A stretch of DNA of 29,852 bases from Nitrosopumilaceae archaeon (lineage in GTDB: Archaea > Thermoproteota > Nitrososphaeria > Nitrososphaerales > Nitrosopumilaceae). This document shows positions 1 to 29,852 of this stretch, piece by piece (position 1 is the first letter of the stretch; every line of letters starts with the position of its first letter). The notes beneath the pieces were generated by a model. That model was not told where the DNA came from and did no database searches. It worked only from the letters and a program-made list of their open reading frames with translations. Location: contig DASSAF010000286.1 of assembly GCA_035685565.1 (NCBI GenBank), positions 1 to 29,852 on the forward strand. Reading direction: 5' to 3'. Made by a program: the position numbers and the translations under genes.

Positions 1-59
1 TCTATCTCAGCTTTGAAAAAACCTGTAATATGACCTGGACAGAAGGCTATTGCCTGCAT
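1..59 (-). CDS. Pantoate kinase (GHMP kinase family), 5' fragment running off the window edge
   Basis: Manual translation from ATG at 59: MQAIAFCPGHITGFFKAEI; AFxPGHITGFF is the typical N-terminus of archaeal pantoate kinases (COG1829). Not in the ORF track. Confidence 0.8.
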   Translation of the reverse strand, partial: MQAIAFCPGHITGFFKAEI

Positions 60-121
60 GGTAGAATTTAAATTTGAGTAAAATATAAAAATGATGATTA
101 AATTATTTATATTGATTTAAA

Positions 122-1099
122 CTGACTAAATTCATTCGGCGTCTGCAAAAAATTGGTAGTAGTATTCTGGTTTCACTTCCAAAAGAATGGATTGATACAA
201 ACAAGTTAGAAAAAAGTGATGAAGTTGAAATAGAAACTGGTTCAGACAGTCTTTCCATTACTCCATCAGGAGATATCAAGCCATTAAAGGAAGTAACAAT
301 ATCATACCCTGTTTCAAAAGAAGAAAATGTTATTGCAGATATAACAGGTGCCTATCTTCTTGGATATGATATAATCAAGATCAAGGGCAAATCAACTATT
401 TCAATTGAAGACAGAGAAAAGATTAGGACATCAATGCGTAGATTGGTTGGTATGGAAATTGTTGACGAAGACTCGGCAAATGTAAATGTACATTTTTTAT
501 TGGATGCAAAAACACTTAGTGCCGAAAAAATTCTAAAACGTATGAGTACAATTGCACTTGGAATGTTTCGTGATACATTAAACACATTGACATCTGGTGA
601 CAAGACTGTACTACAAACAATGGTGAATCGTGATGATGAAATAGATAGACAATATTTCCTACTTGTAAGATTGATTCGAAGTACCATGGTTGACAAGAAG
701 CTTGCTAATGCATTAAATCTTGAAAATATTGATATTTTAGATTATAGAATAGCGGCAAATCTTCTTGAGGCTGCAGGTGATACTATAGTAGAACTTGCTA
801 ACTCACTTACAGGTTTATCATTAATGCCAACTGATATCAAAAAGATCTATGATGTTGCAAAAGAAATTGAAAAAATTCATGAAAAGTCCATTGAGGCATT
901 CATTAGTCATAACAGATCGCTTGCAATTGAAGCTATTGCACTACATAGGATATATCATAAGAAAATTTCCGAGATTCGTTCCTTACTTGAGACAAAAAAA
1001 CGAACTTCAATTGATCTGTTTGATATTGTTTATTCCTTTGATAGGATTGCTCGCTGTTGGAACGATATAGCTGATCTTGTAAAGCCAGTTTACATATAA
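122..1099 (+). CDS. AbrB-domain + PhoU-domain phosphate uptake regulator family protein
   Basis: Track ORF 434..1099 extends in frame to 122: (M)TKFIRRLQKIGSSILVSLPKEWID is an AbrB/SpoVT-like N-terminus; PhoU-like helical repeats follow. In-frame TGA at 113-115 limits the start, implying CTG at 122. Confidence 0.85.
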   Translation: MTKFIRRLQKIGSSILVSLPKEWIDTNKLEKSDEVEIETGSDSLSITPSGDIKPLKEVTISYPVSKEENVIADITGAYLLGYDIIKIKGKSTISIEDREKIRTSMRRLVGMEIVDEDSANVNVHFLLDAKTLSAEKILKRMSTIALGMFRDTLNTLTSGDKTVLQTMVNRDDEIDRQYFLLVRLIRSTMVDKKLANALNLENIDILDYRIAANLLEAAGDTIVELANSLTGLSLMPTDIKKIYDVAKEIEKIHEKSIEAFISHNRSLAIEAIALHRIYHKKISEIRSLLETKKRTSIDLFDIVYSFDRIARCWNDIADLVKPVYI

Positions 1100-1266
1100 C
1101 CATATTCACACGTCATTTGAGCATGTTTTATACCCGTTAAAGACAAACACAAGGGATCGGAGTGAAAGATGTCCAAAATGTAAAGTACAGGAACTCAGCG
1201 TTCAATTCAAGACGATAGACGTCTGAATCGTGAGCAATTTATTTAACCTCATAAAATACATGATGA

Positions 1267-2910
1267 ATGAAATTTAATCAATTTTTTGTCCCAGTAACTG
1301 TCTTTATTATTATGATTGGAATTTGGGCTATTACTCCAAATATTACTCATGCAATGACGCCAACTCCAACAATAATACCAACAGACCTAACTGCAACAGC
1401 AGTCTCCCCAACTCAGATCAACCTTTCATGGAATGCACCAACACAAAACTATGGAAAAACTATCATTGGTTACAAAATTGAACAGAAATTAAACAGTGGT
1501 AAATATTTTACATTAATAGAAAATTCAAACAGAATAATTACTACGTATTCTTTGACTGGATTGACAACTGATACAACTTACACTTACAAAGTAGCAGCGG
1601 TTTACTCTGATGATACTAGTACAGATCTATCAAATGCAGCATCTGCAACTCCGACCAAAACATCTGTACCTCCACCAACTCCCCCGTCTACATCTCCAAT
1701 TACAAACGTAAAATTAGATTTTACACCGTCTGATGGAACTACACTAACAGCCGTCATAATAACACAAAGTGATTATCAACAATTACAATATCAAAAAAAT
1801 TCTAGAAGTATAATATCTAACGCGGTATCAACAACAGAAACAATAACTAATGATTTGGCTGGAATTCTAACATATCAGAATTATCATTTAAGCCCAGCTT
1901 CAGTACCTGGACCACTTATGGCAAAAGCAGTCTCTCCAACCCAAATCAACCTTTCTTGGCTTCCGCCATTAGAGAACTACCAACAAAAAGTAATTGGTTA
2001 CAAAATTGACTTGAAACGAGTTCCAGGTGATTATGTCATAATAGATGATAATACTGGTAATAGTACTACAAAATATTCAATCGTTGGTCTGAAGACTGAT
2101 GCTACATACACTTACAGAGTAGCGGCCATTTATTCTGATCATACCACTAGTAATCCATCAAACGAGGCTTCCGCAACCACACTTCAATCATTACCGCCTG
2201 CTCCACAGCCCACACTTCCACCTTCATCAAATACAACACTTCCACAACCCACACCAACACCACAACCTGTGATGAATGTAAAATTTGACTTTACAGCATC
2301 TGACGGAACCACATTAACAACTGTCATAATAACACAAAGTGATTATCAACAACTAATAGTCATAAAAGATCCAAGAAGTATAATCTATAATGTAACAGAA
2401 ACAACAGGCACTATAAACAATAATCTATCAGGTCTTCTTAGATATCAGACAATTCATTCTTCTCAAGAAACTACACCTCCTCAACAGACAAACTATACTC
2501 CATCAGTTCCAACCAACACTACTAATTCAGATAACAGACTAGTAGATGGTGTGATTACTGCAATAGTAGCATCAGGAGCAGTATCGATAATCACTTGGTT
2601 TGTTAGAACAAAAATTGCAAAAAAAATAGCAAAAGAATACTACTTTACATTGGAAAAGATCATTGAGGATGCAACTCAGCATGTAAGAATTAGAAATAGT
2701 GGTCCTACAATAGAAGATTGTATTATCTTATGTTCAAATGTGGCATGTGTTTGGACTGACACAAAAACAGATAAACCAAGACACGTCTATGAGGGCAGTA
2801 TTTCGGTAATAAAACTACCTGATGAATTTGGGAATAATCCATTGATTAGTGTTAAGAGTGGCAAGAAAGTTCTAAAAAGGACTCACCTCGATGATATGGC
2901 TTATGGCTAA
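1267..2910 (+). CDS. Fibronectin type III domain surface/membrane protein with duplicated modules
   Basis: Signal peptide, two FN3 domains (PTDLTATAVSPTQINLSW..Y.Y.V.A), P/T-rich linkers, a repeated NVK.DFT.SDGTTLT.VIITQSDYQQL module, TM helix VITAIVASGAVSIITWFV and a C-terminal tail of about 100 aa. Confidence 0.85.
   Translation: MKFNQFFVPVTVFIIMIGIWAITPNITHAMTPTPTIIPTDLTATAVSPTQINLSWNAPTQNYGKTIIGYKIEQKLNSGKYFTLIENSNRIITTYSLTGLTTDTTYTYKVAAVYSDDTSTDLSNAASATPTKTSVPPPTPPSTSPITNVKLDFTPSDGTTLTAVIITQSDYQQLQYQKNSRSIISNAVSTTETITNDLAGILTYQNYHLSPASVPGPLMAKAVSPTQINLSWLPPLENYQQKVIGYKIDLKRVPGDYVIIDDNTGNSTTKYSIVGLKTDATYTYRVAAIYSDHTTSNPSNEASATTLQSLPPAPQPTLPPSSNTTLPQPTPTPQPVMNVKFDFTASDGTTLTTVIITQSDYQQLIVIKDPRSIIYNVTETTGTINNNLSGLLRYQTIHSSQETTPPQQTNYTPSVPTNTTNSDNRLVDGVITAIVASGAVSIITWFVRTKIAKKIAKEYYFTLEKIIEDATQHVRIRNSGPTIEDCIILCSNVACVWTDTKTDKPRHVYEGSISVIKLPDEFGNNPLISVKSGKKVLKRTHLDDMAYG
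1753..2352 (+). repeat. Intragenic direct repeat: identical 30-mer gtcataataacacaaagtgattatcaacaa at 1753-1782 and 2323-2352, part of a larger module duplication
   Basis: Read directly; FN3 copies start near 1399 and 1927 (offset 528), second-module copies near 1708 and 2278 (offset 570). Confidence 0.9.
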
Positions 2911-2925
2911 ATATCTCTAAATAAA

Positions 2926-2943
2926 CAAAAATTAATTAAAAAA
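2926..2943 (-). terminator. U-rich archaeal terminator candidate for the 2951..3622 gene
   Basis: Minus strand reads ttttttaattaatttttg just after the stop codon, in a 40-bp convergent gap. Confidence 0.45.
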
Positions 2944-2950
2944 TTGGGGT

Positions 2951-3622
2951 TTATGCATTTCTATTCAACTTTCCATCTTTGTTGAATAAATTCTGGATTT
3001 TTGTATTTGCAAGATTGTATTTGACGTTCAAGTTCTTGTTGATACTTACCAGTTGGTCTTTGTGGACTGCAGCTGCATTATTGTATGCCTGCAAAGCTTC
3101 TTGCATAGTACCACCATTTTTAAGCACTTGATTCATTGCGTTTCTTGCATTCTGGATCTTTTGTTGCATGAAATTAAATTGATCCCAGAAAAGATTCTGT
3201 GTAGAGTTGTTCACATGTGTTACAAAGCTGGCATATGCATTTTTTGGAGCAGTCAGATCATTTCCATTATTCATACTGGCAAGATCATTTTGTAAATATG
3301 CATTTGCAATTTTACGTTGTTGCTCTATGAACTGGTTTTGCTGATCTACTATCTGTTGTTTTTGTTGCATTGCAGCGTATCTTTGCTTGAATAATTCTAT
3401 GTTTTCAAGAATTTTCATTTCTGTGGGATTGTTCTTTATTGCATCTGTAGCTAATATTGTATTGGTTTTACTAGCTCCAGTATCAGCCCAAGCAAAACCA
3501 AAATTTGTTACAACTATTAGCACTGCAAAAATACTTGCAAAAACACATAGTTGACTTCTCTTATTCATTTTCTTACCTTTGTCGTTAGTTTGCATTTCTC
3601 TATTTTCTATGGTTCCAATCAT
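2951..3622 (-). CDS. Secreted Q/N-rich helical protein of unknown function (thaumarchaeal-type hypothetical)
   Basis: 223-aa ORF; hydrophobic signal region LCVFASIFAVLIVVTNFGFAWA; coiled-coil-like QQKQQ..EQQRKIA. ATG at 3622 has GAGGTGA 7 nt upstream; ATG at 3568 is an alternative start. Confidence 0.85.
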   Translation of the reverse strand: MIGTIENREMQTNDKGKKMNKRSQLCVFASIFAVLIVVTNFGFAWADTGASKTNTILATDAIKNNPTEMKILENIELFKQRYAAMQQKQQIVDQQNQFIEQQRKIANAYLQNDLASMNNGNDLTAPKNAYASFVTHVNNSTQNLFWDQFNFMQQKIQNARNAMNQVLKNGGTMQEALQAYNNAAAVHKDQLVSINKNLNVKYNLANTKIQNLFNKDGKLNRNA

Positions 3623-3629
3623 TTTATTT

Positions 3630-3636
3630 TCACCTC
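3630..3636 (-). promoter_or_regulatory. Shine-Dalgarno GAGGTGA for the 2951..3622 gene
   Basis: Plus strand tcacctc at 3630-3636; archaeal SD consensus with a 7-nt spacer to ATG 3622. Confidence 0.7.
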
Positions 3637-3645
3637 ACTGGTTTC

Positions 3646-3698
3646 TCCCGACAACAAACAACGTTGTTTCGTCCGAGTTTCACGGACTCATCAGGGGA
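3646..3698 (-). ncRNA. Hammerhead ribozyme, type I topology (stem I open)
   Basis: Minus strand UCCC-CUGAUGA-GUCCG-ugaaacu-CGGAC-GAA-ACAAC-guuguuu-GUUGU-C-GGGA: complete core CUGAUGA/GAAA/GUC, 4-bp stem I, 5-bp stem II, 5-bp stem III; predicted cut between 3650 and 3649. Confidence 0.9.
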
Positions 3699-3718
3699 TT
3701 TTTTGTATTCTCCTGTTA

Positions 3719-3949
3719 TCATAAGGACCGCAACACTACTTCCAGCACACTTATCAAACCCCTCTTAACATCATCTCGAAGGATTGTACGGATGATTTTT
3801 TGATATTTATTACCACATATTCCAGAATGTGAGAGTAGATGTCTGTTACAAAAGGCACATCCACAAGTTACACATAGTTTTGTACAGTTCTGTGAACATG
3901 TGTCGCATTGCGATTTCTCAATGCGTTCAATTGTTGGTATTGATGTCAT
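3719..3949 (-). CDS. Small Cys/His-rich zinc-finger protein, 76 aa (B-box/AN1/HIT-like spacing)
   Basis: MTSIPTIERIEKSQCDTCSQNCTKLCVTCGCAFCNRHLLSHSGICGNK..: CxxC-x7-CxxC-x4-CxxH-x3-H-x3-C. Start moved from 4051 to ATG 3949 because a TATA-like tttataat lies about 20 nt upstream. Confidence 0.7.
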   Translation of the reverse strand: MTSIPTIERIEKSQCDTCSQNCTKLCVTCGCAFCNRHLLSHSGICGNKYQKIIRTILRDDVKRGLISVLEVVLRSL

Positions 3950-3968
3950 GGGCACACTTAGCTGAAAA

Positions 3969-3976
3969 ATTATAAA
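3969..3976 (-). promoter_or_regulatory. TATA box candidate (TTTATAAT) for a leaderless zinc-finger transcript
   Basis: Plus attataaa at 3969-3976, 20 nt upstream of ATG 3949; spacing is compatible with an archaeal leaderless mRNA. Confidence 0.5.
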
Positions 3977-3989
3977 TCCATTAGAACAC

Positions 3990-4075
3990 TTTTTGCAACA
4001 AAAAATCCAGAAATTGTACTTTTGTGAGTAAAATGTAGTGCGTAAAAACACCAGTTCAACATTTTTGCAACAAAA
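3990..4075. promoter_or_regulatory. Two palindromic operator-like boxes TTTTG-CAA-CAAAA (3991-4003, 4063-4075)
   Basis: Identical 14-mer tttttgcaacaaaa at 3990-4003 and 4062-4075, 72 bp apart, in the divergent gap beside an Lrp-family gene. Confidence 0.6.
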
Positions 4076-4111
4076 GTGTAGTAAATATTTTTAACATTAG
4101 TATGGGAGCTT

Positions 4112-4879
4112 ATGAGTATGGTGGGTAGGAATACAGATAGTCCTGACAATGTAGTACCTGTGAAAAACATGACCAAGAACGGGATAGGTCCTCTTGATTT
4201 ACTTATTCTTCATGTATTACAAAGTGGTGCGACTCCTGATACAGCAAACAAGGATCTTGAAAAATACGGCTACGTTCTTTCACGTGATAATGTTAAAAAT
4301 AGAGTAGACGAACTCATAAAAAAAGGTGTTATTTTAGAACACAACAACAAAGAAGACAGTAAGAAAGATGACAAAATAAAGTGGATTCTAATAGATCCAA
4401 GCAAATTATTTGATAATCAATGGTATACTTTCATAAAATCACAGAATCCGCTTTTTGAACGAAGAGTAATTCCGTATTCTGAGATGTATAGTAATTTAGT
4501 TGAAATAAGTAGAGAATACGATATAGTGACAGCAATAGACCTTGTTCAGGGAGAAGGTCAAAACTATGATTTCATCTTAAGAATTGCTACAAATGAGCTA
4601 ACTCTTTTTGAAGAATTTATAGAAAAAATCAGGTCCCTTGGATGGGTTCATTCGGTTGATAGTAAACCCATTCACGTACTTGAAGGTGTAGGGCTATCCA
4701 AAAATAATCTAACCAAAGTGCGCACAAACTATTTTTATGAACCGATAAAACTTCCTGACTTTGAAACATATTTGAAGAGTATAAAACAAGTATTTCGTAC
4801 TTATGACACTTACATAAAAGAAGAAGGTTCCTCAAAACAAAAAATTGCTAGAAAAAAAGAAGATGATGATATTGCTTGA
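4112..4879 (+). CDS. Lrp/AsnC family transcriptional regulator (wHTH + RAM-like domain)
   Basis: LDLLILHVLQ..LSRDNVKNRVDELIKKGVI HTH; RAM-like VTAIDLVQGEGQNYDFILRI..FIEKIRSLGWV. Confidence 0.75.
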   Translation: MSMVGRNTDSPDNVVPVKNMTKNGIGPLDLLILHVLQSGATPDTANKDLEKYGYVLSRDNVKNRVDELIKKGVILEHNNKEDSKKDDKIKWILIDPSKLFDNQWYTFIKSQNPLFERRVIPYSEMYSNLVEISREYDIVTAIDLVQGEGQNYDFILRIATNELTLFEEFIEKIRSLGWVHSVDSKPIHVLEGVGLSKNNLTKVRTNYFYEPIKLPDFETYLKSIKQVFRTYDTYIKEEGSSKQKIARKKEDDDIA

Positions 4880-4886
4880 GCTACAA

Positions 4887-6056
4887 ATGATGGCATCACC
4901 GCTTCACAAAAATTTAATAGCAATGTGTCCAATGTGTAATTCTTCTTTACAATTCAAAAATAAAAATTCGTTATTAGAACATGAAGAATTAGATCTTAAA
5001 TGTATTAGATGTAATTCAACATATTCTTTTAAGAATGGTTATCTGAACTTGTTATCACCAAAAATAAGAAAAGAAATTTGTACAAGAGGAATTTTAGCGC
5101 GAAAAATCAAAGATAAATTTCATATGGGTCAGCTTTCCAAAAATGAACAAGATTTAGTCAAAGGAATCCTAGCCAGTAAATACATGGCAAAACAATATTT
5201 TAGAAATGTAGTTCATCCAACACAGGCAGCATGGTCAGCTCGCTCTTACGAGCGATTTGAAGACATTTCCATTGTAAGTTATCTAGATAATCTGTTGAAG
5301 AACAAAGAAGTTACTTTCATTGATGCTGGTTCTGGTCCAGGCAGGTACCTCATATTGTTGGGATCTAAGATTAGCATTAATTCATGCAAGGAATTGAAAA
5401 GAAATTCAGAAATCGCTGCACTTTATAAATATGATGAGATGTATGACAAGAATTTACGTAATATTATTGGAATTGATTATTCGGAAGAAATGATATCACA
5501 TTCTACACGATTATTAAAAAAATACGGGCTTGGTCAATATCTAAATGAAAGAATATTTCCAATCACGGGTATCATACAAAACTTTAATCTTAACCAACAA
5601 GTACTTGATCAAACCCACAAAGTAATCGTATGCACTTTTCAAACATTAGGTAATCAAGAAAACATGGATTTACAAGTGCAATTATTAGAGTCAATGAAGA
5701 AATTGGCTTTGCCACACGGCACAATAATAGTTTCAGTTTTTAATAAAAAATTATTCAAAGATTTTGGATTAAAAACCTTCTATGGAAGGGAAGTAAAGCA
5801 AACTGTTGGAGAAATAATAACTTCAAAACAAGATGAAAATAATTCTATACTTAGAACAAAAAATGGTATTTATTCAAAATGGTTCTCAAAAGATGATTTA
5901 GAACAACTATTCAAAAAAGCAAAGATATCCAACTATAAAATAATGGATGAAAATTTGTTACAACCTATCACTGGTTATGAACAATATTTGAAGGTGGAAG
6001 AACAACATAAAGATGTATTTCCTAGAGCTATAGTTGGATTGGCTGAAGTAAGCTGA
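4887..6056 (+). CDS. Class I SAM-dependent methyltransferase with N-terminal Trm112/RlmA-like Zn ribbon
   Basis: CPMC..LKCIRCNSTYSFKNGYLNLL ribbon; motif I FIDAGSGPGRY; IIGIDYSEEM; CTFQTLGN. ATG 4887/4890 after the Lrp stop preferred over TTG 4845. Confidence 0.8.
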   Translation: MMASPLHKNLIAMCPMCNSSLQFKNKNSLLEHEELDLKCIRCNSTYSFKNGYLNLLSPKIRKEICTRGILARKIKDKFHMGQLSKNEQDLVKGILASKYMAKQYFRNVVHPTQAAWSARSYERFEDISIVSYLDNLLKNKEVTFIDAGSGPGRYLILLGSKISINSCKELKRNSEIAALYKYDEMYDKNLRNIIGIDYSEEMISHSTRLLKKYGLGQYLNERIFPITGIIQNFNLNQQVLDQTHKVIVCTFQTLGNQENMDLQVQLLESMKKLALPHGTIIVSVFNKKLFKDFGLKTFYGREVKQTVGEIITSKQDENNSILRTKNGIYSKWFSKDDLEQLFKKAKISNYKIMDENLLQPITGYEQYLKVEEQHKDVFPRAIVGLAEVS

Positions 6057-6137
6057 GGACACAACAGTTTTAATTTTATACTTTAATCTTACACAGAAAT
6101 CTTACTGATAAACTCTGTTTGCATATCTTCAATTCGA

Positions 6138-7367
6138 ATGATTTGTAAGCAATCTTCAAATAAAATTAAGTTGAATGATCTAGAATTGCCTGAGATAAGA
6201 TTTTGCATTTTAGGTTTGATATTGACAATAGGATTTAGTATTTTCATATATCCTTCATTTGCTGATACTCAAGTTATCATACCCCTTGGTGCATCTAATA
6301 CAAATACACCTTATTCCTTATCACCATCTGTACTTGATGTAAAAACAAATGAAACAATAACGTGGCAAAACAACGATGTATCAAGTCATACAGTAACAAC
6401 AGGTACGACTTCACTTGGATTTGATGGAAGAATTGATAGCGGCGTGATTACTTCTGGCAAATCATTTTCTTACAAATTTGACAAAGCGGGAGTCTATGGA
6501 TATTATTGTCTATTTCATCCGTGGATGACAGGAGTGGTTAATGTAGGAAGTAGTTCAAAGGTTCAACCAGTAGATACAATTTCTTTCTCAACTGACAAAT
6601 CATCATATCATAATGGTGATTCAATATTAATTTCTGGTAAAGTTTCAAATTTTATTCCAAATGAACAGGTTACTGTTTGGATAACAAATCTTCAAGGGAT
6701 TGCAGTGGCAATTGCTCATGTAGAAACTGAATCTAGTGATGATTTTTCCACCAGCATACCTTCTGGTGGGGGTTTGTGGGAATTTGGCAATACCTACAAA
6801 GTGTATGCTCAATATGGCTCTAGAAGTTCTGTCGCATCAACAGATATTTCTTTTGAACCACAAATCTATACCAAAGTAAATGTATCTCAAATCACACTTG
6901 CTCCACTAAAACAAATCAAATCAGGAATAAGCGTAGATAATGTTCAATGTGATACCGATCTTGTACTTGTAATAAAAACAGAAGACGGTTCTCCAGCCTG
7001 CGTAAAATCTGATACTGCTACAAAACTTTTTGCAAGAGGATGGTCACAATCAACTTCTGGATCTGATCAAACATCAAATCAAATTGTGACACTAGCACAA
7101 AACAATCAAGAAATTCATCTCAAAAAAGGAGAAAGCTTCCTATTAAAACTTGGAAATAATTACAACTGGAATACTGACATAACCGACCAAACCATTGTAA
7201 GCAGAGTGATCAATATTATGGTGATAAATGGAGCCCAAAGAATCTATGAAGCTCATAACATCGGAACTGTAACACTCACTGCACAAGGTGATCCATTCTG
7301 TCTAAGCTCAATTCCTAGATGTGCCATGTCATCGATCTTATTTAGAGTAAACATTATAGTTACATGA
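6138..7367 (+). CDS. Secreted blue (type 1) copper cupredoxin multidomain protein
   Basis: Signal peptide; WQNND..SHTVT and YYCLFHPWMTG give His/Cys/His/Met ligands; followed by Ig-like, C..G..LVIK.EDGSPACVK..TA.KL..RGW and chagasin-like domains. True start may be TTG 6186. Confidence 0.85.
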   Translation: MICKQSSNKIKLNDLELPEIRFCILGLILTIGFSIFIYPSFADTQVIIPLGASNTNTPYSLSPSVLDVKTNETITWQNNDVSSHTVTTGTTSLGFDGRIDSGVITSGKSFSYKFDKAGVYGYYCLFHPWMTGVVNVGSSSKVQPVDTISFSTDKSSYHNGDSILISGKVSNFIPNEQVTVWITNLQGIAVAIAHVETESSDDFSTSIPSGGGLWEFGNTYKVYAQYGSRSSVASTDISFEPQIYTKVNVSQITLAPLKQIKSGISVDNVQCDTDLVLVIKTEDGSPACVKSDTATKLFARGWSQSTSGSDQTSNQIVTLAQNNQEIHLKKGESFLLKLGNNYNWNTDITDQTIVSRVINIMVINGAQRIYEAHNIGTVTLTAQGDPFCLSSIPRCAMSSILFRVNIIVT

Positions 7368-7392
7368 TATATACAATTTTAGAAAAATAATT

Positions 7393-7902
7393 TTAAAGTA
7401 ATTTTTTCTTCATATTGTATGCTAAAACTGCACAAATTGTTTTAGAATCAACAATCTTTCCGGATAAAATCATTTTTATTACTTTTTTAAAATCAATTTT
7501 TACTACTGATAATATTTCATCTTCATCTAGTTTTAGTTTACCTGATTTTCTAATTCCGGATGCAACAAAGCAGTGAATGACTTCGGTATTGTATCCTATT
7601 GATGGGTAATACTTTATCAGAGAAATCATCTTTTTTGCATCATAACCTGTCTCTTCCCTTAATTCCCTAAAGGCGCATTTTCGTGGATTTTCTCCTTTGT
7701 TACACGTTCCTGCAGGAATTTCTAATACATAACCAAGTGGGAAACGGTGCTGTTTTACTAAAATCACCTTACCTTTCTCAATCGCAAGCATGGCAGCAGC
7801 ACCTCTATGTTCAATGACTTCTCGATTCACTTTGCGTTTGTTTATTAAAACATTATAGAGACTCAATGAAAGAATTTTGCCATCATAGATTTTCTTCTTC
7901 AT
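7393..7902 (-). CDS. NUDIX hydrolase, ADP-ribose pyrophosphatase-like
   Basis: Nudix box GTCNKGENPRKCAFRELREETG; VKQHRFP, EIPAG, IVDSKTI motifs; start at MKKKIY (7902) or 7911. Confidence 0.9.
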   Translation of the reverse strand: MKKKIYDGKILSLSLYNVLINKRKVNREVIEHRGAAAMLAIEKGKVILVKQHRFPLGYVLEIPAGTCNKGENPRKCAFRELREETGYDAKKMISLIKYYPSIGYNTEVIHCFVASGIRKSGKLKLDEDEILSVVKIDFKKVIKMILSGKIVDSKTICAVLAYNMKKKLL

Positions 7903-7931
7903 AGTATACACTCTTACGAGTCTAAAATCAA

Positions 7932-8837
7932 TTATGAATGTATCTGATATGAAAGATGAAGTCTTTTTGAAGTTTTTACTTCCTTAATACTATCCATTAC
8001 CCATTTTTGTGGAAATGAGATCTTCTTTGGTATGAACAGATCTACAGAATTTACTCCTTGTATTTTTTGTACCAGTTGAGTTAGCTCATCAAGCTTGAAA
8101 ATATTGTCGCTATAAAAAAACAATACAATTTGATTCATATTTACAAAGGGTTTTTGCAAAAATGTCCTGCCAAATTCTTTTTCTAGATTTTGTAGTGTTT
8201 TTTTAACATTACCTTCTACTCCAACAAGAATTGCAAATGGAATGTATCCTGTCATTTCTTTAGGATTGTATAATAGTGTAAACTGTATTGCTTCATCGTT
8301 TTGCAGCTTGTCGAGGGAACGTGTTACAGTTTTTGTAGAAAGATCAGCTAGTTTGGCAATATTTTCAATTTTTAATCTAGGATCTTTCAAAAGTATTTCT
8401 ATAATTTCAAGATCTGTCTTTGTAAGATCAGATCTTACACCAGGATTTTTAGCCTCAAAAATTGCTAATACTCTAACGCTTTGCAATATTTTTTTTGCAA
8501 GTTCCATTTTTTGATTAGGATCTCCTTTTACAACTATACTACAAACAGTCACACTTCCAACACACGGAACTACAAAAAATGGTTCTCCAATTAGCTTCAC
8601 CTGATCTAAAATGTATTGCAAATCAGTTCCTGTTACAACAAAATAGAGAACACTATATCCCAAAACAGGCGGTTCTATTTTTAGGGCAAACTCTTCAATA
8701 ATTTTTCTATCTAACATTTTTTGAATTCTTGATTTTACAGCTCCTCCAGATATGCCTACACTATTTCCAATCTGTCTATCTGGTATTCGACAATTGTTCA
8801 GTAGATGTGAGAGAATATGTATGTCAATTTTGTCCAT
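7932..8837 (-). CDS. Tandem Lrp/AsnC family transcriptional regulator
   Basis: Two HTH units: MDKIDIHILSHLLNNCRIPDRQIGNSVGISGGAVKSRI and LTKTDLEIIEILLKDPRLKIENIAKLADLSTKTVTRSL. Confidence 0.88.
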   Translation of the reverse strand: MDKIDIHILSHLLNNCRIPDRQIGNSVGISGGAVKSRIQKMLDRKIIEEFALKIEPPVLGYSVLYFVVTGTDLQYILDQVKLIGEPFFVVPCVGSVTVCSIVVKGDPNQKMELAKKILQSVRVLAIFEAKNPGVRSDLTKTDLEIIEILLKDPRLKIENIAKLADLSTKTVTRSLDKLQNDEAIQFTLLYNPKEMTGYIPFAILVGVEGNVKKTLQNLEKEFGRTFLQKPFVNMNQIVLFFYSDNIFKLDELTQLVQKIQGVNSVDLFIPKKISFPQKWVMDSIKEVKTSKRLHLSYQIHS

Positions 8838-8953
8838 AGATGCTTCTCTTATCCATATATTTAGTATAAAACATACAACTTGAATATATAATTGTCGTAT
8901 TTCTAATAAGAACTAAGTTAAAACATTAAATATCAGACTATTTTAATAGCTGT

Positions 8954-10147
8954 ATGGATTATAGGGCTAAGGTAGGTTTGCGTTTTATTACAAGACGTAA
9001 AGGCAGTTTAATTGCTGCAAGTCTTGCTGTCTCAATTGCCATTTTGGTAGTACAGGTAAATTCTGTAATTTTTCAGGGTTTGTATAATGCAATTATACGT
9101 GATCAGATAAACTACAGATTTGGGCATGTCTATATCACAAGAAACGAGAATTTCATAACAAAATCAGATAAAATGTTGATAAACTGGCTTGAAAGAATCC
9201 CATATGTGGAAGCTGCTGCGCCGCGGCTTGATTCTACTGCATCAGTTAACGCAACAGGATCTGGGCAAACAGTTAGAGATTACGACGTTCCTGTAATTGG
9301 GGTAGATCCAGTTTTAGATGCACAAGCATCAACGATGTATACTACAGTTGGAGATGGACAGTATGTATCTTCAAGAAACTCTATTGTCCTTGGAGCTTTG
9401 GTAGCACGAGATCTTGGAAATCCACATGTAGGTGATAGCATAAAATTAAAATTCAAAGATAGAAATGGTGTTGATCAACTGAGACGATTTACCATAGTGG
9501 GAATTACCCAGACTGCTGGTTCTGTTGGTCTTGATAATAGTGTAATAATGAATATTGATACTTTACGAGAAATATTGGATAGACCACATGAAACACAATC
9601 AATCATGGTTAGGTTAAATGATCCAACAAAAGATCAAGTAGTAAAAGATCTTTTTCTTAGTGCATTTCCAACTCGTTCAGATAACTTTAAAGCTCAGACA
9701 ATTGAAGAATCTGCCGAGCAAACACTCAGTGGATTCAGATCAGGTATTGCATTAATTAATCTAGTTGGGTACTTTGGCATGATGTCTTCTGCTTTTGCTG
9801 TTGTAACTATACAAATGATGCAAGTCACAAGTAAGACACGTGAAATTGGAATAATGAGGGCAATTGGATCAAAAAGAAAAGACATTCTAATGATATTCAT
9901 CTTCCAAGGAATGGTAATTGGTGCTATAGGCGCAGGTCTTGGTACTGTTTTTGGTGTATCGTATACAGTTTATGCAAAAGAAACACACTTGACATTCCAA
10001 GGCAGCTTGGCCTTAGAGGTGTCTTACAACTGGCTTGGGATATTACAAACAGACATTTTGGCATTTGTGCTTGCTATAGTGGCATCAATTTATCCTGCTT
10101 ACAAGGCAACGAAATTACAACCCGTGGAGGCCATGCGATTTGGCTGA
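8954..10147 (+). CDS. ABC transporter permease, MacB/LolE/FtsX family
   Basis: N-terminal TM, large external domain, KTREIGIMRAIGSKRKDILMIF and three C-terminal TMs. Confidence 0.92.
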   Translation: MDYRAKVGLRFITRRKGSLIAASLAVSIAILVVQVNSVIFQGLYNAIIRDQINYRFGHVYITRNENFITKSDKMLINWLERIPYVEAAAPRLDSTASVNATGSGQTVRDYDVPVIGVDPVLDAQASTMYTTVGDGQYVSSRNSIVLGALVARDLGNPHVGDSIKLKFKDRNGVDQLRRFTIVGITQTAGSVGLDNSVIMNIDTLREILDRPHETQSIMVRLNDPTKDQVVKDLFLSAFPTRSDNFKAQTIEESAEQTLSGFRSGIALINLVGYFGMMSSAFAVVTIQMMQVTSKTREIGIMRAIGSKRKDILMIFIFQGMVIGAIGAGLGTVFGVSYTVYAKETHLTFQGSLALEVSYNWLGILQTDILAFVLAIVASIYPAYKATKLQPVEAMRFG

Positions 10148-10844
10148 TTCAGTTCTACAAGTACGTAATGTAGATAAGATATTTGGTGAAGGCGAAACAG
10201 CTGTCTATGCATTAAAAAACGTGTCATTTTCCATAAAAAAGGGAGAATTCATTTTAATTGTGGGCAGCTCTGGCTCTGGCAAATCAACACTACTTAACAT
10301 GATTGGACTTTTAGATAGACCCACAAATGGTCAAGTCTTCATAGATGGAATAGATCCTTCTAATCTAAATGATAACCAGATTTCATCATTTAGAAATTCT
10401 AAACTTGGATTCATTTTTCAATTTTCGAATCTACTTTCAGATTTAACAGTTTTAGAAAATGTACTTCTTCCAAGACAAATACAAAGAACTGACGCAAAAG
10501 CAATTGATGAAGTGAAATCATTGCTAAAGACAGTTGGCTTGGAAAATCAGATGAATAAATATGCAAATAAAATCTCTGGAGGTCAAGCACAAAGAGTAGC
10601 TATTTGCAGAGCTCTTATCAATAAACCAGCAATAGTTTTAGCTGATGAACCAACAGGAAATTTGGATTCTTTATCAGCACAAACGACTGTTCAGTTAATG
10701 AAATCTCTTAATAGAAAATTGGGACATACTTTCATAATAGTAACACATGATCGTCCCCAATTTGGTGATGTTGATAAAATAATTACAATTAAAGATGGTA
10801 GAATTGTCGATGATGAAATGATGGAGGTTCCAGCAGTAAATTGA
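10140..10844 (+). CDS. ABC transporter ATP-binding protein, LolD/MacB-type
   Basis: Walker A GSSGSGKS, signature ISGGQAQR, Walker B IVLADEPTGNLD, H-loop VTHD. Confidence 0.95.
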   Translation: MADSVLQVRNVDKIFGEGETAVYALKNVSFSIKKGEFILIVGSSGSGKSTLLNMIGLLDRPTNGQVFIDGIDPSNLNDNQISSFRNSKLGFIFQFSNLLSDLTVLENVLLPRQIQRTDAKAIDEVKSLLKTVGLENQMNKYANKISGGQAQRVAICRALINKPAIVLADEPTGNLDSLSAQTTVQLMKSLNRKLGHTFIIVTHDRPQFGDVDKIITIKDGRIVDDEMMEVPAVN

Positions 10845-12487
10845 TCTACAAAACCATTGTTATAACTATTATATTTCTATTAGGACAAATAATCCCAAGC
10901 TATGCCAGTGCTCCAGAACATATTGCACCAAGTGTATCACCTTTTGAACATGCATATAATGACATAAAATTCCTTGATGCATATTTTGGAACATCTTCAG
11001 GAAAAATTGAAGTGCAACCAGGTGACAAAAATGTACCATTTACCATGGTGTTCTCAAATGTAGGTTCAGAAGATATTGCTGGAATAAAGGGGCTGCTTAG
11101 TTTACCTGTTGGATTTTCTCCAGCCATTGCTAATGCTAATGCCAACCTAATAGAGGCCGACAACACTCAGGTTGCAACAAGCGGATCATCTTTTTCTCTG
11201 ACATTTTTTGTAAACGTGGATAAAAATACAAATGTTAATTCCTATTCTGGCACAGTTCAGGTAACCTATTCTAGAGTAAGGGAAAATGGATCTCACACCA
11301 ATTACTTTGACTTTGACTTTAAGGTTCCAGGAAAAAGTGTTCTAAACATGAAAGCAGAAAATCAATTCATACAGCCTGCATCAAACAACCAGATTACAGT
11401 TCAAATCTTAAACGACGGTACAGCAGGCCTTAACAACATAGACATTACACTCAATCCGCAATCTAATTCCTCTGGATCATCCAGCTTACAAAATATCGTA
11501 ATAGATCAAAATCATTGGAATATAGGAACAGTCGCTGCCCAATCCTCAAGTACATTTTCATTTAATATTTTTGTACCGCAGGATGTTACAGGCCAAACTT
11601 TGCACATACCACTAGGTGTTACATACTTTGATGGGCAGGGAAATCAAGTAACAACTTCTAGACTGGTAGACCTAATTGTGGGACCAGCAAGCTCAACTTT
11701 TGTTGTTAGACTCTCAACTCCTTCTTATCTTATGATGGGAGTTATGCAAAATCTTACACTTGGACTAGAAAATCTTTCACCATCAAAAATTTCTGATATA
11801 TCAATTACACTTGTACCAAGCTCTTCAGATCTGAAAATTCTGCAGGATCCAAGGTGGTTCATAAACAGCATAAATCCATTGGAGAGAACTGTGTTGAATA
11901 TTCCTGTATTTGCTGATCAAAATATATCAAATCAAGCTGTCAACTTCGACGTTAACATTCAGTATACAAAAGATGGTTCCACAGTAATAGAAAAGCAGAG
12001 CTTTGCCACATATATCCGACCAGTGATAGATATCTCAGTTTATGGAGTAGATGTAATGAATATTGGTGGCAAGCAAAATATCATAGGAAATATTCTAAAT
12101 CAAGGAAACATCAAAGGACAATTTGCTACTGTAACTATACAACCAATTGATAATTCAAAGATCAAAAAATCAATTCAGTATATTGGGGATATAGATATTG
12201 ATGCTCCAACCCCATTTAACATACCAATTGACTTTATAGGCAATCCATCATTTGGAGAAAACAAGGTAGTTGTTAGTGTAACATACAAGGATTCGCTTTT
12301 GCAACAACATACGATAATACAAGAGAATATCATAATCTTAGCAAATCCAACACCACAAACAAATGACACTTCTCAACTTCAACTCATTATTCTTGTTGCT
12401 ATAGCTGCTGGAATAGGAGGAATTGTATTTAAAATACGTAAGGCAAAACTTCCAATCACAAAGAAAGTAGCTGAAAATTCAAGCTAA
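10841..12487 (+). CDS. COG1361 S-layer-domain protein, C-terminally membrane anchored
   Basis: Signal peptide, repeated beta-sandwich domains (ILNQGNIKG..YIGDIDID), C-terminal TM plus basic tail; TTG overlaps the upstream stop; commonly linked to this ABC type in archaea. Confidence 0.8.
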   Translation: MIYKTIVITIIFLLGQIIPSYASAPEHIAPSVSPFEHAYNDIKFLDAYFGTSSGKIEVQPGDKNVPFTMVFSNVGSEDIAGIKGLLSLPVGFSPAIANANANLIEADNTQVATSGSSFSLTFFVNVDKNTNVNSYSGTVQVTYSRVRENGSHTNYFDFDFKVPGKSVLNMKAENQFIQPASNNQITVQILNDGTAGLNNIDITLNPQSNSSGSSSLQNIVIDQNHWNIGTVAAQSSSTFSFNIFVPQDVTGQTLHIPLGVTYFDGQGNQVTTSRLVDLIVGPASSTFVVRLSTPSYLMMGVMQNLTLGLENLSPSKISDISITLVPSSSDLKILQDPRWFINSINPLERTVLNIPVFADQNISNQAVNFDVNIQYTKDGSTVIEKQSFATYIRPVIDISVYGVDVMNIGGKQNIIGNILNQGNIKGQFATVTIQPIDNSKIKKSIQYIGDIDIDAPTPFNIPIDFIGNPSFGENKVVVSVTYKDSLLQQHTIIQENIIILANPTPQTNDTSQLQLIILVAIAAGIGGIVFKIRKAKLPITKKVAENSS

Positions 12488-12517
12488 AGTTATATTTAGT
12501 ACAGGTGATTTTTGTTC

Positions 12518-12910
12518 ATGACTTGGGATGAAATTGAGGTCCCAAAAGAAATCAGACCTTTTATGCTTGAAGATGCTGAAGAAACAAAACTAGGACAAAA
12601 AAATGGTGCAGGTAAACAGTATCGATATGGTAATTTACACATACGAGAATACGGTGACAAGTATCTAATCCATATGGATGAGATTGATCCACGCAAAGAT
12701 CCACTTGGTCATCTTTTAGTAGATGCACCAGAGGTCTTGATTGGTCTTGCATCAGCATTTTTTGGAGGAAAACAAGTCGCATCACAAATCTACAAAATAC
12801 AAAAAAATTCAAAGATTGCAAAAGGTACGTCTTTGTTTGGAGGCCTCTTGGCATCAGTTGCGCTTGGCTATCTGGGATATTCTCTTACTAAAAAGATTAA
12901 AAATTTTTAG
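12518..12910 (+). CDS. Conserved archaeal hypothetical membrane protein
   Basis: HIREY..H.D.IDPRKDPLGHLLVDAPE motif plus hydrophobic C-terminus; SD aggtga 12503-12508 supports ATG 12518. Confidence 0.75.
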   Translation: MTWDEIEVPKEIRPFMLEDAEETKLGQKNGAGKQYRYGNLHIREYGDKYLIHMDEIDPRKDPLGHLLVDAPEVLIGLASAFFGGKQVASQIYKIQKNSKIAKGTSLFGGLLASVALGYLGYSLTKKIKNF

Positions 12911-12922
12911 GAGGAATCTGCC

Positions 12923-14476
12923 ATTTCAAAACTTAGAACAATAAAGATTTTTCTCAAACTCTTACCTCTTATTTTGATTTTAAGAAAAGATAGGAGAGAG
13001 TGGGTTAGAAAAGAGGGCAAAAACATCAAAGTTGAAAGATATCAAAAAAATGCTCGCAAGGTTCTCAATACTTTTGTATCATTAGGTCCTGTTTACATAA
13101 AACTGGGTCAATGGCTTTCTTCAAGAGCTGACATCTTACCTCAACCATATATGGAAGAGCTTGCAAAACTTCAAGATGATGTACCAGCTGCTCCTTTTGA
13201 TCAAGTAAAACCAATCATAGAAAAAGATCTTGGACCGCTAGAGCAAAACTTTGATTATGTCAATACTAATGTTGTTTCTGGCGCTTCGCTTGGTCAAGTG
13301 TATCTTGCCAAGATTAAGGAAAAGAACGTAATTATAAAAGTAAGAAGACCAAACATTGACAAAATTGTAGAAGAAGACATTAGAGTTCTTAAAAAAATTA
13401 TTCCCGTTGCAATGAAGTTTGTAGATCCCAATCTACGATATTCAGCAGAAGCAATGCTTGCACAATTCATAGAAACAATACATGAGGAAATGGATTATAG
13501 GATTGAATCTCAAAATCTAAAAACAATTAAAAGAAATTTCCGTTCAGATCCTAAAGTAATAATTCCATCTGTAATAGATGATCATTCCACAGAACGTGTG
13601 CTTACGATGGAGTACATTCCTGGAATAAAGATAACCAATGTAAAAGCAATTGATGAGATTGGGTTAGACAGAGCGCAGCTTGTAGTTAGAGTACACAAGG
13701 TATTTTTTACAATGCTTTTGCACCATAACATCTTTCATGCTGACCCCCATCCTGGCAACATAGCTGTGGCTAATGACGGTTCTTTGATTCTGTATGATTT
13801 TGGAATGGTAGGAAGACTAGATAATGAAACCCGTCTCAAACTAATCAGGCTGTATCTGTCCCTTGTTGAAAAAGATCCCCCACGAACTGTCAGTGCCATG
13901 GATGGACTTGGAATGTTGCTTCCTGGCTACAATCGTTCTGTAATAGAAAAAGGAATTGCAATGTCAATTCAGACAATGCATGGAACCAAAGTAGACAAAA
14001 TGGAAGTAAGAGCTCTAATGGATCTTGCAAACAAGACAATGAGCAGGTTTCCATTTAAGCTCCCAAAACATCTAGCACTTTACATGAGGATGGCATCTAT
14101 ACTTGAAGGAATTTATCATACTCACAAAGTCAATTTCAGATTTATCAATGTATTACAAAATATTTTGGAGGAAGAAAATCTCATTAAGGATGCATATGTT
14201 GAAGAGCTAAAAATTTCACTTGAAAAATTTGCAAAATCAATCAATGATGTAATTGCTATTGCACCTGAACTCAAACAATATCTTGAAGAAAAAAGATCTG
14301 CTCAATACCAACCAAAAAAATCATCTAGAAACATTTTGCTTTCCGGAAGCATACTTTCTGCAGCTGTATTTGTTGGTTCAACAATGCTTTATGGAAATAA
14401 TCAACTTGTAGGGGAGATCGGAATGATTGGTTCTGTAGTTATAATGTTAGCCTCAGTATTGATGCGAGAACACTAG
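12923..14476 (+). CDS. ABC1/UbiB/AarF atypical protein kinase
   Basis: LGPVYIKLGQWLSSRADIL, ASLGQV, VIIKV, FHADPHPGN, LYDFGM motifs. Frame is open to 12911; GGAGG at 12910-12914 points to ATT 12923 (track start is TTG 12974). Confidence 0.9.
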   Translation: MSKLRTIKIFLKLLPLILILRKDRREWVRKEGKNIKVERYQKNARKVLNTFVSLGPVYIKLGQWLSSRADILPQPYMEELAKLQDDVPAAPFDQVKPIIEKDLGPLEQNFDYVNTNVVSGASLGQVYLAKIKEKNVIIKVRRPNIDKIVEEDIRVLKKIIPVAMKFVDPNLRYSAEAMLAQFIETIHEEMDYRIESQNLKTIKRNFRSDPKVIIPSVIDDHSTERVLTMEYIPGIKITNVKAIDEIGLDRAQLVVRVHKVFFTMLLHHNIFHADPHPGNIAVANDGSLILYDFGMVGRLDNETRLKLIRLYLSLVEKDPPRTVSAMDGLGMLLPGYNRSVIEKGIAMSIQTMHGTKVDKMEVRALMDLANKTMSRFPFKLPKHLALYMRMASILEGIYHTHKVNFRFINVLQNILEEENLIKDAYVEELKISLEKFAKSINDVIAIAPELKQYLEEKRSAQYQPKKSSRNILLSGSILSAAVFVGSTMLYGNNQLVGEIGMIGSVVIMLASVLMREH

Positions 14477-14860
14477 CTATTCTATAGTAATATCTTTGCC
14501 GTGTTTTACTGGAATCTTTAGAGTAAGAACACCATTGTGATATTTTGCAGAACCTTCTAGATCTTCACCTTCATTTACATCAACTGGAAGTCGAATTTTT
14601 TTATCGATTGCATGTGGTCTTTGATGCCAGATTACTATTCCATCATGATCTGTTTCTCGTGTTGCATTAATTGAAAGGATGTTCCCGCGTATCCTTAATT
14701 TGATATCCTTTTTGTCAAAGCCTGGAAGATCAATAGTTACTATGATGTTATCATTTTCAAGCTGCACATCTATTGGTGGAAGTACAAACTCATAAAATTC
14801 TCTTGATTTGTTGCCTATTTCTTTCATGACTTCTTTTGCCATATAGCGTACCAAGCCCAT
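14477..14860 (-). CDS. Small heat shock protein, Hsp20/alpha-crystallin family
   Basis: PPIDV..ENDNIIVTIDLPGFDKKDI and AKYHNGVLTLKIP motifs. Confidence 0.93.
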   Translation of the reverse strand: MGLVRYMAKEVMKEIGNKSREFYEFVLPPIDVQLENDNIIVTIDLPGFDKKDIKLRIRGNILSINATRETDHDGIVIWHQRPHAIDKKIRLPVDVNEGEDLEGSAKYHNGVLTLKIPVKHGKDITIE

Positions 14861-14942
14861 TTTGATATAATAAAGTCTTTTTTAGTTATAAACCTTATAG
14901 TAGATTCACAATTTATCTACTTCCCAATTCAATTACAATCAA

Positions 14943-15521
14943 ATGATTATAGTTATTGAAGGATTTGATCAAGCAGGAAAACGAACTCAATCAGAACTTT
15001 TAGCAAAATCTTTGAAAGCAATAAAATTAAAATGTAGAATTTTTAGCTTCCCTGATTATACTACACCGATAGGAAAAGAAATCAAACATTATCTTAGTGA
15101 AAAAAGAAAATTTCCTCCCCAAGTAATACATTGTTTACTTGCTGCAAACAGATGGGAAAAATTAAAAGAAATACAAGATGCATTATCAAAAAATTATATT
15201 TTGATAATGAATAGATATTACCAATCTAATTTAGTCTACGGAAAGGCAAATGGTCAAGATCTAAAATGGCTTTTAAATCTCGACGCCGGTCTTCCAAAAG
15301 AAAACATTGTAATTCTTCTTGATGTAAAATCAACAGATTCATTTTCACGTAAAAAAACTCGACGTGATAAATTTGAAAAGAATAAAGAATTTGCACGAAA
15401 AATAATTCATACTTATCGAACATTAGCAAAAAAGTTTGGATGGAAAATAGTAAATGCTTCACAAACTCAAGAACAAGTACATAAAGCTGTCAAGGAAATA
15501 ACTCTGAGATATATAAAATAA
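14943..15521 (+). CDS. tmk: Thymidylate (dTMP) kinase
   Basis: IVIEGFDQAGKRTQ P-loop, NRY motif, SNLVYG. Confidence 0.92.
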   Translation: MIIVIEGFDQAGKRTQSELLAKSLKAIKLKCRIFSFPDYTTPIGKEIKHYLSEKRKFPPQVIHCLLAANRWEKLKEIQDALSKNYILIMNRYYQSNLVYGKANGQDLKWLLNLDAGLPKENIVILLDVKSTDSFSRKKTRRDKFEKNKEFARKIIHTYRTLAKKFGWKIVNASQTQEQVHKAVKEITLRYIK

Positions 15522-15524
15522 AAA

Positions 15525-16775
15525 ATGATAAAAAAACATCTAGAAATTGTAGATCCGATTCATGACTTTATAAGAATTTATGAATCTGAAATCAAAATAA
15601 TAGATACTCCTATTTTTCAAAGATTACGTAGAATAAGACAACTTGCAGGTGCTCATCTGGTATATCCAGGAGCACAACATTCTAGATTTGAACATTCACT
15701 TGGAGTGACACATGTTGCAGGTCAAGCAGCAACTGTACTCAAAGATAAAGGATTTTTGAATTCAGACGATGTTGCAGATCTGAGAATGGGTGGTCTCTTA
15801 CATGATCTTGGCCATGGACCTTTCTCTCATTTATTTGAGGAAGTTTTACAAAAAAGAAAAAAAATCTCACATGAAGAAATTGGTAAGAAACTCATATTGC
15901 AAACTGAGATTGGAGATTTGCTATCAAGATCTGGTTTTAATAAAAAGTTTCTAGCTGAACTTGCCTTTGGAAATTCTAAACATCAATTTATGAACGAAAT
16001 CATATCTGGCGGCCTTAGTGCTGATATGATGGATTATCTACCACGAGATGGATATTTTACTGGGGCAGAACATGCTAAAATTGATTTTAAAAGAATAATT
16101 CAATCCCTAGATGTACACGAAAAAAAACTCTCACTTGATAAATCTGCACTTTATTCTTTTGAATCTATGATGATTTCAAGATATCAAATGTTTAAAGCAG
16201 TTTACTATCATAAAACCGTACGATCTGCCGAAGTTATGTTGTTAGAATCAATGAGTCTTGCAGATAATGAACTTGATCTTACTTCTACTGATCTTGATAA
16301 TTACATTAAGCTGACTGACGAATTTGTAATTTCAAAACTAGTATCTCTTAATGAAAAATCTTCAGATCTTAGAAGAGCAAGACAGCTTGCAAAAGATTAC
16401 CAAGAACGTAGACTACTCAAATGTGTCTTTGAAAAAACTCTTGCACGCTACGATCTAATAGGCAAAATAAAAACATTAGATATAAAAAAACAAATCTCTA
16501 AAAAATCCAAAGCAGTTGAATCAGAAATTTTTATTGATGTGTCCATGACTCCATCTATACCTCTTACACCTTCGAAAAAAGAATCAGAATCAATAACACT
16601 TACATCAAAAAAAGGTACGCTTTCTAAGGAAGCATACGAGCTCCCAATATCTGAGATACCCCTTGTTTCTGCAATTTCAGGATTTATGAACATCTTACGA
16701 GTTTATACAACGCAAAAAAACAGAAAAAAGGTTGAAATTGCAGCACAAATCATCCTTGGTGAAAACAAATTATGA
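15525..16775 (+). CDS. HD-domain phosphohydrolase (SAMHD1/dNTPase-like, COG1078)
   Basis: [48 protein letters not shown] motifs. Confidence 0.92.
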
Positions 16776-17449
16776 GAAAACGAATTGTCATAAAATTATC
16801 TGGTAGCTTGTTTGGAATGGAAGATGAAAAAATACTCAAGGACTATGCTACATTTTTCGTTAGGATATCGAAGATTTATCAACCAATTATTATAGCAGGG
16901 GGGGGTAAAATTGCAAGACATTACATTTCACATGCAAGATCTTCAGGTGCAGATGAATCGACACTTGATGAACTTGGTATTGAAGTATCAAGGCTTAATG
17001 CCAAACTTTTGATCTATGCAATACAAGATAAGGCGTACCCACATCCTCCAACCAATCTAAAAGAAGTCACACATGCAGCAGATAGCGGATTAATAGTAAT
17101 AACTGGTGGTTTGCATCCAGGTCAGAGTACCAATGCAACAGCAGCACTTATTGCAGAAAAGGTTAGAGCATCTGTATTTTTGAATGCTACAGATGTTGAC
17201 GGAGTATATGATTCAGATCCAAACAAGAATAAAAATGCAAAAAAATTCAAGCGAATCGAACTGAAAAAACTTCGTAATATGCTTGTTCACCAAGAATCCA
17301 TTGCTGGTGGCTATGATTTGATGGATATTGTAGCACTCAAAGTAATTGAACGATCCAAAATTAAAACACGCATCATAAAAGCAGATGTTAAAACTTTAGA
17401 AAGAGCGATCAAAGGTTCTCCTGAAGGAACTGAAATTATACTAACCTAA
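16772..17449 (+). CDS. pyrH: UMP kinase
   Basis: [44 protein letters not shown]; ATGA overlap with the HD gene. Confidence 0.93.
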
Positions 17450-17765
17450 CTTTTCCTGTGAATTCGGGTATGCCTGCAGTAATTGCTTTTTTCATAATTT
17501 CCTTTGCTTCACTTTCATTCAAAGTTTTGGATTGGGCTTTGGCATATCCCTCCTCGTCTACTATTACTGTAATCCAACCATCTGATTTCTGAACAACAGC
17601 CACAAATTCCTGCTCACCAACAGGCACAAACGTCCCTTCTGATTTTTTTACTGTGAGTGTAAGCATAGCAAAACCTGAATGAGAAAATAGATTCATCTGA
17701 GATTTTCTTGCTCTTTCTTGTCCTATCTTGATAGCTTGATGATACTGCATAAAATTACTTTCCAA
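17436..17765 (-). CDS. Conserved hypothetical protein
   Basis: 109-aa ORF with ordinary composition filling the gap; start may be MQYHQ at 17750; 14-nt convergent overlap with pyrH. Confidence 0.7.
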
Positions 17766-17827
17766 ACTTTGACTAAAAGTCTTTACTGCTTAACATTTAT
17801 GTAAAGAACAAATCTTACCAATAAACC

Positions 17828-18385
17828 TTGGACAAGAAATTATTGATTGGTGCTGCAATTGGTATACTTATTGCAATAATAGCTGTGGTTGCATTACTTC
17901 CCAGCTCTGGTTTTTTGAAAAACTTTGTTCAAGAAAATCCTCAGGTTCCTGGAGGACTAAAGGCAGCATCTACCGAAATAAAACCAGTTGTAATCACTAT
18001 TAATAAAACATCAGTATTATCATTTACTAATAAAGAATCAATCATAGACACAAAATTTGATGTTTTAAATCCAAATGATGTTACAGTTATCCTGGAAGCA
18101 ATAACATATGATCTATATGAAAATGGAATCTTGGTAGGTCATGGTCAAATTGGAGAAAGACTTGAAGGTGCCTTAGAAAGTTCAAACTATTACACACTTG
18201 TAGAACGTTACACAAATCAACTAGACGGTAAAGTTATTTTAGAAAACACCGGTAATAATCCTGAACTTTGGTCTGCAATACAAAAAAATGATACAAAATG
18301 GAGTATTGTGGGTCAGGCGTTCTATAACACAAACACTGTTCTTAGCGGTCAACCCGGTTCAATTGGATTTAATTCTACTCAATAA
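17828..18385 (+). CDS. Membrane-anchored hypothetical protein with LEA_2/WHy-like beta domain
   Basis: N-terminal TM; FDVLNPNDVTVILEAITYDLYENG..VGHG resembles the LEA_2 NPN motif; TTG start. Confidence 0.7.
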   Translation: MDKKLLIGAAIGILIAIIAVVALLPSSGFLKNFVQENPQVPGGLKAASTEIKPVVITINKTSVLSFTNKESIIDTKFDVLNPNDVTVILEAITYDLYENGILVGHGQIGERLEGALESSNYYTLVERYTNQLDGKVILENTGNNPELWSAIQKNDTKWSIVGQAFYNTNTVLSGQPGSIGFNSTQ

Positions 18386-18471
18386 ACTAATTTACAAACA
18401 ATTTAGGATACAATATTTGAATTCCAACTGATTTATCCTTGAAATTTGTTTTTTCTAAAATAAATAAAAAA

Positions 18472-19047
18472 TCATTTTGTTGGATTGTATCTTGATCTGA
18501 TAAATTTTACTAAGTAAATAAAGCCAAGAATAATCCATGCAATCATCATTCCAGTCCATACATACAAGATTCCAAGATCCACCCATGCAACAAATTGAGA
18601 GGGAATTATGATTTTTAATTGGTATAATGGAAAAACATAGGAGTTGAGGTCTTGTGTATTCTGATAGATCATTGTAGTTCCACCTGATATTCTATTGATA
18701 ATCTGAATGATAGCATGCCAGCTAATAAAAAATGTTACAAAAAAGAAAATTGCTTTTCTGCCAATATGTTTTTTATATCCTCTTTTTTCTAATCTTGCAA
18801 GTCTTTCATTTACTTTATTTACTTCACTTCGTAATTCATTTATTGACTCATTGTCTACTGATATTCCAATTTCAGGTTTTTTTATAGAATCACTGTACGT
18901 TAAAACTAATGTATCTAAATATTTTTTATCAGATGCAAAGAGAGGTTTTCCATTCTGAAGTACATTTAAAATATAGTTTAGTCTCCCAACATCTCCTTTT
19001 CCTGATTCTATTAAATAAACAACTGATCTGATTAAATCACTAGACAT
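18472..19047 (-). CDS. Hypothetical membrane protein
   Basis: N-terminal GDVGRLNYIL..GKPLFASDKKYL module, short coiled coil, two TM segments. Confidence 0.75.
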   Translation of the reverse strand: MSSDLIRSVVYLIESGKGDVGRLNYILNVLQNGKPLFASDKKYLDTLVLTYSDSIKKPEIGISVDNESINELRSEVNKVNERLARLEKRGYKKHIGRKAIFFFVTFFISWHAIIQIINRISGGTTMIYQNTQDLNSYVFPLYQLKIIIPSQFVAWVDLGILYVWTGMMIAWIILGFIYLVKFIRSRYNPTK

Positions 19048-19166
19048 TTACTTTTCCCATGACCTTGTAGTGTGTAGCCAATAGGAAATGACTATCCATA
19101 ATAGTATTAGATAAATCTATCAATATTATCAAGCTCTTTTGGAAAAGGATTTTAATGTTAATCGGA

Positions 19167-19844
19167 TTAGCCTACACTTTTAAGGAAATTAATTACTGGC
19201 TCTCTGTCTGAATTTGCTAATGAGGCAAACCCTTCCAAAAGTTCTCTTTGAATTATTATTGCATCATCAAGAGCATTTCTAACACTATTTGCATCAAATG
19301 GAATTAGACGATCTATTTTTCCAATGCTATATGCTTCTACATATTTTTTAAGTATTGAAGAAATAAAGATTGGTGCAACATTCAAAAGTAATAGAATAGA
19401 TTTCTTAAAATCTTTATCCTTTGAATTAGAATTCTTTTCAAAAAAATGTTCAATTATTTTTGTCCTTTCTTTTTCCATCTCTTCAAGAGATGCTGCAACA
19501 AGTAAACCACCTTCAGTCAGTTGATAATATGGTACACCTTCTTCTTGTAATGCCTTTGGTCCCCGTTTTATGGGCAATCTTCCTGCCTCTTCTACAATTT
19601 TAAGAGGAAGCAAAATTTCATCCAAATCCCTAAAAATTCCAGAATAGATGTTTTGCCAAGTTGTTCCGTTTCTTTCAGCAAGTTTGTGAGCTATAGCAGT
19701 TCTTGTTTTCTTGGTAGGAATACTTTCAAGGGCAAGATGCATGACTATTCCTCTTTGGCGTATTGCCTCACCTGTAAGCTCTTTACTTTTAGTCTTGAAG
19801 GTCTGAAAAACTGATAATTGTGGATTTGGCATTTTTTGTTTCAT
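19167..19844 (-). CDS. Conserved hypothetical protein, probable winged-helix DNA-binding protein
   Basis: TRTAIAHKLA..TWQNIYSGIFRDLDEIL..GRLPIKRGPKALQEEGVPYYQLT..G resembles wHTH plus wing. Confidence 0.75.
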   Translation of the reverse strand: MKQKMPNPQLSVFQTFKTKSKELTGEAIRQRGIVMHLALESIPTKKTRTAIAHKLAERNGTTWQNIYSGIFRDLDEILLPLKIVEEAGRLPIKRGPKALQEEGVPYYQLTEGGLLVAASLEEMEKERTKIIEHFFEKNSNSKDKDFKKSILLLLNVAPIFISSILKKYVEAYSIGKIDRLIPFDANSVRNALDDAIIIQRELLEGFASLANSDREPVINFLKSVG

Positions 19845-20170
19845 AGTTTAGGCCTCTGAGTTAACATGCTCATTTTGGTTGAGATTCGATTATTTGATTT
19901 AAAAAAATAGTGACTTGTAATGTTCATAACGTGCTAGTATCTTGATATACCCAAATATAACAATATACGCTTTTACAGAATATTAGAATAATTTAATACT
20001 TTTTTGTATTTTTCATATTATGTTGAAAACTTTATAGTATTAGTTGCAACACAAAGTTTAGTTTTTTCATGAAGGAAATTTTTCTGTTATATACATGCAA
20101 ACAGATCACATGTTTTTAAATCGTAACACAATATGAAATGAATTTACATCACCTAGTTTACAATTAATTT

Positions 20171-20947
20171 ATGTTGATTAACGTAAAGGATGTTTCCAAA
20201 ATGCTTTATGATCCAAAATTGATTCTAGTTGATACAAGATCGTACAAGGATTATTCTGAGGGGCATGTGCCTGGGGCAGTTAATTTGGATTTTTTTTATT
20301 ATCATTGGTTTGATACCAGTAAAGATGGCATGAAAGCATTTAACATGCAAATGAGAAAGCTTCTTTCAATCCTAGGTGTTACAAAAGAAAAAACGGTTGT
20401 ATTCTATGATGATGTTTCTGGAATGAGTGCAGCTAGAGGAGTATGGCTTTTAACTTATTTTTCACATAAGAAATCTTTCATGCTAGATGGAGGAATAAAA
20501 AAATGGAAAAGTCAAAGATTTCCTATTGAAATTAAAACAAATGGATTCAAACCGGCTAAATTCTCTGGCAAAATTAACAAAAATGTATTTGCTGGATTTG
20601 AATATATTAAAAAAAACCTGAATAAAATAAAACTTATAGATGCAAGAGCACAAGAAGAATTTAACGGTACAGTAATTCGAGCTGCAAGAAAAGGTCACAT
20701 CCCAAATGCAATTAACATAGATTGGATTCTTAACATAAAAGAAGATGGCACCATGAAAGAAAACGAACTTCTTTCTATGCTCTACAAATTATCCAAGGAT
20801 GATGAGATAGTGACATACTGTCAGGGAGGATATAGAGCAGCAAACTCATTCTTGGCTCTCAAAAAACTTGGATTCAAAAACGTCAAAGTATATGTTGGTT
20901 CATGGGGAGAATGGGGAAATAGATCGGATCTTCCCGTGGAACAATAA
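20171..20947 (+). CDS. Tandem rhodanese thiosulfate/3-mercaptopyruvate sulfurtransferase
   Basis: LVDTRS..YSEGHVPGA, LDGG..KW, GHIPNAINI, active-site YCQGGYRAA, VYVGSWGEW. Confidence 0.93.
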   Translation: MLINVKDVSKMLYDPKLILVDTRSYKDYSEGHVPGAVNLDFFYYHWFDTSKDGMKAFNMQMRKLLSILGVTKEKTVVFYDDVSGMSAARGVWLLTYFSHKKSFMLDGGIKKWKSQRFPIEIKTNGFKPAKFSGKINKNVFAGFEYIKKNLNKIKLIDARAQEEFNGTVIRAARKGHIPNAINIDWILNIKEDGTMKENELLSMLYKLSKDDEIVTYCQGGYRAANSFLALKKLGFKNVKVYVGSWGEWGNRSDLPVEQ

Positions 20948-21110
20948 TTTCTTATCAATCTAATTTTTAGATTCCAAGCCTGAATTGGTAATTTTATAGA
21001 ATTCATCCTAGATTTAGAACTAATCTTTGATTGAAAAGTAATATTTTTTTAAAAAATAGATCAGTCAATATAAAAATTAGATTAATATAACCTCGCCAAA
21101 TGAGCCATAC

Positions 21111-21452
21111 ATGATGATGCTGAACAAACGTTCAAAATTATCTGGTATTATAATAATTGTAGGTTTAACGATCGCACTTTCTACATTCTTTACAACCCCA
21201 GCATTTGCGCAATCCGCAGCTACAAGTTCAGGTTTAACAAAACCATTGTTAGCTATTGCAGCTGCAATTGCTATAGCTGGAGGTTTGATAGGTACTGGTA
21301 ATGCACAACAAGGAATTGGTGCTGCTGGTATGGGTATCATAGCTGAGAAGCCAGAAAAATTTGGTCAGGTATTATTCTTCTTTGTCATTCCTGAAACACT
21401 CTGGATCATCGGATTCGTGCTAGGAATCATTCTGTTACTTGGCATACTATAG
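21111..21452 (+). CDS. atpK: A/V-type ATPase subunit K (c, proteolipid)
   Basis: Hairpin TMs AAAIAIAGGLIGTGNAQQGIG and FFVIPETLWIIG with carrier Glu; signal-peptide-like leader. Confidence 0.93.
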   Translation: MMMLNKRSKLSGIIIIVGLTIALSTFFTTPAFAQSAATSSGLTKPLLAIAAAIAIAGGLIGTGNAQQGIGAAGMGIIAEKPEKFGQVLFFFVIPETLWIIGFVLGIILLLGIL

Positions 21453-21463
21453 TGGAATTTGTA

Positions 21464-22018
21464 ATGAGCATAGAGACCTTTCTCCTTGAGATAGAGAATA
21501 GGAAAAAAAAGGATCTTGCAAAACTTAGCAAAGAACTAGATGAAAAAGGAACTGCTATACAAAACCAAAGAGATGCACAAATCAAAGAAATACAGGAACG
21601 TTTTGCAAATGAGGCAAAATTAAAATCTGAAAGAGAATTAGCAAGAATAATAGAGTCAGCTAGATTACAAGCAAAAAAAATCATGTTTGATGCCATTAAC
21701 GCAAACTTAGAATCTTCATTTGATGTTATTAAACAAGAAATTAAGAATTATGTAAAATCACCGCAGTACAAGAAAACATTAGAAACCATGGTAAATACCT
21801 CAAAAAAAAAATTAGGTCAACAAATTACTGTTCATTGTCGTGAAGAAGACCGTGCAGTTTTAAAAGAAATGGGAATTACCATTGATTCTACAATTAAAAC
21901 TTTGGGTGGAATAATAGCAGAAAATAATGATGGAACAAAGGAAATAGATCTGACATTTGAAGAACTTTTAAGAACTCATGAAGATGAAGTAAAAGGTTTT
22001 CTTTCGGAGAGAACATAA
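21464..22018 (+). CDS. atpE: A/V-type ATPase subunit E
   Basis: Charged N-terminal helix; TLGGIIAE..EIDLTFEELL; operon position. ATG 21464 (or GTG 21452). Confidence 0.9.
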   Translation: MSIETFLLEIENRKKKDLAKLSKELDEKGTAIQNQRDAQIKEIQERFANEAKLKSERELARIIESARLQAKKIMFDAINANLESSFDVIKQEIKNYVKSPQYKKTLETMVNTSKKKLGQQITVHCREEDRAVLKEMGITIDSTIKTLGGIIAENNDGTKEIDLTFEELLRTHEDEVKGFLSERT

Positions 22019-23085
22019 TGGGAACTTCACAATATGCATCTTCTTTTGGTAGATTGCAAGCAATATCAATGAATTTTCTTACTAAAGATATGATGCAGAA
22101 TTTATTAAAAGCAAAAGATGACGTTGAAATGGCAAAAATACTCGAGTCAACATGGTATGGACCAGAGATTGAAAAAGCTGCATCTGTTTACCAACCTTCA
22201 GAAATTTTAGAAATTGCATTGAATCGATACCTTGTTCAAATTAATAAAATTGCATTAGACGCAACGCCGTTTAATGGAAAATCTGCAGTTAGAGCATATT
22301 TGTCAAAATGGGATATCTACAATATTGAATTGATACTTTCTTCAAAAAGTATGGGCAAAACAATTACTGAGACAGAATCATTTCTCGTCTCTAGTCGTAA
22401 CGTCCCAGCAGGAATTTCTGCAGGTAATATTACCCATGATGAGATGAAAACCATTCTCTCACAAACAGGTGTAGATGGTGTAGTAAATCAACTTGTGAAA
22501 TACAACTATGGCACAATCTTAATGCAACACTTGGAAGAATACCAGAAAAGTAGTGATCTTGGTCCTATGATGTATGCTTTACAAAAATTTTATTATAAAG
22601 CATTACTTGAATCTCTGAAATTCTTTCAAGGCGATGAAGGTATGATAAGGGAATTTTTCAGAGCAGAGATTGATAAGAAAAATATACTAAATCTTATGAA
22701 AGGTAAAGAAGCAAATTTGGATAAAGAACTAGTAGGTAGACATCTTATCGACGGAGGAAGAATTCCAATAAATGAGCTATTGGATATCTATGGAGTAAAA
22801 GATTCTGCAGAAATTGCCGGAAGAGTGGAAAATCGCTTTTCTTTAATAAACGCGTTAGCACAATACAAAAAGACAAAAAGTTTAATTGATTTTGAAGTGG
22901 CACTTGACAAATTCATAAATATTCAATATGTCAAAAAATTGAAAAATATTGCACTTTCTATTGGAACAGTATTTTACTTTATAATTAATGCAGAATATGA
23001 ACGTGAAAACATTAGAAGAATAGCATATGGAAAACGTTACAATTTATCAACTGAACAAATAAGCTCAATGTTGCTAAGTGAATAA
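22018..23085 (+). CDS. atpC: A/V-type ATPase subunit C (d)
   Basis: 355 aa; YLSKWDIYNIELIL, EIDKKNILNL, EYERENIRRIAYG motifs. Confidence 0.9.
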   Translation: MGTSQYASSFGRLQAISMNFLTKDMMQNLLKAKDDVEMAKILESTWYGPEIEKAASVYQPSEILEIALNRYLVQINKIALDATPFNGKSAVRAYLSKWDIYNIELILSSKSMGKTITETESFLVSSRNVPAGISAGNITHDEMKTILSQTGVDGVVNQLVKYNYGTILMQHLEEYQKSSDLGPMMYALQKFYYKALLESLKFFQGDEGMIREFFRAEIDKKNILNLMKGKEANLDKELVGRHLIDGGRIPINELLDIYGVKDSAEIAGRVENRFSLINALAQYKKTKSLIDFEVALDKFINIQYVKKLKNIALSIGTVFYFIINAEYERENIRRIAYGKRYNLSTEQISSMLLSE

Positions 23086-23087
23086 AA

Positions 23088-23426
23088 ATGTCTAAACAAA
23101 AAACAGAATCAAGTGGAAGGATTGCAGTAATAGGAGAGCGTGAGCTAGTCATTGGATATCGACTTCTTGGAATGGACGATACATTTATTGTCAGTAAGGA
23201 TGATGCTAACAAAACATTGCAAGAACTTTTTTCATCTGGTAAATTTGGGTTGATTATTGTAAGCGAATTTGTTCGCAACTTACTTCCAAGTACATTTAAA
23301 ACAAAAATCGAGGCATCCATAGAACCACTGGTATTATTCATGCCATCACTACAGGGAAACATTCAAGAAGAGTCAATATCCGTATTAGCAAAAAGGGTAT
23401 TGGGGATTAATATTCAAGGAAGTTGA
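23088..23426 (+). CDS. atpF: A/V-type ATPase subunit F
   Basis: RIAVIGERELVIGYRLLGM, FGLIIVSE, KRVLGINI. Confidence 0.92.
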   Translation: MSKQKTESSGRIAVIGERELVIGYRLLGMDDTFIVSKDDANKTLQELFSSGKFGLIIVSEFVRNLLPSTFKTKIEASIEPLVLFMPSLQGNIQEESISVLAKRVLGINIQGS

Positions 23427-23433
23427 TGATGAG

Positions 23434-25200
23434 ATGACAGATGGAATAGTTTCTAGAATTTCAGGACCCGTAGTTTTAGCAAGTGGTCTTGAAGGCGCAC
23501 AAATGTTTGACGTCGTACGAATTGGTGAACTTGGTCTAGTAGGAGAAATAATTCGTTTAGAAGGCAACAAGGCTACCATTCAGGTGTATGAAGATACAAC
23601 TGGTTTAAGACCAGGTGAAAAAGTCATCAATACAAAACGTCCGCTCTCATTGCAACTTGGACCAGGACTTTTAACTTCAATTTATGATGGTATTCAAAGG
23701 CCACTTGATGTACTAAGAGCACAAAGTGGAGACTTTATCAGCAGAGGAAATATCATCCCAGCACTTGATCAGACAAAAAAATGGGATTTTATTCCATTAA
23801 AGAAAAAAGGTGATCATGTTTCTCCAGGTGAAATTATTGGTGAAGTCCAAGAAACTCCATTGATAATGCACAAAATAATGATTCCATATAATGTTGAAGG
23901 TGAACTCACAGAAATATCTGAAGGAAAATACAACGTCAATGAGATTGTAGGATCTGTTCAAACAAATAGCTCAAAAGTAGAAATTGGTCTGTCAAGTTGG
24001 TGGACAGTTCGTGTACCAAGACCCGTACTGCGTAAACTTCCACCAGAAGAACCATTGCTTACAGGTCAACGTGTATTAGATACATTCTTTCCAGTAGCAA
24101 AAGGCGGAACTGCCGCAATTCCAGGACCATTTGGAAGTGGAAAAACAGTAACCCAACAACAACTTGCCAAATGGGCAGACAGTAACGTCATTGTCTATGT
24201 AGGTTGTGGAGAAAGAGGAAACGAGATGACAGAGGTTCTTACAACTTTTCCAAAACTAGAGGATCCTAAATCAAAGCGTCCATTAATGGAACGTACAATT
24301 CTTGTTGCTAATACCTCTAACATGCCAGTAGCTGCACGTGAAGCTAGTATCTATACTGGAATTACAATGGGAGAATATTATCGTGATATGGGATATGGTG
24401 TAGCATTGATGGCAGATAGTACATCTAGATGGGCTGAAGCACTAAGAGAAATTTCAGGAAGATTAGAAGAGATGCCAGGTGAAGAAGGATATCCAGCATA
24501 TCTTGGAAGAAGATTAGCAGAGTTTTATGAAAGGGGTGGCAAAGCTATTGTTATATCTCCAGAGGAGAGGATAGGTTCCTTGACTTTGGTTGGTGCAGTT
24601 TCACCTCCTGGTGGAGACTTTTCAGAACCAGTATCACAAAACACACTAAGAGTTACAAGAGTTTTCTGGGCTTTGGATGCAAGCTTGGCATCAAGAAGAC
24701 ATTTTCCATCTATCAACTGGCTTACAAGTTATTCATTGTATGCTGATAACATGGGTGAATGGTACAAAAATAATGTTGCAGTCGATTGGGTTGCTCTAAG
24801 AAAAGAAGCTCTAGAAATTTTACAAAGAGAATCAGAATTGCAAGAAATTGTTCAATTGGTAGGTTATGATGCATTACCCGAACCAGAAAAAGGAGTTTTG
24901 GACACTGCACGATCTATTAGAGAAGATTATCTGCAACAAAGTGCTTATGATGAAGTCGATACTTATACATCAATTAAAAAACAATATCTTTTACTTAAAA
25001 CAATTTTAGATTTTGGTAGAAAAGAAAGTGATGCAATAAAGAAAGGTGCAACATCATCAAAGATTGGTGCACTAGAATCAAGAAAAATGATTTCAAGAAT
25101 AAAATGGACTAAAGAAGAACAAGTAGAGCAATTGGTTAAGGATACACTGACTACCATGGAAAAAGAATTCAATACTCTAATGATTGAGGTGACTACATAG
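23434..25200 (+). CDS. atpA: A/V-type ATPase catalytic subunit A
   Basis: Walker [40 protein letters not shown]; no intein. Confidence 0.97.
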
Positions 25201-26592
25201 ATGTCTGGTGTAGCATTCAAGACACTATCAAAAATTGCAGGTCCACTGATATTTGTAGAAGGCGTAGATAATGCAGCTTATGGCGAAATGGTTGAGATAA
25301 AACTTCCCAACGGCGAGAGACGACAAGGACAAGTCCTTGATACTAGACAAGGTTTAGCAGTGGTTCAAGTCTTTGGTCCAACCCTTGGCATGACTACTTC
25401 TGGAACCACAACAAAATTCACTGGTGAGACTGCAATGATGTCAGTTTCTGATGAAATGCTTGGAAGGGTATTTGATGGACTAGGGAATCCTAGAGATAAT
25501 GGACCAAAAATAGTATCTAAACAAAAAGTTGATCTTGTAGGTTCTGGTATCAATCCATACGCCAGAGAAGAACCTTCAGAATTCATCCAAACAGGAATGT
25601 CAAACATTGATGGAATGAATACTCTTGTAAGAGGTCAAAAGCTTCCAATATTTTCTGGTTCTGGTCTTCCACATAATTTACTTGCTGCACAGATAGCAAG
25701 ACAGGCCAAAGTTCTTGGTGGTTCTGAAAACTTCTCTGTTGTGTTTGCTGCAATAGGAATTACAAGTGAAGAATCAAACTTTTTCATAAAGCAATTTGAA
25801 GAAAGCGGAGCTCTTGGAAGAACCGCACTATTTTTGAATCTGTCATCTGATCCTTCTATGGAGCGTATACTTACTCCTAGACTTGCTCTAACAACAGCAG
25901 AATTTCTTGCTTATGAGCGTGACATGCATGTCCTTGTCATTATTACCGATATGACAAATTATTGTGAAGCATTAAGAGAAATCGCTGCAGCACGTGAAGA
26001 AGTTCCAGGAAGAAGGGGATATCCGGGATACATGTATACCGACCTATCATCTCTTTATGAAAGAGCCGGAAAGATAAAGGGGCGACATGGTTCCGTAACA
26101 CAAATTCCTATACTCACAATGCCAGCTGATGATATTACACATCCTATACCAGATCTTACTGGTTACATTACGGAAGGTCAGATAGTAATGAGTAGAGATT
26201 TGCATAGATCAGGTATTCATCCACCAGTAGATGTACTAACAAGTCTTTCACGTTTGATGAATCAAGGTATTGGAAAAGGAAACACAAGAGAAGATCATCG
26301 AGGTCTAGCAGACCAACTTTATGCAGCATATGCACAAGGTAAAGATGCAAGATCACTTGCAGCTATAGTTGGTGAAGAAGCTCTAAGTGATTTAGATAAG
26401 AAATTTCTAAAGGTTGCTAACAACTTTGAGAGAAAATTTGTTGATCAAGGAATGGACGAAAACCGTTCAATTGAACAAACTCTAGACATTGGTTGGGAAT
26501 TACTTAGCGATCTATCTGACTCAGAAATGAATCGTATTAAACCAGAATTCATTGCAAAATACGGGAAAAGAACCACAAAGGGTGGTGCATAG
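25201..26592 (+). CDS. atpB: A/V-type ATPase subunit B
   Basis: [45 protein letters not shown]; SD gaggtga upstream. Confidence 0.97.
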
Positions 26593-26595
26593 ACT

Positions 26596-27264
26596 TTGCC
26601 ATCAGTAATTAACATTCGTCCAACTCGTCTTGAATACATTCGTACTAAGCGAAGAATTGTTGTTGCTAACAAAGGATTAAAGTTACTAAAACTAAAACGT
26701 CAAGCATTAATTCTAGAATTTTTTAATGCAAGCAAAACTGCTGCTGCATTAAGAAGCGGTTTACAATCTGAATTGGTAAAAGGCTACCAAAGTATCAGAT
26801 TAGCAGAGATGCTTGCAGGTACAATGAGATTAGAAAATGAAGCAATGAAGATTCCACAAATAAGTAAATTGCAAATTCAAGTAAAAAATGTAATGGGAGT
26901 TAGTATACCAAAATTAGAAGGTGGAAAAAGTAATACTGCTATTATTGAGCATATATTGGAACTTCCTCCTTCAATTAATGAAGCAATAAAAGCATTTCAA
27001 AATGTTCATAAAATGGTACTTGATGTTGCAGAAAAAGAAACCACGTTACGAAAGCTTCTATATGAGATTGAAAAGACAAAACGAAAATCTAATGCAATAG
27101 AGAACGTTTTCATTCCAAGATTACAGGGGGCTGTTAAATTCATCATATTCAGACTAGCTGAGATGGAACGTGATACATTCATCATGTTAAAGACAGTAAA
27201 GCGTAAGATGGGTGAAAGAGAACAAGAAAATATTCAAAGGGAGAAAGAAATACTTGCCAGCTAA
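26596..27264 (+). CDS. atpD: A/V-type ATPase subunit D
   Basis: RPTRLE..GLKLLKLKRQAL, EIEKTKRKSNAIE..FIP; TTG start. Confidence 0.95.
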   Translation: MPSVINIRPTRLEYIRTKRRIVVANKGLKLLKLKRQALILEFFNASKTAAALRSGLQSELVKGYQSIRLAEMLAGTMRLENEAMKIPQISKLQIQVKNVMGVSIPKLEGGKSNTAIIEHILELPPSINEAIKAFQNVHKMVLDVAEKETTLRKLLYEIEKTKRKSNAIENVFIPRLQGAVKFIIFRLAEMERDTFIMLKTVKRKMGEREQENIQREKEILAS

Positions 27265-27382
27265 TTTTGCAAATCCACAACAAAGAAAATTCTATCTGAT
27301 CATGAGAGCATTTAAAATTGGAAACATTTTTGGTACAATTATTATAGCACTGTATGCAGGAAAGCATTTCTTAGGAGCATAA
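27254..27382 (+). CDS. Candidate 42-aa single-TM small protein between atpD and atpH (26 aa if started at ATG 27302)
   Basis: Manual translation from TTG 27254: MPANFANPQQRKFYLIMRAFKIGNIFGTIIIALYAGKHFLGA; overlaps the atpD stop and ends 1 nt before the atpH ATG; below the ORF-track length cutoff. Confidence 0.55.
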   Translation: MPANFANPQQRKFYLIMRAFKIGNIFGTIIIALYAGKHFLGA

Positions 27383-27383
27383 C

Positions 27384-27710
27384 ATGTCAACTCAAGAAAA
27401 ATACGTTCATTCTCTTAAACAAATTAAGGAAGGTGAAGAAAAGGCATGGGCGGAAGTTCAAAATTTCAAGAAAAAAGTAATAGAAGATATCAAATCTTTT
27501 CAAATTGATGCTGATAAGACAATCGAGGCAACAAAAACACAAGGAGAAAAATTAGTTGAGACAAGTATAGATCAAGCAAGAAAAAATGCTGAAATTGAAG
27601 TAAAAAAAATTATTGAAGATGCAAAAACAAAATCAAAAACAATATCGTCACAAATGGATGAAAAAACTATTCGTGGAATTCTAGATATTTTATTGAAAGG
27701 TGTAGAATAA
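27384..27710 (+). CDS. atpH: A/V-type ATPase subunit H (G)
   Basis: 108-aa charged helical protein directly before atpI; SD aggag upstream. Confidence 0.85.
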   Translation: MSTQEKYVHSLKQIKEGEEKAWAEVQNFKKKVIEDIKSFQIDADKTIEATKTQGEKLVETSIDQARKNAEIEVKKIIEDAKTKSKTISSQMDEKTIRGILDILLKGVE

Positions 27711-29743
27711 TGGTACTCAAACCTGTCCCAATGACTATGATGGCAGTACTTGGTTTAAGAAAAGATAGGCAAGTTGTAATTTCTGTTTTACATGATATGG
27801 GCATAGTACAATTGGAACCATTATCTAAAGACGTGGCTTCCATGCTCAAAAATGAACGTGATAATGACCTTTACAGGCAAGTTTCAGATCAACTACTTAG
27901 AATTAAAGCATTCAAAATGGTTCTACCTCCCAATCCAATCTCAAGTTGTCAACGTTTTCCAACAATTGACAATTTGATGCAAGCAGCAAAATCAATCGAT
28001 ATAGATTCTAAAATAGCTTCTCTAGAAAGAGAAAAAGAAAATCTCCTAACTAAAATAAATGAAACTGAAAATAATGTGAAACTTGTTGAAGAATTTTCAT
28101 TTTTTCCAGAAGACTTTAACGTACTTCAGTTAGTATTAGGCCATTCTTACTTTGGCCGTTTAGATTCAAAGCAATTTCCATCTTTTAAGAAAGCGTTAGA
28201 AGTAAATAATCTAGACGTTTTCCTTTATTCTAAAGAAGAAAAAGAAGTTACACGTATTATTCTTATTACATTTCCTAACTTCCCTCCTCATGCCCTTGCT
28301 ACTGCTGTTCAAGAATATGATGTTAAACTTGAAGCTGTACCAAAACTCAATGGAACAGCAGCTCAATTAAAACAATCATTAGGTACTGTTCTTAATGAAC
28401 TAGCTCAAAAATTAAAAGAAATTGATAGACAACTAGGCGAGATTTCCAAAGAACATTATGCAAATATTGTATGCATTGAAGAACAACTTGAAATAGAAAA
28501 CAGAAAACTTGAAGTCATTGATAATCTTGGAGTTACATCTGATTCTTTTGCTCTAGAAGGTTGGGTTCCAAAATCAAAATTAGAATCAGTTAAAGCTAAT
28601 CTAGACAAGCATACCAAAGGAACTATTGTTTACGAATTAGAGACTGAAGAAAATCCGCCAACCCTATTTGCAAATCCAAAAAGGTTCAAGTTGTTTGAAG
28701 CCTTTATCAGATTCTATTCTTTACCACAAGGTAAAGAATTTGATCCTACATTAATTTTCGGTCTTATCTTTCCAGTCTTTTATGGTATGATGGTAGGAGA
28801 TGCAGGCTATTGTCTTTTTATTCTCCTTGTTTGCAGATGGGTAATCAGAAGAGTAGAGGGTGGAAAACGTAATCTCAACATCATGCCAAAGCCTTTGAGA
28901 AAATTTGCACTTACTATATTGAAACCCAGGCAGATGGTTAAATTGGCAAAGGCAATGACTCCTGGTGCTATTATTGGAATTATTTTAGGATTCACATTCA
29001 ATCTGTACTTTGGATTTCATCTCAATGGCTATCTGTTTAATTATATAAATACGGCACTTGGCATGCAACTTCTTCCTATTAGTGGAGCAATCTTTAATCC
29101 CATTGTAGGATTACGTAGACTCTTGCTAATTAGTGGATATATTGGTCTAGGAATGGTAACATTTGGTCTAATTCTTGGAATCCTCAATAGCCTAAGAGAG
29201 GGAGAAAAGAAACATGCTATTGGAAAAGTAGGCTGGTTGCTATTTGGATGGGGTGTTGTGATGACAGGGCTAGCATTAATGCATCATGGACACATCAATC
29301 CAATTCACCATGTAGAGGGAATTGGTTACTTTGGATTGCTTTTGGGTGGAATTGGTTTAATGTTTGTTGGAGAAGGTCCAAGAGCTATTATGGAATTACC
29401 GTCTATAGTTAGTCACATACTTTCTTACACAAGAATTGTTGGAATTCTACTAGCCTCAGTAATACTAGCTGATGTAATTGATTTCATTTTTATAAAAACA
29501 CTACATCATTCAATACCGTTTATTGTTCTTGGAACAATGATTCTTTTCATTGGTCACATATTCAATATAATAATTGGAGTTTTTGAGCCTGGAATTCAGG
29601 GAGCAAGATTGGTTTACGTGGAATTTTTCTCCAAATTTTATCATGGAAATGGTAGAGCATTTAGACCATTTGGAACTATGCGCAAGTTTACTTATGATCA
29701 GTACGAATTAGAAATAAAAGAAAAAACTAAAGTCAAAAAATAA
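27710..29743 (+). CDS. atpI: A/V-type ATPase subunit I (a)
   Basis: Soluble N-half, LEGWVP, FYGMMVGDAGY, essential Arg in LSYTRI, RLVYVEFFSKFY.G.G..F.PF. Confidence 0.96.
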   Translation: MVLKPVPMTMMAVLGLRKDRQVVISVLHDMGIVQLEPLSKDVASMLKNERDNDLYRQVSDQLLRIKAFKMVLPPNPISSCQRFPTIDNLMQAAKSIDIDSKIASLEREKENLLTKINETENNVKLVEEFSFFPEDFNVLQLVLGHSYFGRLDSKQFPSFKKALEVNNLDVFLYSKEEKEVTRIILITFPNFPPHALATAVQEYDVKLEAVPKLNGTAAQLKQSLGTVLNELAQKLKEIDRQLGEISKEHYANIVCIEEQLEIENRKLEVIDNLGVTSDSFALEGWVPKSKLESVKANLDKHTKGTIVYELETEENPPTLFANPKRFKLFEAFIRFYSLPQGKEFDPTLIFGLIFPVFYGMMVGDAGYCLFILLVCRWVIRRVEGGKRNLNIMPKPLRKFALTILKPRQMVKLAKAMTPGAIIGIILGFTFNLYFGFHLNGYLFNYINTALGMQLLPISGAIFNPIVGLRRLLLISGYIGLGMVTFGLILGILNSLREGEKKHAIGKVGWLLFGWGVVMTGLALMHHGHINPIHHVEGIGYFGLLLGGIGLMFVGEGPRAIMELPSIVSHILSYTRIVGILLASVILADVIDFIFIKTLHHSIPFIVLGTMILFIGHIFNIIIGVFEPGIQGARLVYVEFFSKFYHGNGRAFRPFGTMRKFTYDQYELEIKEKTKVKK

Positions 29744-29761
29744 TCCTGTATCTTGAATTAA

Positions 29762-29852
29762 TTAATAATATTTTAATTCATTTACATCTAGAGTTCTTGT
29801 ACAGTATCTGCATCTAAGAACAAGACCAGTTTTATCAACTACATCCATTATA
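29762..29852 (-). CDS. pyrI: Aspartate carbamoyltransferase regulatory chain, 3' fragment
   Basis: Minus strand IMDVVDKTGLVLRCRYCTRTLDVNELKYY*; LRCxYC is the C-terminal Zn site of PyrI. Not in the ORF track. Confidence 0.75.
   Translation of the reverse strand, partial: IMDVVDKTGLVLRCRYCTRTLDVNELKYY

What the first reader, a model, noticed from the sequence alone, without database searches (positions are those of the whole stretch)
2951..3976. Candidate ribozyme-processed operon: Zn-finger ORF, hammerhead, SD, secreted protein
Seen, on the minus strand: TATA (3969-3976), Zn-finger ORF (3949-3719), 20-nt gap, hammerhead (3698-3646), GAGGTGA (3636-3630), ATG 3622, U-rich terminator. No obvious TATA lies between the ribozyme and the SD. 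Established: hammerhead cleavage gives a 2',3'-cyclic phosphate and a 5'-OH. Inference: a bicistronic RNA self-cleaves into a Zn-finger mRNA and a 5'-OH mRNA with a 27-nt SD-containing leader (3649-3623), uncoupling stability or translation of the two genes without a protein nuclease. I know of no described archaeal system like this; the Zn finger might bind or modulate the RNA.
Basis: partly seen in the sequence, partly recalled or inferred. Interest (0 to 1): 0.85.

Follow-up and report, generated by a model that had tools for sequence, protein, structure and literature searches.

The report
Conserved hammerhead ribozyme inside archaeal operon
A genuine self-cutting hammerhead RNA sits between a small zinc-finger gene and a secreted-protein gene in soil and groundwater ammonia-oxidising archaea, and probably cuts their shared message in two; this is a new example of a known ribozyme arrangement, not a new kind of system.

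Summary
Minus strand 3698-3646 carries a complete type I hammerhead, with the predicted cut between C3650 and G3649.

One such motif per 1.5 Mb genome is roughly what chance gives (2 found, 0.75 expected), and Rfam scores it below threshold (22.6 bits against 34). The case rests on conservation.
- **Co-occurrence:** the zinc-finger ORF, the hammerhead and the SD-led secreted protein occur together in the same 15 of 151 Nitrosopumilaceae genomes, in two genera, and in 16 metagenome contigs.
- **Variation:** changes fall where hammerheads tolerate them: N7 is U/C/A, H17 is C/A, loop III varies in length, and two stem II pairs change compensatorily.
- **Promoter:** an invariant TATA box drives an apparently leaderless zinc-finger gene. 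I found no A/T-only box and no oligo-T run before the ribozyme.

Cleavage and co-transcription remain unproven. Metatranscriptome contigs cover only the secreted gene.

The ribozyme belongs to a large, mostly virus-borne subclass. It has the same stem II module and a short stem I, and usually sits just upstream of an SD and start codon. Archaeal precedents exist in Perreault 2011. This scan already reported a conserved intergenic type I hammerhead in Nitrosotalea, possibly the same element.

Verdict: a real new member of a known kind, of moderate interest.

The parts
3969..3976 (-). TATA box (TTTATAAT) of the operon promoter, 19 nt before the zinc-finger ATG; implies a leaderless or near-leaderless first cistron
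   Evidence: Read. The surrounding GATT(T/A)ATAATTT(C/T)T is kept in all 15 genomes of both genera at the same distance from the ATG. The leaderless start is inferred from the usual archaeal TATA-to-start spacing.
3719..3949 (-). 76-aa zinc-finger ORF (cross-brace pattern CxxC-x7-CxxC-x4-CxxH-x3-H-x3-C plus a C-terminal helix), stop TGA at 3721-3719
   Evidence: ORF. In 15 orthologues C15, C18, C22, C26, C29, C34, H37, H41 and C45 are invariant. No Pfam or NCBIfam family fits. Only weak AN1 and ZnF-UBP likeness appears. JGI names it a 'UBP type Zn finger protein'.
3699..3718 (-). Intercistronic spacer between the zinc-finger stop codon and the ribozyme; A-rich, with invariant AA directly 5' of stem I
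   Evidence: Spacers are 10 to 27 nt in the 15 genomes (11 to 28 nt from the last base of the stop codon to the first base of the ribozyme), with no T5 run. AA before UCCC is invariant.
3646..3698 (-). Type I hammerhead ribozyme; predicted cleavage between C3650 and G3649
   Evidence: Anatomy read. Hammerhead_1 scores 22.6 bits, E = 0.0034. The element is conserved in 15 genomes. 99% of pair cells are paired, with 2 compensatory stem II pairs.
3623..3649 (-). Predicted 27-nt leader of the 3' cleavage product (5'-OH), containing SD GAGGUGA at 3636-3630
   Evidence: The SD begins 8 to 10 nt after stem I in all 13 units measured, and GGAGGUGA-like SDs occur in all units.
2951..3622 (-). 223-aa protein with an N-terminal hydrophobic signal-like segment ending FGFAWA/DTG, then a Q-rich, probably helical body; secreted or surface protein of unknown function
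   Evidence: ORF. No family fits. Orthologues (52-96% identity) occur only where the ribozyme occurs. Paralogues lacking both ribozyme and zinc-finger ORF occur in many of the 107 of 151 genomes that match. The gene is covered by two metatranscriptome assemblies.
2927..2943 (-). Oligo-T runs (T6 at 2943-2938, T5 at 2931-2927) just after the stop codon: probable archaeal terminator of the operon
   Evidence: Read. The terminator role is inferred from the known oligo-T termination signal of archaeal RNA polymerase.

Best explanation
A two-gene operon of Nitrosopumilaceae carries a self-cleaving type I hammerhead ribozyme in its intercistronic spacer.

**Proposed sequence of events**
1. Transcription starts about 20 nt downstream of the invariant TATA box, so the zinc-finger cistron is leaderless.
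2. Transcription runs through the ribozyme and the secreted-protein gene to the oligo-T runs.
3. Once stems II and III and the 4-bp stem I form, the RNA cuts itself after C3650.
4. The zinc-finger mRNA keeps the ribozyme as a structured 3' end carrying a 2',3'-cyclic phosphate.
5. The secreted-protein mRNA is released with a 5'-OH and a fixed 27-nt leader holding a strong SD.

The two messages can then differ in stability and translation. This resembles a natural counterpart of the ribozyme insulators used in synthetic biology.

**What is shown:** the ribozyme motif, its conservation, the fixed gene order and the promoter conservation.

**What is inferred:** cleavage in vivo, co-transcription, and the consequences of the new RNA ends.

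The ribozyme belongs to a widespread, mostly virus-borne subclass of type I hammerheads that usually lies immediately upstream of ribosome-binding sites.
For: **Motif.** All core positions and three Watson-Crick helices are present. They meet the acceptance rules quoted from Perreault 2011.

**Pattern of variation.**
- The free core position N7 is U, C or A.
- The cleavage nucleotide is C or A, never G.
- Loop III ranges from 2 to 7 nt.
- Stem II pairs 10.3/11.3 and 10.4/11.4 switch C-G to U-A.
- Every other core base is invariant.

**Distribution.** The ribozyme, the zinc-finger ORF and the orthologous secreted protein are found in the same 15 of 151 family genomes. The order is always zinc-finger ORF, hammerhead, SD, secreted ORF. 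The same order appears in the metagenome contigs long enough to show both flanks.

**Transcription signals.** The promoter is conserved only upstream of the zinc-finger ORF. No A/T-only TATA-like box lies before the ribozyme. Spacers are only 10 to 27 nt and hold no T5 run.

**Not a mobile element.** The divergent Lrp-like gene is the upstream neighbour in both genera.

**RNA.** Two metatranscriptomes cover the secreted gene (depth 8-20 and 3) but not the ribozyme or the zinc-finger ORF.

**Subclass.** Of 138 distinct sequences sharing the stem II module, 116 fold as type I with a 3 to 7 bp stem I. Of those, 88 have an SD-like motif within 35 nt and 79 also have a start codon. Some viral contigs carry 4 or 5 copies between genes.
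Against: - No RNA end was mapped, and no read or contig spans or ends at 3650/3649.
- Stem I is only 4 bp, and no loop-loop or pseudoknot contact could be identified. Activity at cellular Mg2+ is therefore assumed, not shown.
- Stems I and III never vary within the unit, so they carry no covariation there.
- The Rfam score is below threshold.
- A weak promoter inside the end of the zinc-finger ORF cannot be excluded from sequence.
- Predicted SD accessibility does not change on cleavage, so no translational switch is evident.
Confidence: 0.62

Rival explanations
1. The ribozyme is real, but it sits at the 5' end of a separate transcript started from a weak promoter inside the last codons of the zinc-finger ORF. 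It would trim a short triphosphate leader off a monocistronic secreted-protein mRNA. No bicistronic RNA would exist, and the two genes would be linked only by position.
For: - Metatranscriptome contigs cover the secreted gene but not the zinc-finger ORF.
- The region is AT-rich, and partial TATA-like strings (for example TTATGATAA at 3724-3716) lie about 20 to 30 nt before the ribozyme.
- Perreault 2011 describes a halovirus hammerhead ahead of the first ORF of a transcript.
Against: - No A/T-only TATA-like 8-mer lies within 62 nt upstream in any of 30 sequences, and no motif there is shared between the genera.
- The zinc-finger promoter, by contrast, is invariant.
- Spacers are as short as 10 nt and lack a terminator.
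- The zinc-finger ORF and the ribozyme co-occur strictly.
- An SD-led gene behind a leaderless one is the usual archaeal operon layout (general knowledge).
Confidence: 0.2
2. The conserved fold is not catalytic in vivo. It would serve as a structured binding site or translational operator, perhaps for the zinc-finger protein, and resemble a hammerhead through descent from a viral ribozyme.
For: - Stem I is only 4 bp and no tertiary contact was found.
- Stems I and III and loop II are unusually invariant within the unit.
- Gene linkage with a small zinc-finger protein is strict.
Against: - Every catalytic core base is invariant across 31 sequences.
- The only positions that change are the ones catalysis tolerates: N7, H17 as C/A, and the loops. 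That pattern is what selection for cleavage predicts.
- The zinc finger matches no known RNA-binding family.
Confidence: 0.06
3. The motif is a chance match to the hammerhead consensus in an AT-rich intergenic spacer.
For: A lenient descriptor finds about 0.75 hits per shuffled genome of this size. The Rfam score is below the gathering threshold.
Against: - The element is conserved across two genera and a third metagenomic clade while its flanks diverge. In G019 and G006 only the ribozyme-to-start-codon segment still aligns.
- Stem II shows compensatory changes.
- More than 100 relatives share the same architecture.
Confidence: 0.01

Closest known systems
Type I hammerhead ribozymes (Rfam RF00163 Hammerhead_1, clan CL00010), including the type I construct labelled Cenarchaeum in Perreault et al. 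2011 (PMC3088659, supplement)
   Same: Same catalytic core, three-helix junction and type I topology, with stem I open and stems II and III capped. By my own knowledge Cenarchaeum also belongs to the Nitrosopumilaceae, so a type I hammerhead in this family has a precedent.
   Different: - The score is below Rfam's gathering threshold (22.6 against 34 bits), as it is for its viral relatives (22-24 bits).
- Stem I is only 4 bp, with an A-rich 5' flank instead of the long stem I with an internal loop seen in the classic eukaryotic type I examples.
- The Cenarchaeum sequence is unrelated outside the core.
- The paper gives no gene context or function for the archaeal cases in the parts I read.
Hammerheads between genes of phage and prophage operons, and the halovirus HF1/HF2 hammerhead 13 nt upstream of a helicase start codon (Perreault et al. 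2011, PMC3088659)
   Same: The ribozyme lies in an intergenic spacer, sense to both neighbours, just ahead of the next gene's translation signals. The proposed role is to cut a polycistronic RNA into shorter mRNAs. The window's ribozyme shares its stem II module, short stem I and position before an SD and ATG with 116 sequences from metagenome and viral contigs.
   Different: - Here there is a single copy in a vertically kept chromosomal operon of cellular genes, with a conserved neighbour (an Lrp-like regulator) in two genera.
- It is not part of an array in a mobile element.
- The upstream cistron appears leaderless and the downstream one SD-led, which is an archaeal twist.
This scan's earlier finding e1-2586094: conserved intergenic type I hammerhead in Nitrosotalea
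   Same: A type I hammerhead between two small co-oriented genes of an ammonia-oxidising archaeon, kept in every related genome examined, and sharing short words with this stretch. It may be the same unit as the one I found in the second genus (g10).
   Different: I could not see that finding's sequence or confirm that genus g10 is Nitrosotalea. The present window is a different genus, known only from soil and groundwater MAGs.
Synthetic ribozyme insulators such as RiboJ (from my own knowledge, not checked here)
   Same: A hammerhead placed between upstream RNA and a ribosome-binding site cuts away the upstream context and leaves a fixed 5'-OH leader.
   Different: Those are engineered parts. 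The natural element lacks the added hairpin of RiboJ, and its effect on expression is untested.

Membership tests
Hammerhead ribozyme (type I) | Conserved core: C3 U4 G5 A6 N7 G8 A9, G12 A13 A14, A15.1-U16.1, H17 (not G) | tested here: met
   CUGAUGA at 3694-3688, GAA at 3670-3668, A3667 pairing with U3651, and C3650. All are invariant in 15 genomes except N7 (U/C/A) and H17 (C or A).
Hammerhead ribozyme (type I) | Three helices around the core, with standard pairs next to the core (1.1-2.1, 10.1-11.1, 15.1-16.1); stem I open, stems II and III closed by loops | tested here: met
   Stems of 4, 5 (plus one extra G:Y pair) and 5 bp. 99% of 209 pair cells form standard pairs, against 33-48% when the partners are slid.
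Hammerhead ribozyme (type I) | Helices supported by compensatory change | tested here: inconclusive
   Two stem II pairs show double changes in three sequences, and further cases occur in metagenome contigs L139 and L179. Stems I and III never vary within the unit. They vary freely among the 116 subclass relatives, but those were selected with a descriptor that requires pairing.
Hammerhead ribozyme (type I) | Reaches Rfam's curated gathering score for a hammerhead family | tested here: not met
   No hit at gathering threshold. Hammerhead_1 scores 22.6 against 34 bits, and RAGATH-1 hammerhead 24.4 against 56.3. Two subclass copies in viral contig L232 score 22.9 and 24.4 bits on Hammerhead_1, and none of eight subclass loci reaches a gathering score, so the model under-detects this subclass.
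Hammerhead ribozyme (type I) | Tertiary contact between stems I and II (loop-loop or pseudoknot) needed for fast cleavage at cellular Mg2+ | tested here: inconclusive
   No complementary partner for loop II was found by eye in the flanks. The invariant loop II bases (U21, G22, A23, A25) and the invariant AA 5' of the short stem I hint at a contact, as do the A-rich 5' flanks in the subclass. None is demonstrated.
Hammerhead ribozyme (type I) | Site-specific self-cleavage giving a 2',3'-cyclic phosphate and a 5'-OH | not testable with these tools
   Only assembled contigs of public runs were available, and none ends at or spans 3650/3649.
Intercistronic hammerheads of phage and prophage operons (Perreault 2011) | Ribozyme in the spacer between co-oriented genes of one transcription unit | tested here: inconclusive
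   Position and orientation are met. A single transcription unit is suggested by the promoter and terminator layout but is not shown by RNA data.
Intercistronic hammerheads of phage and prophage operons (Perreault 2011) | Several ribozymes flanking genes within a phage, prophage or other mobile element | tested here: not met
   There is one copy per genome. The neighbours are cellular genes with synteny kept across two genera. No match of the model lies elsewhere in the window's genome.
AN1 / ZnF-UBP / HIT-type cross-brace zinc fingers (for the 76-aa ORF) | Eight Cys/His ligands in cross-brace spacing, and a significant match to the family profile or fold | tested here: inconclusive
   The ligand pattern is present and invariant. 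Pfam gives only C5HCH at E = 0.53. AN1 chains match at E 0.17-0.6. Foldseek's best E is 0.7, with ZnF-UBP of HDAC6 at 1.3-1.6 A over 40 columns but E above 1.6. The model's mean pLDDT is 72.

The most novel reading that the evidence does not exclude
Cleavage may be gated by translation or by the zinc-finger protein.

In 24 of 31 unit sequences, an ATG overlapping the zinc-finger stop codon (ATGA) opens the only frame that is stop-free through the ribozyme. That frame closes in or just after the SD of the secreted gene. Ribosomes finishing the leaderless zinc-finger cistron could therefore re-initiate, melt the ribozyme and deliver themselves to the next start codon.

If so, the choice between a coupled bicistronic message and two separated mRNAs would depend on ribosome traffic, or on the zinc-finger protein binding the RNA. 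This would be a ribozyme-based switch between coupled and uncoupled expression, which to my knowledge has not been described in any organism.
Probability: 0.08. Interest if true: 0.8.

Novelty: new member of a known kind. Interest (0 to 1): 0.48.

Why it matters
What hammerhead ribozymes do in prokaryotes is still largely unknown, because most sit in phages and mobile elements with changing neighbours.

Here one copy is fixed in a simple cellular operon of ammonia-oxidising archaea. It has a defined promoter, a leaderless first gene and an SD-led second gene, and it is conserved across at least two genera. One of those genera includes closed, single-contig genomes, so some carriers may be cultured.

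That makes a clean natural test case for whether ribozyme cleavage uncouples the stability or translation of neighbouring cistrons through 5'-OH and cyclic-phosphate ends.

The work also shows that Rfam's type I model misses this widespread subclass. None of the eight subclass loci tested reached a gathering score.

Tried and rejected
- **SD unmasking by cleavage.** ViennaRNA partition-function estimates of SD accessibility in uncleaved RNA and in the 3' product are essentially equal in 15 genomes. Rejected.
- **Extended stem I or a pseudoknot** with loop II or loop III. The wider alignment and a reading of the flanks showed no conserved complement. Loop III is too variable to be a partner.
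- **Chance motif.** Rejected on conservation.
- **Mobile-element or provirus origin of the locus.** The neighbours are cellular and syntenic. The ribozyme subclass itself is mostly viral, so an old viral origin of the ribozyme remains possible.
- **RNA end mapping from public data.** Only Logan contigs were available. Two runs labelled RNA-Seq look like DNA, so there is no end information.
- **Naming the proteins.**
  - Pfam, NCBIfam and the ESM Atlas gave nothing significant.
  - The PDB profile search and Foldseek did not either.
- **The first own-genome pattern scan** was too loose to be informative.
- **Literature.** Searches pairing hammerhead with Nitrosopumil*, Nitrososphaer* or Thaumarchaeota, and ribozyme with Nitrosotalea, found nothing relevant.
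Full report
**1. The observation**

- TTTATAAT at 3976-3969;
- ATG at 3949, opening a 76-aa Cys/His-rich ORF that stops at 3721-3719;
- a 20-nt A-rich spacer;
- a complete hammerhead at 3698-3646;
- GAGGUGA at 3636-3630;
- ATG at 3622, opening a 223-aa ORF that ends at 2951;
- T6 and T5 runs directly after the stop codon.

The hammerhead reads as follows:

| Element | Sequence | Coordinates |
|---|---|---|
| Stem I, 5' strand | UCCC | 3698-3695 |
| Core | CUGAUGA | 3694-3688 |
| Stem II | GUCCG / CGGAC around loop UGAAACU | 3687-3671 |
| Core | GAA | 3670-3668 |
| Stem III | ACAAC / GUUGU around a 7-nt loop | 3667-3651 |
| Cleavage nucleotide | C17 | 3650 |
| Stem I, 3' strand | GGGA | 3649-3646 |

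Stem I is open and stems II and III are capped, so the topology is type I. The predicted cut lies between 3650 and 3649.

**2. Is it more than chance?**

Taken alone, no.
- Rfam gives no hit at gathering thresholds for the whole window.
- On a 351-nt slice, Hammerhead_1 scores 22.6 bits (gathering 34, E = 0.0034). The RAGATH-1 hammerhead model scores 24.4 bits (gathering 56.3).
- My own lenient type I descriptor finds 2 hits in the 1.52 Mb genome. Order-2 Markov genomes of the same size give 0.75 on average.
- The minimum-free-energy fold is not unusual either, with z = -1.7.

The decision therefore rests on comparative evidence.

**3. Conservation**

*Distribution.* A DNA search of 60 relatives found the 201-nt region in 9 of 10 genomes of the same genus. 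It also found one genome of another genus. There, and in the most divergent same-genus genome, only the segment from the ribozyme to the start codon still aligns.

A covariance model built from 11 copies then found strong matches (67-91 bits) in 15 of 151 family genomes. These are the window's genome, 9 of 10 others in its genus, and 5 of 9 in genus g10.

*Variation in the 15-sequence alignment.*
- Every catalytic base is invariant.
- The one free core position, N7, is U, C or A.
- The cleavage nucleotide is C in most and A in one genome, never G.
- Loop III ranges from 2 to 7 nt.
- Stem II pairs switch from C-G to U-A at two positions, in three sequences.
- A further G:C or G:U pair is possible inside loop II.
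- Overall 99% of pair cells are standard pairs, against 33-48% when the partners are slid.

*Metagenomes.* A pattern scan added 16 more copies of the same unit. These bring further stem II compensatory changes (L139, L179) and four more GUA cleavage triplets.

This pattern is what selection for catalysis predicts. The motif also satisfies the acceptance rules used by Perreault et al. 2011. I regard the hammerhead as genuine.

*Weak points.* Stems I and III never vary within the unit. Stem I has only 4 bp (5 where the 3' flank is U). I could not identify a tertiary contact. The invariant loop II bases and the invariant AA just 5' of stem I are candidates only.

**4. The unit and its transcription signals**

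*Co-occurrence.* The zinc-finger ORF is found in the same 15 genomes as the ribozyme, plus two marginal matches elsewhere. Orthologues of the secreted protein (52-96% identity) are also confined to those 15 genomes. More distant paralogues are widespread, matching in 107 of 151 genomes, often in several copies. In the 15 paralogue loci I inspected there was neither a zinc-finger ORF nor a ribozyme next to them.

*Order and spacing.* The order is always zinc-finger ORF, ribozyme, SD, secreted ORF.
- The zinc-finger ORF's stop codon ends 11 to 28 nt before the ribozyme's first base (10 to 27 nt between).
- The SD begins 8 to 10 nt after stem I.
- The start codon lies 17 to 27 nt after stem I.

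Metagenome copies with enough flank show the same order. This includes a third clade whose zinc finger has His in place of the last Cys.

*Promoter.* Upstream of the zinc-finger ATG, the string GATT(T/A)ATAATTT(C/T)T is kept in all 15 genomes. It lies exactly 19 nt before the ATG, with no SD. This points to a leaderless first cistron. A conserved palindrome lies just upstream of it.

By contrast, none of 30 distinct sequences has an A/T-only TATA-like 8-mer within 62 nt upstream of the ribozyme. Nothing there is shared between the genera beyond the coding constraint. The spacers contain no T5 run.

*Neighbourhood.* The divergent Lrp-like gene is the upstream neighbour in both genera. The locus therefore looks like stable chromosome, not a mobile element.

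Record titles place the genus among uncultured Nitrosopumilaceae (Thaumarchaeota) MAGs from soil and groundwater.

**5. RNA evidence**

Public runs holding this sequence are soil, sediment and groundwater metagenomes plus a few metatranscriptomes, all available only as assembled contigs.
- Two metatranscriptomes give contigs on 3163-3610 (depth 8-20) and 3431-3592 (depth 3).
- Both lie inside the secreted-protein gene. Nothing lies on the ribozyme or the zinc-finger ORF.
- Two runs labelled RNA-Seq behave like DNA.

So the secreted gene is expressed, and it is apparently more abundant than the upstream cistron. That agrees with post-cleavage uncoupling but fits an internal promoter equally well. 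No RNA end could be mapped.

**6. A wider family**

I scanned for the stem II module of this ribozyme: a 5-bp stem plus a GUGARAYY loop between the core strands.

Of 138 distinct sequences:
- 116 fold as complete type I hammerheads;
- stem I is short, 5 bp in 84 and 4 bp in 18;
- the 5' flank is A-rich (AUAA, ACAA, AAAA, UAAA);
- the cleavage nucleotide is C in 104 and A in 12;
- 88 have an SD-like motif within 35 nt downstream;
- 79 of those also have a start codon.

Some viral contigs carry four or five copies, each in front of a gene (L232, L289).

None of the eight subclass loci I tested reaches an Rfam gathering score. Two copies in L232 score 22.9 and 24.4 bits on Hammerhead_1.

The window's ribozyme is therefore one branch of a large, mainly virus-borne subclass. 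Its habitual place is just ahead of a ribosome-binding site.

**7. How it most likely works**

*Shown:* the motif, its selective constraint, the fixed gene order and the promoter layout.

*Inferred:*
- one transcript runs from the TATA box at 3976-3969 to the oligo-T runs at 2943-2927;
- it self-cleaves after C3650;
- this leaves a zinc-finger mRNA ending in the folded ribozyme with a 2',3'-cyclic phosphate;
- it releases a secreted-protein mRNA with a 5'-OH and a 27-nt SD-containing leader.

The chemistry of the ends is established for hammerheads. The idea that such ends slow exonucleases or tailing enzymes in these archaea is my inference. Cleavage does not appear to unmask the SD.

I put about 0.9 on a genuine hammerhead, about 0.75 on cleavage in vivo, and about 0.65 on a bicistronic precursor.

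*Rivals:*
- The main rival (0.2) is a weak promoter inside the end of the zinc-finger ORF, which would make the ribozyme a 5'-leader trimmer.
- A non-catalytic operator role (0.06) fits poorly with the catalysis-shaped pattern of variation.

**8. Comparison with what is known**

Perreault et al. 2011 (PMC3088659) reported:
- at least three archaeal hammerheads;
- a construct for a type I example labelled Cenarchaeum;
- a halovirus hammerhead 13 nt upstream of a start codon, with a transcript 5' end mapped at the cleavage site;
- a proposal that prophage hammerheads cut polycistronic RNAs into gene-length messages.

Full-text searches found no paper linking hammerheads or ribozymes with Nitrosopumilaceae, Nitrososphaeria or Nitrosotalea.

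This scan had already noted a conserved intergenic type I hammerhead in Nitrosotalea that shares short words with this stretch. It may correspond to my genus g10, but I could not verify the name.

The finding is thus a new member of a known kind. What is new is a single, vertically kept copy in a cellular archaeal operon that joins a leaderless cistron to an SD-led one.

**9. The two proteins**

*Zinc-finger protein.* It has nine invariant Cys/His residues in a cross-brace spacing, followed by a long C-terminal helix.
- No Pfam or NCBIfam family fits.
- Profile matches to AN1 fingers are insignificant.
- Fold matches are insignificant too, although ZnF-UBP of HDAC6 superposes at 1.3-1.6 A over 40 residues.
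- JGI labels relatives 'UBP type Zn finger protein'.

I found nothing that ties it to RNA binding.

*Secreted protein.* It has a signal-like hydrophobic segment ending FGFAWA/DTG and a Q-rich body. No known family fits.

**10. Verdict**

- Novelty: a new member of a known kind.
- Interest is moderate (0.48). This is a clean, conserved, possibly culturable test case for an open question about prokaryotic hammerheads. It is neither unprecedented nor yet shown to cleave.

Noticed in passing
window 3630-3722 (minus strand): A 30-codon ORF starts at an ATG overlapping the zinc-finger stop codon (ATGA). It uses the only frame that is stop-free through the hammerhead and ends at the TGA inside the SD of the secreted gene. 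The same layout holds in 24 of 31 unit sequences, and the distance from that ATG to the ribozyme is 9, 15, 24 or 27 nt, always a multiple of 3. It may be a by-product of an NNA-TGA ending, or it may let ribosomes run across the ribozyme.
   Followed up: partly
window 3991-4003 (minus strand), upstream of the TATA box: The palindrome-like TTTTTGTTGCAAAA just upstream of the zinc-finger promoter is conserved in the window's genus. It recurs in variant form in the second genus, at the same distance from the TATA box. It is a likely operator, perhaps for the divergent Lrp-like gene at 4112-4879.
   Followed up: partly
G025:C31, positions about 573, 1838 and 2212 (loci L033, L041): Another Nitrosopumilaceae genus carries three near-identical type I hammerheads of a different kind on one strand within 1.7 kb, with small ORFs between them. 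Stem I is GCCAUC/GAUGGC and stem II is GUCC-CAAAU-GGAC, resembling the Schistosoma type. The arrangement looks like a phage-type ribozyme array.
   Followed up: partly
L126:787-1339 (marine metagenome contig; also IMG/VR contig L236): A hammerhead of the same subclass lies about 70 nt downstream of a permuted alphaproteobacterial tmRNA gene on the same strand. This marine group is the most numerous in the viral hits and has an extra hairpin between the ribozyme and the start codon.
   Followed up: no
L232 and L289 (IMG/VR contigs): There are four or five copies of the same hammerhead subclass per contig, each directly ahead of an SD and start codon. In one search one copy scored 35.2 bits on Hammerhead_3 and two scored 22.9 and 24.4 bits on Hammerhead_1, all below gathering. 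Rfam's models therefore seem to miss this subclass.
   Followed up: partly
window 2951-3622 and paralogues (for example G000:C190:7967-8464 and G000:C37:3082-3576): The secreted protein belongs to a large family matched in 107 of 151 Nitrosopumilaceae genomes searched, with up to 7 matches in a genome. In some matches the surrounding open frame is far longer, up to about 1200 aa. No public family name was found.
   Followed up: no

What the first reader, a model, noticed from the sequence alone, without database searches (positions are those of the whole stretch)
3646..3698. Intact hammerhead ribozyme in an archaeal chromosome
Seen: all conserved core nucleotides (CUGAUGA, GAAA, GUC triplet at 3652-3650) with Watson-Crick stems I (UCCC/GGGA), II (GUCCG/CGGAC, 7-nt loop) and III (ACAAC/GUUGU, 7-nt loop), intergenic and sense to both neighbours. 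Established: this is the hammerhead consensus; to my recollection archaeal examples are scarce (one reported from Cenarchaeum symbiosum). Stem I is only 4 bp and I see no clear loop II-stem I tertiary partner, so the rate may be modest.
Basis: partly seen in the sequence, partly recalled or inferred. Interest (0 to 1): 0.9.

Follow-up and report, generated by a model that had tools for sequence, protein, structure and literature searches.

The report
Conserved hammerhead ribozyme inside an archaeal operon
A genuine self-cutting RNA motif (a type I hammerhead ribozyme) lies between two co-transcribed genes of a soil ammonia-oxidising archaeon and is kept intact at that spot in every related genome and metagenome contig examined; it is a solid new example of a known ribozyme class, not a new kind of RNA.

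Summary
It is not chance. It is the only Watson-Crick descriptor hit in the 1.52-Mb genome, against 0 hits in 40 simulated genomes. Rfam RF00163 gives 22.6 bits (per-genome E 0.003), below the gathering score of 34, so standard annotation misses it.

Forty-eight distinct orthologues from two genera of Nitrosopumilaceae and from soil metagenomes keep every core base. They vary only at N7, H17 (C or A), two loop II positions and a hypervariable loop III, and show two compensatory stem II changes. Family-wide, 12 of 15 pairs covary.

The context is fixed: conserved TATA, a leaderless 76-aa Cys-rich ORF, the hammerhead, a strong Shine-Dalgarno, a 223-aa membrane protein ORF, and oligo-T.

Most likely the ribozyme cuts the bicistronic mRNA after C3650. 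This would release a 5'-OH, Shine-Dalgarno-led mRNA for the second gene.

Cleavage was not tested.

One family member is letter for letter the Cenarchaeum symbiosum hammerhead construct of Perreault et al. 2011. This scan had already noted the same ribozyme in Nitrosotalea on other DNA.

Verdict: new member of a known kind, moderate interest.

The parts
3969..3976 (-). TATA box (TTTATAAT) of the operon promoter. It ends 19 nt before the ORF1 ATG, so the ORF1 mRNA is probably leaderless.
   Evidence: Sequence. The block GATTTATAATTTTT lies at the same distance from the ATG in all 13 orthologous loci where ORF1 was located. The transcription start itself is inferred.
3719..3949 (-). ORF1, a 76-aa Cys/His-rich (zinc-finger-like) protein (P0001). 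The mechanical ORF list gives a 110-aa GTG version; the conserved start is ATG 3949.
   Evidence: Translation. Orthologues of 74-76 aa start at the same MT(S/T)IPTIE. There is no Pfam hit. The nearest Atlas clusters are small Nitrososphaerota hypothetical proteins, score 0.90. The Cys motif lies upstream of the ribozyme in 53 of 55 contexts.
3646..3698 (-). Type I hammerhead ribozyme. Stem I 3698-3695/3649-3646. Core CUGAUGA 3694-3688. Stem II 3687-3683/3675-3671 with loop 3682-3676. GAA 3670-3668. Stem III 3667-3663/3655-3651 with loop 3662-3656. C17 = 3650.
   Evidence: motif and chance. (conservation and covariation).
3649..3650 (-). Predicted scissile bond, 3' of C3650 and 5' of G3649.
   Evidence: Position of H17 in the hammerhead consensus. 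In orthologues this base is C (37) or A (10) and never G. Cleavage was not measured.
3699..3700 (-). Unpaired AA directly 5' of stem I. It is conserved and is a candidate tertiary-contact or stem I extension element.
   Evidence: A in 47/48 and 48/48 distinct orthologues, although these two bases were outside the search pattern. Bases further upstream vary. The role is inferred.
3630..3636 (-). Shine-Dalgarno sequence GAGGUGA for ORF2, 7 nt before the ATG.
   Evidence: Sequence. An SD-like motif lies within 45 nt of the cleavage site in 57 of 57 contexts. The leader after cleavage is 20-30 nt, and 27 nt here.
2951..3622 (-). ORF2, a 223-aa protein with an N-terminal hydrophobic anchor or signal and a Q/N-rich helical remainder (P0002). 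It belongs to a multi-copy Nitrosopumilaceae family with no Pfam model.
   Evidence: Metatranscriptome contigs from soil cover 2958-3610.
2927..2943 (-). Two T runs (T6 2943-2938, T5 2931-2927) after the ORF2 stop. This is a likely archaeal oligo-T terminator.
   Evidence: Sequence. No T5 run lies between the ORF1 stop and the ORF2 ATG in any of the 13 orthologues in which ORF1 could be located. Terminator function is inferred.

Best explanation
The element is a functional type I hammerhead ribozyme inside a two-gene operon of a soil or groundwater member of the Nitrosopumilaceae.

Transcription starts at the conserved TATA promoter upstream of ORF1. It runs through ORF1 (a 76-aa zinc-finger-like protein), the ribozyme and ORF2 (a 223-aa membrane or secreted protein) to the oligo-T runs.

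Once stems I to III have been transcribed, the RNA folds into the three-way junction and cuts itself after C3650 by internal transesterification.

The 5' product is the ORF1 mRNA. It carries almost the whole ribozyme (two stable hairpins) and a 2',3'-cyclic phosphate at its 3' end. The 3' product starts with 5'-OH GGGAGAAACC. It has a 27-nt unstructured leader with a strong Shine-Dalgarno sequence, followed by ORF2.

Stem I is only 4 bp, so the products should separate at once and the cut should be effectively irreversible.

The consequence is that the two cistrons get separate fates (stability, translation). The cell can then make different amounts of a cytoplasmic zinc-finger protein and an envelope protein from one promoter.

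Shown: the motif, its selection, its covariation and the fixed operon architecture.

Inferred: co-transcription, cleavage in vivo, and the effect on expression.
For: Motif and chance.

Orthologues occur in 9 of 10 sampled genomes of the same genus and 5 of 9 of a second genus, and in 55 metagenome contigs.

The metagenome search pattern specified only the 5' 36 nt. All 53 contigs with enough sequence nevertheless carry the unspecified 3' half: a variable loop III, xUUGU, H17 and GGGA.

Across 48 distinct sequences:
- Every core base is invariant.
- N7 is C, U or A.
- H17 is C or A, never G.
- Stem II pairs switch C-G to U-A in matched numbers (2/2 and 5/5).
- Loop III varies in length and sequence.

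Identity between the two genera is 91% in the ribozyme without loop III, against 30% in the 20 nt 5' of it and 21% in loop III.

Family-wide covariation: 12 of 15 pairs have double changes, 89% of cells are paired against 32-45% for slid partners, and 0 of 500 shuffles reach this.

Operon architecture:
- The promoter is conserved at a fixed distance.
- The gap from the ORF1 stop to the ribozyme is only 3-25 nt.
- No T5 run lies before ORF2.
- An SD is present in 57/57 contexts and the ORF1 motif in 53/55.
- All 15 sampled genomes with the ribozyme carry the ORF2 orthologue; the five genomes of these two genera without the ribozyme have only paralogues.

The element is single-copy, absent from IMG/VR viral contigs, and no other hammerhead type is in the genome.
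Against: No cleavage data exist for this RNA.

RNA evidence is thin. Two soil metatranscriptome runs have contigs over ORF2 only. They do not reach the ribozyme, so neither transcription through it nor an end at 3649 is shown.

The Rfam score is below the curated threshold.

Stem I is short and no loop II/stem I tertiary contact can be drawn. A minimal hammerhead may therefore be slow at cellular Mg2+.

Nearest-neighbour folding prefers, by 1.6-2.5 kcal/mol, an alternative that pairs part of the core with the 3' side of stem III. The isolated element's fold is not exceptional against shuffles (z = -1.7).

An internal promoter in the 3' end of ORF1 cannot be excluded from sequence in this AT-rich genome.
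Confidence: 0.65

Rival explanations
1. Promoter-proximal ribozyme. ORF2 has its own promoter inside the 3' end of ORF1. Transcription starts at or just before stem I, and the hammerhead removes itself from the 5' end. The ORF2 mRNA then begins with a 5'-OH instead of a triphosphate. The 3' product is the same as in the main model, but there is no bicistronic precursor.
For: In the related hammerheads of genome G049, a TATTTAAT box lies 21-28 nt before the first ribozyme base, so there the ribozyme probably starts the transcript. A/T-rich hexamers occur about 17-26 nt upstream of the ribozyme in several orthologues (sequences). Soil metatranscriptome contigs cover ORF2 but not ORF1.
Against: The candidate A/T boxes are not conserved in sequence or distance. 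The ORF1 stop-to-ribozyme gap varies from 3 to 25 nt. The upstream ORF1 promoter, by contrast, is letter-conserved at a fixed distance. In a 36% GC genome such boxes are expected by chance. ORF2 has a strong SD, as internal cistrons of archaeal operons usually do (established knowledge).
Confidence: 0.15
2. Conditional ribozyme. Cleavage is modulated by ribosomes terminating on ORF1, which would cover stem I because the stop codon is 3-25 nt away, or by the ORF1 zinc-finger protein binding the RNA. The ORF1:ORF2 ratio would then be regulated rather than fixed.
For: The ORF1 stop lies very close to stem I in all orthologues. The 4-bp stem I and the unpaired AA are strictly conserved. A competing fold of similar energy exists.
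Against: There is no direct evidence. The protein-RNA co-fold gave no usable signal and the tool states that it says nothing either way. The distance from stop to ribozyme is not conserved.
Confidence: 0.08
3. A conserved structured RNA that has the hammerhead shape but no longer cleaves. For example, two hairpins that stabilise the 3' end of the ORF1 message, or that bind a protein.
For: The Rfam score is sub-threshold. Stem I is short. Inactive hammerhead-like RNAs are known (Figure S7 of PMC3088659, listed).
Against: Selection acts on the unpaired catalytic bases themselves. C3, U4, G5, A6, G8, A9, G12, A13 and A14 are invariant in 48 distinct sequences, and H17 is never G. The loops, which a hairpin-binding protein would read, are free to vary. 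A decayed copy does exist in a relative and looks different, with G12 changed to U and stem II eroded.
Confidence: 0.06
4. Remnant or cargo of a mobile element or provirus, as with most bacterial hammerheads.
For: Many prokaryotic hammerheads lie near integrases or prophage genes (PMC3088659). The other hammerhead type in relatives G025 and G049 is multi-copy and sits among small unknown ORFs.
Against: The window's type is single-copy per genome. It always lies in the same syntenic operon, between a divergent winged-helix regulator gene and a convergent fibronectin-III gene. It has no match in IMG/VR viral contigs.
Confidence: 0.02
5. A chance match to the hammerhead consensus.
For: The element is short and below the Rfam gathering score.
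Against: There were 0 Watson-Crick descriptor hits in 40 simulated genomes. The per-genome E-value is 0.003. The element is conserved with covariation across two genera and 55 metagenome contigs.
Confidence: 0.005

Closest known systems
Type I hammerhead ribozymes (Rfam RF00163 Hammerhead_1, clan CL00010)
   Same: Topology: stem I open, stems II and III capped. The core is complete, including the GUCC/GGAC start of stem II that the Rfam consensus also shows.
   Different: It scores 22.6 bits against a gathering score of 34. Stem I is 4 bp rather than about 6, both loops are longer than in the model, and no recognisable stem I bulge partners loop II.
Cenarchaeum symbiosum type I hammerhead (Perreault et al. 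2011, PLoS Comput Biol, PMC3088659; construct JP_270-t1-Cenarchaeum in Table S1)
   Same: Same archaeal family (Nitrosopumilaceae), same type I topology and same stem II. It is picked up by the model built from the window's relatives. The published construct matches G037 exactly.
   Different: It has a different stem I (GCCAUA/UGUGGC, 6 bp), a long stem III and a different genomic context. It belongs with the second sequence type seen in G025 and G049, not with the window's orthologues.
Hammerheads between genes of polycistronic RNAs in bacteria and prophages (for example the Agrobacterium tumefaciens ardA cluster; PMC3088659)
   Same: Gene-ribozyme-gene layout on one transcript. The proposed role is to cut the polycistronic RNA.
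   Different: Those are mostly type II, often in tandem, and associated with prophages. This one is a single type I copy in a conserved chromosomal operon of an archaeon.
HHphage of haloarchaeal viruses HF1/HF2 (PMC3088659)
   Same: A hammerhead a few nucleotides upstream of a start codon in an archaeal system. There the mapped 5' end of the transcript lies within 3 nt of the cleavage site, which supports the idea that the ribozyme defines the mRNA 5' end.
   Different: That one is viral, not chromosomal. It is a core variant adapted to high salt, and lies 13 nt from the start codon, against 27 nt with an SD here.
RAGATH-1 hammerhead (Rfam RF03152)
   Same: It shares the hammerhead core and an A-rich spacer with an AGGAG-like word upstream.
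   Different: It scores 24.4 bits against a gathering score of 56.3. The extra upstream hairpin is not formed, and the AGGAGA word is not conserved in orthologues. Not a member.
   Same: Same ribozyme type and the same reading (an intergenic hammerhead between two small co-transcribed genes). Its stretch shares words with the window.
   Different: Another genome and genus. The present work adds a second genus, 48 distinct sequences, the unbiased 3'-half test and the promoter, SD and ORF architecture.

Membership tests
Hammerhead ribozyme (type I) | Conserved core C3 U4 G5 A6 N7 G8 A9 ... G12 A13 A14 | tested here: met
   CUGAUGA at 3694-3688 and GAA at 3670-3668. All are invariant in 48 distinct orthologues except N7.
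Hammerhead ribozyme (type I) | Three helices around the core, with G10.1-C11.1 and A15.1-U16.1 as closing pairs | tested here: met
   Stems of 4, 5 and 5 bp. The closing pairs are invariant in 25 distinct family sequences, and 12 of 15 pairs covary. Two compensatory stem II changes occur among orthologues.
Hammerhead ribozyme (type I) | Cleavage-site nucleotide H17 (not G) after U16.1 | tested here: met
   C3650. Orthologues have C (37) or A (10) and never G.
Hammerhead ribozyme (type I) | Type I topology: 5' and 3' ends in stem I, loops on stems II and III | tested here: met
   (full-length match to the RF00163 model, positions 1-45).
Hammerhead ribozyme (type I) | Score at or above Rfam's gathering threshold for RF00163 (34 bits) | tested here: not met
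   22.6 bits. A relative's copy (G025) reaches 35.4 bits. The shortfall comes from the short stem I and the long loops, not from core defects.
Hammerhead ribozyme (type I) | Tertiary contact between loop II and stem I that gives fast cleavage at physiological Mg2+ | tested here: inconclusive
   No complementary or known bulge/loop pair could be drawn. However, loop II (U G A R A Y Y) and the unpaired AA 5' of stem I are conserved.
Hammerhead ribozyme (type I) | Mg2+-dependent self-cleavage giving a 2',3'-cyclic phosphate and a 5'-OH | not testable with these tools
   No biochemical assay is available. The RNA-seq contigs do not reach the site.
RAGATH-1 hammerhead (RF03152) | Additional conserved 5' hairpin and a score at or above 56.3 bits | tested here: not met
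   24.4 bits. The hairpin positions are marked as non-pairs in the alignment.
Hammerhead types II and III (RF02276, RF00008) | Permuted topology with stem II or stem III open | tested here: not met
   No RF02276 hit in the genome. RF00008 gives only 21.2 bits on the same site, against a gathering score of 48.5.

The most novel reading that the evidence does not exclude
Hammerheads of the Nitrosopumilaceae may be a dedicated way of making translation-ready mRNA 5' ends that carry a 5'-OH.

In the window's type the cut would leave a 20-30-nt Shine-Dalgarno leader. In the second type (relatives G025, G049 and Cenarchaeum) the start codon sits inside the 3' strand of stem I, so the cut would leave a 1-2-nt leader. 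That would be a ribozyme-made leaderless mRNA, and in some cases it would come from a transcript that starts with the ribozyme.

That would be a natural counterpart of the synthetic 'ribozyme insulator'. It would also be a prokaryotic parallel to the ribozyme-dependent translation initiation reported for RNA viruses (PMC13725137).
Probability: 0.3. Interest if true: 0.7.

Novelty: new member of a known kind. Interest (0 to 1): 0.45.

Why it matters
Most prokaryotic hammerheads sit in phage-like, fast-changing DNA, where their purpose is hard to study. This one is a single chromosomal copy held in one conserved two-gene operon across two genera of ammonia-oxidising archaea. If the second genus is Nitrosotalea, as an earlier scan note and genome sizes suggest, cultured carriers exist.

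That makes the question 'what does a genomic hammerhead do for its host?' testable, by comparing the RNA ends and the expression of the two cistrons.

It also shows that the curated Rfam threshold misses a real, strongly selected hammerhead lineage. Archaeal counts of this ribozyme are therefore underestimates.

Tried and rejected
1. The Rfam scan of the window at gathering thresholds found nothing. Only the E-value scan shows the hit.

2. The RAGATH-1 hammerhead idea is rejected. The score is low, there is no extra hairpin, and the upstream AGGAGA word is not conserved.

3. Public RNA runs. Only assembled contigs were available.
   - Two soil metatranscriptomes cover ORF2 (2958-3610) but stop short of the ribozyme.
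   - One run labelled 'probably DNA' has contigs that break at 3643 and 3713, just outside the ribozyme. That could equally be strain variation in the loops, so it is inconclusive.

4. Exact-protein look-ups of ORF2 and two orthologues, in the hope of transcript contigs ending at the cut site, returned nothing or multi-gene contigs, evidently DNA.

5. A co-fold of the ORF1 protein, zinc and the ribozyme RNA gave no signal. The tool states the result is not evidence either way.

6. Pfam and the ESM Atlas gave no function for ORF1 or ORF2.

7. More distant ORF2 homologues in other genera have their own promoters and no ORF1 or ribozyme upstream. They give no ribozyme-free version of the same operon to compare with.

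8. Thermodynamic folding alone does not single out the hammerhead fold. This is usual for this ribozyme.

9. Literature searches for hammerhead with Thaumarchaeota, Nitrosopumilus, Nitrosotalea, ammonia-oxidising archaea or leaderless mRNA found no description of these elements.

Full report
**Observation.** On the minus strand the window reads UCCC-CUGAUGA-GUCCG-(UGAAACU)-CGGAC-GAA-ACAAC-(GUUGUUU)-GUUGU-C-GGGA from 3698 to 3646. This is the full hammerhead consensus in type I topology. The element lies in the 96-nt gap between two minus-strand ORFs.

**Chance.**
- Rfam at gathering thresholds reports nothing in the window.
- With E-value thresholds, RF00163 (Hammerhead_1) matches end to end at 22.6 bits against a gathering score of 34. 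RF03152 (RAGATH-1) matches at 24.4 bits against 56.3.
- Over the whole 1.52-Mb assembly this is the best RF00163 hit, with a per-genome E of 0.0034.
- A descriptor of my own (core, three stems of at least 4 bp, A15.1-U16.1, H17) finds it as the only Watson-Crick match in the genome.
- Forty Markov-simulated genomes gave no Watson-Crick match, and 0.1 matches per genome with G-U pairs allowed.
- No type II hammerhead is found. The type III model only re-finds the same site weakly.

**Relatives.**
- RF00163 hits the same kind of sequence in 7 of 10 sampled genomes of the same genus and in a few other genera. One copy in G025 scores above Rfam's threshold.
- A covariance model built from these hits finds the element in 9 of 10 genomes of the window's genus, 5 of 9 of a second genus (g10), 2 of 3 of g16 (4-5 copies each) and 1 of 5 of g2.
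- In a class-wide sample of 151 genomes from 12 families, hits lie only in those four genera of the window's family.
- The g2 hit is letter for letter the genomic part of the 'JP_270-t1-Cenarchaeum' oligonucleotide in Table S1 of Perreault et al. 2011. The family is therefore the Nitrosopumilaceae, and the lineage includes the archaeal hammerhead already in the literature.
- That paper states that at least three hammerheads occur in archaea.
- Record titles of the nearest loci are Nitrosopumilaceae/Thaumarchaeota MAGs from soil and groundwater.

**Structure support.**
- On 25 distinct family sequences, 12 of 15 modelled pairs show changes on both sides and 89% of cells are paired. Sliding the partners gives 32-45%, and 0 of 500 shuffles reach the observed values.
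- The G10.1-C11.1 and A15.1-U16.1 pairs never vary, as the hammerhead requires.
- Among the window's own orthologues (15 from genomes), identity between the two genera is 91% in the ribozyme without loop III. It is 30% in the 5' flank and 21% in loop III. Two stem II pairs change C-G to U-A.

**Unbiased test with metagenomes.**
- A metagenome scan with a pattern covering only the 5' 36 nt gave 55 contigs.
- All 53 contigs with enough sequence carry the unspecified 3' half: a loop III of variable length, xUUGU, then C or A, then GGGA.
- Pooled, there are 48 distinct sequences:
  - All catalytic bases are invariant.
  - N7 is C, U or A.
  - H17 is C (37) or A (10).
  - The stem II switches occur in matched numbers (2/2 and 5/5).
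  - Loop III is hypervariable.
  - The two unpaired A residues 5' of stem I were outside the pattern, yet are conserved in 47/48 and 48/48.
- This is the pattern expected of an active ribozyme. It is not the pattern of a generic hairpin pair or a protein-binding site.

**Context.** The architecture is the same everywhere:
- a divergent winged-helix regulator gene;
- a letter-conserved GATTTATAATTTTT promoter ending 19 nt before the ATG of a 74-76-aa Cys/His-rich ORF, which is therefore probably leaderless;
- a 3-25-nt gap;
- the hammerhead;
- a strong Shine-Dalgarno sequence (57 of 57 contexts);
- an ATG 20-30 nt after the cut site;
- a gene for a membrane-anchored protein of about 210-230 aa;
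- T runs, facing a convergent fibronectin-III gene.

No T5 run separates the two ORFs. All 15 sampled genomes with the ribozyme carry the ORF2 orthologue (at least 52% identity). The five genomes of these two genera that lack the ribozyme have only paralogues. More distant homologues of ORF2 have their own promoters and no ribozyme. The element is single-copy and has no match in IMG/VR viral contigs.

**Mechanism.** The best-supported reading is co-transcription of both ORFs and self-cleavage after C3650.
- Because the topology is type I, nearly the whole ribozyme stays on the 3' end of the ORF1 message, with two hairpins and a cyclic phosphate.
- The ORF2 message starts with a 5'-OH and a short open leader carrying its SD.
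- The invariant 4-bp stem I should let the products part at once.
- The likely effect is to uncouple the stability and translation of the two cistrons. These steps are inferred.

RNA data are weak. Soil metatranscriptome contigs cover ORF2 (2958-3610) but not ORF1 or the ribozyme.

An internal promoter that would make the ribozyme the first element of an ORF2-only transcript cannot be excluded, but no such promoter is conserved. Nearest-neighbour folding slightly prefers an alternative pairing. This is common for hammerheads, whose core contacts are not in the energy model.

**Comparison and novelty.** It meets every sequence-testable defining feature of a type I hammerhead except the curated Rfam score. 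The tertiary contact is unresolved and catalysis is untested. Archaeal hammerheads (including Cenarchaeum), gene-ribozyme-gene layouts and a hammerhead just upstream of a start codon in haloviruses were all described in 2011. No paper in the searchable library describes this lineage. It is therefore a new member of a known kind, well supported and of moderate interest.

**Seen in passing.** The other hammerhead type in this family (G025, G049, Cenarchaeum) has an ATG 1-2 nt after the cut site, inside stem I, in 10 of 11 copies. Each ATG opens a different ORF of 39-227 codons. Cleavage there would create leaderless mRNAs with a 5'-OH. I found no description of that.

Noticed in passing
L018:1501-1549 and 1127-1175; L020:531-579; L019:1501-1552 and 835-886; L031:1501-1552; L021:1501-1553 and 818-868; L041:1501-1546 (relatives G025, G049, G037): A second hammerhead sequence type has stem I GCCAU(N)/(N)AUGGC. 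In 10 of 11 copies an ATG lies 1-2 nt after the cleavage site, within stem I, and opens an ORF of 39-227 codons with unrelated products. Cleavage would give a leaderless mRNA with a 5'-OH. In G049 a TATTTAAT box lies 21-28 nt before the first ribozyme base, so the transcript may start with the ribozyme. No description was found in the searched papers.
   Followed up: partly
L020:116-164 (G025:C31:116-164): A decayed copy of the second type has G12 changed to U and an eroded stem II. It shows what a hammerhead released from selection looks like in this family.
   Followed up: partly
L009:1501-1553 (G087, a different family of the same order): A further type I hammerhead (24.2 bits with RF00163) lies 12 nt upstream of the ATG of a 480-aa secreted protein gene. 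The 'ribozyme just before a start codon' layout therefore recurs outside the Nitrosopumilaceae.
   Followed up: no
window 2951-3622 (-) and paralogues G000:C190:7967-8464, G000:C37:3082-3576: ORF2 belongs to a multi-copy family of membrane-anchored, Q/N-rich helical proteins. The family is found in 107 of 151 Nitrosopumilaceae genomes, often in 2-6 copies and sometimes as a domain of much larger proteins. It has no Pfam model.
   Followed up: partly
window 3977-3999 (-): The block GTTGCAAAAAGTGTTCTAAT directly upstream of the TATA box is almost letter-conserved across both genera.
   Followed up: no
window 3643-3713: In one soil run (labelled RNA-Seq but probably DNA), the assembled contigs stop at 3643 and resume at 3713, leaving out just the ribozyme. 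This could be strain variation in the loops breaking the assembly, or an RNA end. It is undecided.
   Followed up: partly
G000:C284:5872-5927 (+): This is the only other descriptor hit in the genome. It depends on G-U pairs and lacks the G10.1-C11.1 pair, and it is in line with the 0.1 per genome expected by chance.
   Followed up: no

What the first reader, a model, noticed from the sequence alone, without database searches (positions are those of the whole stretch)
27254..27382. Uncalled 42-aa membrane microprotein filling the atpD-atpH gap: possible extra ATPase subunit
Seen: every other junction from atpK to atpI is under about 12 nt, but D-H has 119 nt. One frame spans it: TTG 27254 (overlapping the atpD stop, gggaga about 9 nt upstream, same TTG-CCA start as atpD) to TAA 27382, 1 nt before the atpH ATG. 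Product MPANFANPQQRKFYLIMRAFKIGNIFGTIIIALYAGKHFLGA is a basic segment plus one hydrophobic helix. Inference: a small accessory subunit or assembly factor analogous to the small membrane subunits of eukaryotic V-ATPases. An open frame this long can arise by chance.
Basis: partly seen in the sequence, partly recalled or inferred. Interest (0 to 1): 0.65.

Follow-up and report, generated by a model that had tools for sequence, protein, structure and literature searches.

The report
Conserved microprotein gene in archaeal ATPase operon
The 42-codon frame between atpD and atpH is a real, strongly conserved gene for a one-helix membrane protein that travels with the acid/pressure-type ATPase operon of ammonia-oxidising archaea, so it is probably an overlooked small partner of that enzyme, though nobody has shown that it binds it.

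Summary
In detail: TTG 27254 to TAA 27382, 42 aa, overlapping the atpD stop and ending 1 nt before atpH. It is not chance. An intact homologous frame follows atpD in 79 of 79 assessable species loci. In a class-wide sample, 33 of 33 genomes with the V-type-like AtpD have it adjacent, and no confirmed copy occurs in A-type genomes. dN/dS is about 0.09, between AtpD (0.03) and AtpH (0.14); the other two frames give 0.8 and 1.8. The product is one long helix (AlphaFold pLDDT 90). It has a basic cytoplasmic motif, F-x-N-x-x-Q-[RK]-K-F-[YF], then a transmembrane stretch with conserved Gly-Asn and small-xxx-small residues, oriented N-in.

"Uncalled" is wrong. The exact product is in NCBI nr, and orthologues in Nitrosotalea devanaterra and N. 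okcheonensis are annotated as hypothetical proteins. No Pfam or NCBIfam family covers it, and the paper that defined this operon counts nine subunits.

One lineage has a stand-alone paralogue fused to a zinc ribbon beside atpK, so the peptide matters, not just its translation. The closest known case is AhaG of Methanosarcina mazei, whose role is also unresolved. Binding to the ATPase is inferred, not shown. This scan noted the same kind of gene earlier in other genomes (e1-5220619, e1-1383755).

The parts
27254..27382 (+). Microprotein gene: TTG start, 42 codons, TAA stop. It overlaps the last 11 nt of atpD and ends 1 nt before the atpH ATG.
   Evidence: intact in 79/79 assessable species loci; omega about 0.09 in this frame only; exact product in NCBI nr.
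27239..27244 (+). SD-like GGGAGA, 9 nt upstream of the TTG, inside the atpD 3' end.
   Evidence: Equivalent GGAG/GGTG motifs precede the start in L010, L011 and L012 although the AtpD C-termini differ. Similar motifs precede atpC, atpB, atpD, atpH and atpI.
27266..27316 (+). Codons 5-21: conserved basic juxtamembrane motif F-x-N-x-x-Q-[RK]-K-F-[YF]-x-I-x-[RK]-x-F-K, inferred to be cytoplasmic.
   Evidence: In 50 aligned sequences F13 is invariant; F5, N7, Q10 and K21 are conserved in 48-49 of 50, and K12 in 43 of 50. N-side net charge averages +5.2 against +0.9 on the C-side, with N>C in 50/50.
27317..27364 (+). Codons 22-37: transmembrane core with conserved G23-N24-I25 and G/A27 (small-xxx-small), closed by K37.
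   Evidence: hydropathy; AlphaFold: a single helix, residues 8-40, mean pLDDT 90; N24 in 47/50, G23 in 40/50, G/A27 in 40/50.
27373..27377 (+). AGGAG, the SD-like motif for atpH, lying inside the last codons of the microprotein gene. It partly explains the conserved C-terminal F-L-G.
26596..27264 (+). atpD (central-stalk subunit D), the upstream coupled gene.
   Evidence: PF01813, E 5e-45.
27384..27710 (+). atpH (peripheral-stalk subunit H/G), the downstream coupled gene.
   Evidence: below-cut-off matches to NF005006 V-type subunit H (E 2.8e-7) and TIGR02926 AhaH (E 1.2e-4).
27710..29743 (+). atpI (membrane stator subunit I/a), the most likely partner if the microprotein binds the membrane sector.
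   Evidence: PF01496. The partnership is inference only.
21111..29743 (+). The whole V-type-like atp operon, K-E-C-F-A-B-D-[microprotein]-H-I.
   Evidence: same order in L031-L033 and L157.

Best explanation
The frame 27254-27382 is a genuine, translated gene for a 42-residue single-pass membrane protein. It forms one long helix with the N-terminus in the cytoplasm and the C-terminus outside. The gene belongs to the V-type-like ATPase operon of acid- and pressure-adapted ammonia-oxidising archaea.

Shown: the coding frame is conserved and under purifying selection. The gene is present in every V-type-like operon examined, and no confirmed copy was found in A-type genomes. It moves with the operon. 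It is translationally coupled to atpD upstream and atpH downstream, and the family keeps an invariant cytoplasmic motif and polar or small residues within the helix.

Inferred: the helix packs against the membrane sector of the enzyme, most probably subunit I or the c-ring, through its Gly-Asn / small-xxx-small face. The basic N-terminal part of the helix would lie on the cytoplasmic membrane surface. The protein would then act as a small accessory subunit or as an assembly or stabilising factor of the membrane sector.
For: - **Frame conservation:** the frame is intact in L001-L012 and in 79 of 80 species-representative loci. The 80th is cut by a contig end.
- **Selection:** omega is 0.09 over 304 pairs, against 0.03 for AtpD and 0.14 for AtpH at equal dS. 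The shifted frames give 0.83 and 1.79 and carry stops in 50/50 and 43/50 loci.
- **Co-occurrence:** in 201 class-level genomes, all 33 with V-type-like AtpD (E<=1e-35) have the ORF, and wherever both sets of coordinates were listed it lies next to atpD. Within single genera only the V-type carriers have it: g13 1 confirmed of 52 (a second listed hit lies inside another gene), g35 1/4, g45 1/4.
- **Coupling:** SD-like motifs are kept before the start although the AtpD tails differ. Junctions with atpD and atpH are 4-nt overlaps or 1-9-nt gaps.
- **The peptide matters, not only its translation:** an independently transcribed paralogue fused to an N-terminal zinc ribbon sits divergently upstream of atpK (L049, L172, L034, L157). 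In L157 that paralogue is intact while the in-operon copy has a degenerate C-terminal half.
- **Structure and topology:** AlphaFold gives a single helix, residues 8-40, with pLDDT 90. The positive-inside rule holds in 50/50 sequences, and the conserved residues F13, I16, F20, G23/N24 and G/A27 recur every three to four positions.
- **Transcription in relatives:** metatranscriptome contigs of near relatives cross the D/microprotein and microprotein/H junctions (weak evidence).
- **Analogues elsewhere:** one-helix ORFs start at -3 of the atpD stop in 7 of 20 atpD loci sampled from DPANN-like genomes (8 of 20 counting one that starts further downstream), and another follows atpD in a distant V-type operon, G030. 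The thaumarchaeal profile ranks three post-atpD ORFs among its top four hits out of 707 small ORFs; the best has E 2.7e-4.
Against: There is no direct evidence of translation (no ribosome profiling or peptide) and none of binding to the ATPase. Hydropathy of the window's own helix is only moderate (Kyte-Doolittle 1.6-1.8). No curated family or solved structure contains it. Solved prokaryotic V/A-ATPase structures, to my knowledge, show no such extra helix. The conserved C-terminal F-L-G is partly explained by the atpH SD motif. Operon membership alone does not prove physical association. The M. mazei AhaG precedent has remained unresolved for decades (PMC4350412).
Confidence: 0.6

Rival explanations
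1. It is a real membrane microprotein that works alongside the ATPase without being part of it. It might help membrane insertion of AtpI/AtpK, or modulate another ion-handling component needed when the enzyme pumps protons at low pH or high pressure.
For: The data that tie it to the operon do not separate stable subunit, transient chaperone and functional partner. The stand-alone zinc-ribbon paralogue shows it can be expressed apart from the structural genes. AhaG was not recovered with purified A1 subcomplexes or in the M. mazei proteomic capture (PMC4350412).
Against: Tight coupling between a rotor gene and a stator gene, and strong constraint along one helical face, are more typical of a stable helix-helix partner. 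No other conserved neighbour outside the atp genes was seen.
Confidence: 0.25
2. It is a translational-coupling spacer: what matters is that ribosomes translate across the D-H interval and reinitiate at atpH. The peptide itself would be irrelevant.
For: The junctions are overlapping or abutting stop/start pairs, and the atpH SD motif lies inside the last codons. In L157 the in-operon copy stays open across the interval although its C-terminal half has diverged.
Against: The amino-acid sequence is under stronger constraint than AtpH (omega 0.09 against 0.14). Near-invariant residues lie far from either junction. Intact paralogues exist outside the operon on the opposite strand. The other atp junctions need no spacer ORF.
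Confidence: 0.1
3. It is a chance open frame over a non-coding spacer, an internal promoter or an RNA element.
For: A 42-codon open frame arises by chance about 3% of the time at this base composition. A TATA-like ATTATTATA sits about 40 nt before atpH.
Against: 79/79 frames are intact. Substitutions are biased to third positions (15/12/27 variable columns). The other frames are full of stops. The TATA-like string is changed to ATTACTATA in most congeners. There is no Rfam match in the interval.
Confidence: 0.01
4. It is a detached membrane anchor of the peripheral stalk: microprotein plus AtpH would together equal an F-type b-like subunit split into two genes.
For: The gene sits immediately before atpH, and AtpH gives weak hits to F-type subunit b models (E 0.004-0.06).
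Against: The inferred topology puts the microprotein's C-terminus outside the cell, on the opposite side of the membrane from cytoplasmic AtpH (the zinc ribbon is fused at the N-terminus). The only 'fused' database entries (P0092, P0097) look like frameshifted or truncated gene calls. The junction geometry varies between lineages.
Confidence: 0.04

Closest known systems
AhaG of Methanosarcina mazei Go1 (last gene of the aha operon, directly after ahaD)
   Same: A very small product (6.3 kDa) encoded immediately after the subunit-D gene of an archaeal rotary ATPase operon. It contains a very hydrophobic stretch, and its participation in the enzyme has never been settled (PMC4350412; PMC3750248).
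   Different: I had no AhaG sequence, so homology is untested. AhaG ends its operon, whereas this gene sits between D and H-I. AhaG is reported missing from Thermoplasma and the AMD plasmas, the supposed donors of the V-type-like operon.
One-helix ORFs that start at the atpD stop in DPANN-like (Woesearchaeota-like) genomes and in a distant thaumarchaeal V-type operon (G030)
   Same: Same slot, same size (27-52 aa), same layout of basic N-terminus plus one helix, and mostly the same ATGA overlap with atpD. One of them (L164) matches the thaumarchaeal profile at E 2.7e-4 among 707 small ORFs, and G030's matches at E 0.03.
   Different: Profile-profile comparison is not significant (hhalign probability 11%) and iteration recruits no more. 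Common descent is possible but unproven.
Eukaryotic V-ATPase small membrane subunits (e/Vma9, f, RNAseK) and assembly factor Vma21
   Same: They are small hydrophobic proteins attached to, or assembling, the membrane sector of a V-type rotary ATPase.
   Different: No sequence relationship: no Pfam match at E<=1. From my own knowledge, subunit e and Vma21 have two helices, whereas this protein has one.
Bacterial AtpI/UncI and the AtpQ/AtpR proteins of N-ATPase operons
   Same: They are small membrane proteins encoded inside rotary ATPase operons, and are non-essential helpers rather than core subunits (my own knowledge).
   Different: They are multi-helix proteins at the 5' end or middle of F/N-type operons. 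No Pfam or NCBIfam hit was found here.

Membership tests
Unnamed family of thaumarchaeal 'hypothetical proteins' of 41-63 aa (84 clusters at 90% identity) | Profile match over the motif F-x-N-x-x-Q-[RK]-K-F-[YF]...K-x-G-N-I plus one helix | tested here: met
   (window E 2.2e-21).
Unnamed family of thaumarchaeal 'hypothetical proteins' of 41-63 aa (84 clusters at 90% identity) | Located between atpD and atpH of a V-type-like atp operon (or, for the zinc-ribbon paralogue, beside atpK) | tested here: met
AhaG (Methanosarcina mazei) | Small ORF immediately downstream of the subunit-D gene of an A/V-type operon | tested here: met
   the definition comes from PMC4350412 and PMC3750248.
AhaG (Methanosarcina mazei) | Hydrophobic segment in a product of about 6 kDa | tested here: met
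   42 aa, one helix. AhaG is described as 6.3 kDa with one very hydrophobic tryptic peptide.
AhaG (Methanosarcina mazei) | Sequence homology to AhaG itself | not testable with these tools
   No Methanosarcina genome or AhaG sequence could be reached. The genome titled 'Methanosarcinales' (G041) turned out to sit among small DPANN-like genomes. Proxy tests on other post-atpD ORFs were inconclusive.
V-ATPase subunit e / Vma9 (Pfam ATP_synt_H) and other curated ATPase small-subunit families | Match to the curated profile | tested here: not met
   No Pfam or NCBIfam family at E<=1 for the window protein or for P0064.
V-ATPase subunit e / Vma9 | Two transmembrane helices | tested here: not met
   Single helix, residues 8-40.
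F-type subunit b-like membrane anchor (split from AtpH) | N-out / C-in topology, so that the helix continues into the cytoplasmic stalk | tested here: not met
   The positive-inside rule gives N-in in 50/50 sequences, and the zinc ribbon is fused at the N-terminus. This is prediction only, not experiment.
[quoted passage not shown] | Co-purification with the complex, or density in a structure | not testable with these tools
   No structure or proteome of a thaumarchaeal V-type-like ATPase was found.

The most novel reading that the evidence does not exclude
The microprotein is a stoichiometric tenth subunit of the V-type-like archaeal ATPase. It would be one helix packed against subunit I or inside the c-ring, and it would be required for the enzyme to assemble or stay coupled in tetraether membranes at low pH or high pressure. 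It would belong to one ancient, unrecognised family with AhaG and the post-atpD microproteins of DPANN archaea, making a small extra membrane subunit a widespread feature of archaeal rotary ATPases.
Probability: 0.3. Interest if true: 0.75.

Novelty: new variant of a known kind. Interest (0 to 1): 0.55.

Why it matters
The V-type-like ATPase is the best-supported genetic correlate of thaumarchaeal expansion into acid soils and ocean trenches, and it is described as a nine-subunit enzyme (PMC6863869). A tenth, universally co-inherited gene that is more constrained than subunit H means that heterologous expression, structural work and models of this enzyme may be missing a component. It also gives the long-unresolved AhaG question a much larger comparative data set: more than 80 clusters, a clear motif, and a natural zinc-ribbon fusion that fixes the topology. 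Clean experiments follow from this: the operon with and without the ORF, and small-protein mass spectrometry of the complex.

Tried and rejected
- **Pfam and NCBIfam** scans of the microprotein, two orthologues and the zinc-ribbon variants gave nothing usable.
- **ESM Atlas** returned only unnamed clusters, scores 0.86-0.87, no structure search.
- **Rfam** over the interval gave only a sub-threshold snoRNA hit on the other strand inside atpD.
- **Reaching Thermoplasmatales operons:** the genome-contig scan with an AtpD alignment returned its 80-locus limit entirely from Nitrososphaeria, so the donor lineages remain unexamined.
- **Reaching Methanosarcina AhaG:** the contig titled 'Methanosarcinales' (L091) led to DPANN-like genomes instead.
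- **Homology to other post-atpD ORFs:** a single-sequence word search with a DPANN post-atpD ORF found nothing. The profile-profile comparison and iterated HMM search did not establish homology.
- **Literature:** searches for ntpH, for database accessions, and for structures with extra subunits gave nothing. The first 'ahaG' search was swamped by unrelated words.
- **Wang 2019** main text and supplements do not mention the ORF. I did not translate their synthetic operon to see whether it retains it.
- **RNA evidence** is weak. Only assembled contigs of relatives in metatranscriptomes could be laid, two of the four 'RNA' runs are probably DNA, and DNA carry-over cannot be excluded.
- **Weak class-wide hits** in G211, G235, G287 and G313 are short or lie inside larger genes, so I treated them as spurious.
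- **Rejected starts:** GTG 27212 and ATG 27302.

Full report
**1. What is in the window.** Positions 21111-29743 (+) carry a V-type-like rotary ATPase operon. The Pfam scan identifies subunit c/K, E, C (AC39), F, A, B, D and I. The 108-aa gene at 27384-27710 gives below-cut-off matches to V-type subunit H and AhaH models. ORF coordinates confirm that every junction is between -1 and +7 nt except D-H, which is 119 nt.

One frame fills that interval: TTG 27254 to TAA 27382, 42 codons. It overlaps the last 11 nt of atpD and ends 1 nt before the atpH ATG. GGGAGA lies 9 nt upstream. The same kind of GGAG/GGTG motif precedes atpC, atpB, atpD, atpH and atpI, and atpD also starts TTGCCA. On composition alone, such a frame is open about 3% of the time, so comparison with other genomes is needed.

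**2. It is a conserved coding gene.**
- All relatives with a V-type-like AtpD (73-99% identical) keep an intact frame in the same place.
- A scan of one genome per species returned 80 loci, including Ca. Nitrosotalea devanaterra, N. bavarica, Nitrosopolaris, Nitrososphaera sp. AFS and the 'TA_20' group. Of these, 79 have the intact homologue directly after atpD; the 80th is cut by a contig end.
- Substitutions concentrate at third codon positions: 15, 12 and 27 variable columns.
- Over 304 genome pairs with comparable dS (about 0.96), omega is 0.09 for the microprotein, 0.03 for AtpD and 0.14 for AtpH.
- The two shifted frames give 0.83 and 1.79, and contain stops in 50/50 and 43/50 loci.
- The start is the TTG or its equivalent. 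Nitrosotalea-type loci have an in-frame stop immediately before it, which excludes GTG 27212. ATG 27302 is not conserved. More distant lineages begin with ATG at, or a few nt from, the atpD stop.

**3. It is tied to this type of ATPase.**
- In 41 relatives the profile finds the gene in the genomes with a close V-type-like AtpD, plus G027, and in none of the A-type genomes.
- In a class-wide sample of 201 genomes at least 80% complete, 33 have the V-type-like AtpD (E<=1e-35). All 33 have the microprotein, and wherever both sets of coordinates were listed it lies next to atpD.
- Within genera that are mostly A-type, only the V-type carriers have it: 1 confirmed of 52, 1 of 4 and 1 of 4. This is what co-transfer with the operon predicts. 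Kin are not independent, so I give counts and no statistic.
- Two further genomes (family f4) have a strong match beside a V-type-like atpK-atpE (AtpE 57% identical to the window's), but their contigs end before atpD.
- Four weak hits are short or lie inside larger genes and are spurious.
- A different order (f18, AtpD 60% identical) also has it between D and H, with a different N-terminal extension but the same N-[PA]-Q-Q-[RK]-K-F-[YF] core.

**4. The peptide itself matters.** In family f4 and related metagenome contigs, a paralogue is transcribed divergently upstream of atpK, beside pyrI/pyrB. It carries an N-terminal four-cysteine zinc ribbon (CPRC...CxxCG) fused to the conserved motif and helix. 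On a 2.6-Mb contig (L157) both copies are present. The stand-alone paralogue is intact, while the in-operon copy remains open across the D-H interval but has a degenerate C-terminal half. A mere coupling spacer would not be kept as a separate gene on the other strand. The cytoplasmic zinc ribbon also places the N-terminus inside the cell.

**5. What the product looks like.**
- Fifty aligned family members show an invariant F13 and near-invariant F5, N7, Q10, K21, N24, I25 and G41; K12 is kept in 43 of 50. Positions [RK]11, [YF]14, I16, [RK]18, F20, G23, [GA]27 and K37 are also strongly conserved.
- Net charge averages +5.2 on the N-side and +0.9 on the C-side, with N>C in 50/50 sequences, so the orientation is N-in, C-out.
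- AlphaFold with this alignment gives one continuous helix, residues 8-40, with mean pLDDT 90.
- Conserved residues recur every three to four positions. That pattern, together with a buried Asn and a small-xxx-small pair, is what one expects of a helix that packs stably against another membrane protein. This last point is inference.
- Hydropathy of the window's own helix is moderate (1.6-1.8). Many orthologues appear more hydrophobic by eye.

**6. Expression.** The gene's junctions are typical of termination-reinitiation coupling: an 11-nt or 4-nt overlap with atpD, and a 1-9-nt gap or 4-nt overlap with atpH. Assembled contigs from two soil or sediment metatranscriptomes of near relatives cross both junctions. 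This is weak, because contigs do not prove a single transcript and DNA carry-over is possible. No translation data exist.

**7. Known or new?**
- The product is already in public databases. The exact 42-aa sequence is in NCBI nr on this contig. N. devanaterra has CUR52763.1, 'protein of unknown function' (UniRef A0A128A5Y5), and N. okcheonensis has WP_255408294.1.
- There are 84 clusters at 90% identity, all labelled 'hypothetical', with no Pfam domain. A full HMM scan of 1.8 billion representatives finds 25 members at E<=1e-3, which read as this family or truncated and chimeric calls of it.
- No Pfam or NCBIfam model matches.
- The paper that defined the V-type-like operon speaks of nine subunits and does not mention this gene in its text or supplements (PMC6863869).
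- The closest precedent is AhaG of M. mazei: a 6.3-kDa product encoded right after ahaD, with a very hydrophobic peptide, whose membership of the A1AO ATPase 'cannot be ruled out' (PMC4350412). It is reported absent from Thermoplasma and the AMD plasmas (PMC3750248).
- I could not obtain an AhaG sequence, so that homology is untested.

**8. A wider pattern.**
- In 20 atpD loci from an order of small, DPANN-like genomes, eight have a 27-52-aa one-helix ORF with a basic N-terminus after atpD. In seven of them it starts at -3 of the atpD stop. A near-identical database protein is named Woesearchaeota.
- A distant thaumarchaeal V-type operon (G030, AtpD 46% identical) has another, starting 25 nt after the atpD stop.
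- When the thaumarchaeal profile is searched against all 707 small ORFs of those loci, three of its top four hits are ORFs that follow atpD: E 2.7e-4, 0.03 and 0.19.
- However, profile-profile comparison is not significant (probability 11%) and iteration adds nothing.
- A small one-helix gene after atpD is therefore common. Common descent is plausible but unproven.
- By contrast, A-type operons of neutrophilic relatives have a conserved 43-aa hydrophilic ORF in that slot.

**9. Verdict.**
- Real gene tied to the ATPase: very likely, above 0.95.
- Acts on or in the membrane sector as an accessory subunit or assembly factor: likely, about 0.6, and inferred only.
- Analogy to eukaryotic small subunits: functional at most.
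- 'Uncalled': not correct.

The same kind of ORF was noted earlier in this scan in two other genomes (e1-5220619, e1-1383755). I read those notes only after my own tests, and they are not independent evidence.

Noticed in passing
L014-L030 (A-type atp operons of neutrophilic relatives), directly after atpD: A conserved, strongly hydrophilic ORF of about 43 aa (for example beginning MAKDEIKKL) starts within -16 to +17 nt of the atpD stop, and atpK follows about 125-300 nt (mostly about 180 nt) after that stop. It could be the short subunit H/G that PMC6863869 says has not been identified in neutrophilic ammonia oxidisers.
   Followed up: no
L049:1498-1740(-), L172:242-508(+), L034:3575-3859(+), L157:10001-10198(+): A paralogue of the microprotein fused to an N-terminal four-Cys zinc ribbon. 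It is transcribed divergently upstream of atpK, beside pyrI/pyrB in three of the four loci. In L157 it coexists with an in-operon copy whose C-terminal half is degenerate.
   Followed up: partly
L091 / L133 (G041:C217): A contig with a Nitrosotalea-like atpD (85% identical to the window's) is binned into a genome titled 'Methanosarcinales'. That genome's order and class consist of small DPANN-like genomes. This is probably mis-binning and mislabelling.
   Followed up: partly
G020:C8:789-1400 and 7483-8124 (L011): One contig of a same-family relative carries both an A-type and a V-type-like atpD about 6 kb apart, so both operon types sit side by side.
   Followed up: no
P0092, P0097, P0099, P0106, P0072 (database proteins): Several metagenome gene calls join the first half of the microprotein to AtpH, AtpD or unrelated sequence. 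They look like frameshifts, truncations or chimeric assemblies, not natural fusions.
   Followed up: no
window 21111-21452 versus L049:1935-2171: The called AtpK is 113 aa in the window but 78 aa in G027, with 98% identity over the shared core. The window's N-terminal 35 residues may be an extension or an over-long start call.
   Followed up: no
L169:736-978 and L170:669-899 (family f18): In this more distant order the microprotein has a proline- and aromatic-rich N-terminal extension (PKYYYWAK-PPKP) in place of the Asn/Lys-rich one seen in Nitrososphaeraceae-type members. The start codon was not determined.
   Followed up: no
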